The notes under the pieces: generated by a model
Told to the model about the DNA's origin: nothing
Database searches by the model: none
Seen by the model: the letters and a program-made list of their open reading frames with translations, nothing else
Source: Octopus vulgaris
Taxonomy: Eukaryota
Assembly (NCBI GenBank): GCA_951406725.2
Contig: OX597831.1
Coordinates: 55,738,001-55,802,000 of the forward strand
Length of the DNA stretch: 64,000 nt
Direction of reading: 5' to 3'
Made by a program: the position numbers and the translations under genes
Shown: positions 1 through 64,000 of the stretch, one piece after another
Position numbering within the stretch: the stretch's first letter is position 1
Layout of the letters: each line of letters starts with the position of its first letter

Positions 1-656
1 GCTATCACACTACGGGAAAATCTGACATTGTTTGAGGCAGATTCAGCTAGTTTCCTTGAAGGTTTCCTAATCCAGGATGAGTGTTGACTTCATCACTTTG
101 AGCCAAAGCCAAAACGACAATCCAAGCAGTAGAAGCACCCTCCTCACCTGCTCCAAAGAAGGCCAATGGGGGAGGCAAAATACATTTTATTTATTGATTA
201 TCTTCAAAAGAGCCACACCATCAATGGAATGTAATATGCCATTTTGCTGAGGCAGTTACGAAAGGCTATCAAGACCAAACGCTCAGGAAAACTGACGAAA
301 GCGGTCTTGTTTCATCTGGACAATGCTCCAGCATATAAATCCTTGGTTTCAAAGGCTGCTGTGCGTGACTGTGGCTTTGAACTGGTTGATCACCATCCCT
401 ATTCTCCTGATTTGGTCCCATCTGACTATCATCTGTTCACCAACCCGAAAAAGCACTTGGATGGGAACCAGCATCGGGGTGATGAGGACGTCACACCTGC
501 TGTTGATGACTTCTTCACCACTTGGATTCAAGCTCAACAACACCGCTGGAAGAAGTGTGTGAACTGCAAGTGGGAGTATGTTGAAAAATAAACCTCATTT
601 GGTAGTATTTTGTGAGTGCATCTCGGTCAACTTATAAACTTTTCAGCCGACCCTCG
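1..656 (+). mobile_element. Decayed mariner (DD34D) transposon, 3' part
   Basis: Transposase motifs DE.xxHHFEP, DNAPAY and HPYSPDLVPSDYHLF with stops and deletions. Right TIR ...aaacttttcagccgaccctcg followed by TA at 657-658. Confidence 0.9.
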
Positions 657-930
657 TACAAATTTACATGTACGATTGGGTTTCCCATATGCAATATCGT
701 GAGTTTAAAGACCAGATCCACTTTCGTATTCTTTGCTTATATTACCCAAAAATTTCAATCAAGTACTCAAGCTCTCTTATTGAAGTGCATTCCCAAGCTC
801 CTTTGTTTTAAATTTTTTAACATTGTTAGAGAAAGATTTGTGTTGATTCTTATGGTGCTTGTTTCGACTAAAAAAGTTTTGTTTGAGCCGAGATATGTGC
901 ATCTAAATTTAAAGGTTAAAAACCGCAAAT

Positions 931-1398
931 ACTTTCTTGACAACCTAATATATTTATAGGTTCCCGCTACCAGCTAATTGGTGCTCACAAGCTGCAATCT
1001 CAGAGTCACGTACAGTATGTGATCTGGGGACTGATGCCTCGTTTCACATACACATCACCTAGATGGCGACCATGTGCAGACGAATGACCTGATGGATTCT
1101 GAGAACCTTCAAAACATACTAGTTCTATAGGGAACATTTGTACTTAGCCGCCTGGACAATTGCTCTGAACTGTGATCACCCTACAGTGTAAAATTAATTG
1201 CATAACATGGAGCAATTTAGTGGTGCTATACCAGGAAGATTTCATCAATGGAACAGCTGAGCTACTAAGAGAGACTGAAAGCGTTACGGCTCTATTCCCT
1301 GGAGCGAAAACGAGAGAGGTATGCAGTGATATATATATGGAAAATCCTGGAGGGGCTGACACCAATCGTTGGAGTATATATAGATATATATATATACT

Positions 1399-1448
<50 letters not shown>

Positions 1449-1891
1449 CATATCCGAGAAAGAAGCACACTCTAAAGCTGAGAGCAGTAAAGAGCAATAA
1501 TGTGTTTTTATGCTGTTAAGTCTATGTCCGGTCATATAACTCTGAGCTCAGAGTTGAAGTGCTAAATAGATTCGGCTTTAAAGTCCGACGAGTCGTCCAT
1601 GGGGCTAGGCCCTTTAGGGATGCGAAACTATTGGTCACTCTGTGACCGGATATAGACTTAACTGCATATACATATATATATATATATATAGGTTCCCGCT
1701 AAGAACTTTCTTGACAACCTAATATATATATAAGTTCCCGCTACCAGCTAATTGGTGCTCACAAGCTGCAATCTCAGAGTCACGTACCGTGCGTGATCTA
1801 GGGACTGATGCCTCGTTTCACGTACACGATCACCTAGATGGTGGCCATGTGCAGGCGAATGACCAGATGGATTCTGAGAACCTTCAAAACA
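931..1891. repeat. ~185-bp direct duplication (931-1116 and 1705-1891)
   Basis: actttcttgacaacctaata..ttcccgctaccagctaattggtgctcacaagc..gagaaccttcaaaaca occurs twice with few differences. Confidence 0.85.
1582..1639 (+). ncRNA. Type I hammerhead-ribozyme-like motif in a Penelope-like relic
   Basis: agt-CCGACGA-g(t)cgtcc..ggatgc-GAAA-c-tattg-g-TC-act. Sits between inverted repeats 1509-1536 and 1641-1668, and between (TA)n tracts. Confidence 0.55.
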
Positions 1892-2089
1892 AGGGACCAG
1901 GAAACTATGCTGGTTCTATGGAGGATGAACCTATATCAAGGCAGGAAACTCAAAAGAGGGCAGCAGTGTCGAGCTGCCTCTTTCACCAAAAGCCAATTAC
2001 ATAAGATTGACCATTGAAATTACACTAGCGGTGCTCCAGCATGGTCACAGCCTTAGGGCTGAAACGTATGAAATAAATAAAAGAATATA

Positions 2090-2115
2090 TATTTGTATGT
2101 ATGTGTATATGTATG

Positions 2116-2152
<37 letters not shown>

Positions 2153-2291
2153 ATGTATGTGTGTATGTATGTATATATATATATGTGTGTGTGTGTATAT
2201 GTATGTGTATATGTATATATATATGTGTGTGTGTGTGTATGTGTATATGTATGTATATATATATGTGTGTGTATGTATGTGTATATGTATG

Positions 2292-2336
<45 letters not shown>

Positions 2337-2403
2337 GTATATGTATGTATATATATGTGTGTGTGTGTGTGTATGTATCTGTGTATGTATGTATGTATGT
2401 ATG
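2090..2403. repeat. Compound (TA)/(TG)/(TATG) microsatellite
   Basis: Direct reading. Confidence 0.95.
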
Positions 2404-2887
2404 AAGAGAGCGTGAGAAGAGGGGTAAGGAAACGTTTCATGACGATTATTTACTTTGCAATGTTTGTTCTACGTGACTATTTTCTGCTGACAATACATTA
2501 AGGCTTGTACACTCAGCAAAGTCATGCAAGAATCGGTAACAAATAAAATATTTCCGGGAACATAGCGTTCTTGTTCTTGGCAACCAGGAAAATGATCTGA
2601 AAAAATAGATATATCCAATTCGAAATTAACAAATAACTAATACATAGTGAAAGCAAGTCGGTCATTTTTCAGAAGGCGAAGGATTTGTTGTATTGTTAAG
2701 ACTGAATCTTTCTGCTAGATTAGAAAATTTAGATTAATGTAGGCAGTTCAATTACTTCTTACTATTTACCATTCATCTCTAAAGAAACAAGTGAGGGAAT
2801 CTTAATTATATATTTCTTCGTATATTGCAGAGATCAAAGAGTGAAGCATAAACAGTAGAAAGGTGAAAAATCGCGTGAAAATGCAAC

Positions 2888-3059
2888 ATGGCGGCGATAC
2901 GTCCGTCGTCTGCGACCATAGCATGTCTTTATATTACTTTTCTGGCTTTTGTTTTGCTGTGTATCTACAGTTTCACCCCGTTTAATGGACGCCTTATTGC
3001 GGAGAATGTTAGTTATGGAGTGGGTTTCCTTCTTTTATCAACGTTCATTTTAGGTTCTG
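2888..3059 (+). CDS. Exon 1 (first coding exon) of the SatP-YrdC fusion gene
   Basis: [57 protein letters not shown] has two hydrophobic segments. Donor G|gtaagt at 3059/3060; phase 1 matches the exon 2 acceptor. Confidence 0.8.
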
Positions 3060-4421
3060 GTAAGTAAAATATCCATGGAGGTTATTTCTTATTCTTTCTC
3101 GATATCTCTATTATTGCTCTCTATATTGATATCACGCACACACTCACACATATGCGTATATATATATGTATATGCAAATATGTAAATATATGTATATGCA
3201 TATATATACATACACATATGCATACACAAATCCTTTATCTGTCTGTTCTCAATGCATTCTCAAACGGCTCAACCAAATCAAATCAAATTTTACATGGTAA
3301 TAATATCAGGCCTTCTGAGTGTCAACACGTATTTGTTTTCATTTGGATTAAAACAATACAACATTAGCACTGGTTCGGTATTACATGTCAAAAGTGAAAG
3401 AATAACATCTATATTGTAATATCTATATAGTATTGTTTCATTTTTATTCTTTCACTTTTAATTATGTGATAAGACTATAAAATTGTTTCACTTTTATTCT
3501 TTCACTTTTAATTCTGATTATATCCTAATGTGAATAACATAATGCATCGACAACTTTCCGTCTTTACGGCCACGACAGCGAAATGGTGTGTCAGGGTATG
3601 TGTGTTGACTGACATAACGAACGGCTGGAGGTGAAACTCTTGACAAAATACAGTGACGTGGCACGTCCTAGGTATATAAAAATAAACATTTACCATTCAA
3701 TTACCAGTTAATAATTATCGCAGTAGCTGAAAATTTACCGTTAAATTAGCAGTTCATACATGTGCTTCTATTTGGTTAATTTGCATACACTTGGTTAATT
3801 TATACTGCATAAAAAAATGAAGACATACTACATACATATAACTGCTTACAATAATAGAGATTATTGTATAATTTCTTCTATGTTCATAATTTTTGGCTTA
3901 CAATATAGAAAAGTCTATGCCACTATAGAAAAGACGTAATCTCTCCAGAAACAAATATAAAGCAAGGAAGATTGTAGAAAACCGAAGGCGAGAGTCTCAA
4001 GAGAGAAATAAGATGAACCTCTCTCAAGATCAGCAAACACATGCTGCAGGACGTAAATGGAATTTCAATAGAGAAGGGAGATGAGACTTTCCCAAGATCA
4101 GAAAATGCATGCTGCAGCACATCAGATGGAGTCTCGAGAGAGAAGGGAGATGACACTTTCCCAAGATCAGCAAAGGTATGCTGAAGCAAGTTAGATGGAG
4201 CATCAATAGAGAAGGGAGATGAAACTTTACCAAGACCAGAAAATGCATGCTGCAGCACATCAGATGGAGTCTCGAGAGAGAAGGGAGATGACACTTTCCC
4301 AAGATCAGCTTACGTATACTGCAGCCTCAGACTGATGAAGTCTCAGTATAGAAGGGAGTTATGGCCGGTCATTGAGTATCCATTGGTTTCGCTAAGTGCC
4401 ATAAAGCTAAGGCGCTTTATA

Positions 4422-4508
<87 letters not shown>

Positions 4509-4634
4509 CGTGCGTGTGCGTGTGTGTGTATGATACTTATATAGATATTGCATTGTATATATTTGAAAAAAGAATTGAATAAGCTGATTTTTTCAAATAT
4601 TTCACGTTTGTTTCTTCTGACACTTCTCTTCCCG

Positions 4635-4715
<81 letters not shown>

Positions 4716-7700
4716 GTATATATATAAGGACTGTTTCAACGAAGTCGCGCCTTGCCCTTACCTTCGAAACGCGGAGTAGCCGAAACAGGGGCAACTGAAG
4801 AAGGGGAATATTCTTTGTGTTGTATGTCTTGTACTCTGTTTTTTCGTTGTTTGAAAAAAAAGTCCGTTTCCATGTTTTTGTTTTTATGTTTTCGTTTCTC
4901 ATTGTGTTCAACGTTTTTTTGTTGTCCTGTACCTATATATGCATGTACATATACATATAGATGTAGGTATGTACATATACGTATGTATATATGCATATGT
5001 TTTATATATTATTTTGTTATTATATATATATATATAATATGTTTGTTATTATATACACATGCATACTTACATATATTCACGCATACATATATAATATTAT
5101 TATTTGCATCTCGAGAGGCTTAAGACTACAGTTATGATCTCAAAACGATTTCCACCTTTGATATCATATTGACCGTCGTCCTAAGTCAATTACAACATAT
5201 CAACAGGTTGTGCCTCGATGTATGTTATCTTTGATAGTACAAGTTTCCTCCTTGAAAATGTTATCCAATATAAACGACATTTATATTCTGTAATATGATC
5301 TTCATGTATCATATAACAAAACAGCCTGATAGCATTCTCCAGCCAGTAAATTCTCTATTGCACTTCAGATATTATTGTCTTGCAACTAATTTTTTCTCGT
5401 AAGCTTGCTGATATATTTGTTGGGTCGTTATTTAGACAAACATGCAGCATTTTATATTTTTGTGTAACATAACTTTCATAATATCACGTGAGTGTTTTAC
5501 ATGGAGCTATTTTGATGTTACCTGTCTGTCTATCTGTCTGTCCAATATCCATCCAACCATTTTTGCGTGCTTACATGCAGGCGTGACTGTTTGCCTGTCT
5601 GTCTTCTGTCTGTCTGTCTGTCTGTCTGTATTTATGTATGTATGCATCATGCATGCAAGCATGCATGTATTTATATATGTATGTGTGTATGTATGCATGT
5701 ATGTATGCATGCGTCCAAGCATGCATTTATGTATATATGTATGTGTGTGTATATTTGTGTATGTATGCATGTATGTATGTATGCATCCAAGCATGCATTA
5801 TGTATATATGTATGTATGTGTGTGTATATTTGTGTATGTATGTATGTATTTGTGTACGTATGTATGCATGTAAGTACGTACGTATGTATGTATGTATGTA
5901 TGTATGTATGTATGTATGTGTGTGTGTATGTATGCATGTATGTATGTATGTATGTATGTATGTGTGTGTGTGTGTTTGTGTATATATGTATGTTTGTATG
6001 CGTGTATGTATATATGCATGTATGTATGTATGTATGTATGTATGTATGTATGTATGTATGTATGTATGTATGTATGTCAAGATATTCAGACAAAAACAAA
6101 AGAGGTATGCTGATGCAGAATTTGTTGTCTCCTTTGGTCATGAATGACCATAGGATTGCACCTAGAAAGTTCCCCTCTGAAGTTCAAGTCCGGGCAAGGT
6201 TGTTTACGGAAGACCAGCAGTCGCCCATGCATATCAGCCTCCCCTCTTCATGCCACCGATGTTGTCCAAGGGAAAGGCAAAGGCTAGGCACCTGTGACGT
6301 CGCAAGTCATTCCTACAACTGAGTGAACTGGACTAAAGTGAAATATAGTGTCTTGCTCAAGAACACAACACACAGCCCAGTCCAGGAATCGAACTCACAA
6401 CCTCATGTCTGTATGTACTTTTATCATAAATCATGAATTGAAAAAAAAAATTATTGAAATTGGTTTCGTTTACCATACATTTGCATAGTAATTAGTTAGG
6501 CCAATGGAGTGAATCTCTATGCAGTCGCTGGACTTGCAAGAAATAGCAGCCAAATAATATCTGATCTTGGAAAAGGAAAGGCAGTTTTACTCGAAAAAAA
6601 AAAGACATGATGGTCATGGTTGAGATGTATCAGTCTGAACAGCTCTGGGGTTAAATAATAGTTTTGAATTTTGGAACAAAGCCAGTAATACCGAGGGGAG
6701 GGGTAAGTCGATTACATTGACTCCAGTACTCGAATGGTATTTATTTTATTGACACTGAAATGATGAAAAACGAAGTCGACCTCGCCGATATTTGAACTCA
6801 GAACGTAATGAAATAAAAAAAAATACCAGTAAGCATTTTGTCATCCTTTAACGGTTCTTATTTCTTTATTGACCACAAGGGGCTAAACATAGAGAGGACA
6901 GACAAGGACAGACAAAGGGATTAAGTCGATTACATCGACCCCAGTGCGTAAATGGTATTTAATTTATCGACCCTGAAAGGATGAAAGGCAAAGTCGACCT
7001 CGGCGGAATTTGAACTCAGAATGTAACGGCAGACGAAATACCGTTGAGCATTTCGCCCGGCGTGCTAACGATTCTGCCAGCTCGTTGCTTCTGGTTTCAA
7101 ATTTTGGTACCAGGCCAGCAATTTTATCGGGAGCGGGTAAGGGAATTATCAAATAATCCTTTCTACTATAGGCGGGAGACGGAGGACATGTCCATACCAG
7201 CGCATGCAACAGATAGCTATGAGATGGGAGGCTGGGGGTTGATGCGCATGCGCACACAGTTCTTTGTTGGAAACGTGATGTTACCATCTGATGTTCTCGA
7301 TGGTTTTCAGGGCTCTGCTATCGAAGCCATCGATCCTCTTTGCTAGGGTCTTCGAGAGGGGCCACGTTTCTGCGTCATAGAGGAGACTGGAGAGGGCCGA
7401 TGCGTTGTAGATGCGGAGCTTCACTTTCCGGGAGATAGAGCAGTTGCGCCAAGTGGAAAGATCTTGCCGAAGCTCGATGTCACCTTGGAGGATAGAGAGG
7501 GGCTGGGACGGGACCATCGGCGATAGAGAGAACTGGTGGACCTGGTCAACTCCATGTATGATGACATCTCTGGGACCACTGACCTGGAATGACCCCAACC
7601 CCATCAAGCAAGAGCATGAAGCAAGCAAGAATCAAGAAAGCATGCACTATAGGCCGCAGAGCATTTTGTTCGGTTTGCTAATGAATTCTACCTTCTTGCC

Positions 7701-10124
7701 ACCTTTTTCTAAGAATATATAATAGGAAATTTGAAAAAAATTACAATTTTCAAAGAAAATACTGAAACAACTGCATTCCTGATTTTCCTAAATTTAATAT
7801 ATTCATCAGCATTTAATTGACATTTTAATGTTATGAAAAGCTCTGGAGTAATTTGCTGGCGCCTTTTATAACCTAAGGTGGGATCCAGTGAAACCGCCAA
7901 AATAAAACTAGTTATTTTGATCGTAGGTAGCTGTCATTAATTCAAGTTTCCCTTTCCAAATAAAGACTCTGAAAGCTTTTAACATCATTTTTATAAAGTT
8001 CTTTTTCTTTTTTCTTTTTTTCTTTTTTTCAGGCATTACGGCAGGAGATGTTGAAGACTCCCTGTTACGTGGCTTACTCTTATGTCTAGGCTCGATGTGG
8101 GCCGCAGTTGGTGTTTTCAATGTCACCAGAGATATCTCAAGGCCACCTACCATCTGGTCCAATGCAGCAAATGAAGCTCTATTTCCTGGATATGGAGCTT
8201 TCTTTTTCATATTCCTTATTTTTGTCTTTGGATCTATCTTGCACCAAGCAACCTTTACTGCAGTTCTTTCTTTCGGTCTTTTTTTGTCCACCATTTTCGA
8301 AATAGCCTCTTTATGGCGTGCTGTGCATATGAGTGCCGGAGCGTATTATGTCCTACTTTCTGCATTAGTTGTGTATATGATGTGCCAAAAGCTGGTTAAT
8401 AAATTCAAAGGGGGTGATTTCAAGACCACGCAGAAAAGAAAGTCATCTGATCCAGACGTCTCAAACGATTACACTATTGTAGGGTATTCAATGGAAGTAA
8501 TAGTTTTTGCAGTTTTTGCTAGTCACGTGACTGGAGCTACAACAGTTGCCAATAATGCTTTTATGTGGGTCGGTTCGGCAGGATTTTTTCAAGCTGTGTG
8601 CGGCATTGTGGCTTTACGTAGGAATGACCCTTACTGTGGTTGCTACTTTACCTTGTATGGTACATTCTGGTGTGCAGTAGCATACAACCTAGCACTTAAT
8701 CATTTTTCTGGCACAAATGACTTACCACTACTACCTGTCTTTATCTTCTTCCTTTTCACATTTTTATTGGCCAGTTTGATTTCCATAGCTCGAGAAATGT
8801 TCCATGCACTACAGAATATCTTACTATGTATCTTCTGCATTGCCTTTTGTGTTGATGGTGTCCAAGGCCATTTCCTTGGTGGTATGGGTTGGGTTTGCTT
8901 TTTGTTTTCTCTTTATGGACTTGCAGCTCATATGAGCCGAATGAGACAAACTCCTTATAAACTTCCATTGGGTCGACGCCCATTTGATCGAGCTCAAGTA
9001 CAACAGAGCCTTAAAAAACATCTTAGTTGCTGTGCAAAACGTTTATACAAACAGGACACCAAACAAAATGGTGACGGCCTGTTCTCTACTGAATTTTCCG
9101 ACATGGGGTATTCCAAGTATATTGAGCTTGATACCATCGGCTTTGCCGTCAATGCAGTTTCTGCCTTATCTATTTTGTGGATTCCTGCCAATTTCAATCT
9201 CCTCTCCATGCCATGGACAACTGTACTTGGCGGGGTGGCACAGTTTACCGTGGGTTGTATAGGGTTTGCTCGTGGACTTACATTCGAAAGCTGTTCATTC
9301 ATTATATTTAGTACCATGTGGCTAATTCTTGGAACTGCTCGTAGTCTTGGGACATTGGGTCAGGACAATTCAGTGGCCATGTGTGTGGGGAGCATTTCAT
9401 ATATGGTCATTCTTCTACTTCTTATAGGACTTTCTCTAGTTGTAAGCAAGACCTGGTTCCTGATCACTTTCCTTTTCGAACTTATCGCATTGGCATTTTT
9501 GCTAAATATCTTAGCAGTGCCTTCATATGAAGCATATGAAATAATCGTGGTGCTTCTATTTACTGCTGTTTGTATTTATGGTTTCTTAGCTTCTGCTTTA
9601 AAGGTTGTTTGGGGACGAGATGTACTCCCAATGGGAAACCCAATCATAGAAGTCAGTTTTCTCCATTCTCAGGGTCACAAAGCCTTCTGGGCAGATGCCC
9701 AAAAACAATCCGGAGTCAAAGCGATTGCAGGTAAGGAACTTATTTCTCTCCAATGTTAATAAAATTTGTCGATCTTTCAACTCCCATCTTCATAGTTATT
9801 CTGATAAGCATAACTAGTAATTGTATAAGTCTGCAGCAATAATTTCTGTCACGACTGGGATGAGATGTCGAAAGTAACGAAGGTTCGAATCACGCCGGAG
9901 TCACCAAATGTAACAGGCTATGTTACTATTAAATTCTCGAAGTCGATGAGACAGCGTAATAATAAATATCGAAGAGAAGAATATTGTCTATAGCTTTTAT
10001 TGGTGGGTTGGACCAGAAATACACGGCAAGGCTTTTAGTAGTAGCCAGGCAGTTTAGTTGGTTAAAGAGGATGACAACAATGAAATACCTCGCGTGTCCT
10101 TAGATGAATGAGTGTGTGTGTGTG

Positions 10125-10202
<78 letters not shown>

Positions 10203-10686
10203 TGTGTGTGTTAGGACCAACTTGTTTGCTTGAAAGGGAAGGACTGACCGCCGTGCAGCGTGTGGAAACTAGCTTAATTGTCTGCTGCTAGAGCAGGTCA
10301 TAGGATGTGAATTTTGTCGTCGAACAAAGAGTATAAGCAGTGTGTTGCCCCTCTTTTTTCCATTCGGCCGAGATGCTCTTGGTCAGAGAGCAGATACCAA
10401 AGAGACTCAACAAACCTCTCGATGGGTATATATATATAGATATATACTTTATTTAAAGCAGCAGAAAATTCAACAAAACCTGTTACTCTGAGTTTCACGT
10501 TCCCGTTCGTCGGACAGTTTTTGCTAGAATCAGTTTTTTCTAGCAACTGTCCGACGAACGGGAACGTGAAACTCCGAGTAACAGGTTTTGTTGAATTTTC
10601 TGCTGCTTTAAATAAAGCATATTACTCTACCACTGGTATTTGAGTACTCTTTTTTCCTCCTTGTTTCACATTTATGTGTTTACTCC

Positions 10687-10745
<59 letters not shown>

Positions 10746-13180
10746 TGGCAACTAAAGTAGGTCAATCCTAAAACAAAGGATTAACCTTTCCACGACCACA
10801 GAAGGTCTCCAAGGTCAAATTATCCAAGAACAGGGAGTCGGAAACGAAAGACCGGAAATCCATCTGACAATGAACAATATTGTGGTTTCGGTTTCGAATC
10901 TTCTCAACCTTTGCAGCTGGTCCTAAAGGTCTGCTTGATCAGAGCTGACATACGGCTATACCTCCATTACTCATTGGCTCAGGCCATTGGAGCCGCATGG
11001 GACATGGGTAGGCAATACAGTTCATCTTTGAAATATGGAAGGAATGTTTCATAACTGTTTCATTTTTCTGTATTTGCACCTTTTACCTGTTCAGCATCGC
11101 CTATTTCCTAATTCTCCATCACTACATAAAAAAAAAAAATCGTCCGGTATAAATGCAATTTATTGCACAATATTAACCGCTTTATATTGATTTAATATTA
11201 TCGTCCTTAAAATTAACATAAGTAAAATATGTTTAATAAAAAAAATATTGCAAACAATGGTAAATGATTTTTCAGCCTAATAGCAATTTTCCCCACAAAA
11301 TTCTCTGAATTTTCCCCCAGCAACCTGAAATTTCTTCACGGGGATGATTATAGTTCTGTCTGCGTGGTCACTCGAGCTGTTAAAAATAGCAGTCAAATCT
11401 TCTCCAAATCACATCCTAGTATTTACATTACCTATATTGTTCTAGATACACTATCTGAAGAAGAAAGTAAAAAAAAAAAAAACCGTAAAAAATAAATAAA
11501 TAAACAAAAGACCTGGTCTGATCGGGAGCTAAACATCAAAACTAGCATAATTAAACTGGTGGTTAATAACAATTGGATAAAAACTAAACAAAACAGTATT
11601 GTTCTTTGTTGTATCAAATAAATTGAAAACGACGTTTCACCACATTTTTTTTCAGACATCATGAACCGAGGAGGGATAGTCGGTATTCCAACAGACACTG
11701 TTTATGTATTGGCGGCTGCAGTAAAATTCCCTGAATCAGTGGAAGTAAGTTGATTGTTACATTAAATAGATTGTTTCACTGTATGCATATAGCAGTAATT
11801 ATGTACCGTAAATCCTCGAGTTTGTCCGCCCTTGAGTATAATACGCAGGGGATTTTTAGGGGGCTGTACCTCTGAAAAACCTAAACCTTGTGTATAATAC
11901 GCACCCCTTCTCTAACTTGAGTCGTGCGTAATTAAGCCAGCAGCACCTAGTCGAACAAACACTTCCGCGCATGCGTACTACAATAATGGTGATGTTCTTA
12001 ACTGTTATATGGGAATGTAAATATGTTTGCAAATTGTTTTTGTTATATGTTATTCTGTGTTCTTAATACTTTTATTTTCATAAATGTTGCTTACTACAAG
12101 TTATGGAGGATTCTTTTATGACGTCATTGCTTTTAGGCTTAGCTTAAGATATTTTCGCGTCTGAATAAACATTGCCGGACAAACTCAGACATTGCTTAGA
12201 AAATATTTTTCATTTTTAACCTCGTATATAGTACGCACTAGGGATTTTGACCTTTAAAGTTTGGGGAAAAAAATGCTGATTATACTCGAGGATTTAGGGT
12301 AATGTTCGAGAGAAGATGGATCACGGTGCATCCGGCCGTAGCCGATCAGGACAATGTGTGCTCGGAAAGTTCTGCCGCAGGTCGGGCAATGGTGGTCTGC
12401 TGGGAATGAAGGCAAGGAGTTGGCTCTGGACTTGCGCCACTCAAGCTTTTCTAGGTCTCCTGCGAGCCAGTTCAGTTCGTAGAAGGTGGCACTTCTGTTG
12501 GTGCAGCTACACCAGGCAGGGCGGTCCTGTGCTTGCATTTCCCAGGGATTGATCTGAAAGCACTTCAGTGAGGCTTTGAGTGTATCTTTCAAGCGTCTTT
12601 TCTGCTCACTTCGTGTGCGCTTGCTTTTTGTCAATTCACTGCAAAACAGTCTTTTGGGTAGTCGTGTGTCAGGCATTCGAACAATCTGGCATGCCTACCT
12701 GCGCTCTCCACAGCAATTATTATTAAATTAGAAACAATTATACACGCATAGCGTATTCGAAATACTTACACCTGTAAGTAATAGGGAGGTCCTACGGGAA
12801 AATGAGCGTTTAATAGGAAACCGTATGGGAATTTGGTTCAAACAACGTCTTGTTAAGACGAAATTTCTTATACACTTTTTGTAGCATCCAATGGATTTAG
12901 CATTGCCAAATCCTTCAAAGACAGTCCTATGATTTTTCAGAATTTCTTCTAAAGTTTTATTCTATGAAATAGAAAGAAAAAGATTAATAAATATGTATAA
13001 TATTTTTTCATGTCAAGACTTCCTTGAAATATAGTATTTTTTTCAAGTGTTCCCAAGAGCAAAATGATTGAAAAACACTGCTTCAACATATATACGATAT
13101 TGAAATATCATAAAAGTTCATGAATAAATTTGTTGCGAAGTATAATACGCGTTTCGATTGTGTGTGTGTGTGTGTGGGGG

Positions 13181-13243
<63 letters not shown>

Positions 13244-13783
13244 GAGTGAGAGAGCAGTTCATGCCATCAAAGTGACACTGGGGTAAAATATACGAAGCCC
13301 AATATACCCATCATGACTACCCGTCTGATAAGGGTACACCAGGCACATGCATCACAACCATATGTGCGCGACATGGTGATCTCTCATATCAAGATAAACA
13401 GCACATGACCTTGCAGGTGGGGCCCAGTTAGAATTTTCTTCAGGTCGAGTAGCCCATCCCGCTCAAACGGTCCCTGAATAAGGGTTGTTTAAGGATGTTG
13501 AAAGAACCACCCATGTTTCCAGAGGTGAATTATTCAAAACCCAAAGAATCCCTCTCAACACATGGCTATGATGCTCCCCCACTACTTCTGCTCGTGATCA
13601 GAGATGCACATAACACCAGCCGCTAAGGGACATGCTCAACTGGTTAAGGTCAAACAACTGACAAGCAAATCTGTGGTATTGAGCAGAATATTTGCTGTAG
13701 CCCATCTTTTATACCAAGACAAAACAATATACATGATAACACTTCCGATCAATTAAGATCAGAAGCCATGAGAGCCACTGCTC

Positions 13784-13829
<46 letters not shown>

Positions 13830-16800
13830 GTTATTACCTAAACTGTCTCAAAAATGTGCATCGTGTATAAATGGCAGCATTACACAATTACTACAAGAGT
13901 AGATAATCTACTATGATTCAATATATTAGTCTTTTTTTTTTTTTTGTAACATTTCCTCTAATGACGGTGGCAAACTGGCAGAATCGTTACCGCACTGGAC
14001 AAAATGCTTTGCGGCAATTCGTCCGTTTTTTTACGTTCTGATGTTCGAATTCCGCCGAGGTCGACTTTGCCTTTCATCCTTTCTGGGTCGATGTAATAGA
14101 CTTAACCGTTTCCCCAAAAATTGTTAACCTTATGCCAAAATTTGAAACCAATATTTCGTCTTATGACGGTAGAGAACTAGCGGAATCATTAGCGCATCAA
14201 ACATAATGTTAAATGTCACACCTTTTGACTCTTTACGTTCTGAATTCAAATACCGCCTAGGTCGACTTTACCTTTTATCCTTTCTGGCTCGATAAAATAT
14301 AATACAACTCGAGTCCTGGAGTCGATGTGATCGACTAACACCCATCTGCTAAAATTGCTGGCCTTGTACCAAGACTTGAAATATTTCACTTCACGTAAAG
14401 TATATAGGATAAATCATGATGATATAAACGTTATCTTAGAAATTTTATTTCAAAGATTTTAATGAGACAAATTGATAAAAAAAATCCTATCATAGCATTA
14501 ATGATAAACATAATAGAAAGATTTATGATATAAATGTTATATTAAATACTTTGATGATACAATTGGTGTTATAGAGACCTTAATGATATAAATTTTATAT
14601 AAAATGTTTTATAAGATTCACTGATAATGATATAAATGTTATAACAGTGACTTTGATAATGTAAATGTTATAATAAAAATGGTATAAGAAAGACATTGAT
14701 TAAATAAATGGTATAAAGACGTTGATATAAATTATCTGTACACAGAGTATGATGGTGTAGAGACCGTGCTATTTTCTTTAAAGGAGAATTCTTGATTCTA
14801 GTGTTTGTTTATAAGTCTAAGTCCCATGGCTACTGAAGATAAGGCTGGACAATTGTCGTACTGGTGACACATATTAACGTAGAAACACGTTTAACAACTG
14901 TCCTCTTATCACTAGACTCTAAGTTTGTCCTTTCCTCTCGTGATATACCAATTCTGGAGAATTCTTTATTCTTGGAATTGGATTATCTCCCCTTATATAG
15001 ATCTGGTCTAAATTGCCATTTGATAATTATGATACATCCTCTAGTGGCAGAGGTAATTTTAATAAACCAGAAATTTATGTTGTATGTTATTTGATATACC
15101 GTATATGTTGTTAATAAAAAGAGATCTTGATTTGAAGAAATTTTGACTTATTTTGTTTGCTATTGAATAATTATATTTTGTTTGTCTACCTTTATTGGGT
15201 CTAGAGAGCATACTTAACTAAGAAACTAGCTGAAGACAGACCAATGTCTATGTGGATATCCAATGTAAACCAACTGGCCGCTGGACGAGAGCAATTCGGT
15301 GAGATGCTGTGGGCCTTCATGAATGCCGTATGGCCGTCTACGATATCCTGTGTAGTAAACAAAGGTTAGTTTAATATTTACACATATTTTTCATGCGTAT
15401 TACTGGCAATAGCATCATTGACTAAAGGTTTCCAATCATATGTTTATGTTGCTGTTTAACCTCATGTCAATTAGACTTGTGTAGATTACAATAAAAAAAA
15501 TTCTATCGTTGACTAACTTATTTCTTTATTGCTCACAAGGGGCTAAACACAGAGGAGACAAACAAGGACAGACAAACGGATTAAGTCGATTACATCGACC
15601 CCAGTGCGTAACTGGTACTTAATTTATCGACCCCGAAAAGATGAAAGGCAAAGTCGACTTCGGCAGAATTTGAACTCAGAACGTAGCGGCAGGCGAAATA
15701 CCTATTTCTTTATTACCCACAAGGGGCTAAACATAGAGGGGACAAACAAGGACAGACATAGGTATTAAGTCGATTACATCGACCCCAGTGCGTAACTGGT
15801 ACTTAATTTATCGACCCCGAAAGAATGAAAGGCAAAGTGGACTTCGGCGGAATTTGAACTCAGAACGTAGCGGCAGACGAAATACCGCTGAGCATTTCGC
15901 CCGGCGTGCTAACGATTCTGCCAGCTCACCGCCTTCTTGTCTATTTATATATCAAGGACTACATTGTCCAATGGGTCTCTTCCGTTTTAAGATATTAAAA
16001 TAGAATTTGAGATACCCTGAGTGCTGTTTCTTGTGGATTAAGCGACTTAATAGGAGTTTACTTGTTGTTTGATATTATTTCGTGACAAAATTGTAAAATT
16101 TCTATTAGAATAATAAAAAAGAAAAACAAAACAAAATATCAATATTATTCTTTTATTTCTTCTCCAGGACCATGGTTAGACAGCTTGGGTGTTGGATATG
16201 CCGGCAAATACATTGGTAGACCTGACAGCATCGCAGTACGCATGCCCGATAATATGGTGACGTCATTCTTAATCGATCACACGGGTCCCGTATCAACGTC
16301 GTCTGCTAATCCTACTGGTGAAGCAGACACTACGCACCATCTGCAGGTTATTGCAAAGTTGGGCCTGAAAAATGTAAGTTGGATGCATCAACTCCCTTAG
16401 TGGATTTATTTTCTTAACATTGATCGATCACTCAAGAAATGTTATTGAAAATCTAGTTGAAAATCTGATAGAGTTGTATTAGACAGAAAGTAAAAAGTGT
16501 GTACCGTTGTAGAGATCAGCTGCCCAACGGATGTGAGGCGTACGTCTATGCAAAACTGATGAAATACGTACAGCTTTGATATCCAAGCTGTAGATTTTCA
16601 TTTGTTAGTATTATCATAGGCTTATGTTATAAAAGATCTATGTGGAAACTTAGAAATGTAGAGGTTCTCCAAAACAGAACAATCCAAGCTGATTCGTATT
16701 CTCCGCTTATGTAATTAATAAACGCACACTCACTGATTGTATTTCATTTCAGTTTTATTGTTAATTAATTTATTTATTAGTTTGTAAACGTTCTTTATAT

Positions 16801-16968
16801 ACACATACGTTCACATATTAGTGTATTTAATTATATATGTATATACATATGTGTATGTGGGAGTGCGCATGCTTTACAGATACACATACACACACGCGCG
16901 CGCTAGCATACACTCATGCACACACATACACATACATACATACATACATACATACATACATACATACA

Positions 16969-17000
<32 letters not shown>

Positions 17001-18540
17001 GGAGTTGATAACTTCAAATGATTTCAGAAAGGTTTAATGAGTTATGTCCCTTAGACCTGTTCGTTTTATTTTATTTTCACAAACTCAACTTCTATCATAT
17101 TGTTTTACACTCACCATTTAGACAGACTCTCTCTGTTCCACTTTCGCCATTTCGGACGCTAGTTTTGATGTGCGTCGTTTTCACTTGCATCACCGACGTA
17201 CTTTCACCCACACAAAATAGAAAAAGCAAAGAAAAATGAAAAAGAAAAAATTCGTATTTATATCTCAGTTCCCCTAGCTTTCTTTATTGTGCACTAATAT
17301 GTCTGAAAGCTATTTTTATGAATATTTTATAGTTGATTGAACATTGATTCTATTTTCTATTCAGTGCGATGGAATTTTATGTGATGGGCCATCCTTTGCA
17401 AACTCTGCTTCAACTGTGGTCGACTGCCGAAAAATTGACGAAGGTAAGATCGGATTTTTCCGTATTGGACTCGAGCCGAAGTCTCGCGTTGAGGAAATAT
17501 TTGAGCGAATCCAAGCCCAGTTTAGGAATAAGACAGCATCTCACCGGGCTTCAATGCAAAGTACAAGTGAAACTTTGGACAGTGGTGTATATATTCATAG
17601 ATCAAATCCTGGTTCGGTAAGCTTAGAACTGGAAGGACATATTAACGATGCTTTTGATGATAGTGATGATGGTGATCACAATTCAAAGGATCGGAATGTA
17701 GAAAATATTGGAAGCGATGCACAAACTAATTTTGGTAAATCAACAAATATTTTAGAAAAATGGTCTGAGCCAAAACCTGAATCAGAAAACACCAAAACTA
17801 ACAACAACCCCCAAATAAAAGGTTTAGTTGATAACCTAGATCGTATTTTATCAGATGCAGAAAATCAGAATCAAAACCTCGAGGTCGTAAACCTTCAGGG
17901 TTCCCAGATGGCAATAAACATTCCTGAAACTGAGCCTTATGGGAACAATGTAGACGAAGGAGAAGCCTCCACAGAACCAATCTCGGACGATGACGAACCA
18001 TTAACGTCACTGAAATCACGTAAACGCCGCCAGCTTCAAAGTCAAATTAACACACACATTCTGAACAGAGGACAGCACTTAGGATTAACTGAGAGGACGT
18101 TGAACCAAACAAAGAACAAAGAAACAGATAGTTCGGCTGAATTCAAAAACCCGCTCGACACCTTTCGAACGACTTTAGAAGTAAATGTAAACCAATATAA
18201 AAAATTTACCGTTGATAATACACCGAGTCAGAGACAGGCTGGAGATGAACAGAGGGCAGTGACAAGCCAGCTGCCTTTTGAAGAAGAATCGACAACTAGT
18301 AACAAGAAGAAAATTGTACCCCTTTTTAATTTTTCCTCCAAGAGTAATAACCCGTCTGACTTGGAGCGCGGAAGCGAAAACACTAACCGGAAAGATGATT
18401 TGATCAATGCCACTGGAAAGACTGATAATACTTACTCACTTGCTTTTGTTAACAGTAGTGATAAAGAGGTATCAGACAGGTTAAATACATCGGCTCATCC
18501 TGAACGTCCAGTATTCTTTAAGCAAAGGACTGAGCTGTAG
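2888..18540 (+). CDS. Six-exon gene (1166 aa): tandem GPR1/FUN34/YaaH (SatP-like) membrane repeats + YrdC/Sua5-like domain + low-complexity C-terminal tail
   Basis: Manual splicing of 2888-3059, 8033-9730, 11656-11744, 15205-15364, 16168-16373 and 17365-18540 gives 172+1698+89+160+206+1176=3501 nt in one open frame. Intron phases are 1,1,0,1,0 and all are GT..AG with pyrimidine tracts. An in-frame TGA at 2876 precedes caacATGg at 2888. Confidence 0.88.
3990..4362. repeat. 69-bp minisatellite, ~5.5 copies
   Basis: gagaagggagatga recurs at 4071, 4140, 4209 and 4278 (period 69); alternate units are more alike (138-bp dimer). Confidence 0.9.
5600..6076. repeat. (TATG)n-rich microsatellite
   Basis: Direct reading. 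Confidence 0.95.
6133..6410 (-). mobile_element. tRNA-derived SINE (family D); relatives at 25313-25632 (+), 46700-46940 (-) and 61375-61700 (-)
   Basis: B-box-like gagttcgattcctgg head on the minus strand; shared tcttgagcaagacac core and cattcatgacc tail. Confidence 0.75.
6660..7095 (-). mobile_element. SINE family A cluster
   Basis: Reverse complement of gagctggcagaa..ttctgagttcaaattccgccgaggtcgactttgcctttcatcctttcggggtcgat, which recurs more than 15 times in the window. Confidence 0.85.
7170..7680 (-). mobile_element. RTE-clade LINE fragment (post-RT region)
   Basis: [51 protein letters not shown] is the typical RTE LLYGxETW block. Confidence 0.8.
8033..9730 (+). CDS. Exon 2: multi-pass membrane region with GPR1/FUN34/YaaH-like repeats
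   Basis: Long polypyrimidine tract and cag| at 8032; 1698-nt open frame (track ORF 8095-9759); donor G|gtaagg at 9730. Motifs [28 protein letters not shown] and GRDVLPMG resemble SatP GGIAQIFAG..YGSFW and GRTVLPIG as I recall them. Confidence 0.92.
10480..10517 (-). ncRNA. Minimal type I hammerhead ribozyme motif (inverted copy)
   Basis: Reverse complement reads ctgt-CCGACGA-acg-ggaa-cgt-GAAA-ctc-a-gag-TA-acag. Confidence 0.7.
10547..10584 (+). ncRNA. Minimal type I hammerhead ribozyme motif
   Basis: ctgt-CCGACGA-acg-ggaa-cgt-GAAA-ctc-c-gag-TA-acag: stems I, II and III all pair, the cleavage triplet is GUA, and the core is a U4C variant. Confidence 0.7.
11656..11744 (+). CDS. Exon 3: start of YrdC/Sua5 domain
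   Basis: ttttttcag|AC..GAA|gtaagt. Translates [30 protein letters not shown], matching the YrdC signature GxxVxxPT(D/E)TVYGL. Confidence 0.93.
11806..12299. mobile_element. pogo/Tigger-like MITE
   Basis: TA|ccgtaaatcctcgag ... ctcgaggatttaggg|TA: terminal inverted repeats with a TA target duplication and no ORF. Confidence 0.85.
12310..12700 (-). mobile_element. RTE/BovB-like LINE 3' fragment
   Basis: [49 protein letters not shown], the C-terminal zinc-finger region of RTE ORFs. Confidence 0.85.
13244..13783. mobile_element. Interspersed element inserted in (TAA)n; partial second copy at ~42860-42998
   Basis: Flanked by (TAT)n on both sides; ccaaagaatccc..taagggacatgctcaa..ctgacaagcaa..gagcagaatatttg is shared with 42860-42998. 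Confidence 0.7.
13965..14380 (+). mobile_element. Two diverged family A SINEs
   Basis: Head ggtggcaaactggcagaatcgtta and core aattccgccgaggtcgactttgcctttcatcc. Confidence 0.75.
14410..14740. repeat. Degenerate AT-rich minisatellite (atgatataaatgttat units)
   Basis: The motif recurs about 7 times at irregular spacing. Confidence 0.55.
15205..15364 (+). CDS. Exon 4: YrdC/Sua5 domain
   Basis: ctag|AGA..AAAG|gttagt. [40 protein letters not shown] aligns with canonical RIYxxKxRxxxKPL..FWPGPLTLVL. Confidence 0.9.
15520..15935 (-). mobile_element. Dimeric family A SINE in intron 4
   Basis: Two tandem ~180-bp bodies joined at gaaatacctatttc, with a single head ending ccagctcaccgcc. Confidence 0.9.
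16168..16373 (+). CDS. Exon 5: YrdC/Sua5 domain
   Basis: ttctccag|GA..AAT|gtaagt. Contains SIAVRMPD and [12 protein letters not shown] (canonical IAVRxP and PLxxTSANxSG). Confidence 0.93.
17365..18540 (+). CDS. Exon 6: end of YrdC domain plus ~350-aa hydrophilic tail and stop
   Basis: ttctattcag|[23 protein letters not shown] matches canonical DxxLDGG..STVVD..LRxG. An S/N/D/E/T-rich tail runs to ...FKQRTEL-TAG. Confidence 0.92.
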   Translation, partial: CDGILCDGPSFANSASTVVDCRKIDEGKIGFFRIGLEPKSRVEEIFERIQAQFRNKTASHRASMQSTSETLDSGVYIHRSNPGSVSLELEGHINDAFDDSDDGDHNSKDRNVENIGSDAQTNFGKSTNILEKWSEPKPESENTKTNNNPQIKGLVDNLDRILSDAENQNQNLEVVNLQGSQMAINIPETEPYGNNVDEGEASTEPISDDDEPLTSLKSRKRRQLQSQINTHILNRGQHLGLTERTLNQTKNKETDSSAEFKNPLDTFRTTLEVNVNQYKKFTVDNTPSQRQAGDEQRAVTSQLPFEEESTTSNKKKIVPLFNFSSKSNNPSDLERGSENTNRKDDLINATGKTDNTYSLAFVNSSDKEVSDRLNTSAHPERPVFFKQRTEL

Positions 18541-18635
18541 TTTCTTATAATTTCCTTCGAAAATAATTTGTATCAACTTAATGCCAATGACAGGATTGTA
18601 TCGATATATTTTGCTTGATAGAAAAATAAGATAGA

Positions 18636-18641
18636 AATAAA
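18636..18641 (+). promoter_or_regulatory. Candidate proximal polyadenylation signal
   Basis: AATAAA about 95 nt after the stop codon; weak evidence in AT-rich DNA. Confidence 0.3.
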
Positions 18642-18663
18642 AGAACAATTTACGACCTTAGTT

Positions 18664-19470
18664 GGATCTTTACCTTTTGACCGGCAGATTTAGAAAATGT
18701 TTTCTAACTAAACACTTTCAAACTTCAGACACTGGTAGAATGTGTCATATAAAACATCTTTTACTCTTAGCGTTTTTGAGAAAACTTTATATTTACGAAG
18801 TTATTTCGTGTTAAAGTTGTCGTATTTCGGTAATTTCAACCAATCAATGACGTGTATTCAGCTGAATAAAATTACTGCTGTTGTTTGTCAACAACAACTA
18901 TCGGTGGTGTATATTTCGTTTGTCACTGTTGTTTATGACATCGCTCGTGCGTTTGTACTGGCTTTATCTTGAAGGTTTTAGGGTTAGGGTTAAGGTTGGT
19001 GTTTTAAGGTTAGAGTTACGGAAAAAAATGAAAAATGAAGAAATTGGAGGGGTAGGGGTAAAGGGAAAGTCTTTCCGAAAATAGTAGCTAAAAATAGGGG
19101 AAAAAAACCTAAAAGCAGTAGAAATGCACGAACGTGCCATGAAGTAAACATGCTTCAGATACACTCGTTTTTTCATACAAACATAACTGAGATGAAATAT
19201 GTCATAAATAACTGTGACAAACGAAATATACACCGCTGGAAGTGTTTGTTGACAAACAACAGCAGTAATTTTTTTCAACTGAATACACGTCATTGATTGG
19301 TTGAAATTAACCGAAATACGACAACTTTAACACCAGATAACTTCGTAAATATAAAGTTTTCTCAAAAACGCTAAGAGTAAAAGATGTTTTATATGACACA
19401 TTCTACCAGTGTCCGAAGTTTGAAAGTGCTTAGTTACAAAACATTATTTTCTAAATCTGCCGGTCAAAAG
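18664..19470. mobile_element. Foldback/MITE-like element with ~270-bp TIRs and TTAGGG-like centre
   Basis: 18674-18941 is the reverse complement of 19199-19470 at high identity; the centre contains ttagggttagggttaagg; the left end is GGATCTTT. Confidence 0.9.
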
Positions 19471-19713
19471 TTTTCTAAGTGCTTAAGTTATATGAATATC
19501 TAGGTGATTTAGGCACTTTTAGCTATTCAGTCTTTAATTTATGGTCGACGTGTTGCTAAGATACTATATGTCAAAAGGTTCATAATTGGAAAAAGCGATA
19601 AATATTGTAGTCGGTTAATTTTACTGAATTTGTAGCACTGTTAACAAATATTTATTGAAAATACTGTCTTGTATTTAATTTCTTTCTTCAAATTTCTGAA
19701 ATATAATTATTTG

Positions 19714-19719
19714 AATAAA
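19714..19719 (+). promoter_or_regulatory. Candidate distal polyadenylation signal
   Basis: AATAAA at the end of an AU-rich, UTR-like stretch downstream of the foldback element. Confidence 0.35.
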
Positions 19720-20300
19720 AACTATATAAAACAAATATGTTATACACTTTCTGTACGCTTTAAAAAGTTTATATAGTTTATAACTGTTACTTCAAAACTG
19801 TATTAAAGGTCGCAAACAGCCAGTCTTATACTGATAAGTTTCACTTCAGGGATATTTATGTCATTTTTTTTTGTTTTAGTCAGAGCGGAGAGAACAGCGA
19901 TCATGACTCTTTTCAAGGCCTCCGACATTAATTTTACATGAACGTTTCGCTAAATGTTACAGTAAAATAATCCTGAATATCTCATTGCAACATTTGCTTT
20001 TGCGTTTGAACAAGATATTAAACTCTATTCGAATTTCAGCGAAACTGGTACCAAATTTTTTCCTCTGGATTACATTTGTAAAATTAAAGAAGAGAGCCAT
20101 GCGGTATCGATGTAAGAACGATTACCACCCACGTATTTTAATTAATTTTTTTTCCCACAGAACTTCATTTCATTTTGAAAATGAACAAACTGGTATGTTT
20201 AGTTTAATGGTTTATCAATGCATACAATTAGTTGTTTTTTTTACCCCAAGAGTCGGGCAGACACCCGGAAAGAAATGGAAACAAATTTGAAAGAAGAAAA

Positions 20301-20377
<77 letters not shown>

Positions 20378-20392
20378 TAATAATGATAATAA

Positions 20393-20427
<35 letters not shown>

Positions 20428-20439
20428 GTAATAAAAATA

Positions 20440-21541
<1,102 letters not shown>

Positions 21542-21559
21542 GTAATAGTAATAATAATA

Positions 21560-21627
<68 letters not shown>

Positions 21628-21809
21628 TAAATGGTAAAAAAAAATTTTAAAAAAGATCTCTCAAATATCTGAAGTCTTTTTAAAATCTGAAATTTCTGAA
21701 GTGTTTTATCTCTGAAATATCTGAACGATAAGGTAAGCTAACCCTGTTTGACACTGTGGTAGACCGCATACTATACTAGCACCGAACACTTAAAATATAT
21801 TTTTTTAAA

Positions 21810-22810
21810 GGCGGCGAGCTGGCTGAAACGTTAGCACGCCGGGCGAAATACTTTGCGGTATTTCGTTTGCCGCTGCGTTCTGAGTTCAAATTCCGCCGAG
21901 GTCGACTTTGCCTTTCATCTTTTCGGGGTCGATTAAAGTATGTACCAGTTACGCACAGAGGTCGATATAATCGACTTAATCCGTTTGTCTGTCCTTGTTT
22001 GTCCCCTCTGTGTTTAACCCCTTGTGGGTAATAAAGAAATAGGTATTTCGTCTGCCGTTACGTTTTGAGTTCAAATCCGCCGAGGTCGACTTTACCTTTC
22101 ATCCTTTCAGGGTCGATAAGTAAAGTACCTATGCGTACTGAGGTCGATCAAATCGACTGGCCCCCTCCCCAAACATTTCGGACCTTGTGCCTAGAGTAGA
22201 AAAGAAGATATATTTTTTAAAAACATTCAGCATTTCTCTTTATATATCTATTCTTTTCTACCCTAGGCACAAGGCCCGAAATTTTGTGGGAGGGAGCTAG
22301 TCGATTAGATCGACCTCAGTACACAACTGGTACTTATTTATCGACCCCGAAAGAATGAAAAGTAAAGTCGACCTCGGCGAATTTGAACTCAGAACGTAAC
22401 GACAGACGAAATACCTATTTCTTTACTACCCACGAGGGGCTAAACACAGAGGGGACAAACAAGGACAGACAGACGGATTAAGCCGATTACATCGACCCCA
22501 GAGCGTAACTGGTACTTAATTTATCGACCCCAAAAGGATGAAAGGCAAAGTCAACCTCGGCGGAATTTGAACTCAGAACGTAACGGCAGACGAAATACCT
22601 ATTTCTTTACTACCCACAAGGGGCTAAACACAGAGAGGACAAATGGATTAAGTCGATTACATCGACCCCAGTGCGTAACTGGTACTTATTTAATCGACCC
22701 CGAACGGATGAAAGGCAAAGTCGACCTCGGCGGAATTTGAACTCAGAACGTAGTAGCTAAGCATTTCGCATTTCGCCCGGTGTGCTAACGATTCTTCCAG
22801 CTCGTCGCCT
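21810..22810. mobile_element. Tail-to-tail cluster of multimeric family A SINEs (+ 21810-22205; - 22250-22810)
   Basis: Heads ggcggcgagctggc at 21810 and ccagctcgtcgcc at ~22810, with tandemly repeated bodies between them. Confidence 0.88.
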
Positions 22811-24194
22811 TTACTTATTTATTTGTTATTTTCGTTCAACAATTAACTCAACGTAAATTATTTAAACATTTAACGTACGTTTAAGTAAGGGAGCTTACTC
22901 TAATTGATCACATATATTTATAGACGAGTATTTTCCCTTTGAAACAAGTCGTCCTTTCATACTTCAACAGAACTATGAGATAAGACTTTTCAAACATAAT
23001 TTCATTCAACATTTGTTTTTTTTTGGGGTTTTTTAAAATTTTGATTTTCAGAAACAGTGTTTCTAGGACTGCAATATCCAACGTGTTCTATATATTTTTT
23101 AGGACTGTAGGGTGTAATTTGAGAGCGATTTCGCTGCAATTTTCAACAGAATCGAACGATGCATTGCAACGGTATTTTTTTTTTTTTACTTGTTTCAAGT
23201 GTTTCATCTCTGAAATATCTGAAAGATAAGGTAGCTAACCCAGTTTGACATTGTGGTAGACCGCATACTATACTAGCACCGAACATTCTTAAGATATACT
23301 TTTTAAAAGGCGGCGAGCTGGCTGAACTCAGAACGTAACGGGGACGAAATACCTATTTCTTTATTAGCTAGGGGGACAAACACAGGGGACACAAACAAGG
23401 ACAGACAAACGGATTAAGTCGATTATATCGACCCCAGTGCGTAACTGGTACATATTTTAATCGACCCCGAACGGATGAAAAGCAAAGTCGACCTCGGCGG
23501 AATTTGAACTCAGAACGCAGCGGCAAACGAAATACCGCACAGTATTTCGCCCAGAGGTATCTGAAATTCTTAAATTATTGTAGTACGGTTAGCGTGAGCA
23601 AGAAGTAAAACAGAGCCCATTGCTTCTGCATGCTTCCTGAAAATGATGAGATCAATTTATTGATAACCATAGTTAATATCTACAGGTTATTATTTGTAGG
23701 GAAAAGACGTTAAATGGATGGAGAGGTTTCCGAGATCTGATTATTGTCGTTTAGCCCCAAATCTATACTTATCAAGTTATCTTCAATAATGATCACCAGG
23801 ATGTGGGTGCTATTCTCTGAGACGGCATTGGTTAAAACGTCTTTCCTTTTTATACAGTTGTCTCGAAGAAAGTTTGGCAGCTTTTTGTTTCCTTTTGCTT
23901 TTTACTTTTTTAGCAAGTCAAGTGCCTACATACAAGCAGTTGCTTTGGCTCGGTTTTTAACAGGTTGATATGTTAGGTTAACAACCCGGGTGGGCTTATG
24001 CCCCGCAGTTTCTGATTATAAATAAGATTCTTTTTCTTCATATGGTCTTTTTACTGGTTTTCGGTATTTGGACTGCGGTCATGCTGGAGCACAGGCTTTA
24101 GTCCACCATTTCGATCTCTGCTTATATCAGGAAGTTACAGGTCATAAAGAGACACTATCTAAATTTTAAGCTGATGTAGACGTAAGCACACACA

Positions 24195-24304
<110 letters not shown>

Positions 24305-24599
24305 AGGATTCTGCAGTTTCCGTCTTTCAAATTCCACTCACAAGGCATTGGTCAAACTCATGACACTTCAAGCTAGAGACCTGGTTTGAATGTTTACAGT
24401 AGGACGAACTCCACGAAGCCGCACCAAAAATTTGAAACTGTGGAAGTTCGTCTCCCTGAAGAACTTCCACAGCAGTTTCGCCTTTCAGATTTTACTCACA
24501 CGGCTTTGGTCCAATGAGCAGTTTAGAAAATGCTACTCAAGTTGCCGTACCTTGGAATCGAATCTATTGAGTTTAGTGTTTCAGTATGACTAACGCCGA

Positions 24600-25065
24600 A
24601 GGTGGCGAGCTGGCAGAAACGTTAGTATGCCGGGCAAAATGCTTAGCAGTATTTCGTCTGACTTTACGTTCTGAGTTCAAATTTTGCCGAGGCCGATTTT
24701 GCTTTTCATCCTTTTGGGGTCAATAAATTAAGTATCAGTTGTGTACTGGGGTCGATCTAATCGATTACCCCCCCTCCCCCAAAATTTCAAGCCTTGAGCC
24801 TAGAGTAGAAAAGAATATTACGCTTGTTACAAGGCGGCGAGCTGGCAGAAACATTAGCACGCCGGGCGAAATGCGTAACCGTATTTCGTCTGTCGTTACG
24901 TTCCGAGTTCAAATTCCGCCGAGGTCGACTTTGCCTTTCATCCTTTCGGGGTCGATAAATTAAGTACCAGTTACGCACTGGGGTCGATGTAATCGACTTA
25001 ATCCGTTTGTCTGTCCTTGTTTGTCCCTTCTGTGTTTAGCCCCTTGTGGGTAGTAAAGAAATAAA
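24600..25065 (+). mobile_element. Two tandem family A SINEs
   Basis: Heads at ~24601 and ~24833 with full cores. Confidence 0.88.
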
Positions 25066-25647
25066 TATTACGCTTGTTATACATAGAGAAATAGGCTGAA
25101 AGGAAGCCATATTTGAACATTTGGGCAGAAATGGCAGACACCATATACTTCTTGATGTTGTAGAAGCGTCTGAGGGAAACGTCTTGAACTATGGAATATG
25201 TTACTAGATTAGAACGTTTTTCGACTTTTGGGGAAAAAATGGGTTAAATTGACCAAATGGTCTATCTCTGTCAACAATCATTCCGAGAAGGTCGTGGAAT
25301 GATGAGTCTGAAAAGGCGCATGGCTCAATGGTTAAAGCTTTGGGCCTTTTCACAACCATGAGGTAGTGAGTTCGATTCCCGGACCAAGCTGTGTTGTGTT
25401 CGTGTGCAAGACACATTATTTCACATTGCTCCAATTCATTCATCTGCAGAAATGGGTTGCGACGTCACTAGTGCCAAATTGTATCGGCCTTTCCCTTTCC
25501 TTTGGCTAACATCGGTGGGGTGGAGAGGGAAGGCAAAGTTGACCTCAGCTAGTCTTCTATAAACAACCCCGCCCAGACCTGTGCCTCGGATGAGTGCTTT
25601 CTAGGTGCAACCCAATGGTCATTCATGACCGAAGTGGGGGGTGGGTG

Positions 25648-25703
<56 letters not shown>

Positions 25704-25841
25704 TAAGCTGAGTTAGAGGTTGGAATAACCACTTAAGGGATGTGCAATGTTATGGTTTGTATTAAAAAATAATTAATCGATGTTGATCAATTTGTTTGTT
25801 TGTTGATCAAAAGCTTTCTCCATTTTCTGCTTATATAAATA

Positions 25842-26051
25842 TACTCTTTTACTCTTTTACTTGTTTCAGTCATTTGACTGCGGCCATGCTGGAGCACCGC
25901 CTTTAATCGAGCAACTCGACCCCGGGACTTATTCTTTGTAAGCCCAGTACTTATTCTATCGGTCTCTTTTGCCGAACCGCTAAGTGACGCAAACACACCA
26001 GCATCAGTTGTCAAGCAATGCTAGGGGGACAAACACATACACACACACACT

Positions 26052-26135
<84 letters not shown>

Positions 26136-26304
26136 CATACATATATACGACAGGCTTCTTTCAGTTTCCGTCTACCAAATCCACTCACAAGGCATTGGTC
26201 GGCCCGAGGCTATAGCAGAAGACACTTGCCCAAGATGCCACGCAGTGGGACTGAACATGGAACCATGTGGTTGGTTAGCAAGCTACTTACCACACAGCCA
26301 CTCC
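25842..26304 (-). mobile_element. Full-length tRNA-derived SINE family B with internal (CA)/(TA) microsatellite
   Basis: Reverse complement of ggagtggctgtgtggtaag..ttcagtcccactgcgtggca..ttgggcaagtgtcttc..ctccagcatggccgcagtcaaatgactgaaacaagtaaaagag. Confidence 0.9.
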
Positions 26305-26405
26305 ATATATATAAAGGGGAAGTTTACGAAAATAAACAAAAGACGAAGGCAGGAGGAGTACAAACAAACAAATGTATTAGTATAGCGCTCAGGAATAGAA
26401 AAAAG

Positions 26406-26443
26406 TCTTTTACGTTTCGAGCCTACGCTCTTCGACAGAAAGA
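26406..26443 (-). ncRNA. Degenerate minimal hammerhead motif (Penelope-type)
   Basis: Reverse complement is tcttt-CTGTCGA-a-gagc-gtag-gctc-GAAA-cg-TA-aaaga; core A6 is replaced by U. Confidence 0.5.
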
Positions 26444-27139
26444 TACATCTGTGTGTGTGTGTGTGTGGGGGGGGTAAGTGAGTGAGTAAGTAAATGACTG
26501 AATGAGAGGATGGGTGTGTCTTTCAGTGAGTGTGTTTGTCACCACCCACCGCTTGACAACTGGTGTTGACTTGTTGACGTCCTTGTGGTTTAGCAGCTTG
26601 GCAAAAGGGGGTCAATGGAACAATTACGAAACTTTAAAAAGAAACCTATGTACTGAGATCGATTTGTTCGACTAAACCTCTCAAGGTGGTGCCACAACAA
26701 GGTTGCAGTCCAATGAGTGAAATAAGTAAACGATAAAAGAGAAAATGTAATTATGTATCTCCTATAAAAAATTTTTTTTTTTAAATAATAATAAAACAGA
26801 TTTTTAAAATGCTTAAAAACCATAAAATTCCAGTCACATCTATTTGGATTTGAACTGAATCTCCAAATTTCAGATTATTTAAGTCATGCATCAGCAACTT
26901 CTTTTTCATCATGACTCACTGTAGATTTTTAGTTGCTCCATGCACCAAAACATCTGACACTTCAAAGTAAATATAAAGTATTGTTTCTGAAATGTGTGAA
27001 ATATATATTGGTTTCAAACTGATTTCGAATTTTGGCACAAGGCCAGCAATTTTGTAGGCGGGGGTCAAGTCGATTATATCGACCTCCAGCGCTCCGCTGG
27101 TACTTAATACATCGACAAAGCAATCTATTTATCTGGTTT

Positions 27140-27440
27140 CTCAGGATTGGAATTTCTTAATAAGGTTTGTCACATTGTCTCCTCATCCCGATTATCTCAA
27201 ATTAGATGTTCGAACTTACTCAGGTTTCAAACAAATTCGTCCAACAATCAACATCCTTTAGGGTGTACTTGCTTCTCATGTATCCTAGACATAAGCTCTT
27301 TGATTTTCTTGATTTATCTTTGTTCCTGTTATCCGATCTTACTGGGGGATTTTGGAACCCTCCACCTCAGCGAGAGAAAAAGCAGTATAACGACCGTTGC
27401 ATCATCTGCATAACGGATGTCAACCAAGCATTTGTCTATA
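27140..27440 (-). mobile_element. Decayed non-LTR reverse-transcriptase fragment (possibly Tx1/L1-like)
   Basis: Minus strand YADDATV at ~27412-27392, followed by TGTKIN; frameshifted. Confidence 0.5.
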
Positions 27441-27923
27441 TACTTATAGTCTTATTTCTTTATTGCCCACAAGGGCAATAAAAAAATATACATATATTAT
27501 CGACACTGAAAAGGTGGAAGGCAAAGTTGACCTGCGCGGAATTTGAACTCACAACGTAAAGACGGACGAAATGTCGCTTAGCATTTTACCCTGTGTGCTA
27601 ACGATTCCGCCAGGTTGCTGCCTTGGAAACGTGCAATGTACATTGATTTCTCATTGTGGCACAAGGCCAGCAGTTTCTGGCGGGGGGAGGGGGGAGAAGG
27701 TTAAGTCGATTACACCGACCACTGTACTTTACTGGTACATTCCGAAAGGATGAAAAGCAAAGTCGACCCCGGCGGCAATTGAATTCAGAACGTAAAGGCA
27801 CGAAACATCGCTAAGCATTTTGTCTAGCGTGTTAACGATTCTGCCAGTTCGCCGCATTACAAAATGTGCAATATTAAATGAGTTTTAATCTTGGTACGTG
27901 ACTTTTGACCCACCCTGTAGTAT

Positions 27924-27987
<64 letters not shown>

Positions 27988-27993
27988 CTTTTT

Positions 27994-28201
27994 GCTCTTT
28001 TACTTGTTTCAGTCATTTGACTGCGGCCATGCTGGAGCATCGCCTTTAGTCGAGCAAATAAACCCCGGGATTTATTCTTTGTAAGCCCAGTACTTATTCT
28101 ATCGGTCTCTTTTGCCGAACCGCTAAGTGACGGGGACGTAAACACACCAGCATCGGTTGTCAAGCAATGCTAGAGGGACAAACACACACACACAAACATA
28201 T

Positions 28202-28290
<89 letters not shown>

Positions 28291-28447
28291 TACGACAGGC
28301 TTCTTTCAGTTTCCGTCTACCAAATCCACTCACAAGGCATTGGTCGGCCCGAAGCTATAGCAGAAGACACTTGCCAAAGATGCCACGCAGTGGGACTGAA
28401 CCCGGAACCATGTGGTTGGTAAGCAAGCTACTTACCACACAGCCACT

Positions 28448-28450
<3 letters not shown>
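27994..28450 (-). mobile_element. Full-length family B SINE
   Basis: Near-identical to 25842-26304. Confidence 0.9.
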
Positions 28451-28483
<33 letters not shown>

Positions 28484-29061
28484 CTTATTGATAAAAATAC
28501 TCTCGCTTATCCCGCCATTTGCATCACTAGGAATGTTTATGCAAGTAAATCTTGATACAAAGGTCTATTTAAAAACTATCAACAACTCATTGAACTACAA
28601 ATAGATAAAATACGAAAAAACAAACAAATAAGCAAAAACAAAAAGGAAATACTCAGAAAAGGTCAAGGTCACAGACAACACTTTAGTGATTCCCTTGTGG
28701 GACGCATCCGATCTGTTGCCGACTCCTATGCCCCATTCAGGGGTACCGCCTTAAAGGGTTTTAGTCGGACAAATCGATCCAAGCACGAATTTCTTTAAAG
28801 ACTGGCACTTATTAATATCAGTCTCTATTGCCGAACCGCTACGTTCAGGAACATAAACAAACCAACACTTGTTAAGTGGTAGTATGTGGACAAACACTGA
28901 CATAAAGACACACATATATCTAACAAACACACGCACACACATACATCTCAGACAAACACACATGCACGCACATATATCGGGCAAGCACAGGCATAAAAGA
29001 CACACACACACACACACATACTACCACTTGGCAACAGGTATTGATTTGTTGTTGTTGTTGT

Positions 29062-29112
<51 letters not shown>

Positions 29113-29814
29113 GCATGGCTGTATGGTGCAAAAAACAAAAGATGCTTCCGTCCCAACCACATGGTTCCGGGTTCAGTCCCACTGCGTGTCATCTTGGGCA
29201 AGTGTCTTCTACTATAGCCTCGGGCCAACAAAAGTCTTGTGAGTGGATTTGGTAAACGGAAACTAAAACAAACCCGTTGTATGTGTGTATGTGTGTGTGT
29301 GCCAAATGTCACGCACCAAAGCAATTCATAAGACAATTGATATTGAGTTTCAATTTTGGTGCGTGACTTTTGGCTCACCCTATATAATTAGTGTATAAAG
29401 TTATAGACTAATCTTATAGCAATCTTATAACGGCCAAAATAACCGTGGAATTTTCACATGTAGTTTTTAGGGTTGTCTTCAGCCGTAAGGACTCATAAAA
29501 CCGGAGCCTAACTCCGTTTGAATGTGACTGAGATTGCATCACTACCTCTGGAACGAGATGGCAACTCGTCACTGGGTTAACTCCCATCTATTGGCAGAAC
29601 ACATTTACAGTCGAGTGAACAGGAACAACGTGAAATTAAATGCTTTGCTCAAGAAAGCACAACACACCACCCGGTCCAGGTATCGAAACCGCCATCTGAC
29701 GATTGTGAGTGTAACACCCCTAACAACTAGGTCAATGCGTCTTCACAGGTAGTATTATTATAACGGTCGTCTTTCGCTTTATAATTTTCCCAGATTCAAC
29801 TAAATAACTTTCGT

Positions 29815-29841
29815 TATCATCATCGGCATCATCATCATCGG

Positions 29842-29875
<34 letters not shown>

Positions 29876-29884
29876 GGCATCATT

Positions 29885-29927
<43 letters not shown>

Positions 29928-29935
29928 CCACCACC

Positions 29936-29968
<33 letters not shown>

Positions 29969-30009
29969 GGCATCATCATCATCATCATCGGCATCATCAT
30001 CATCATCGG

Positions 30010-30046
<37 letters not shown>

Positions 30047-30055
30047 GGCATCATT

Positions 30056-30130
<75 letters not shown>

Positions 30131-30139
30131 GGCATCATT

Positions 30140-30170
<31 letters not shown>

Positions 30171-30188
30171 CCACCACCACCACCACCA

Positions 30189-30252
<64 letters not shown>

Positions 30253-30387
30253 GGCATCATCATCGGCATCATCATCATCATCGTCGTCTTCGGCTGCTTC
30301 TTCTTCTTCTTCTTCTTCTTCTTCTTCTTCTTCTTCTTCTTCTTCTTCTTCTTCTTCTTCTTCTTCTTCTTCTTCTTCTTCTTCTTC
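29815..30387. repeat. (CAT)n/(CAC)n then (CTT)n trinucleotide array
   Basis: Direct reading. Confidence 0.95.
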
Positions 30388-30560
30388 GTTAATAACCCCC
30401 TCCTTTATTCTCCCAACTTATTTCCCATCAGCAGATTTCAAAGCTTTCTAAGTAGTCGTTTCATCACTTAATCAACAGCTGTTTTATTTCAGCACTCACT
30501 TTGTGGGGTTCCAACTGCAAAACTGCAAAACACAGAATTAAGAAGGGAAGGAAGAAAGAC

Positions 30561-30595
<35 letters not shown>

Positions 30596-30678
30596 AGCAA
30601 TTAAGTCGAAAACATAGGGCGGAGAAAGTTAAAAGGAAGAACGAAAAATCATTTACGTGTTTAAGCATCCCTCCACCC

Positions 30679-30746
<68 letters not shown>

Positions 30747-30879
30747 CGTTTGTTTGTCTGTTTGCCTGTTCCTCTCTCTCTCTCTCTCTCAATGTATATA
30801 TATATATATATATATACACGCACACACACATAATACATATGTATGTTTATAGATACACACACACGTATGTTTATATGTT

Positions 30880-30913
<34 letters not shown>

Positions 30914-31019
30914 CGCGTGTATATAAGTACATCCATCTGTCTGCCTGTATATAAGTGTATAACGTTATGTTACATATATATGTATCGAATATATATTATA
31001 TGTGCATGCATATATATCT

Positions 31020-31770
31020 CTGAGGAGACATCTAATCAAAGCGCAGTCCCTCAGGTAACTGTACTGTGACCACTGCTGTTCATGTTAGCTCTTTTGGTTA
31101 TAAAATCAGCTGTTCTTACAAGCCAAGCTGACGATACAAAAGTATCACAAGCAGTCAAGGACCCTGATGACAGTTCAAAACTACAGAAAAACCCGAACGT
31201 GAGATATAGGTGGGTAAAAGAAAACAGCTTGAAGCTCAATGCTGAGTAGTTACAAGTAGTCTGCTGTCGGTCCACAAACAGATTGCTATTAGAATACACA
31301 GCACAAAGGGATATTATAACTCCAGAGTTAGTGGGATTCATATGAGTTAATGATGCATCATTCCGTGAACATTTTACTAAGTTGGTAATAAGGTACAGTT
31401 GAATTGATGGTTGGAAAAAGGAAACCTTGTTGCTCCTATGTAGAACATTTGTTCTCAGTCGCCTGGACTACGAGTCCCATTAATGGTCACCACAAAGCGC
31501 CAAATTAACAGGGAAGTCCAAGGTAGTTCACGCTGCGACACTTAGAAGGTATATATTGAAAATCCAGGAGGGTCTAGCACTGGACTTTAGGATTTTAAGC
31601 TATACCACTCTCCGAACTGGACGCCACTGCACAGTATCAAAGATCCCGACCTTCACATCTAGAGTAAGGGCTCAATACTGTAACACCTTAGGGTTCAAGG
31701 GCGCATAGCTTTTCAATACCTTGCCAAAACATCTCAGTGATCTACGAAGCGTAGATGTGAATGCGTTCTT
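31020..31770 (+). mobile_element. Decayed CR1/L2-group LINE reverse-transcriptase fragment
   Basis: AVPQVTVL*PLLF (consensus GVPQGTVLGPLLF), QADDTKV, LLYRTFVLSRLDY and FNTLPKHL, with stops and frameshifts. Confidence 0.8.
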
Positions 31771-31951
31771 TGAACATATTCACATCTATGCAAAGAGGAA
31801 AAATAGTACTGAAAATACGAGTATAAGGATATTTTTAAAATTAATATTTAGTGGAAGCAACAGAGAAACTCATGGACCGAGAGTTTCGTGCGTTGGCAGT
31901 TACAAAACTCTTGGACCATGACGTACTCAGTTGCTTCTACTAAATAAGAAA

Positions 31952-32032
<81 letters not shown>

Positions 32033-32575
32033 CGTGTGCGTGTGTAATGATGGAAGATCTTCGTGTCCGAAGTTCATAAGGAAGAACAGCAAGTAGTCAG
32101 GTGCCTATGTAAGTTGATCCTCGTTCGACAGGTTCAGGTTTAATTGGGGCAAGTATGTAGGCTTTGCTCAGATGGGGATCGTAAAGATGACCCTTCCTTT
32201 CTTTGGCGTTGCTCGTCCTCTACGGTTGCTCTGGCCTTCTTAAAATTGCTCGCAGCGATCTGGATACAGTCTCGATGTGCCGCGGCTCCCTCCGACCTTA
32301 ATTCTGGGCTATTTTCACCTGCTCGAAATACGAGAGTAGAAAAACAGCAAACAACTGATGAATAGTCGTTCTTTATGTTGTTTGTCTTGGTTTCCATTTT
32401 TGTCTTTCGTTGTTCGAAAAAATAGTTCATATTCCATGTACTCGTACTTCGCAATTTTGTTGTTGTTGTTGTAAACGTTTCATGACGTCCTGTGCCCACA
32501 TATGCATATATATATACGTATAGATGTAAGTATGTACATCGATGTATGTACATATATACGTATGTATATATGCAG

Positions 32576-32619
<44 letters not shown>

Positions 32620-32623
<4 letters not shown>

Positions 32624-33348
32624 TAGGGAGAATTCTGTCTGTGGGTGTGTTTGTGGAGTTGTTAGCTAACTCCTCCTACACCGTTTTATCGATTTTGATG
32701 AAACTTGACACGTGAGTAGAACTCATGTCTGGAAACCTCATGGCATACTCATATTGTTGAAAAAAAAATCGATAATGGGCCCCCAGGAAGAGATCCTTAT
32801 ATATAGCCAAGGGAAATAATTCAATCATTTTTCAAAATTATTTGGTAAAAATGTAATTGAGTATGCTTATTTCTTAGTATTTGAACTGTTAGACTTATTT
32901 TCGCAATTTATCCAGTACAAGCCTTAAACAAGTAAATAGCCCTTTTCAGAGTTATTTACCTCGAATTGATATCTCATATCTGATTAGCCTTTTATTACTT
33001 AACATGTTTCACGATTTTAGTATACATGCCTTATTAGCATTTCCTCCTATATTCTATATACTCTGGGAATGCATTAAAGCCCTTTTTGGGGCCACTTTAT
33101 TTGAATTCTTACTATCGGATTACTAATTTCATGTTATTACATAACTGACTTCACAATTTGGTTATTCATAACTTATTGGGAAATCCTAAAAACAAAATCC
33201 TGTGTAAGACAGTTCGGTATTCTCAATAGATACACGAAAACCGTTTTAAGGGCTACATACTTTTGTATTGTTGTTACTGGATTAGCGAAACAATTATGAG
33301 AACGGAACCAAAAGATAAACCCCGCTTTCCCGAGAATTACCGGGTACC
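32620..33348 (+). mobile_element. Possible non-autonomous Helitron-type element
   Basis: 5' tctgtctgtg..aactcctcctacaccgttttatcgattttgatgaaacttg and a 3' hairpin cccgagaattaccggg; the CTAG end is not preserved. Confidence 0.45.
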
Positions 33349-33521
33349 TGTCTTTCAGTGTGTGTGTTTGTCACCACCCACCGCTAGACAACCGGTATTG
33401 GCTTGTTGACGTCCTTGGGATTTAGCAGTTTGGCAAAAGAGGTCAATGGAACAATTACGAAACTTTAAAAAAAACCTATGTACTGCGATCGATTTGTTCG
33501 ATTAAACCTCTCAAAGCGGTG

Positions 33522-33581
<60 letters not shown>

Positions 33582-34714
33582 TGATATATATATTGATATT
33601 GATATATTTATGTATACATACATATTTATATGAATGCATACATGTGGTGTGTGTGTAATATTGCACTGTATTTTAAACTCATGCATATGCACGTGTATGT
33701 ATGTGTGTTCGTGTGCTGGGGCAGGTATGTTTACTTTTGAAAATCCTTTGTTTTAAGTTGCTGTATGTTTTTGCATGTTTCATTTTACGAGTTGGTGAGA
33801 TTGTGTAGAGAGAGAGGGGGAGAGAAAGGGAGAGAGAGGGGGAGAGAAAGGGAGAGAGAGAGGGGGAGAGAGGGAGAGAAATAAATAAAGATTGAAAGAA
33901 AGAAAGAAAGGGAGAGAGAGGGGGAGAGAGGGAGAGAGAGAAATAAATAAATAAAGATTGAAAGAAAGAAAGAAAGAAAGAGAGTCAGGACGTGGGAGTA
34001 CTTCACCCATAGAATAAACTTTATAAGCCTATTTGAAGGTAACGCCTTAGTCTGTATCCATCCATCCATCCATCCATCCATCCGTCCGTCCGTCTGTCTG
34101 TCTGTCTATCATTATATTTATATATATATGGATGTATATATATGTGTGTGTGCGTGTGTGTGTACGTATGTATATACACACACACGCACCTCTTCATATA
34201 TATATATATATATATATATATCTTCTGCAATACACCAGGGTTCTTATCTTCTACAGCACACCAGTAAGCAATAAAAAAAATCTATTTTTTCCTTATTCCT
34301 TTATTTCAGATACAAACATTTTATCCTGCCAAATAGTATGAAGAAATTATTATCTCCCTTGTATTAACTGCCCACTAGGCGTTACCATGCATGTGGGTAT
34401 GTGTGTGTGTGTGTGTGTGTGTGTGTATTTCACTCCGCAAATACAGCTAAATATTTCTCTCTCTCTAAGCACACAAACATGCAAATGTGGGCTTGATGGG
34501 GTAGTTGGGGTGAGTAAGTGTGTGTGTGTGTGTGTGTGTATGTTGGGGTGGATGCAAGTGCGTCTGCGTACTTAATATTAGGTTTTGACGGATAAACTAT
34601 ACCAGACTGATTGATATAACCAAACTTAGACTTTCAGTGGCTTCTCATGGACCTCATGGGTTAATAAACTCATCAATAATACACTATGTACGCCGTGTGT
34701 GTGTGTGTGTGTGC

Positions 34715-34787
<73 letters not shown>

Positions 34788-35245
34788 CGTGCGAACATGT
34801 GTGCGCGCTTGCGGTATATACGATACACATTTATTATATGTCCGTATCTGCACAAGTAATTTTCTTTGAAAATCTTTGAAGCACCAACAATAATAGAATT
34901 AAGGATAAGCTTATATATAAGATAAAGATAAAAGTAGGCAACGAAAAGGTAGCTACAAGATGGGTAGACTGGAGAATGGATTTCTCTTTTTTTATTTTTT
35001 CTTCATCTTCCTTCCTTGTTAAGAAATTCTGTTGGAACAGACGATCAATGTTGTTGAAACTTATACTTTATCAACACGATATGATTTCTTTGAGAACATT
35101 TTATCGGCATTCATCCATTTGTTCAAACCCTTGCGCACCCACATACACAAACACATATATATAGATGTTGTACACAAACATACATAAATGTATTATGTGT
35201 ATGTAACTGGATATAACATTGAACTAAGTCCCTTTAACTAAATAA

Positions 35246-36084
35246 GATATTTTCTGTTGTTGGCACAGTTTTTGAAATTTTAAGATAAAGAGAAAATTTT
35301 TGAATCTGGAATATCCATGTAAGTTTTCATGCTGAATCTGATATTGTTATTCACTTGTTCCAGAAAAAAATTTGGGGAAATGTTACAGAGGTTTAAATTT
35401 TGATGATTTTTGCCCAATCAGAAAACAGGATTTGGAAGTTGACATTTCCAACGAGAAAGCTATCTATCACAGTATTACGACGACACTTTTATTAAATAAA
35501 ATAAAAGTTGTCAGAAGTTTTGAAGTATTAATAAGTTTAAATGAATAAAGTCATGTGAAACGTTAGAACAGACAACACAGGACAGAAAAATCCTCAATGA
35601 AACTTTTTTTTTTGCGAAAATTACAGAAAGAAAATTGTACGTTAAATTACAAAAGAAAAAAACACCCCAAAACAATAAAACTGTCCGTTAAATTACACCC
35701 CCACCAAAAAAAACCCAAAAAACTACATTTTTTGTAGTGAAAATTCAAAAACGAAAGTTTGAGATACACCAAGGTTAGAGTTAGGGCTTAGGATTGGGGT
35801 TTAGAATTAGGGTTTAGAGTTTGAGTTTGGGCTAGAGTTAGGGTTTAGGGTTTGAGGTTAGAGTTAAGATTTAAGGTTGGTACTTAGGGTCAGCCCGACC
35901 AATGGATGATCTGGGGTAAATCAACGAGTAACATATTTTTAGTGAACATTTCTCTAAAATTTGTCTGGAACAAATGAATAACAAAATCAGATTCAGTGCA
36001 GAAAATTACATCAATATGCCAAATTTAAATATTTTCACTTCATTTTAAAGTTTCAAAAATTGTGACAGCAGCAGAAAAAAACCC
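35246..36084. mobile_element. Older foldback/MITE with ~140-bp TIRs and degenerate TTAGGG centre; extra terminal copy ending at 36504
   Basis: ttttctgttgttggcacagtttttgaaa..ctgaatctgatattgttattcacttgttccaga mirrors tctggaacaaatgaataacaaaatcagattcag..tttcaaaaattgtgacagcagcagaaaa. Telomere-like repeats at 35773-35890. Confidence 0.75.
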
Positions 36085-36696
36085 ATAAAATTTTCTGTCT
36101 AATAAAATGATGCAAAGCAAACGTTCAGACAGACATGTAAGCAACTTAAAAAGGAAACATCGCCAAAGAATTTTTTTTCTTTTCTTTTTTGAAGCAAAAA
36201 TTCAAAAACTAAAGTTCAGAATATAGATACAAGTCAAAGAAAATAATTAATAGTTTTAAGCAGACATCTTGGCTTGCTACTATGCAAACAAGCACTAATG
36301 TATCTGTGGTTTTCAATTGTCTAAAACTACCCCAAATTTGCAACCACTAAAAGCTATCAACTTTTTATTTATTTATTAATTTATGGCAAAAATGAATTTC
36401 CTTTCCATAATTAGCATACAAAATTACATCAGTACACCAAATTTGAAAATAATTGGAACAAAATTTCAAAAAATTGTAAACTGTGACAGCAGCAGAAAAG
36501 ATCCATTCAATACATAAATAACTCGTTTCTAAGATGTAAATAAAAGATAAAACACGTATAAGATTTGCTTACTTCATTTATTATTGAAAACAATACGACA
36601 GTATAAAATACGTTATATTACACACGTATATATATATACACACACACACATACGTATATATGCACGTATATATAAATAGATATGTCTATATATACT

Positions 36697-36788
<92 letters not shown>

Positions 36789-37059
36789 TATATATTCATA
36801 TGTATATATATATATATATGCATGTGTGCGTGCGTGTGTATTTATGCGTATGTGTGCGCGTATGCTTGTATGCAGAAGTGTGTACTTGTATCTAAGTATG
36901 TAAGTATGTATGTATGTATGTATGTATGTATGTATGTATGTATGTATGTATGTATGTATGTATACGCACTTATATGATCTTTTCAGCTAGACAGCTTCAG
37001 GAGAAGTGTGTGGAACAGGGTCTGGATTTATTTGCGATGCTCATGCTCGTCGAACGAGG

Positions 37060-37366
<307 letters not shown>

Positions 37367-37574
37367 AACGTCATTAATAATTGCGATTTGCAATGAGACA
37401 AAATTTTGGAATTTCTACATAGGCAGGTTTAAAAAAACACCTACTGAGATCTCAATGTATGCATACATAATATATAAATGTATTCGTATATAGGGCGGTA
37501 GGCTGGCAAAACTGTTTGAGCGTTGGACAAAATCCTTTGCAGTATTTAGTGATGACCGTTTACATTCTCAATTA

Positions 37575-38010
37575 AGTATGGCAGAATCGTTTCCACGCCG
37601 GGTGAAATGCTTAGCAGTATTTCGTCCGCCGCTGCGTTCTGAGTTCAAATTCCGCCCAGGTCGACTTTGCCTTTCATCCTTTCGGGGTCCATTAAATAAG
37701 TACCTATTTCTTTATTACTCACAAGGGGCTGAACATAGTGGGGACAAACATGGACAGACATAGGTATTAAGTCGATTATATCGACCCCAGTGCTTAACTG
37801 GTACTTAATTTATCGACCCCGAAAGGATGAAAGGCAAAGTCGACCTCGGCGGAATTTGAACTCACAACGTAACGGCAGACGAAATACCGCTAAGCATTTC
37901 GCCCGACGTGCTAACGATTCTGCTAGCAAGTACCAGTTACGCACTTGGGTCGATGTAGTCGACTTAATCCCTTTGTCTGCCCTTCTCTGTCCCCTCTGTG
38001 TTTAGCAATA
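37575..38010. mobile_element. Nested family A SINEs: a minus-strand copy inserted in a plus-strand copy
   Basis: The plus copy breaks at aagtacc (~37698-37704) and resumes at aagtaccagttacgcac (~37928); a minus-strand copy lies between. Confidence 0.75.
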
Positions 38011-38156
38011 AAGAATATCTGGGCAATAAGAATATATTTAGCAATAAAGAATATTTGGGCAATAAAGAAATAAAGTATCTCTGGTGTCGACATTCCTTTC
38101 ACCTTTGGAGAGATCTATAAAAGGAATATCAGTTGAGCACTACAGTAGATATAAAT

Positions 38157-38548
38157 GTCGTGGAGGCGCAATGGCCCAGTGGTTAGGGCAGCGGACTCGC
38201 GGTCGTAGGATCGCGGTTTCGATACCCAGACCGGGCGTTGTGAGTGTTTATTGAGTGAAAACACCTAAAAAGCTCCACGATGCTCCGGCAGGGGATGGTG
38301 GTGATCCCTGCTGTACTCTTTCACCACATCTTTCTCTCACTCTTACTTCCTGTTTCTGTTGTACCTGTATTTCAAGGGGCCGGCCTTGTCACTCTCTGTG
38401 TCACGCTGAATATCCCCGAGAACTACGTTAAGGGTGCACGTGTCTGTGGAGTGCTCAGCCACTTACACGTTAATTTCACAAGCAGGCTGTTCCGTTGGTC
38501 GGATCAACCGGAACCCTCATCGTCGTAACCGACGGAGTGCTTCCATCC
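38157..38548 (+). mobile_element. tRNA-derived SINE family C; relative at 47275-47595
   Basis: A-box tggcccagtggtt, B-box-like ggtttcgatacc, and shared gaaaacacctaa..gctccacg..ctccggcag. Confidence 0.8.
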
Positions 38549-39002
38549 AGATATAATTGAATGCTCTCTTTGAATTGATTGATATGCTCAAATGTTGCTG
38601 GATTCCTCTTATTACCGAAAGGTCAAACAATTGTAAATAAAGCAACCGCTTTATTTATCTACGCAGTTGTAACCTTCTGCCTTTAGAATTGCTACCACGG
38701 AATAAATTGGAACCAGCATTATCTCCCAGAGCTTACAACAAGTTGCTAGGGAAATATATATCGTTGCTATTATGTTAAACTGTCATATGTTCAAATTTGG
38801 CCAAATGCATTTTTTTTCAATATTTATTTTTGCTTGCAATAGCCGGTTCTTTTGCTCAAACTATCGTGTTTCCAGCTGCTTCAGATGCCAAGATATCAAA
38901 AATTGTCAAAGTACAACGGTCCTGCTATGGAATGTTGAAACTATTTTATCGTTTTCTGAAAAAGCAACGTTTTGGACTTACGACACTTTTGCATAATAGC
39001 AA

Positions 39003-39055
<53 letters not shown>

Positions 39056-39221
39056 CTTGATCACCTTGACCGACAAGTCCGTCGGGCGTCCATTTGACAC
39101 CGCTGGTCACAGCACGCTGTCCACTCCTCTCTGGATCGCACCTTTCTCATCCACGTGATCCTAATCGCCCTCCTGAAATCGTAATTTCACCGTCGTGGAG
39201 GCCTTACATACATACATACAT

Positions 39222-39315
39222 ACATGGCACTTTGGGCAAGTTCTTCTACTATAGCCTCGGGCCGACCAAAGCCTTGTGAGTGGATTTGGTAGACGAAAAC
39301 TGAAAGAAGCCCGTC

Positions 39316-39403
<88 letters not shown>

Positions 39404-39625
39404 ATGTTTATGTGACTGTGTTTGTCCCCCCGCCAACACCGCTTGACAACCGATGCTGGTTTGTTACGTCCCAGTAACTTAGCGGTTCGGCAAAAGAGAC
39501 CGATAGAATAAGTACTGGGCTTACAAAGAATAAGTGCTGGGGTCGATTTGCTCGACCAAAGGCGGTGCTCCAGCATTGCCACAGTCAAAGTGACTGAAAC
39601 AAGTAAAAGAGTAAAAGAGTAAAAC
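39222..39625 (+). mobile_element. 5'-truncated family B SINE
   Basis: Body and gtaaaaga-repeat tail match family B. Confidence 0.85.
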
Positions 39626-39747
39626 CCGTAGCGGAGTCCACTGTGTTGCAAGCATTCGGGTTAAGTACCCGGTTTGGGATACCCCCCCCCTCGTTTGACC
39701 AATTTCAGGCTGTGACAAGGCTTATATGTACGAACGTCCCTCTAGAC

Positions 39748-39966
39748 CAGTAGTTTTCAACCAGGGTTCCGCGGAACCTTAGGGTTCCGCCAGTACAGTC
39801 CAGGGGTTCCGCAAGATGTTACAAAACTGCTAAAATCGGCAGTAATTTTTAATTCTCCTGTGCAGATATGTGTGCATAAGACTATTAAATTATTGCACAG
39901 GGGTTCCTCGAGCCAGTGGAATGTTTCCTTGGGGTTCCGCTCCAGCAAAAAGTTTGAAAAGCACTG
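39748..39966. mobile_element. hAT (Charlie-like) MITE, 219 bp
   Basis: TIRs cagtagttttcaa..ttgaaaagcactg, a perfect 8-bp TSD ctctagac at 39740-39747 and 39967-39974, and subterminal gggttcc repeats. Confidence 0.92.
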
Positions 39967-40339
39967 CTCTAGACTAAACAACAAAGAAAGCTCCGCTATG
40001 TTTCGCTGAGGAGGTCTACTAAGACGGAAATATGTCCGCAGTTATCGGTTATACATGTCGAAACCAAATTAGAATAATGTTAGCAATCGAAATGTTTTCT
40101 TCTTACCTACCGCGTAAATTTTATTAATTAACTGGAAGTTTTTTTCCTCTCCCCACATCAAGTACGATTGTTACTCATTTGACTTTTAAAAATAAATACA
40201 TAGGGAGAACTATCAGTTGGAGTCAGCTGTGGAAATAAATGGGTCACATTCTAAAAGGATAGAGAGATAGGGAATGAATTCCACTTCGCTTCATTTCTAC
40301 ATAGATAACAGACAAGAGATAACAGCAGCAGCAACGACA

Positions 40340-40912
40340 ACATCATTACTATCACCACCACCACCACCACCACCACCACCACCACAACCACCACCACCAT
40401 CGCCACCACCACCACCACCACCATCACCAACACCACTGCCACCACCACCACCACCACCATCACCATCGCCACCATCGCCACCACCACCATCACCACCACC
40501 ACCATCACCACCACCACCACATCACCACCATCACCAATATCACCACCACCACCACCACCACCACCATCACCACCACCACCACCATCACCACCACCACCAC
40601 CACCATCGCCACCACCACCACCACCACCACCACCACCACCATCACCACCATCACCAATATCACCACCACTACCACCACCATCAACACCATCACCAATGTC
40701 ACCACCACCACCACCACCACCACCACCACCACCACCACCACCATCGCCACCACCACCACCATCACCACCACCACCACCACCATCACCACCACCACCACCA
40801 TCGTCACCACCACCACCATCACCACCATCACCACCACCATCGCCACCATCACCATCACCACCACCACCACCACCACCACCATCACCACCACCACCACAAC
40901 CAGCACCACCAC
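40340..40912. repeat. (CAC)n/(CAT)n trinucleotide array
   Basis: Direct reading. Confidence 0.95.
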
Positions 40913-41373
40913 TATTTCAGCCGCCTTTATCGTTGAGCTAACGAGGGAGCTTTTAATAACTCGATCTACTAAAATAGCGGCTAAATCTCTTCTCAAGCCA
41001 CACCACCCAAAACCTTAAAAAAAGGACACTGTACAATATGGTATTGGGTTACCTGCGCTTAAGAAAGAAAAACAAAACAAAACAGGATGTTTACAGATGG
41101 AATGTCTTTAACCATAGGTTTGCTCAATCATCGCTGACCTGGTGCTAAGTCAACAACATAATAACAGTAACAGCATAAAAGCAACACGAACCAACGAGGG
41201 AACTAGGATGGAGACCACTCAGTCTGTTGCAGATAGCAGTCAAATCGCGTTGAAATTACATCCAATCATCTTAGAAAAAGAAAAAATAGAAAAAAAGAGA
41301 AGAAAAAAAAACCGAGAAAAAAGAAGAAAAAAAAGAATGTGTTGATTAATATAATCTTGAATACGGTGCTGTT

Positions 41374-41785
41374 AGCTGGCAGAAACGTTAGCGCGCCGGG
41401 TGAAATGCTTAGCGGTATTTCGTCTGCCGTTACGTTCTGAGTTCAAATTCCGCCGAGGTCGACTTTGCCTTTCATCCTTTCGGGGTCAATAAATTAAGTA
41501 CCAGTTTCGCACTGGGGTCGATGTAATCGACTTAATCCCTTTGTCTGTCCTTGTTTGTCCCCTCTATGTTTAGCCCCTTGTGGGTAATAAAGAAATAGGT
41601 ATTTCGTCTGCCGTTACGTTCTGAGTTCAAATTCCGCTGAGGTCGACTTTGCTTTTCATCCTTTCGGGGTCGATAAATTAAGTACCAGTTTCGCACTGGG
41701 GTCAATGTAATCGACTTAATACCTATGTCTGTCCTTGTTTGTCCCCTCTATGTTTAGCCCCTTGTGGGTAGTAAAGAAACAGGTA
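41374..41785 (+). mobile_element. Dimeric family A SINE
   Basis: One head and two bodies joined at gaaataggtatttc (~41592-41605). Confidence 0.9.
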
Positions 41786-41875
41786 CTGTTGAGTAAATGA
41801 CGGAGATGGGCGCAGCTAGCAAATTTTTGATTCTAGGTCTCTTCAATAATGGAAGCATGGCGCTAATCAAGAAAT

Positions 41876-41917
<42 letters not shown>

Positions 41918-44589
41918 TTGGTCATCATCATCATCATCGTCGTCGTCGTCATCGTCAAAATAATGTGAGCCTACGAGAAAGTTTATACATGGTCGATCGA
42001 CATGCTAGGTATAACCACCCGTGAAGACACGTGGCTTTGTGGTTAGAGTATTCAGCTCCCGATCGTAAATTCGTGAGTTCGATTCCCGTCAGTGCGAAGT
42101 ATCCTTGAGCAAGACACTTCATTTCACATTGCTCTGGCCACAACATTATCATCACCATTATCGTCGTCAACAACAACTCCCACACATAATCCTAAAAATA
42201 TGAAACACAAACGGCTTGAAAGGTTTTGATCATAAGGTCTTTTTGGTCGGAGTTGGCCTTAGAATCAGCTGCAGCAGGAACGGTAGCACCGCCGCCACTA
42301 TCAGCTAGCACCACCACCAACACCACCAGCACCACCACCACCACCACTCTCATCACTATCTCCGCTAGCATCACCACCAGCACCACCGCTAGCATAAGGC
42401 AGGAGCTGCGACAGTAGTGAGTGAGAATCTCAGAAAGAAACATCTCTGATAATGGTGACTAGAGAGAAATGTAGAGCGAAATGAAACGTTGGTAGACATC
42501 AAAATTTCCAGTAGCTTCACTCTAACGTGGTATGGCGATCTGACGAATTGCTACTGTTGGCTAAGTTACGAAGGTAACTGTTTTCAGGATTAAAGTGTAA
42601 ACTTAGAAGTTAGATCAAACTCCACAGGATTAATGTTTGAATTTAGAATTTGCACTGTTAACTAAGTTAGGCCATTCTTCACTAGATTGCAGTTTGGATT
42701 TAGAATTGTTACCGTTCAAAAAATTAGGTTATACTCCGCAAGATTAAAGTTTGAACTATTACACTGTGTATCACAATTTTTGTCCTTGGGCAATGGCAGT
42801 TATTTCCTCTTTGCTTACCCTACAAAGTATGAAAAATGATTTTGTTACGTTTATTTAAACCCCAAAGAATCCCTCCCAGCAGATGGCTATGATGCTCATG
42901 ATCAGAGACGCACATATTGTCAGCCTCTAAGGGACATGCTCAAGTGGTTAGGGTCAAGCAACTGACAAGCAATTCTGTGGTACTGAGCAGAATATTTGTT
43001 AGTTCAACTTAAAGACAGAGCCGGCGACCTACTTTTGGCAATGAATCCATTGTTCTGCCAGATGCGGGTTGATTAATTAGCTCGGGGAAACTCCCCGACC
43101 CTTTCAGGTGAATTAGAGTTCAGTTTGTGAGAGACAGTGAGAGAAATGTTGAGGGCTGAGGAAGACAGATTAAGGAACTGAGGGAGTTCCAGTAAAGAGA
43201 GATTGGGGTAGTGACAAGGGAGTCAAGGCGAGCAGTTGGATTTAGCAGTGAGGATTTGGCAGTCGGTATTTGGGAGTCAGGGCGAACGGTTGGCATTTTG
43301 GAATTCAGGGCAAGCGGTTAGCAAGTTGGATTTGGCAGTAGGCAGTTTGGATTTTAGCAGTTGGTTTGTCGGGCCTGTGTGAGGGATTCCGTAACAGCTT
43401 TCGTTCGAGGGAGGTCCCGTACGTAACATAACGATATTTCTGCTTCAGCAACTCAGCACTGAATTTGTCTGAAGTGTAATGGAAAATAGGTCAGATTCAA
43501 AGTATTGATGTCCAGATCACTAAAGCAAAGTTTGAAGGAAATAGTAGTCGTTTCCTTTGAGTTCTAGATAGAAGCAAATAGGAAATAACACTTACCGACC
43601 AAAGAAAAAAAAATTGTTACACAGTGTTATTGCTTACAATTGAAATGCTATTCCCGATTTTCTAAGTCAAATCATTCTTCACAAAGTTAAAGTTTAAGCT
43701 TAGATCGAAAAGATAACAACATCGGTGACAACAACGAGTTGTTAGTGTTGACATATTTAACGCAGTGAACTCCTCTGTTTTTACGTTCTGGATTCAAATT
43801 CCGCCGAGGTCGATTTTGCCTTTCATCCTTTCGGGGTCGATAAAATAAGTACCAGTTAAGCACTGGAGTCGGTGTAATCGACTTAACCTCTTCGCCAAAC
43901 CTGCTAGCCTTGTGCCAAAATTTGAAACCAATAATTAACGTAGTGAATCTTAACAATTTAAATAGAAACAATTATAAGGTGAGGAAAAAATAAGATAATA
44001 TCAATGGCTAAATATTATTTTAGACACTGTATTGCGTGTGGGAGACAACTTGAAATGCTATTCCCGATACCTTCTAAGTCAAATCATTCTTCACACTTGT
44101 CAAAGTAATGATAAGTGAATCACTATGCATATATATAATATTGTACACAACTGGCTGTGACTAATTATCAAATTAAAAGCAATAAATTACTGGGATTAAT
44201 TAGTCACTGTATCTCTGCAAAGATGACTTTAATTAGATCTTTTTATGCTCGTTACATTGGCATTGATCCAACATGGGCCTGGTCTGGAAAAGTTAAATCA
44301 AGCTACAAAATATGAAGTAAGCACGCACTTAACATAGTTGAAGCAAACAATACTCTGCTGTTTAAAAAAAAGGACAAGACATATTAAATAATGATTGTAG
44401 TTAGAAAAAGAGACAGTATGGTCATAACTGGAAAGCTTTTGGCCATTAGTTCGGTCAGAGCTGATAAGACGCTAATCAACAATAACGCATACATACAATC
44501 ATTCACACGCGCGCACACACACACACAAATAAAGACACGATTAGAAGACATACAAATATACATACGTACATACATACATGCACATAAAC

Positions 44590-44637
44590 ACGTAATGCAT
44601 ACACATACATACATACATACATACATACATACATACA

Positions 44638-44668
<31 letters not shown>

Positions 44669-45176
44669 CATTCGTTTCGGCCATGCAGCTGCAGTCATAC
44701 AGGGGCACCAACACACACACATACGTACACACGCACACATACATAAGCACACACACACACATACACACGCACACACTCACACACACACACACTCACACAC
44801 ACTTCCATATATACACAAACATTTACACACGCATACATGCATACCTGCCTATATACACACATACATACATACACACACATACATACATACATACATACAT
44901 ACATGCATACATACATACACACATACATACACACATACATACACACATACATGCATACATACATGCATACATACATACATACATACATGCATACATACAC
45001 ATACATACATACATACATACATACATACACACATACATACACACATACATACACACATGCATACATACACACACACATACATGCATACATACATACATAC
45101 ATACATACATACATACATACATACATACACACATACATACATACACACATACATACACACACACACACATACACAT

Positions 45177-45235
<59 letters not shown>

Positions 45236-45730
45236 TACACACACACACACATACATACATACATACATACATACACACACACATACATACATACACACAT
45301 ACATACACACATACATACACACATACATGCATACATACATGCATACATACATACATACATACATGCATACATACACATACATACATACATACATACATAC
45401 ATACACACATACATACATACACACATACACACACACATACATACATACATACATACACACACATACATACATACATACACACATACATACATACATACAT
45501 ACATACATACATACACACATACATACATACATACACACATACATACATACATACATACATACATACATACATACATACATACATACATGCATGCATGCAT
45601 ACATATATACATACACACACACATACATACATACATACATATATACATACATACATACATACATACACACATACATACATACATACATACATACATACAT
45701 ACATACATACATACATACATACATACATAC
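44590..45730. repeat. ~1.1-kb (CATA)n/(CA)n array
   Basis: Direct reading. Confidence 0.97.
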
Positions 45731-46106
45731 AGATACGCATTCTCTAGATGCTAACGACCAGAGGACGAGTGAAAGTTTGTAAAGATTTCAGGAATTTTCC
45801 TGGATGAACATATGCACTCAATCACATATACATATGGAATACATATGAACGCACACATTACAAATAGTAACGAAAAACACTCTTACGTTCTATCATGACA
45901 TGCACACCCTCGAGTGCAAGTTTATCCACACGCGCACACATACATGCATACATCACACAACATGCACGCATACATGCATACATCAACCAATCCTTGTAAC
46001 CACGCACCCCAAGAGCTGTCTCGTCTGGTTTTAAATAAGAGCTTTGCCACTTCGTTAGTGAGCGGCTTCAGTTCCGCAAAAGAGAAAGCATTAAACTTAA
46101 ATTTTT

Positions 46107-46651
46107 AAAAATGAGTAACGCTGCGATGGACTGGCGTCCCATCCAACTGGGGAACACATAAGCCATAGAAACCGGGAAACCGGGCCCATGAGCCTGGCTA
46201 GGCTTTGAAAGGGCGCATTTTTTTTATGCGGGTGATGTTGATCTCTCTCTCTCTCTCTCTTTCTCTTTCTCTCTCTCTCTCACTCTCTCTCGAACGTTAA
46301 AGTAGACCGAGGTCTGGTAAGCTAGGAGACCATGTATCTGGGAGAACATGATCATGGAGATTGGCACACATCACGTTTGGATTGTCCAAGCATTATGAGA
46401 CGGATCAGAGCCTTGTTAGAAGGCGATGCTTCTGTCTACACAGAGGCATTAGAGAAAGTTGTGAGGGCCTGGATAGACAGAGTACGCAACGGAAGACCGT
46501 ACGTCTTCTAACAAGGCTCTGATCCGTCTCATAATGCTTGGACAATCCAAACGTGATGTGTGCCAATCTCCATGATCATGTTCTCCCAGATACATGGTCT
46601 CCTAGCTTACCAGACCTCGATCTACTTTAAAGTTTGAGAGAGAGTGAGAGT

Positions 46652-46687
<36 letters not shown>

Positions 46688-46822
46688 AACACCACCCGCA
46701 TAAAAAAAAAATGCGCCCTTTCAAAGCCTAGCCAGGCTCATGGGCCTGGTTTCCCGGTTTCTATGGCTTATGTGTTCCCCAGCTGGACGGGACGCCAGTC
46801 CATCGCAGCGTTACTAATTTTT
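46107..46822. repeat. ~320-bp-arm inverted duplication with 76-bp spacer
   Basis: 46107-46425 is a near-identical reverse complement of 46502-46822. Confidence 0.92.
46424..46628 (+). mobile_element. Tc1/mariner-superfamily transposase fragment
   Basis: YTEALEKVVRAWI..RPYVF*QGSDPSH..WSPSLPDLDLL corresponds to FQQDxAPxH..WPPxSPDLNP. Confidence 0.75.
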
Positions 46823-47227
46823 GCCAGCTGAGTGGACTGGAGCAACGTGAAATGAAGTGTTTTGCCCAAGAACACAACGCGTCGACCGGTCCAGGAATCG
46901 AAACCACAATCTTACGATCATGCTGCTGACACCCTAAACACCATATAATCTCTCAAGTCCGCCATAACCACCACTATGTCCAAAATAGATAAAGATCATT
47001 TGATTCGGGCATGTCACTGCTTCTGACCCCGTATTGAAGCAGTCATTGATGCTAACAGTAGATTCATTGAATAGGTGGGATAAAAAGGATTCTCAAGATT
47101 ATTTGCACCGATTTGTTTTCAAATACAGCTTTTCTTTGATGAGCTATGCATTTTTTTTTAAATTCATACAAATGGCCTAAAAAAAAAAGAATCTGACGCT
47201 CCCTGTATATATACTTACATAAATACA

Positions 47228-47277
<50 letters not shown>

Positions 47278-47834
47278 GGAGACACATGGCCTAGTGGTTA
47301 GAGCAGCGGACACGCGGTCGAAGGATCACGGGTTCGAATCTCAGACCGGGCGATGTGTGTGTTTGTGAACGAAAACACCTAAGCTCCACGCGGCTCCGGC
47401 AGAAGGTAATGACGAAATTTCTGCTGACTCTTTCGCCACAACTTTCTCTCTCTCACTCTTTCCTCCTGTATCTTGCAGCTCACTTGCGACGGACCGGCGT
47501 CCCGTCCAGGTGGGTAACCTATACGCCATGGAAACCGGGAAACCTGCCCTTATGAGCCAGGCATGGCTCGAGAAGGAACAAACAACAAACAACAAAACAC
47601 ACATACACACACATGTACTTTCATGTATGTAACACTACGGTGCAACTATAGTTGATCCTCTTCCGTCTTCTTCCGCCACCTTGGACGAGATTACTGGATC
47701 TGTAGAGATAAAACGAGTAACAGGAAATTACTATATGGAACGGTGGTTGGTAACGCATATTGTTATGGTGACGAAAGATGTTATGGAGGTGATAGTGGTA
47801 GTAGTGAGAGCAGTAATACTATTGGAGATGATGG

Positions 47835-48854
47835 ATGTGGTGGTGGTGGTGGTGGTGTTGGTGGTGGTGGTGTTGGTGGTGGAGTTCCGGCAACGTGGTA
47901 GTGATAGTTGTGTTGATAACTCTCAAACTATTTCTGGTGATGGTAGCGATAGTGGTGTTGGTGGTAGTAGTGGTGGTGATGGTAGTAGTAGTGTTAATGA
48001 AGGTGGTAGTGATAGCGGTCAAACTGTTAGTAATGATGGTGGTGGCGGTGGAGATGAGGACGATGATGGTGGTGGTGGTGGTGGTGGTGGTGATGGTAGT
48101 GGTGGTCACAGTGGTAGTAGTGGTGGTGGTGATGATGCCGGTGACATTGGTGATGATGATGGTGGAGGTCATGCTAGAGTGATGGTGATAGCGCTCATAG
48201 CGGTGGTGGTGGTAGTAGTAATAGTAGTAGTAGTAGTAGTAGTAGTAACAGTAGCAGCAGCAGTAATAGTAGTAGCAGCAGCAGTAGTAGTAGTGTTGTA
48301 GAGGTGGTGATGGTGGTGGTGGTGTTGGTGGTGGTGGTGGTGGTGGCGGCAGTGGTGATGGTGGTGGTGACGGTGGCGGTGGTAGAGGTCAAGTTAGTAA
48401 CGGCGATGATAGAGGTCATAATGGTGCTTGGAGACACTTGTTTGATCATTCGGTGAAAGTGTTGATAGTGGTTGTGTTGGTGGTAGTGGAGATAGTGGTG
48501 GCTACGAAGGTCGTGATGGTAATAATGGTGATAATAATGATGGTGGTGATAGAGGGCATAATTGTTGGGGTGACGGTGGTGGTTCGGGTAATGGTCCTGG
48601 TATGGAAACAGGCATGAATGTGTCTGTGGCTTACGATTGGCTAAAATTACCCCAAATTTGCAAACTTTATAGGCTATTAACTCTTTATTTATTAAACTAT
48701 GGCGAAAATGAATTTCATGGCTTTGATTAGCATATAAAACCACATTATTATAGTGAATATGAAATCAATTCGAACTGAAGTTGAAGAGATTGAAAATTGG
48801 CAACCAAACAGAAAAGATCCGTGTTATTGTTGTAGCGGCTGTGTGGTTGATAAC

Positions 48855-48943
<89 letters not shown>

Positions 48944-48983
48944 TAGTAGTAGTAGCAGCAGCAGTAGTAGCAGCAGCAGTAGT

Positions 48984-49020
<37 letters not shown>

Positions 49021-49063
49021 GCAGTAGTAGTAGTAGTAGTAAGCAGCAGCAGCAGTAAGTAGC

Positions 49064-49097
<34 letters not shown>

Positions 49098-49117
49098 ATA
49101 GCAGCAGCAGTAGTAAT

Positions 49118-49158
<41 letters not shown>

Positions 49159-49180
49159 TAGTAGCAGCAGCAGCAGCACC

Positions 49181-49235
<55 letters not shown>

Positions 49236-49255
49236 ACTGCAGCAGCAGCGGCGTA
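47835..49255. repeat. (GGT)/(GAT)/(AGT)/(AGC) low-complexity arrays
   Basis: Direct reading; two blocks at ~47835-48590 and 48855-49255. Confidence 0.9.
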
Positions 49256-50239
49256 GCACCAGGTCAGCCACGAGTGAGTGAACTCTGTATAATAGAGCTC
49301 CAACAGTGACCATCCTTTCATTTTGTATGACGAGAAGCACAGATTCTGCATTTCTTATGAGTCGACGGGCATGATTTGAAAGAGATTTCGTTGCCTTTTT
49401 TTCAAGCAGGCCAAACGGTCCTAATATCGATGTTAATGGAGATGAAGGAGTTAAGAAAAATTACTAGTATTGTGTTGCCAAAAATTCGGTATTTAGTTCC
49501 AGTAGAGAAATCACTTCCATTTCGTTTAACTTTGGCGAAACTAACTGTAACTGATGGATTTTCCTTCAGCCTCGACGATGAATATTCTGTTGTTATATCA
49601 CCTAAATGTCCGACACGTAAAATTAACATGTAAATGTCAATGATAAGGGTACACATACCCATGTACACCATACCCGTTTACCCTTAACGAAAATTCAAAA
49701 ACCAAATCAGCGCGATACCGTATGAGACAAAGCTGAATCTATGATTTGCAAGTATGACGAGCTTCCATAAAGATTCCGTCTAGCCAATTTCACTCTTAAG
49801 ATTGGGTCTACACTCGCCCAACACGCCACGCAGTGGAACAGGGCCCAGGACTCACGACTGCGAAGTAAACATCTTAACAACTCATCCACGCCTTCATAAA
49901 TTCACATATGAAATTTCGGTGTTACACTGCAAGTCTAGGATGACTAGGTAGCGTGTACAAATGCTTTCGCTAATTGACTTCTGTGACTATGTAATCACGA
50001 GCTGATATGGATACATCTTTTACCTCTCCTCGCCGTCGATCTAGAACATTCAAGATGTGACGGCTGGAGAAATGGAGAGAGGGCAACACCAATACTGAGC
50101 TAGTACTTTTTCAACTCTGAAAACATGGATGCCAAAATGGACATCGATGAACTTAAACTCAGGGTGAAAAGAACTGTTACAAATGACGCAACGCATTACA
50201 TTCAGTGTGATGCTCTTACGACAATGCTGTATATTAATA

Positions 50240-50689
50240 CTAGAAGTATAGCCCGGCGTTGCTCGAGTTTGTTTTTTAGTTGCGCTTAAAACGGCAGACT
50301 TTGATGTCGCGTTAACAAAGTTTTTGACATAGTTTCAATCTTATTTGAAAAGTAAAACTTTTGCATTATATAGCTTGTGATTCTCTTTAAGTGAACATTT
50401 TTCTGGTTGAAATACATCGAAAAATGGCGACACAGCAGTCAAAAAATCGTAAAAAATAGGGATTTTCATAGAAAAAAAAAAGCACCTTTTTGATGTAAAT
50501 AATTTTTGGTCTTAACATGGTCCGATTTGAATTTTTTCTTCTACGGAATGAAGAGCAAGCATTCTTCTATCATACTTTCAATTTTGGTCAACTTGCGCTG
50601 CAGGGTCTCGGAGGAGATAGTGTTATTTTAAGGTTACCAAACCTGCCACACACACACACAGACAGACAACTTCAGCTTTATATGTATAG
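50240..50689 (-). mobile_element. Non-autonomous Helitron-type element
   Basis: The minus strand ends ctcgagcaacgccggg-ctatactt-CTAG|t (hairpin plus CTAG) and begins ctatacatataaagctgaagttgtctgtctg. Confidence 0.7.
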
Positions 50690-51159
50690 GTTATCGTAAT
50701 AAATCAATAATAAATTGGAGTCTTATATAAAAGTAATTAAGAGGTATATAATTATCGAATTGCATTAACGAAAATCCTGTTAATTCCCTTATATCTGAGG
50801 AAATGAAGCCGTAGTTTAACATAATCTTATTAACCGAACAAGAACTTAGACCACAGTTAAACTAAATGTAACTAACAGATATATAATTAACGAACTCCAT
50901 TAACTAAAAAAAGCCTCGTTACCCATTTCTTTTTGTTCATTTTTTTCTCGCTTTTATCAGCACAGCAGACACATCACTGTGCATTCAAATACAGATACAT
51001 GCACATACATGTATATGTAAGATTGTAGCATAATAATGCTTGAATGTGTAAGAAAAACATAAACACACACACACATACACGCACAAACATAATTATATAT
51101 ATATATATACACACATATATATATATATACATACATATATATACACACACATATATATA

Positions 51160-51385
51160 TATTTCTTTACTACCCACAAGGGGCCAAACACAGAGGGGAC
51201 AAACAAGGACAGACAAAGAGATTAAGTCGATTACATCGACCCCAGAGCGTAACTGGTACTTAATATATCGACCCCGAAAGGATGAAAGGCAAAGTCGACC
51301 TCGGCGGAACTTGAACTCGGAACGTAAGGACAGATGAAATACGGCTACGCATTTCGCCCGGTGTGCTAACGTTTCTGCCAGCTCA
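51160..51385 (-). mobile_element. Family A SINE within (TA)n
   Basis: Full body on the minus strand. Confidence 0.88.
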
Positions 51386-51451
51386 TATATATATACACAC
51401 ATACACATACACATATATATATATACTTATACATATATATCTATACTTATA

Positions 51452-51501
<50 letters not shown>

Positions 51502-51642
51502 TAAACAGTAAAAATAATTACAGACATGGACAAGAACATGAAACACCACAGAGACGACACAAGAACCACAGGACGGGACATTCGAAGCCCTCAGTCATCA
51601 GTCAAGAACCAGATCATCTTAGCAATTTCGGCTGATTAATCT

Positions 51643-51682
<40 letters not shown>

Positions 51683-51749
51683 CATACTTATATATAAGCC
51701 TACATGCATATATATGCACACACATACACACATATATATATACACACGG

Positions 51750-52285
51750 GTATGCCAAGTACCGTGCAACAGAAATTCCTGATTTATTAAAATTATCTCC
51801 GCCTCTAGAAGATGTATCATAAGATGTATCATAAATAGCAACCGAGACCAGCTCTACTTGTTAAGGGAAGATAATCACAAGAATCCAATAGTTCTCTAAA
51901 ACTGACATGCATTTGAAGAAACGGACAGGATTATTGTTTGGAGATAAGAGTATACGGATGGGCACATAGTTTGGTCCAGTAGCCGTCATTGTATAAGAAG
52001 TTTGCGTCCTTCGGCTCCTAGAGATAAGGTCGGATAACTGTTGTGATGATGACAGCTATTGAGCCCGAAACACATGCCCATAACTGTTGTTCTATCTCCA
52101 GACAATAAGGCTGTCCGTTTCTTTGATGGCATGTCAATTTTGGAGACTTCTTGATTCTTGAGATTATCTCACCTTCTCAAATGGAGTTGTTCTTAATTGC
52201 CGTTTGATAACTGTGACACATCCTCTAGAGGCGGAGACAATTTTAATAAATCAAGATTTTATACTGCATAGTATTTGACATGCAT
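51750..52285. mobile_element. Old element with ~190-bp diverged inverted arms; solo arms at ~14945-15100, 54780-54915 and 56590-56680
   Basis: atttattaaaattatctccgcctctagaagatgt (51782-) mirrors acatcctctagaggcggagacaattttaataaat (52219-), and gaaacggacag..attgtttggagata mirrors tatctccagacaat..ctgtccgtttc. Confidence 0.7.
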
Positions 52286-52499
52286 GTTATTCAAAAATAT
52301 TCCATTGGCTACTTTGAGTTATTTCTCTTAGCAGATGTTTGCTTACACACAAACACACATACAAATAAAAGTAAACTTGGAGTAGCTTGATATGAATCAA
52401 AACAAATAATTCCAATGTTTCAACAACCAAACCAACAACATACACACGTACATAAATAGATCTCTCTTATGATAAAAGGCAGATTTTCTCTGCCTGTAC

Positions 52500-52905
52500 C
52501 CATGTTCCTTTTTAATACAATTCTACAATATAGCTTTGCCATGTCCATTAACAAATCTCAGAGTCAAACCCTCTCTGTAGCTGGTCTTCTCTTGGAAGAG
52601 CCCTGCTTCTCGCATAGGCAACTGTATGTTGGCTGCTCAAGAGTAGGAACCAAAAGAAACCTTTTTGTATATGCTCCACAAGGAAAAACAAGGAACATTG
52701 TTTACTACAAGGTGTTATAATCTCAACAGCCAGGAGGTATATACATGATCCCCTTTTTTTAAACAAACTTCATGTACTTTCATGTATTTATATTAATATA
52801 CATATATTTGTGTGTGTGTGTGTATCCATATATATATATATATATAACAGAAAAGTCTAATTCTTCTATTGAATGTAACCGGGCAACGCCGGGTATCTCT
52901 GCTAG
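52500..52905 (+). mobile_element. Helitron 3' end: Pif1-like helicase C-terminus and terminus
   Basis: FAMSINKSQSQTL..PCFSHRQLYVGCSRV..TRNIVYYKVL, then the hairpin ccgggcaacgccggg and CTAG|t at 52902-52906. Confidence 0.9.
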
Positions 52906-53189
52906 TATTATAAATGTGTGACACGATCCGGGTGCTTTCCTAAACTCGAGAAGTGAAACTTTCGGATACTGTCCTTACCAGCGTAAATTCGTCTCGGCGA
53001 CGAGTTGGGTGATGCCTCTTTTTGAATTAAAGAACGATACACGCATAAACTAAACATTTTATACATGGCTATTACCAATCTGTGGAGAATGACTCTATCT
53101 TTTTCCCATATGATTTTGCTGTAGTTCTTCAACCGCCCTTTCCTATATACATTTCATAAAAAAAAATTTTAAGCTGAAATTTTAGGATT

Positions 53190-53942
53190 TATGGAGAGAG
53201 AGTTTAATGAAAACATTTACAAATTTTCACTATTGTTTTTAAATTACGTTTGAAAGTAAAGGAAGTGGGGATTGTAATTTCCAAAAAGATCTTTTTGAAC
53301 CTTCAAGGCTTCTCCCATCGTTTTAAGTACGTAATGCAAAAGAAAAAAAAAAGGGGGCCAAAATCGGTGTTGAGTGGGGCAAAGGGGTTTGAAAAGTTCA
53401 TATATTTTCAAAATTTTCCATAAAAAGCTTTCCCATAATTTGAAAAAGTGCTGTGAAAGAAAAAAAAAACTGAAAAAAACCCCCGTCGAAACGGAGAAAA
53501 TCCAACCTACGTGTGTGTACTATTCCAAAAGTCCATAAAAAGCTTCCTCCCTTATAAGGGAGGGGGCAGGGTTAATGAAAACAATTCGCTATTGCTTTTA
53601 AATTAAGCTTCATTTTCCGCTTGAAAATAAAGGAAGTGGCCATTGTAATTTCCAAGATTCTTTTTAATTTTTTGACCTTCCGGGTTTCTCCCATCATTTT
53701 AAGTGTTGCAGTACAAAAAAAAAAAAAATGATAATAATATTGGCTAAAATCGGTACTGAGTGGGGGAGAAGAATTTTTTAAAATTCATATATTTTCAAAA
53801 ATTTTTTTCATAAAAAGTCCCCACATCTCATTTGCAAGGATGTGGTGAAAAAAAAAATGAAAAAATGAAAAATCCCCGTGCAAACGGAAAAAATCCAAAT
53901 CAAGTGGGTGTGTTATTTCGAAAGTCCGCCAGGGTATTCTAG
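53190..53942. repeat. ~380-bp diverged tandem duplication
   Basis: taatgaaaaca..ctattg..aaaggaagtgg..ttgtaatttcca..ttctcccatc..aaaatcggt..gagtgggg..ccccgt..aaacgga..aaatccaa occurs twice (~53195 and ~53573). Confidence 0.75.
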
Positions 53943-53947
53943 AGAAT

Positions 53948-55597
53948 CTCTTTTACTTGTTTCAGTCATTTGACTGCGGCCATGCTGAAGCACTGGCTTT
54001 AGTCGAGCAAATGGAGCCCAGGACTTATTCTTTGTAAGCCTAATACTTATTCTATCGGTATATTTTGCCGAACCGCCAAGTTACGGGGACGTAAACACAC
54101 CAGCATCGGTTGTCAAACGATGTTGGGGGGACAAACACAGACACACACATACATACAAATATATATATACGACGGGCTTCTTTCAGTTTCCGTCTACCAA
54201 ATCCACTCACAAAGCTTTGGTCGACCTGAGGCTATAGTAGAAGACACTTGCCCAAGGTGCCCCGCAGTGGGAATGAACACGGAACCATGTGGTTGGTAAG
54301 CAAGCTACTTACCACGTGTGTGTGTGTGTGCATGTATGTATGTTTTTTTCTGTTCTTTTACTCGTTATCTTACTGCGGCCATGCTGGAGCACCACCTTGA
54401 AGGGATTTTAGTCAAAGAAATCCACCCCAGGACTTACTTCTAAAACCTAGCACTTATTCTATCGGCCTCATTTTGCCGAACCGCTAAGTTACGAGGACGT
54501 AAATACACCAACACCGGTTACCAAGCTGTGATGTGGGACAAACACACACACACAGACGTATATATACATATATACGACAGACTTCTTTCAGTTTCCATCT
54601 ACCAAATTCACTTACAAGGTCGACCCGAGGCTATAGGAGAAGATGCCAGCTCAAGGTGTCACGCAGTGGGACAGAACCTGAAACTGTGTGGTTGGGAAGC
54701 AAGCTTCTTACCACACAGCAACGCCACGCGCGTGTACATACACATACATATACACTCGTCCTCTAGACAAGAGAACAGTCTTTTTCCTTAAGGCAAAGAA
54801 TTTTGAGAATTCTTGAGGTTATCACTTCTTGTTCCGGGGTTGGTCCCAAATGTCACCCTCCCTGGAAATGAAGATAATTTCAATAAACCCAGAATCTACT
54901 TTGTATGGTATCTTCTAATATATATTTTCATCGATATATTCATATTATGACTCAGAGTGGCTTATCAACCACACGGTTCTGGGTTCAGTCCCACTGCGTG
55001 GTACCTTGGGCAAGTGTCTTCTACTATAGCCTCGGGCCGACCAAAGCCTTGTGAGTGGATTTGATAGACGGAAACTGAAAGAAACCCGTCGTATATATAT
55101 ATATATATGCGTGTGTGTGTGTGTGTATGTTTGTGCGTCTGTGTTTGTCCCCCAACATCGCTTGATAACCGATGCTGGTGTGTTTACGTCCCCGTAACTT
55201 AGCGGTTCGGCAAAAGATACCGATATAATAAGTACTAGGCTTACAAAGAATAAGTGCTGGTGTCAATTTGCTCGACTAAAGGCGGTGCTCCAGCATGGCC
55301 GCACTCAAATGACTGAAACAAGTAAAAGAGTATATAAATGGGTATATATATATATATATAATATTACATTATATAATTAGGGCTTAATAAAATAAATTAC
55401 TTTGCCACATACTGAACTTAGTAGAAATAGCCAAAAAAAATTTTCTTAGCATTTCTACTACTTAAAGAAAATTTCTCTCAGATAATGTTTACTCCAGACA
55501 GCTCACGAAGGTTTGGGGGTAAATACAGAAAAATATCACAAGTACATAGAACACTTGGTGAAATTGATTAATTAATTAATTTTACCCTCAATTGTTG

Positions 55598-55631
<34 letters not shown>

Positions 55632-56230
55632 CATACAGATAGATAGATAAATAGATAGATCTATTTAAATAAATAAGTATATCTTGTATCTTTTACGTGT
55701 ATCAGACTGCCACCATTGTTTGGCACCGTCTCTTTCACCGAACCGATAAGATTCGTGCACATGAACAAACCAACATCGGATGCCAAGTGGTAGAAGGAAC
55801 AAACACAAACAGTGTGTGTGTGTGCGCGCGCGCCTGTTTGCATGACAGGCTTCCACATTGCTTCCGTCTACCAGATTCATTCACAAGGCATTAGTTGGTC
55901 CGGGGTTACAGTAAAAGACATTTGCCCAAGATACCGCATTGAACCCGAAACGATATGCTTACAAAGCGAGCTTCTTAACCACATAGCCATGCCGGCGCCT
56001 ATACCTATACATATAAATAATTTAGAAGTCTGTAGGAAAGCACGGCTGTTAACCAAATGTAAATAGGCGCAGGAGTGGCTGTGTGGTAAGTAGCTTGCTA
56101 ACCAACCACATGGTTCTGGGTTCAGTCCCACTGCGTGGCATCTTGGGCAAGTGTCTTCTGCTATAGCCCCGGGCCGACCAATGCCTTGTGAGTGGATTTG
56201 GTAGACGGAAACTGAAAGAAGCATGTCGTA

Positions 56231-56301
<71 letters not shown>

Positions 56302-56495
56302 TTGTGTGTCTGTGTTTGTTCCCCTAGCATTGCTTGACAACCGATGCTGGTATGTTTACGTCCCCGTCACCTAGCGGTTCGGCAAAAATAGACCGATAGA
56401 ATAAGTCCCGGGGTCGAGTTACTCGACTAAAGGCGGTGCTCCAGCATGGCCGCAGTCAAATGACTGAAACAAGTAAAAGAGTAAAGAGTAAGAGT
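53948..56495. mobile_element. Cluster of family B SINEs in alternating orientation (- 53948-54315, - 54354-54725, + 54955-55330, - 55730-56000, + 56066-56495)
   Basis: Each copy matches the family B head, core or tail. Confidence 0.88.
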
Positions 56496-57132
56496 ATACG
56501 CGTTGAGGCGGAAACACTTGTCCACGACTATTTTCTTATCTACAAACAATAAACTGGTCCTTTTGCCTAGTGGTATGTCAACTCAGAGGGATCCTTGAAA
56601 TAATCTTAAATTTTTCGTATAGAACTGATTTCAATTGCCGTTTGGTAATTATGACGCATTCTCTTGAGGCGGGGATAAAGTGTATAGTAAACTTGTGTCA
56701 TAGAGAGTGGAAAACCCAACGTTTCCGAACGACTTCCTCAGGGAAAAGTTAAAGGGAAAAATTATAGAGAAACTCTCGCTAATTTCACTCTTATCAACTT
56801 TTCCCCCGAATAAGTACTCTCTGCTCGAAATGTTGGATTTCCGCTCGCCACTTCTTCACTATACTTGCTCTTATGTATGTATGTGTGTGTTTACCCTTTC
56901 ACTGCTGGATAGCCGGTTGATTTGTTTACATCCTGTAACTTAGCGGTTCAGCAAAGCTGACCGATAGAATAGGTACCAGAATGAAAAAAAATAAGTACTG
57001 ATATCAATTTGTCCGACTAAACCTTTCAATACTGTGCCCCAGCATTGCCGCAGTCCAGTGGCTGAAACAATTAAGGATGTGTGTGTGTGTGTGTAAATAT
57101 ATACATATACATATAAACATAAACACACACAG

Positions 57133-57190
<58 letters not shown>

Positions 57191-57223
57191 TGCGGTATAT
57201 ATAAACTCCACTTTGTACCTTAC

Positions 57224-57265
<42 letters not shown>

Positions 57266-57272
57266 GAATACA

Positions 57273-57306
<34 letters not shown>

Positions 57307-58058
57307 CATAGCGAGAAAGAAATTGAAAGCTGTACGTATAATATGTATAAAATTTTATTATTAGTTTCTCATAAGTAAACATACACATGATTGTCTATAA
57401 ATATATATTTTACTTAGCTTCTTCAACACACACACACACAACATACATGTAACTGCTTTCATGTGCGTGCGTGCGGGCAATTTGTTTTCTTTCTTTAAAC
57501 ACACTGTTGGCAGTATTTAGAATCTGCTGATGTTTTGTTGGGATAGGCGAGTGTCAAGGGCATAGAAAACGTACGTACATCTTATCTTCGGAACTCTTGT
57601 ACCAGCATCTTGTCCAGCTATGCTAACCATATTCAACAAGTATGTGCACACACACGCACACATATATGCCCCCATCACCACCACCACCAACAACAACAAC
57701 AACACCCAAAAACCGCCACTACATCCAGCACCTATTAACTCTTCAGCCACTCTGTTATCTCACTTCCACTTTTAATTCCTATCTTCACAGTGACTATCTC
57801 CAACGTCACACAACCCTCTTCCACCACCACCACCACCACCACCATCGACTAATAAACCGACCATCATCACTGCTTCCACCACCGCCACTTTCAACACCAC
57901 TACCATCTCCGCCTGTGCTTCTGTAAACTATATTAGCCAGATACTTTCACAGACTTATTTGCTTTCGCTCATTCATTCAATATACACTTTTTCTGTTTTT
58001 AAAAAAAAAAGAAAGAAAGAAAAGAAAATTTACGTATCTATCATTCACGTACCTCTTC

Positions 58059-58122
<64 letters not shown>

Positions 58123-59859
58123 GTCTGTCTGTCTGTCTATCACTCTCTTTCTCTGTCTGTCTTCCCTGTTTACTTATAATTATACTTACTCCAAAACTGC
58201 TATCCCATGACAATTATCACCACTAGTAACACTACAAATACTCAAGATGTCTCTTCAAAGTTTTAAACAACTTTTGACCTGGTAAAAAAAACAAAAACAA
58301 GCAAAAAAAAAGAAGAAAAACTCACCCACACTCACAGTCATCGCCAACACTTTTCGCATCATTCAAAAAGACAAAAACAAACTACTAAAAGTCATATGTG
58401 ATAACAAGGTTGGAGTTTACAGTTACGATTAACAACAGCAGTAGAAATCGTCGTTACCATCATTATTATCAAATATTTAAATGATAACAATAACAACAAC
58501 ACCGTGAATCGTGCCAAGTGTTTCGGTCGATTGCGTATAACAGGACTACTAAGAGCTAACCACAACAGTTACAGCTACAATATCAATAAGAACAACAACA
58601 AGTACTACATCGAATCAACTAGGGAGCAGCTACGTAGTTGTTCGCCCGATCTGCTAGAAATAGCAGACACATTTTCTGTAAATTTTCTCAGTTTGGGATG
58701 ACCTGAGTCTAAAAAGAAAACCCGAGAAACAGGCCATCCATCACCACATCTACCAACAAGAAATCAGCGTCATTTGGACTTAGAGACAGCAAAAGTAGCA
58801 TAAAGTATTGTTTTTTTTTCGATGCTATACTCATTCCATCACTTTTAAGCAAGAACGTCAGTAGCAACAACGCTGATTAATTAAAAAAAATAATCAGAGA
58901 TGTTTTTCCTTTCTCTGGCAGGAATATAATCGATAATCGATAATTACATCGATGATCTGAATTCCCACTTCTCTTAAGTTAAAATATTTGATTAGTATTT
59001 ATTTTATCAATAAACCCGTTCCTCTCTGGACGATTAAATTGATGAACAAAGAACATAAACAGGAACGTAACTATACACCCCAAAAGAATATTTGAACCAG
59101 CATTCACCCGATTCTACCAAACCATCACCCTTATCACCACGAAATAACAGAATCGATAATCAATGTTTTAAATATTTATTTCCAAGACAAGTAAACCGAA
59201 AATTTTAGGGAAACGGTATTTGACTGGTAACCTTATCATTCTCATACAAAAATGGAAAGCTAAAAAAAAAGAGAGAAGTTTAATACGGTGGGATTTTGAA
59301 CGTTGAACTTATAAAGGGGTAAACTACGACTGTACGGTGATTTTGTCCATCCCTGGAAGAACAATGCAGCACGCTTGACAGAGCAAAAGGCTTGAAATTA
59401 AAGAATTTGGTGTACAACAAACTTCGGAGGAATGAAAGACAAAGTCGATCACAACGGGATTTAAACTCAAAAACATAAAGGTACGCTATTAAATATTATA
59501 AGGCCTCAAATTTGGGAGGAAAGGCATAGACAGTTACATCAACCTCAAAACTTCGATAAGGTAAAGTTAAACTCGGCTGGATTTGAACTGAGAACGGAGA
59601 GAGGACTGTAAATTAACTAGGTACCGCAGGGCCTTTTGTCCATCACTGTTACTCTGACTTTGCTGTTAATCTTAATCATAAAATATTAGCAACTACTGAA
59701 ACAAAATTAACAATAACAAAAGGAAAAAAAAGTAAGAAGAAATAAATAAAGAAGCTATAAAAAAAAATCACCGTTATCAACAAATATTTCCAACTGGCTT
59801 CATCACTGCCACCAGCGCCACCTATCGGTTCTTCACGACTGCTGTGGTCATCTCATGGG

Positions 59860-59968
59860 ATGCAGAAAAAAAGCGTTACCACCATGGAGGAGATACTGCA
59901 ACCGCACAGCCACAGCAGTAAGGAAGTTAACTTAATTGTGCTGGGGTCTCCAGGTGTCGGCAAATCAG
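59860..59968 (+). CDS. First coding exon of a Ras-family small GTPase (RERG/RASL11/RASL12-like); remainder probably beyond the window
   Basis: (MQKKSVTT)MEEILQPHSHSSKEVNLIVLGSPGVGKS is beta1 plus the G1 P-loop GxxxxGKS, followed by the phase-1 donor G|gtgagt at 59968. The start may instead be the ATG at 59884 (accATGg). Confidence 0.8.
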
Positions 59969-60397
59969 GTGAGTAAAATCTTTATCTCCTCTTCTTACCT
60001 CCGCATCTCTTCCTGTGCCTGCTACTACTTGCCATCGATATGAGGCAACTAAAGGGACCTCAATGTAGTCATTTGATCTGCTAGAAATAACAGCTAAATC
60101 TCCCTCGATTCACACACACACCTCCATCCCTAATTACTATTAGAAAAGGGATGCTGGATAATACTGAGGAAGGGTTCCCTGCAATTGGAAAAAGACGGGA
60201 TGGCCGCATCAGGATTGGCTTAGAACTCATACGACTGCTTTGAATCAGAGCTAACATTGGGCTTAATAACAACTGCTGCTGCAACAACCACCACCATCAC
60301 CACCACCATCACCACCACAACAACAACAACAACCTCCTCTACAATAGCCACCACTACCTACACCACCTCCATCACCGCCACCACCACTACCACCACC

Positions 60398-60431
<34 letters not shown>

Positions 60432-61008
60432 TCAACATGTTTACTTGACACTTTTAGACCAGTTATGGATAACTTGTGGCTGGTAGGACATCCTGAATGG
60501 CACACCCAATGAAAAATTAACCTTCAATTTTGTGGGCCTGAATAATGAGCCATGTCTAATGCAATCACTTCTTGGAAAAGGTTGCCCCCTGTTCTAAACT
60601 TTACCTTATCTTGCTAAACGAGCTCAATGAGGGTCCCCACCTTGTTCTATGTGCTTGCTTGGCTGCATCACTAGAAATAGCAACCAAATCTCACTCAGAA
60701 ATTACCTCTCACTGCATTAGTTTATGCTGTGTATATTGTATCTTAATAGAAAGAAGCGGGGGGAGGAAAAAGTGGAGGGTAATGATTTGGAATATCTTTC
60801 ATTATACACGAAGGCAGTGCCCCAGCATGGCCACAGTCAAGTGAATGAAAACATGCACATATAAAACAAATGCATAAAAAGAAAAATCAGAACTTACCAA
60901 CAACCTTACATGCTCCATGTAGTAGTAGTAGTAGTAGTAGTAGTAGTTCATTACACCATTTGTACACAACTACTACTATTACTACTACTACTGTTGCTGC
61001 TACTGCTG

Positions 61009-61040
<32 letters not shown>

Positions 61041-62554
61041 GCTACTCAGTCCTGACCTCACTGCCCTCCCTCACACCCAGACTTACATCTGGAACTGACT
61101 CTGTGTCAGAATTCCACACACACACATCAACCACCTAACAACACAGATAAGGGAGTATCTACATGGTCACTAGGGCTGCTAGAAATAGGCCCCAAGCATC
61201 CCTTAAATCACACCTTTCTATCTCAGAAAAAGGCACATTGGATTGTGGTCCTGGGTTTCCTGCATAAGAAAAGGATAGGGTGGTCACTGCTGGACTACCT
61301 TTGACCATAGGTTCACTCAATAAGAGTTGATCTGAAGAGAAATAACAACAACAACTGAGAAGGAGGAGACCCCCTTCGGTAATGAATGACCATGGGATTG
61401 CACCTAGAAAGTTACCCCTGAGGTACAAGTCCAGGCAAGGTTGTTTGTGGAAGGCTAGCAGTCACTCATGCATACCAGCCTCCCCTCTCCACACCACTGA
61501 TGTTATCCAAGGGAAAAGGCAAAGACCGATATAGCTTGGCACCATTGATGTTGCAACTCATTTCTACAGCTGAGTTAACTGGAGCAACATGAAATAAAGT
61601 GTCTTGCTCAAGAACACAACACACAGCCTGGTCCAGGAATCGAACTCACAACCTCACAATCTAAGCTCGATATTCTAACCACTGAGCCATGTGTCTTCAC
61701 AACAACAACTATAACAGCTAAAATAACACTACCATCACTAACTTAGCAGTCTGGCAAAAGAGACTGACAGTATAAATACCAGGTTCATAAAATAAGTACT
61801 GGGAGTGATTTGCTCAAATAAACCCTTCAAGCTGGTGCCACAGCTGTAGTCCAACAACTGCAACAAATAATAGATAATAAATATAAACCAATATGAGAGG
61901 TTCTCTCTTAGCAGTAACTGCAGTATAGTTCGTTCTAACAGAATATCCACATTTAAGTGGGGATAAATATTACCTCTCGGTTTAAATACTGCCTCTGCTG
62001 CTAATAAATATTTTTTAAAAAGATCACTGGCTAATTGTGACACCAGCACCTGTTCTAGTATGAGAGTTATGAGAGTTTCTCTCAAGGCAACTTACCACAG
62101 TATAGTTTGTTCCAACAGAACATCTATGTTTAAGAGGGGATACATAATCAATACAGTCCAGTGAGAGAGAGAAAGAAGAGATGTAAAATAAATTTTGTCC
62201 TTAGTACTGGCACTTTATTGACCTCTGGGCTTGAACTCAGGGCACAAAGAACTACACCAAATGTTGTTAGAAGTTCTGTTCTATCTGATGCTCTGATGAG
62301 TGTCAGTTCACCACCACCATTTGATTTAGCAGATATAGATAAAGGATTAGACTGGGGTGATGGGGGAGCAATGGGATTGACTCATGGAAAAGTGGGCATT
62401 AAAGCAAATCGATAATGATGATGATGAAGATGGCAATGATGACAATGATGATAATGACGACAACAATGATGGCGATAATGATGATGACAACAATGATGAC
62501 GATGATGGTGATGGTGATGATGATAATGATGATGATGACGATGATGATGATGAT

Positions 62555-62922
62555 AGCTTGCTTACCAACCACATGGTTCCGGGTTCAGTCCCACTGCGTG
62601 GCACCTTGGGCAAGTGTCTTCTACTATAGCCTCGGGCTGACCAAAGCCTTGTGAGTGGATTTGGTAGACGGAAACTGAAAGAAGCCCGTCGTATATATGT
62701 ATATATATATATGTGTGTGTGTGTTTGTCCCCCTAGCATTGCTTGACAACCAATGCTGGTGTGTTTATGTCCCCGTTACTTAGGGGTTCGGCAAAAGAGA
62801 CCGATAGAATAAGTACTGGGCTTACAAAAAGAATAAGTCCCGGGGTCGATTTGCTCGATTAATGGCGGTGCTCCAGCATGGCCGCAGTCAAATGACTGAA
62901 ACAAGTAAAAAAATAAAAGAGT
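62555..62922 (+). mobile_element. Family B SINE following a (GAT)n array (62413-62554)
   Basis: Matches family B from agcttgcttaccaaccacatgg to the tail. Confidence 0.9.
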
Positions 62923-63752
62923 ATAGCAAAGATAATGATGATGATTCTACTATATACACAAGCAATGTTCTCTCTAACTTTTTTTTTTTTGTGTGTGTCT
63001 TCAAATTTTGTCTTGCTTTGCAAAATATGTTTACATCCAAAGACAAAAAAAAAAAGTTATATCATCTTGAAAAACCTGTGTGCACATATTTCTTTTTTCT
63101 TTTGTTTACTAGTTGTGAAACATGTGCATATGTACTGTTTGTAGGGAACATTGGGCACAAGGCCAGAAATCTGGGAGTAGTGGGTGCTAGACAATTAGAT
63201 TGACTCTACTTCTACTACTACTACAGTTATTTCAACATCATCATTCCTATATGTACCCCAACGACTAACAAAGCTTTAGCTGACCCACCTCAGTTTTTGA
63301 ATTACCAATTAAAAACTAAAACTACTGCAGTTATTTCTTCTTCTACTACTACTACTACTACTACTACAGTTACTACTGTAAATATTATCCCAACTACTAC
63401 TACTACTTCTGCTGCTGTTTCATTAAGGGTGGGAGGGCCCCAGGGCCCCTTTGTGAAAGTAACCCTTATTAACTGCAAGAATATTTATTACATAATTATA
63501 GGTCAGACCTGGTAGTGTAGACCTTTTAGCAGAAGCATTCAATATTTAATATGTCAACAACACTTTAAAAAAATTTTTTTTTTTTTTATCAAACACTAAG
63601 GTACCATTTGAGGGAGATTTGGCTACTACATCTTGTAAGTCATGAGTTCACATAAAGGCTCCATCATTCAGTTGATATACAAAAAAGTTCTATGTCAATA
63701 TACACTCCATATAATGCCAATATACACCTCTTTTAATATTAATATTATCAAT

Positions 63753-64000
63753 AGGCATAGGAGTGGCTGTGTAGTAAGTAGCTTGCTTACCAGCCACATG
63801 GTTCCGGGTTCATTTCCACTGCATGGCGCCTTGGGCAAATGTCTTCTACTATAGCCTCAGGCCAACCAAAGCCTTGTGAGTGGATTTGGTAGACGGAAAC
63901 TGAAAGAAGCCTGTTGTATATATGTATATATATATACATATGTGTGTGTGTCTGTGTTTGTCCTCCCCAACATCGCTTGACAACCGATGATGCTGGTGTG
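63753..64000 (+). mobile_element. Family B SINE running off the window end
   Basis: Head ggcataggagtggctgtgtagtaag and core. Confidence 0.88.

Follow-up and report, generated by a model that had tools for sequence, protein, structure and literature searches.

SatP monomers are described as having six helices and assembling into a hexamer; the protein carries an NPAPLGL signature and a constriction made of F17, Y72 and L131, and a model of Ato1 places both termini inside (PMC8379382). In TsaC/Sua5 the residues KxR/SxN and T/S/R are reported to be required (PMC10321239; PMC6004061). Among these, Arg58 binds pyrophosphate and belongs to a tetrad essential for ATP binding, and a further residue, His67, binds threonine (PMC6004061). 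Both kinds of domain were found in one animal protein family by Ghasemi et al. (bioRxiv 10.1101/2025.05.26.656167; iScience 2026, PMC13316224), who described the vertebrate Ato family as three Gpr1/Fun34/YaaH domains plus a Sua5/YciO/YrdC domain. According to their 'dimerization hypothesis' a dimer of triple-unit chains makes a six-unit ring, and the discussion of the iScience version proposes a coupling to substrate import. Protostome members are there said to be few and possibly transferred, and the family to be absent from mammals (PMC13316224). This was the sole relevant paper in a literature search on metazoan AceTr/Gpr1. The literature on the fish genes ch211-153b23.4 and.3 consists, by its listed titles, of transcriptomic studies; a dual RNA-seq study of Shigella infection has, according to a figure legend, zebrafish si:ch211-153b23.4 among its labelled genes (10.1101/719781).

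The triplicated SatP architecture with a YrdC domain and the idea of a dimer ring are already in print. The preliminary description of the locus studied here, which was made from the DNA letters, had rated the novelty of a possible covalent half-hexamer too highly; that finding is in itself ordinary, and the paralogue split and the loss of the KxR motif are modest additions to it. Added by this locus are the occurrence of two paralogues, A and B, in molluscs, amphioxus and vertebrates alike, the lack of the KxR arginine in B, the presence of KxR together with NPAPLGL-like motifs in A, and a B protein in the platypus. In the passages of Ghasemi et al. that we examined, neither the KxR loss nor the pore residues of the animal proteins are discussed. 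As far as the running text goes, outside figures and trees, the words octopus and platypus do not occur in the supplement, nor octopus in the iScience main text.

The window analysed in this study is a stretch of 64,000 nucleotides from Octopus vulgaris. On the plus strand it contains an open reading frame at 8033-9730, which begins behind an AG acceptor with a long pyrimidine tract upstream and ends at a GT donor. The best homologue of the encoded protein was P0005 from Octopus sinensis (LOC118766235, 1166 aa). When P0005 was mapped by tblastn, six exons with GT-AG boundaries throughout were obtained, of which the open reading frame is the second, and the resulting protein of 1166 aa showed 1153 identities to P0005 (Table 1). 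Exon 1 was directly joined to exon 2 in contigs from three of four runs (X1, X5 and X10, from three studies), for which RNA status is presumed, as none of the runs containing the sequence is registered as RNA. The contigs of X1 and X5 extend 1,787 letters beyond the donor of exon 2, long enough to contain the coding part of exons 3-6 (1,631 bases). The joining of exons 2 to 6, and with it the fusion to YrdC, is based on the GT-AG boundaries, the RefSeq model and the orthologues. The tail of about 330 aa that follows the YrdC-like domain was modelled by AlphaFold with a pLDDT near 30.

Table 1. Exons of the octopus gene and SatP-fold repeats encoded by exon 2, in window positions.
Feature	Position	Strand	Evidence
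Exon 1: start codon (ATG) and first two helices of SatP-like repeat 1 (aa 1-57)	2888..3059	+	phase-1 GT donor; tblastn 100% to P0005 1-58; contigs
Exon 2: 1698 nt, aa 58-623; remainder of repeat 1, all of repeats 2 and 3, beginning of YrdC-like domain	8033..9730	+	tblastn, gene model, contigs
Repeat 1, last part of helix 2 through helix 6 (aa 58-182)	8033..8406	+	AlphaFold helices; SatP Z 16.6; HHalign through paralogue
Repeat 2: aa 202-375, six helices, YGTFW motif, terminal LPLG	8464..8985	+	HHalign, AlphaFold
Repeat 3: aa 418-598, six helices	9112..9654	+	SatP Z 20.5, rmsd 2.5 Å, 172 residues; profile vs PDB E 6.6e-07
Exon 3: YrdC-like domain, PTDTVY motif	11656..11744	+	tblastn, gene model
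Exon 4: YrdC-like domain; K659-x-L661 instead of KxR; R665, W670	15205..15364	+	tblastn, gene model, alignment
Exon 5: YrdC-like domain; R731, S752-A-N754	16168..16373	+	PF01300 E 2e-05 for the frame alone; gene model
Exon 6: end of YrdC-like domain (S791, R808), low-confidence tail of ~330 aa, stop codon	17365..18540	+	tblastn, AlphaFold, gene model

Many matches to exon-only relatives, amphibian ones among them (P0125-P0138, P0153), end at the same ...IA[G] position (window 9730), which suggests that molluscs and vertebrates share the intron that follows exon 2. The introns contain microsatellites and high-copy repeats. Elsewhere in the window, the frames at 235-588 (plus strand), 7284-7631 and 12257-12694 (both minus strand) resemble what we take to be a fragment of a mariner-type transposase and fragments of LINE reverse transcriptases; Pfam gave no convincing match for these three frames.

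AlphaFold, run on an alignment of 84 sequences (80 homologous proteins and four more), predicted 18 membrane helices, six in each of three groups (residues 6-182, 203-360 and 418-584), with a pLDDT around 90 across most helices; roughly 16-18 helices had been expected. Repeat 3 is the unit closest to SatP and the best conserved repeat, with a Foldseek TM of 0.76 against SatP 5ZUG, and repeat 1 is the most diverged. When repeat 1 was folded alone, SatP was nevertheless its top match among 48,161 chains (rmsd 3.2 Å, 172 residues; Z as in Table 1), followed by the urea channel UreI (Z 14.3) and a designed barrel (Z 12.8). With UreI in second place, the fold alone leaves the substrate unfixed. Foldseek with repeat 1 alone returned nothing at E ≤ 0.001, SatP occupying the top three rows with a best E of 0.085. 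In the ESM Atlas repeat 1 reached scores of 0.83-0.84, with PF01184 on 26-42% of the members, which is under the 0.9 level and was taken as a lead only.

Profile comparison by HHalign gave 97.6% for repeat 2 against repeat 3 (E 2.7e-12, 170 columns). Compared directly, repeat 1 was only weakly similar to repeat 2 (38.8%, E 3e-4) and to repeat 3 (1.1%), yet it matched repeat 1 of the paralogue A at 95.1% (E 3.4e-8, 160 columns), which in turn matched four single-unit AceTr proteins at 98.1%. The single-unit AceTr profile set directly against repeats 1, 2 and 3 gave 43.4%, 95.9% and 99.2%, and the reversed-profile controls stayed at or below 1.65% in 21 of 21 comparisons. The family profile also matched SatP in the PDB with E values of 1.8e-06 and 6.6e-07. 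Superposition on SatP was done for repeats 1 and 3, and repeat 2 was assigned by HHalign together with its helix pattern. No match to PF01184 was obtained for the octopus protein at the gathering score (repeat 2 alone, E 1.1), and a Pfam scan of exon 2 alone found no family at E ≤ 1; four of the nine scanned proteins, all orthologues, passed the PF01184 cut-off. A search of the Octopus genome with PF01184 gave no match despite the presence of two divergent family genes, so this blank is uninformative. Because PF01184 does not match the octopus protein, the AceTr link rests on profiles and predicted structure. From predicted structure and profile homology we concluded that one chain holds three SatP-fold units.

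The internal triplication claimed in the preliminary description was borne out in this way by the 6+6+6 helices, the HHalign comparisons and the SatP superpositions. Its placement of repeat 2 from N202 (8464) and of repeat 3 from E422 (9124), with their motifs, agreed with our result, as did the composition of repeat 1 from exon 1 and 8033 to about 8405 and the view that repeat 1 is the more diverged and least certain unit. Its account of the gene stood for the three SatP units and overlooked the C-terminal YrdC/Sua5 domain encoded by exons 3-6. Overall we regard its interpretation as partly supported.

NPAPLGL(M/S) was absent from all repeats of the octopus protein, which carry SATIACL, DYTIVGY and ELDTIGF in repeats 1, 2 and 3, in agreement with the erosion reported before. 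The F17 site is occupied by T17, E212 and N431 in repeats 1 to 3, and the Y72 site by L76, Y266 and F483, the register of repeat 1 being less sure in both cases; for the L131 site two SatP alignments disagree on the register in helix 5. Across the alignment 79 of 84 rows have Asn at the F17 site of repeat 2, where octopus has the Glu. In repeat 3, Asn occupies this site in all seven amphioxus rows and in 24 of the 25 rows of the mollusc group, and Ser in 46 of the 52 rows of the vertebrate group. The inward-facing polar Q244 is present in 77 of the 84 rows, and E476, W487, G457 and G472 of repeat 3 are invariant. Identity between molluscs and vertebrates was 20% in repeat 1, 21% in repeat 2, 32% in repeat 3 and 59% in the YrdC domain; the values for the three repeats indirectly support the earlier suggestion of unequal pores.

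The YrdC-like domain was recognised by PF01300 with 89.8 bits at aa 625-804 of P0005 (family criterion, > 25 bits), and its model superposed on Sua5 of S. tokodaii with Z 22.6 and rmsd 2.6 Å. In the alignment K659, S752, N754, T636, R731, S791 and R808 are kept, and among them are the SxN residues (S752, N754) and the counterparts of the threonine residues T33/S181/R195 (T636, S791, R808). These positions hardly vary in clade B: K659, N754 and R731 were found in 80 of 80 rows, S791 and R808 in 79 of 80. The arginine of KxR (the R58 site) was found in none of the 80 clade B rows with a residue there; the motif is KxL in the octopus gene (K659-K-L661) and KxQ in most relatives. Two further sites are changed throughout clade B: all 80 rows have Trp at that of His67, and all 81 have Arg (R665) at that of Asn62, a pyrophosphate site. 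Against TIGR00057, a model made for prokaryotes, the octopus domain scored 81.8 bits with a cut-off of 123.2, and two paralogue A proteins also fell short (110.2 and 120.3). The fused domain is the best conserved part of the protein at the identity given above, and we therefore concluded that it is not decaying. A separate two-exon YRDC-like gene with an intact KxR (KKRNPLKP) and a SAN motif lies on contig C21 at about 23.816 Mb (1489-1656 and 2528-2755 of its locus piece) and is likely the housekeeping t6A enzyme.

A search with the YrdC region gave 390 matches, and taxa are known for the best 120. Among these 120 there were at least 20 named molluscs (cephalopods, gastropods and bivalves), eight Branchiostoma, 89 vertebrates including the platypus, and three without a name; therian mammals and other protostome phyla were not among them. 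The platypus protein (P0067) is a full-length member of clade B. A representative search revealed a second type, with catfish si:ch211-153b23.3 and scallop and amphioxus members. In the Octopus genome PF01300 gave three matches, namely the two exons of the YRDC-like gene on C21 and a locus on C18, the contig of the window. This locus is a second triple-SatP-YrdC gene, the octopus paralogue A, at 45.829-45.849 Mb (L008:9088 to L010:8830), some 9.9 Mb away from the gene in the window, and its membrane region is broken by short introns. The window gene is paralogue B, of the clade with si:ch211-153b23.4-type proteins. Paralogue A has an intact KxR (KERPSEKP) and NPAPLGL-like sequences in repeats 1 and 2 (EPGALGL, EPMGMGF). 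Among 129 motif-bearing proteins the KxR arginine occurred in eight, every one of type A. Lys stands at the R665 site in paralogue A and in the YRDC-like gene of octopus, both of which also have Arg58.

In a YrdC-domain tree of 40 rows, from which one chosen protein without the anchor motif was omitted, A and B were split with 99/98, and within B the molluscs (98/95), amphioxus (95/97) and vertebrates (98/99) formed separate groups. A tree of repeat 3 plus YrdC, with 23 rows picked to span the taxa, had the same splits with SH-aLRT 99-100, that of A and B with 100. The trees are unrooted, the canonical YRDC outgroup being a long branch placed inside clade A. With groups defined after the first tree, AU tests on unrooted topologies rejected a single clade of all molluscs (p 9e-55), and also transfer into molluscs from ray-finned fish (molluscan B with ray-finned fish, p 6e-06) or from sharks (molluscan B with sharks, p 2e-06). 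Molluscs, amphioxus and vertebrates each have both paralogues, in octopus on one contig, and this favours an old duplication over the transfer suggested by Ghasemi et al. The simplest reading of these sequences would be a duplication that predates the mollusc/chordate split; transfer from a stem lineage may be the remaining alternative. We infer that A and B are the two clades of the published work.

Several side observations concern the history of the family. Near-consecutive gene ids of A and B in amphioxus (LOC118416699 and LOC118416701, with contigs of equal length) and in fish (ch211-153b23.3 and.4; P0030, P0171, P0062, P0161) suggest an old tandem pair. Amphibians have an additional, strongly diverged clade B-like copy (P0149, P0153, P0207), with fully eroded YrdC motifs in P0149. 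The Haliotis rubra model P0009 comprises seven near-identical tandem YrdC domains of type A and no membrane part, and is possibly an assembly or annotation artefact.

The architecture of three fused SatP-fold units and a YrdC-like domain without the KxR arginine is almost certain. For its function we favour, at somewhat better than even chances, an 18-helix three-unit channel that forms a dimer ring, conducts small polar anions mainly via repeat 3 and has the YrdC-like domain as its regulator. With six helices per unit, all three units would have the same orientation and the YrdC domain would be cytosolic. Pairing of two chains into a ring of six units is likely; closure through dimerisation would follow the analogy of the hexameric SatP, and the half-hexamer idea is plausible. 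In such a channel repeat 3 would be the most constrained pore. Since Asn mostly replaces the Phe17 of the SatP constriction in repeats 2 and 3, the pore would be wider and more polar, and small polar anions are proposed as substrate with low confidence. The YrdC-like domain would bind a nucleotide or an amino acid and regulate the channel instead of serving tRNA modification, with t6A synthesis left to the separate YRDC-like gene; for this regulatory role we see the odds as balanced. A tentative and somewhat improbable extension is that the old duplication common to molluscs and chordates yielded an enzymatically intact A and a pseudo-enzyme B, whose YrdC would sense ATP or an amino acid and gate an Asn-lined channel, with A and B possibly assembled into a hetero-dimeric six-pore ring.

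The main rival is an enzyme with altered catalysis, in which the YrdC-like domain would adenylate or carbamoylate a small substrate, possibly delivered by the channel, by means of R665 and an amino-acid pocket reshaped by the Trp. The near invariance of the other catalytic residues in clade B and of R665 itself is in keeping with this, and R665, at the pyrophosphate site of Asn62, could take the place of Arg58 and keep the domain catalytic. YrdC-like domains in HypF and TobZ do other carbamoyl chemistry (PMC9654439), and the import coupling discussed by Ghasemi et al. (PMC13316224) points in the same direction. However, the arginine that was lost is the pyrophosphate-binding member of the essential tetrad (PMC6004061), and because A and the YRDC-like gene have the Lys plus Arg58, clade B has one basic residue fewer. 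We consider live catalysis possible but doubtful.

It is less probable, and in our judgement unlikely, that the membrane part no longer transports and acts as a scaffold or anchor that keeps the YrdC-like domain at the membrane, possibly in a hetero-ring with paralogue A. Transport may have been lost altogether, since no repeat retains NPAPLGL or F17; the low mollusc-vertebrate identity of repeats 1 and 2, the motifs retained in A and the near-consecutive gene ids of A and B in fish and amphioxus agree with a scaffold. Against it, the inward polar positions are conserved, with the Asn and Q244 of repeat 2 and the invariant residues of repeat 3, a pattern that fits a maintained pore. The direct HHalign values of repeat 1, against repeats 2 and 3 as well as the single-unit AceTr profile, would suit a protein of two true repeats with an unrelated six-helix N-terminal domain, the case that the preliminary description had itself named as its refutation, but the connection through repeat 1 of the paralogue to single-unit AceTr proteins and the rank of SatP as best fold match, including the first three Foldseek rows, largely refute this reading, and we regard it as highly improbable. 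If the extension with a pseudo-enzyme B is true, a conserved animal metabolite channel-sensor was derived from a tRNA-modifying enzyme and kept as far as the platypus. The locus sets a KxR-intact paralogue apart from a KxR-less one, names specific residues with which function can be probed, and argues for vertical inheritance in molluscs and chordates and against transfer from vertebrates.

Compared with the animal Ato family (fish si:ch211-153b23.4), the octopus protein has the same three tandem six-helix SatP-fold units and C-terminal PF01300 domain, would share the dimer ring, itself a hypothesis there, and is 54-60% identical to vertebrate members across the YrdC region. It groups with vertebrate sequences (99/98; SH-aLRT 100) in a set that does not include the reference sequence of the published work. 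It differs in being a mollusc member, with the tail of about 330 aa and 1166 instead of about 900 aa. With SatP/YaaH (AceTr, PF01184; PDB 5ZUG, 5YS3) it shares the six-helix fold and the GG..Q, YGxFW-like and LP[IL]G elements, whereas it carries three units per chain and a fused enzyme-like domain, has lost NPAPLGL and F17 and has no Pfam match. The likeness to TsaC/Sua5/YRDC (threonylcarbamoyl-AMP synthase, PF01300) lies in the fold and in the K, SxN, T, S and R site residues; the octopus domain differs by KxL for KxR, Trp at the His67 site, a score under the TIGR00057 cut-off and its tether to the membrane, in a genome where an intact YRDC-like gene exists separately. The layout of triple unit and YrdC is the same in paralogue A (fish si:ch211-153b23.3; octopus C18), but A retains KxR (KERPSEKP) and the NPAPLGL-like motifs in repeats 1 and 2 and has more introns in the membrane part.

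Follow-up and report, generated by a model that had tools for sequence, protein, structure and literature searches.

The Octopus vulgaris gene described here encodes, as judged from sequence, a member of an ancient pair of fusion proteins in which a SatP-like channel is joined to a TsaC-type (YrdC) domain, and the lineage to which it belongs, referred to below as clade A, has lost the catalytic arginine of the KxR motif. The reading that we favor, tentatively and with somewhat less than even confidence, is that clade A is a catalytically blunted, ligand-binding subunit of a heterodimer with the KxR-intact sister lineage, clade B, and that the pair acts in immune-linked carboxylate metabolism. 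Here, three repeats from A would join three from B to close a six-membered ring of the SatP type, through which small carboxylates would pass. Clade B would perform ATP-dependent, TsaC-type chemistry (adenylation of a carbamate or carboxylate). Clade A would keep the ability to bind an amino acid or carboxylate, and perhaps a nucleotide, and would stabilize or tune both B and the ring as a whole. Infection-induced metabolism, in company with IRG1L/pIRG1 (itaconate synthesis), is the likely setting of the pair, which is likely no supplier of tRNA t6A. This reading is drawn from the Arg loss in A, the KxR in B, the neighboring locus tags of the two genes, a complex model and co-induction.

The gene occupies the forward strand of the window, which is the whole 64,000-nucleotide stretch that was analyzed and which lies on contig C18 of the 2.8-Gb genome. 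It consists of six coding exons in one open frame of 1166 aa, with all introns being GT-AG. Exon 1 (2888..3059) provides the start codon and helices 1-2 of SatP-like repeat 1, has 58 aa identical to P0001, the Octopus sinensis protein LOC118766235, in tblastn and ends at a GT donor. Exon 2 (8033..9730) comprises the remainder of repeat 1, repeat 2 (8467-8940), repeat 3 (9124-9612) and the linker leading into the YrdC domain. That domain starts in exon 3 (11656..11744), which has a PF01300 match and contains the PTDTVY motif with T636 (11691-93) and T638 (11697-99). It continues through exon 4 (15205..15364), which carries the altered KxR loop, the invariant Arg665, W670 and WPS, and exon 5 (16168..16373), which encodes R731, SxN (S752, 16302-04; N754, 16308-10), a family-specific His-His (16335-40) and the predicted dimer surface, 732-740. 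Exon 6 (17365..18540) adds S791-T792, R808-x-G, the last helix, a tail of ~325 aa predicted to be disordered and the stop codon. One motif of 11 residues is interrupted by an intron.

The contigs of 4/4 sequencing runs, which are presumed to be RNA, match exon 4 exactly and extend into exons 3 and 5, and the joins of exon 3 to position 15205 and of exon 4 to exon 5 are present in spliced contigs in all four. No run is recorded as RNA, but the splices themselves show that the gene is transcribed. The exon 2-3 junction, which connects channel to YrdC domain, agrees by length only: a 3886-base contig has 2160 bases 5' of exon 4 versus 1959 coding bases expected. The predicted protein differs from P0001 at 13 of its 1166 residues. 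Ten of the 13 fall in the C-terminal tail (17560-18540; one of these just upstream of that range), which is acidic, about 325 aa long, far longer than that of vertebrate orthologues and absent in clade B. In intron 4 there is a short interspersed repeat in two tandem copies (15540-15920), with similar copies across the window and at other loci. No other gene was recognized by eye among the long ORFs of the window, a survey that small exons would escape.

The AlphaFold2 model of the octopus protein, built from 120 homologues, shows 18 helices arranged as three six-helix groups, followed by an alpha/beta domain (~609-841) and a low-confidence tail. The alpha/beta domain matches PF01300 (E 1.9e-25), and its closest fold by structure comparison is Sua5/TsaC2 (Z 21.9, rmsd 2.8, 204 residues aligned). 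Repeat 3 resembles SatP in both structure (Z 20.3, rmsd 2.5, 172 aligned) and profile (E 1.5e-8). The assignment of repeats 1 and 2 as SatP-like is based on helix count and profile links and barely on structure. The links are A repeat 1 to B repeat 1 (prob 96), A repeat 2 to A repeat 3 (96) and A repeat 2 to B repeat 2 (99); A repeat 1 gave no match to A repeat 3, and is tied to other repeats only via clade B. In P0001 the membrane repeats escaped detection by Pfam. Between octopus and zebrafish the YrdC domain is far more conserved than these repeats (58% versus 16-36% identity), and in clade A repeats 1 and 2 stand at 16-20% versus 36% for repeat 3.

The first-pass annotation had placed a leucine at the conserved Arg without gaps, and this placement, like those of its other motifs, was borne out. 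The K659-K660-L661 tripeptide (15220..15228), encoded by AAG (15220-22), AAA (15223-25) and CTA (15226-28), aligns gap-free to K50-x-R52 of E. coli TsaC, with L661 falling on R52 and, in four Sua5/TsaC2 proteins of solved structure, on the KxR arginine. Arg occupies this position in 0/120 clade A proteins (best 120 of 322 matches), where the residues are Q in 97, L in 10, H in 5, D in 4 and E, S, A and G in one each. Assembly error or octopus-specific decay as the cause of the loss is ruled out by these 120 orthologues and by the spliced contigs. A-to-I editing, which had been suggested as a means of restoring the Arg, fails on the code itself: A-to-G changes at AAG/AAA yield R-K-L or K-R-L, and the CTA codon at the Arg position remains Leu. 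No variant letters were present at these codons in the contigs of the four runs, which drop rare variants. Two further substitutions were rejected as signs of inactivity. The G-to-V change after PTDTVY does not qualify because KxR-intact clade B also lacks the Gly (Ala in 125/128 domains), and WPGP-to-WPST does not because the Ser of WPS, present in 119/120 clade A proteins (best of 322), sits in the predicted dimer interface.

The remainder of the ligand pocket is retained, as the first-pass annotation had anticipated: the Lys and SxN are present, as are four of the five residues that form the threonine pocket. Threonine ligands were assigned from the P. abyssi Sua5 structure (PMC6004061), and the clade A set comprises T638, R731, S791 and R808 (P. 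abyssi Thr35, Arg121, Ser181 and Arg195). The position of the fifth, P. abyssi His67, is Trp in the octopus protein and Ile in E. coli TsaC. Among the best 120 of 322 clade A matches, no variation is seen at Lys659, Arg665, Trp670, Arg731, Asn754 or in a DTTHH motif (K659, R665 and N754, 120/120 each). T636, T638, S752, S791 and R808 are retained in 113-119 of the 120 (S752 in 118), and A662 in 119.

The octopus gene is orthologous to zebrafish si:ch211-153b23.4, and clade A, in the best 120 of 322 matches, spans molluscs, amphioxus, sharks, bony fish, amphibians, reptiles, birds and the platypus. The sister fusion clade B corresponds to si:ch211-153b23.3 and keeps KxR in 127/128 domains of 120 proteins (best of 248 matches), the single miss being a truncated domain. 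The octopus genome also has a clade B gene, an orthologue of si:ch211-153b23.3 (C18:45829118-45848827), 9.9 Mb upstream of the clade A gene, with SatP-like repeats and a YrdC domain in which KxR and SxN are intact; unlike in the clade A gene, the bulk of this domain lies in one exon. In addition, a separate canonical YRDC, which the first-pass annotation had wanted confirmed, was found on contig C21 as three exons with KxR, SxN, STVVD and RxG. Just upstream of a YRDC exon there (L003:556-1393) are transposase fragments that, from their translation, we take to be Mariner-like.

In the tree, which comprises 79 chosen domains of 289 aligned and has a midpoint root and long outgroup branches, three fusion groups stand together (support 100/100) and split from YRDC, TsaC, YciO and HypF. 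This agrees with the earlier suggestion of a neofunctionalized paralogue. The groups are clade A with a degenerate offshoot (100/99), clade B (99/98) and a KxR-intact third group (99/86). A search of 1.84 billion representatives, which gave 6080 matches with E no higher than 0.001, 150 of them listed, had added the third group (unnamed/MMETSP sources) and the offshoot, among the matches listed. From this topology, the simplest reading is that one duplication and one Arg loss occurred before the mollusc-chordate split. Clade A did not decay after the loss, as its mollusc-vertebrate identity (60.1%) matches that of clade B (60.9%).

Several relatives deserve separate mention. The offshoot nested in clade A (P0156, from the frog Pyxicephalus, P0196 and P0216) has a YrdC domain without KxR, SxN and most pocket residues and is, by its residues, a fully eroded pseudo-enzyme. 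Membrane-YrdC fusions P0152, P0153, P0154, P0159 and P0167, from MMETSP/JGI/ENA/Logan sources, have an intact KxR; these sources are probably protists, and the membrane-YrdC fusion likely predates animals. Gastropod derivatives of clade B (P0297, P0298, P0299, P0137 and P0163) either carry YrdC domains in tandem or lack the membrane part, and Haliotis rubra P0297 combines several YrdC domains with precomputed Pfam hits to PF03199, PF22058 and PF11302. P0248 (534 aa) is an AIR carboxylase (PurE, PF00731) fused to a TsaC domain, and its source is probably prokaryotic.

The conservation of clade A raises the possibility that its site was rewired rather than blunted. Here, the phosphate-binding Arg would have moved from position 52 to position 56 (R665; 15238..15240), with the loop loosened by a Pro-to-Ala change, and clade A would adenylate threonine carbamate or another amino acid or carboxylate, either alone or in an A-B dimer. 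Arg665 takes the position of E. coli TsaC Lys56 and of P. abyssi Sua5 Asn62, which hydrogen-bonds pyrophosphate (PMC6004061), making it a candidate substitute ligand, and it is the nearby Arg, in EDRP, that the first-pass annotation had named as evidence against its own proposal. Its invariance at a pyrophosphate-contact position makes a rewired site likely enough to be taken seriously, and the invariant R665, the near-invariant A662, the constant K659, the intact SxN and threonine pocket and the B-level conservation of clade A, unlike the eroded offshoot, fit such a site as well as they fit a blunted one. Furthermore, YciO, without K50 and R52, retains trace TC-AMP synthesis (PMC12506659). 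Against this, R52A of E. coli TsaC gave no viable transductants despite the presence of Lys56 (PMC2685093), so that Lys56 did not rescue the loss, and Asp or Glu is tolerated at the vacated position in 5/120 clade A proteins (best of 322). The equivalent of R665 is Lys in 127/128 clade B domains (best 120 of 248 matches). On balance we regard an active, rewired clade A as the nearest competitor of the blunted reading, and as somewhat less probable.

Support for the heterodimer that we favor came from a complex model of two YrdC domains, P0001 586-842 and O. bimaculoides P0321 512-766 (98% identical to the octopus B exon), with alignments unused. The A-B model scored 0.86 versus 0.26 for the best of three controls, with contact agreement between runs of 92% or more and a partner pLDDT of 82 or higher. 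The threshold applied is reached by 51/78 solved versus 2/108 mismatched microbial pairs, and by 39/65 versus 2/126 eukaryotic pairs. In the model the domains are predicted to pack via a pseudo-two-fold surface, to which the WPS serine belongs. This surface shows conservation in A and B alike and involves A segments 613-619, 697-698 and 732-740 and B segments 539-546, 623-624 and 659-666. Archaeal Sua5 proteins are monomeric in solution (PMC6004061), which makes a pass carried over from known structures less likely, though still possible; nothing was found in PMC5814804 on the oligomeric state of TsaC2. In addition, segments resembling the AceTr signature (EPxxLG) are seen by eye in clade B repeats 1 and 2 and not in clade A, as would suit an A protein that is the accessory partner in channel and enzyme alike.

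A pass of this kind supports dimerization and does not discriminate which family member binds. As the interface segments are equivalent and conserved on the two chains, A-A or B-B homodimers fit equally well. It could be, then, that A and B are separate homodimeric channel-enzymes, found together only through tandem duplication and shared regulation, with A being a stand-alone, ligand-gated carboxylate channel or sensor. A two-protomer ring has been proposed without a heteromer being named (PMC13316224), and in octopus 9.9 Mb of C18 separate the two genes, with pIRG1 on C23, both of which count against the favored reading. Nevertheless, the locus tags of A and B are neighboring in 16/24 taxa with both readable, molluscs and chordates alike (by eye, with tags as a proxy for position), and not neighboring in 8/24; the two genes are co-induced in zebrafish; and repeats 1 and 2 of clade A are the more eroded, as expected of an accessory subunit. 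We regard separate homodimers as rather improbable.

The link of the A-B pair to immunity comes from expression evidence that is all from zebrafish. In Shigella-infected animals, log2 fold changes are 6.0 for b23.3, 5.8 for irg1l, 5.7 for zgc:174917, 4.0 for b23.4 and 3.1 for b23.5, versus 0.27 for yrdc (PMC6980646, supplement 8). Across 18 exposure conditions, b23.4 correlates with irg1l (r = 0.90), b23.5 (0.87) and b23.3 (0.79; values from PMC8877790). In the same 16-gene comparison, 2/13 other genes also exceed 0.75 with b23.4 (0.86 and 0.78), so that co-expression with irg1l is not specific and may reflect a broad stress program. In zebrafish, irg1l, b23.3 and b23.5 are hubs of a single co-expression module (PMC11140123).

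Four conserved neighbors, namely VOC, YrdC, 2Fe(II) oxygenase and GAT genes, have been described around pIRG1 and IRG1L, in a preprint that also reports loss of IRG1L in therians and in which functional clustering was not seen (bioRxiv 10.1101/2022.06.17.496652). We infer that the "YrdC" neighbor corresponds to the channel-YrdC fusions discussed here, and the therian loss of IRG1L agrees with the species range of the listed clade A matches (best 120 of 322). In octopus, pIRG1 (MmgE/PrpD family) is located at C23:10012479-10018118, and a PhyH-family dioxygenase is found ~26 kb away on the other strand (10043771-10046813); this pair is likely a remnant of the pIRG1/IRG1L neighborhood. The 200 kb surrounding pIRG1 held no match to YrdC or to the fusions with an E below 0.3. 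A pIRG1 cluster at the window locus was not found: considering best candidates only, pIRG1 and PhyH are on C23, DJ-1/PfpI and glyoxalase matches are on other contigs and none is on C18.

More broadly, there could be an unrecognized, infection-induced small-molecule pathway around IRG1L/pIRG1, extending from molluscs to birds, in which an A-B ring, its two TsaC domains one active and the other blunted, couples carboxylate/bicarbonate flux to carbamoyl- or acyl-adenylate formation. Together with the neighboring dioxygenase, VOC and amidotransferase-like enzymes, this would lead to a defense metabolite that was lost in therian mammals. We consider this extension unlikely. That the YrdC domain provides a further supply of TC-AMP for tRNA t6A, as implied by automated UniRef names and as the PF01300 match, the Sua5/TsaC2 fold and the many database entries named threonylcarbamoyl-AMP synthase might suggest, is very improbable, since the essential Arg is absent, a canonical YRDC is present in the genome, the fusion genes are infection-induced in zebrafish and yrdc is not, and the family is absent from mammals (PMC13316224; platypus only, among the listed matches), which nonetheless make t6A.

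Already published (PMC13316224) are the family itself, its division into two clades in vertebrates and the idea of a dimeric ring. In the literature covered, which took in few subscription papers and, of PMC13316224, the main text, no report was found of the clade-wide loss of the KxR Arg, of A-B pairing, of a link between fusion and IRG1L, or of a functional study of either gene. Hundreds of proteins of this family are labeled threonylcarbamoyl-AMP synthase in databases, yet a whole clade lacks a residue essential for that reaction. The split into KxR-intact and KxR-less partners, retained since molluscs and chordates diverged, makes it possible to test directly how animals came to reuse a universal tRNA enzyme. 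The joint rise with irg1l during zebrafish infection suggests that fish, amphibians, reptiles, birds and molluscs share an innate-immune metabolic branch which cannot be seen in mouse or human.

Among known systems, the octopus gene is a member of the Ato/AceTr-Sua5/YciO/YrdC fusion family of Ghasemi et al. (iScience 2026, PMC13316224), having three six-helix, SatP-like repeats and a C-terminal YrdC domain. There, the vertebrate family is divided into two clades, is described as absent from most mammals and is proposed to form a dimer as a six-domain ring. Horizontal transfer is suggested for the protostome members, whereas here the molluscs form their own subclades within A and B, and, in contrast to the reported mammalian absence, a platypus member (P0053) exists. 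The main text of that paper contains none of the terms KxR, active site, catalytic, IRG1, itacon- or heterodimer.

The channel part shares its six-helix fold, in repeat 3, with the SatP/Ato1 (Ady2) acetate-succinate channels (AceTr, PF01184), and differs in having three fused repeats and an added enzyme domain. The AceTr signature NPAPLGL(M/S) (motif from PMC8379382) is not recognizable by eye in clade A. With TsaC/Sua5/YRDC (COG0009, PF01300) the octopus domain shares the fold, the KxR lysine, SxN, all but one of the five threonine-binding residues and the TsaC-type Thr/Ser at position 138. It is distinguished by the loss of Arg52, Lys56 changed to Arg, a Trp where Sua5 has His67, the added His-His, the membrane fusion and the predicted dimer. 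Identity is 21% to E. coli TsaC and 20% to two aligned exons of the YRDC of the same genome.

YciO is the known precedent of a KxR-less paralogue with trace activity only (PMC12506659), is marked by the absence of K50 and R52 (PMC2685093) and likewise coexists with a true TsaC. E. coli YciO and the octopus protein both have Leu at the Arg52 position; as most of clade A has Gln there, this likeness is convergent. YciO differs in also being without Lys50 and the Asn of SxN, in its separate branch, in its low identity (19%) and in having no membrane domain. HypF, which reuses the TsaC fold for a non-tRNA carbamoyl-adenylate reaction, has a YrdC-like domain of the same fold (Z 14.6-17.7). The first-pass annotation had set HypF beside YciO, and as a parallel for the Arg loss it does not hold, because E. 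coli HypF retains KxR; the other HypF domains are absent from the octopus protein, which has PF01300 only. By analogy, HypF may instead be a precedent for the role of clade B.
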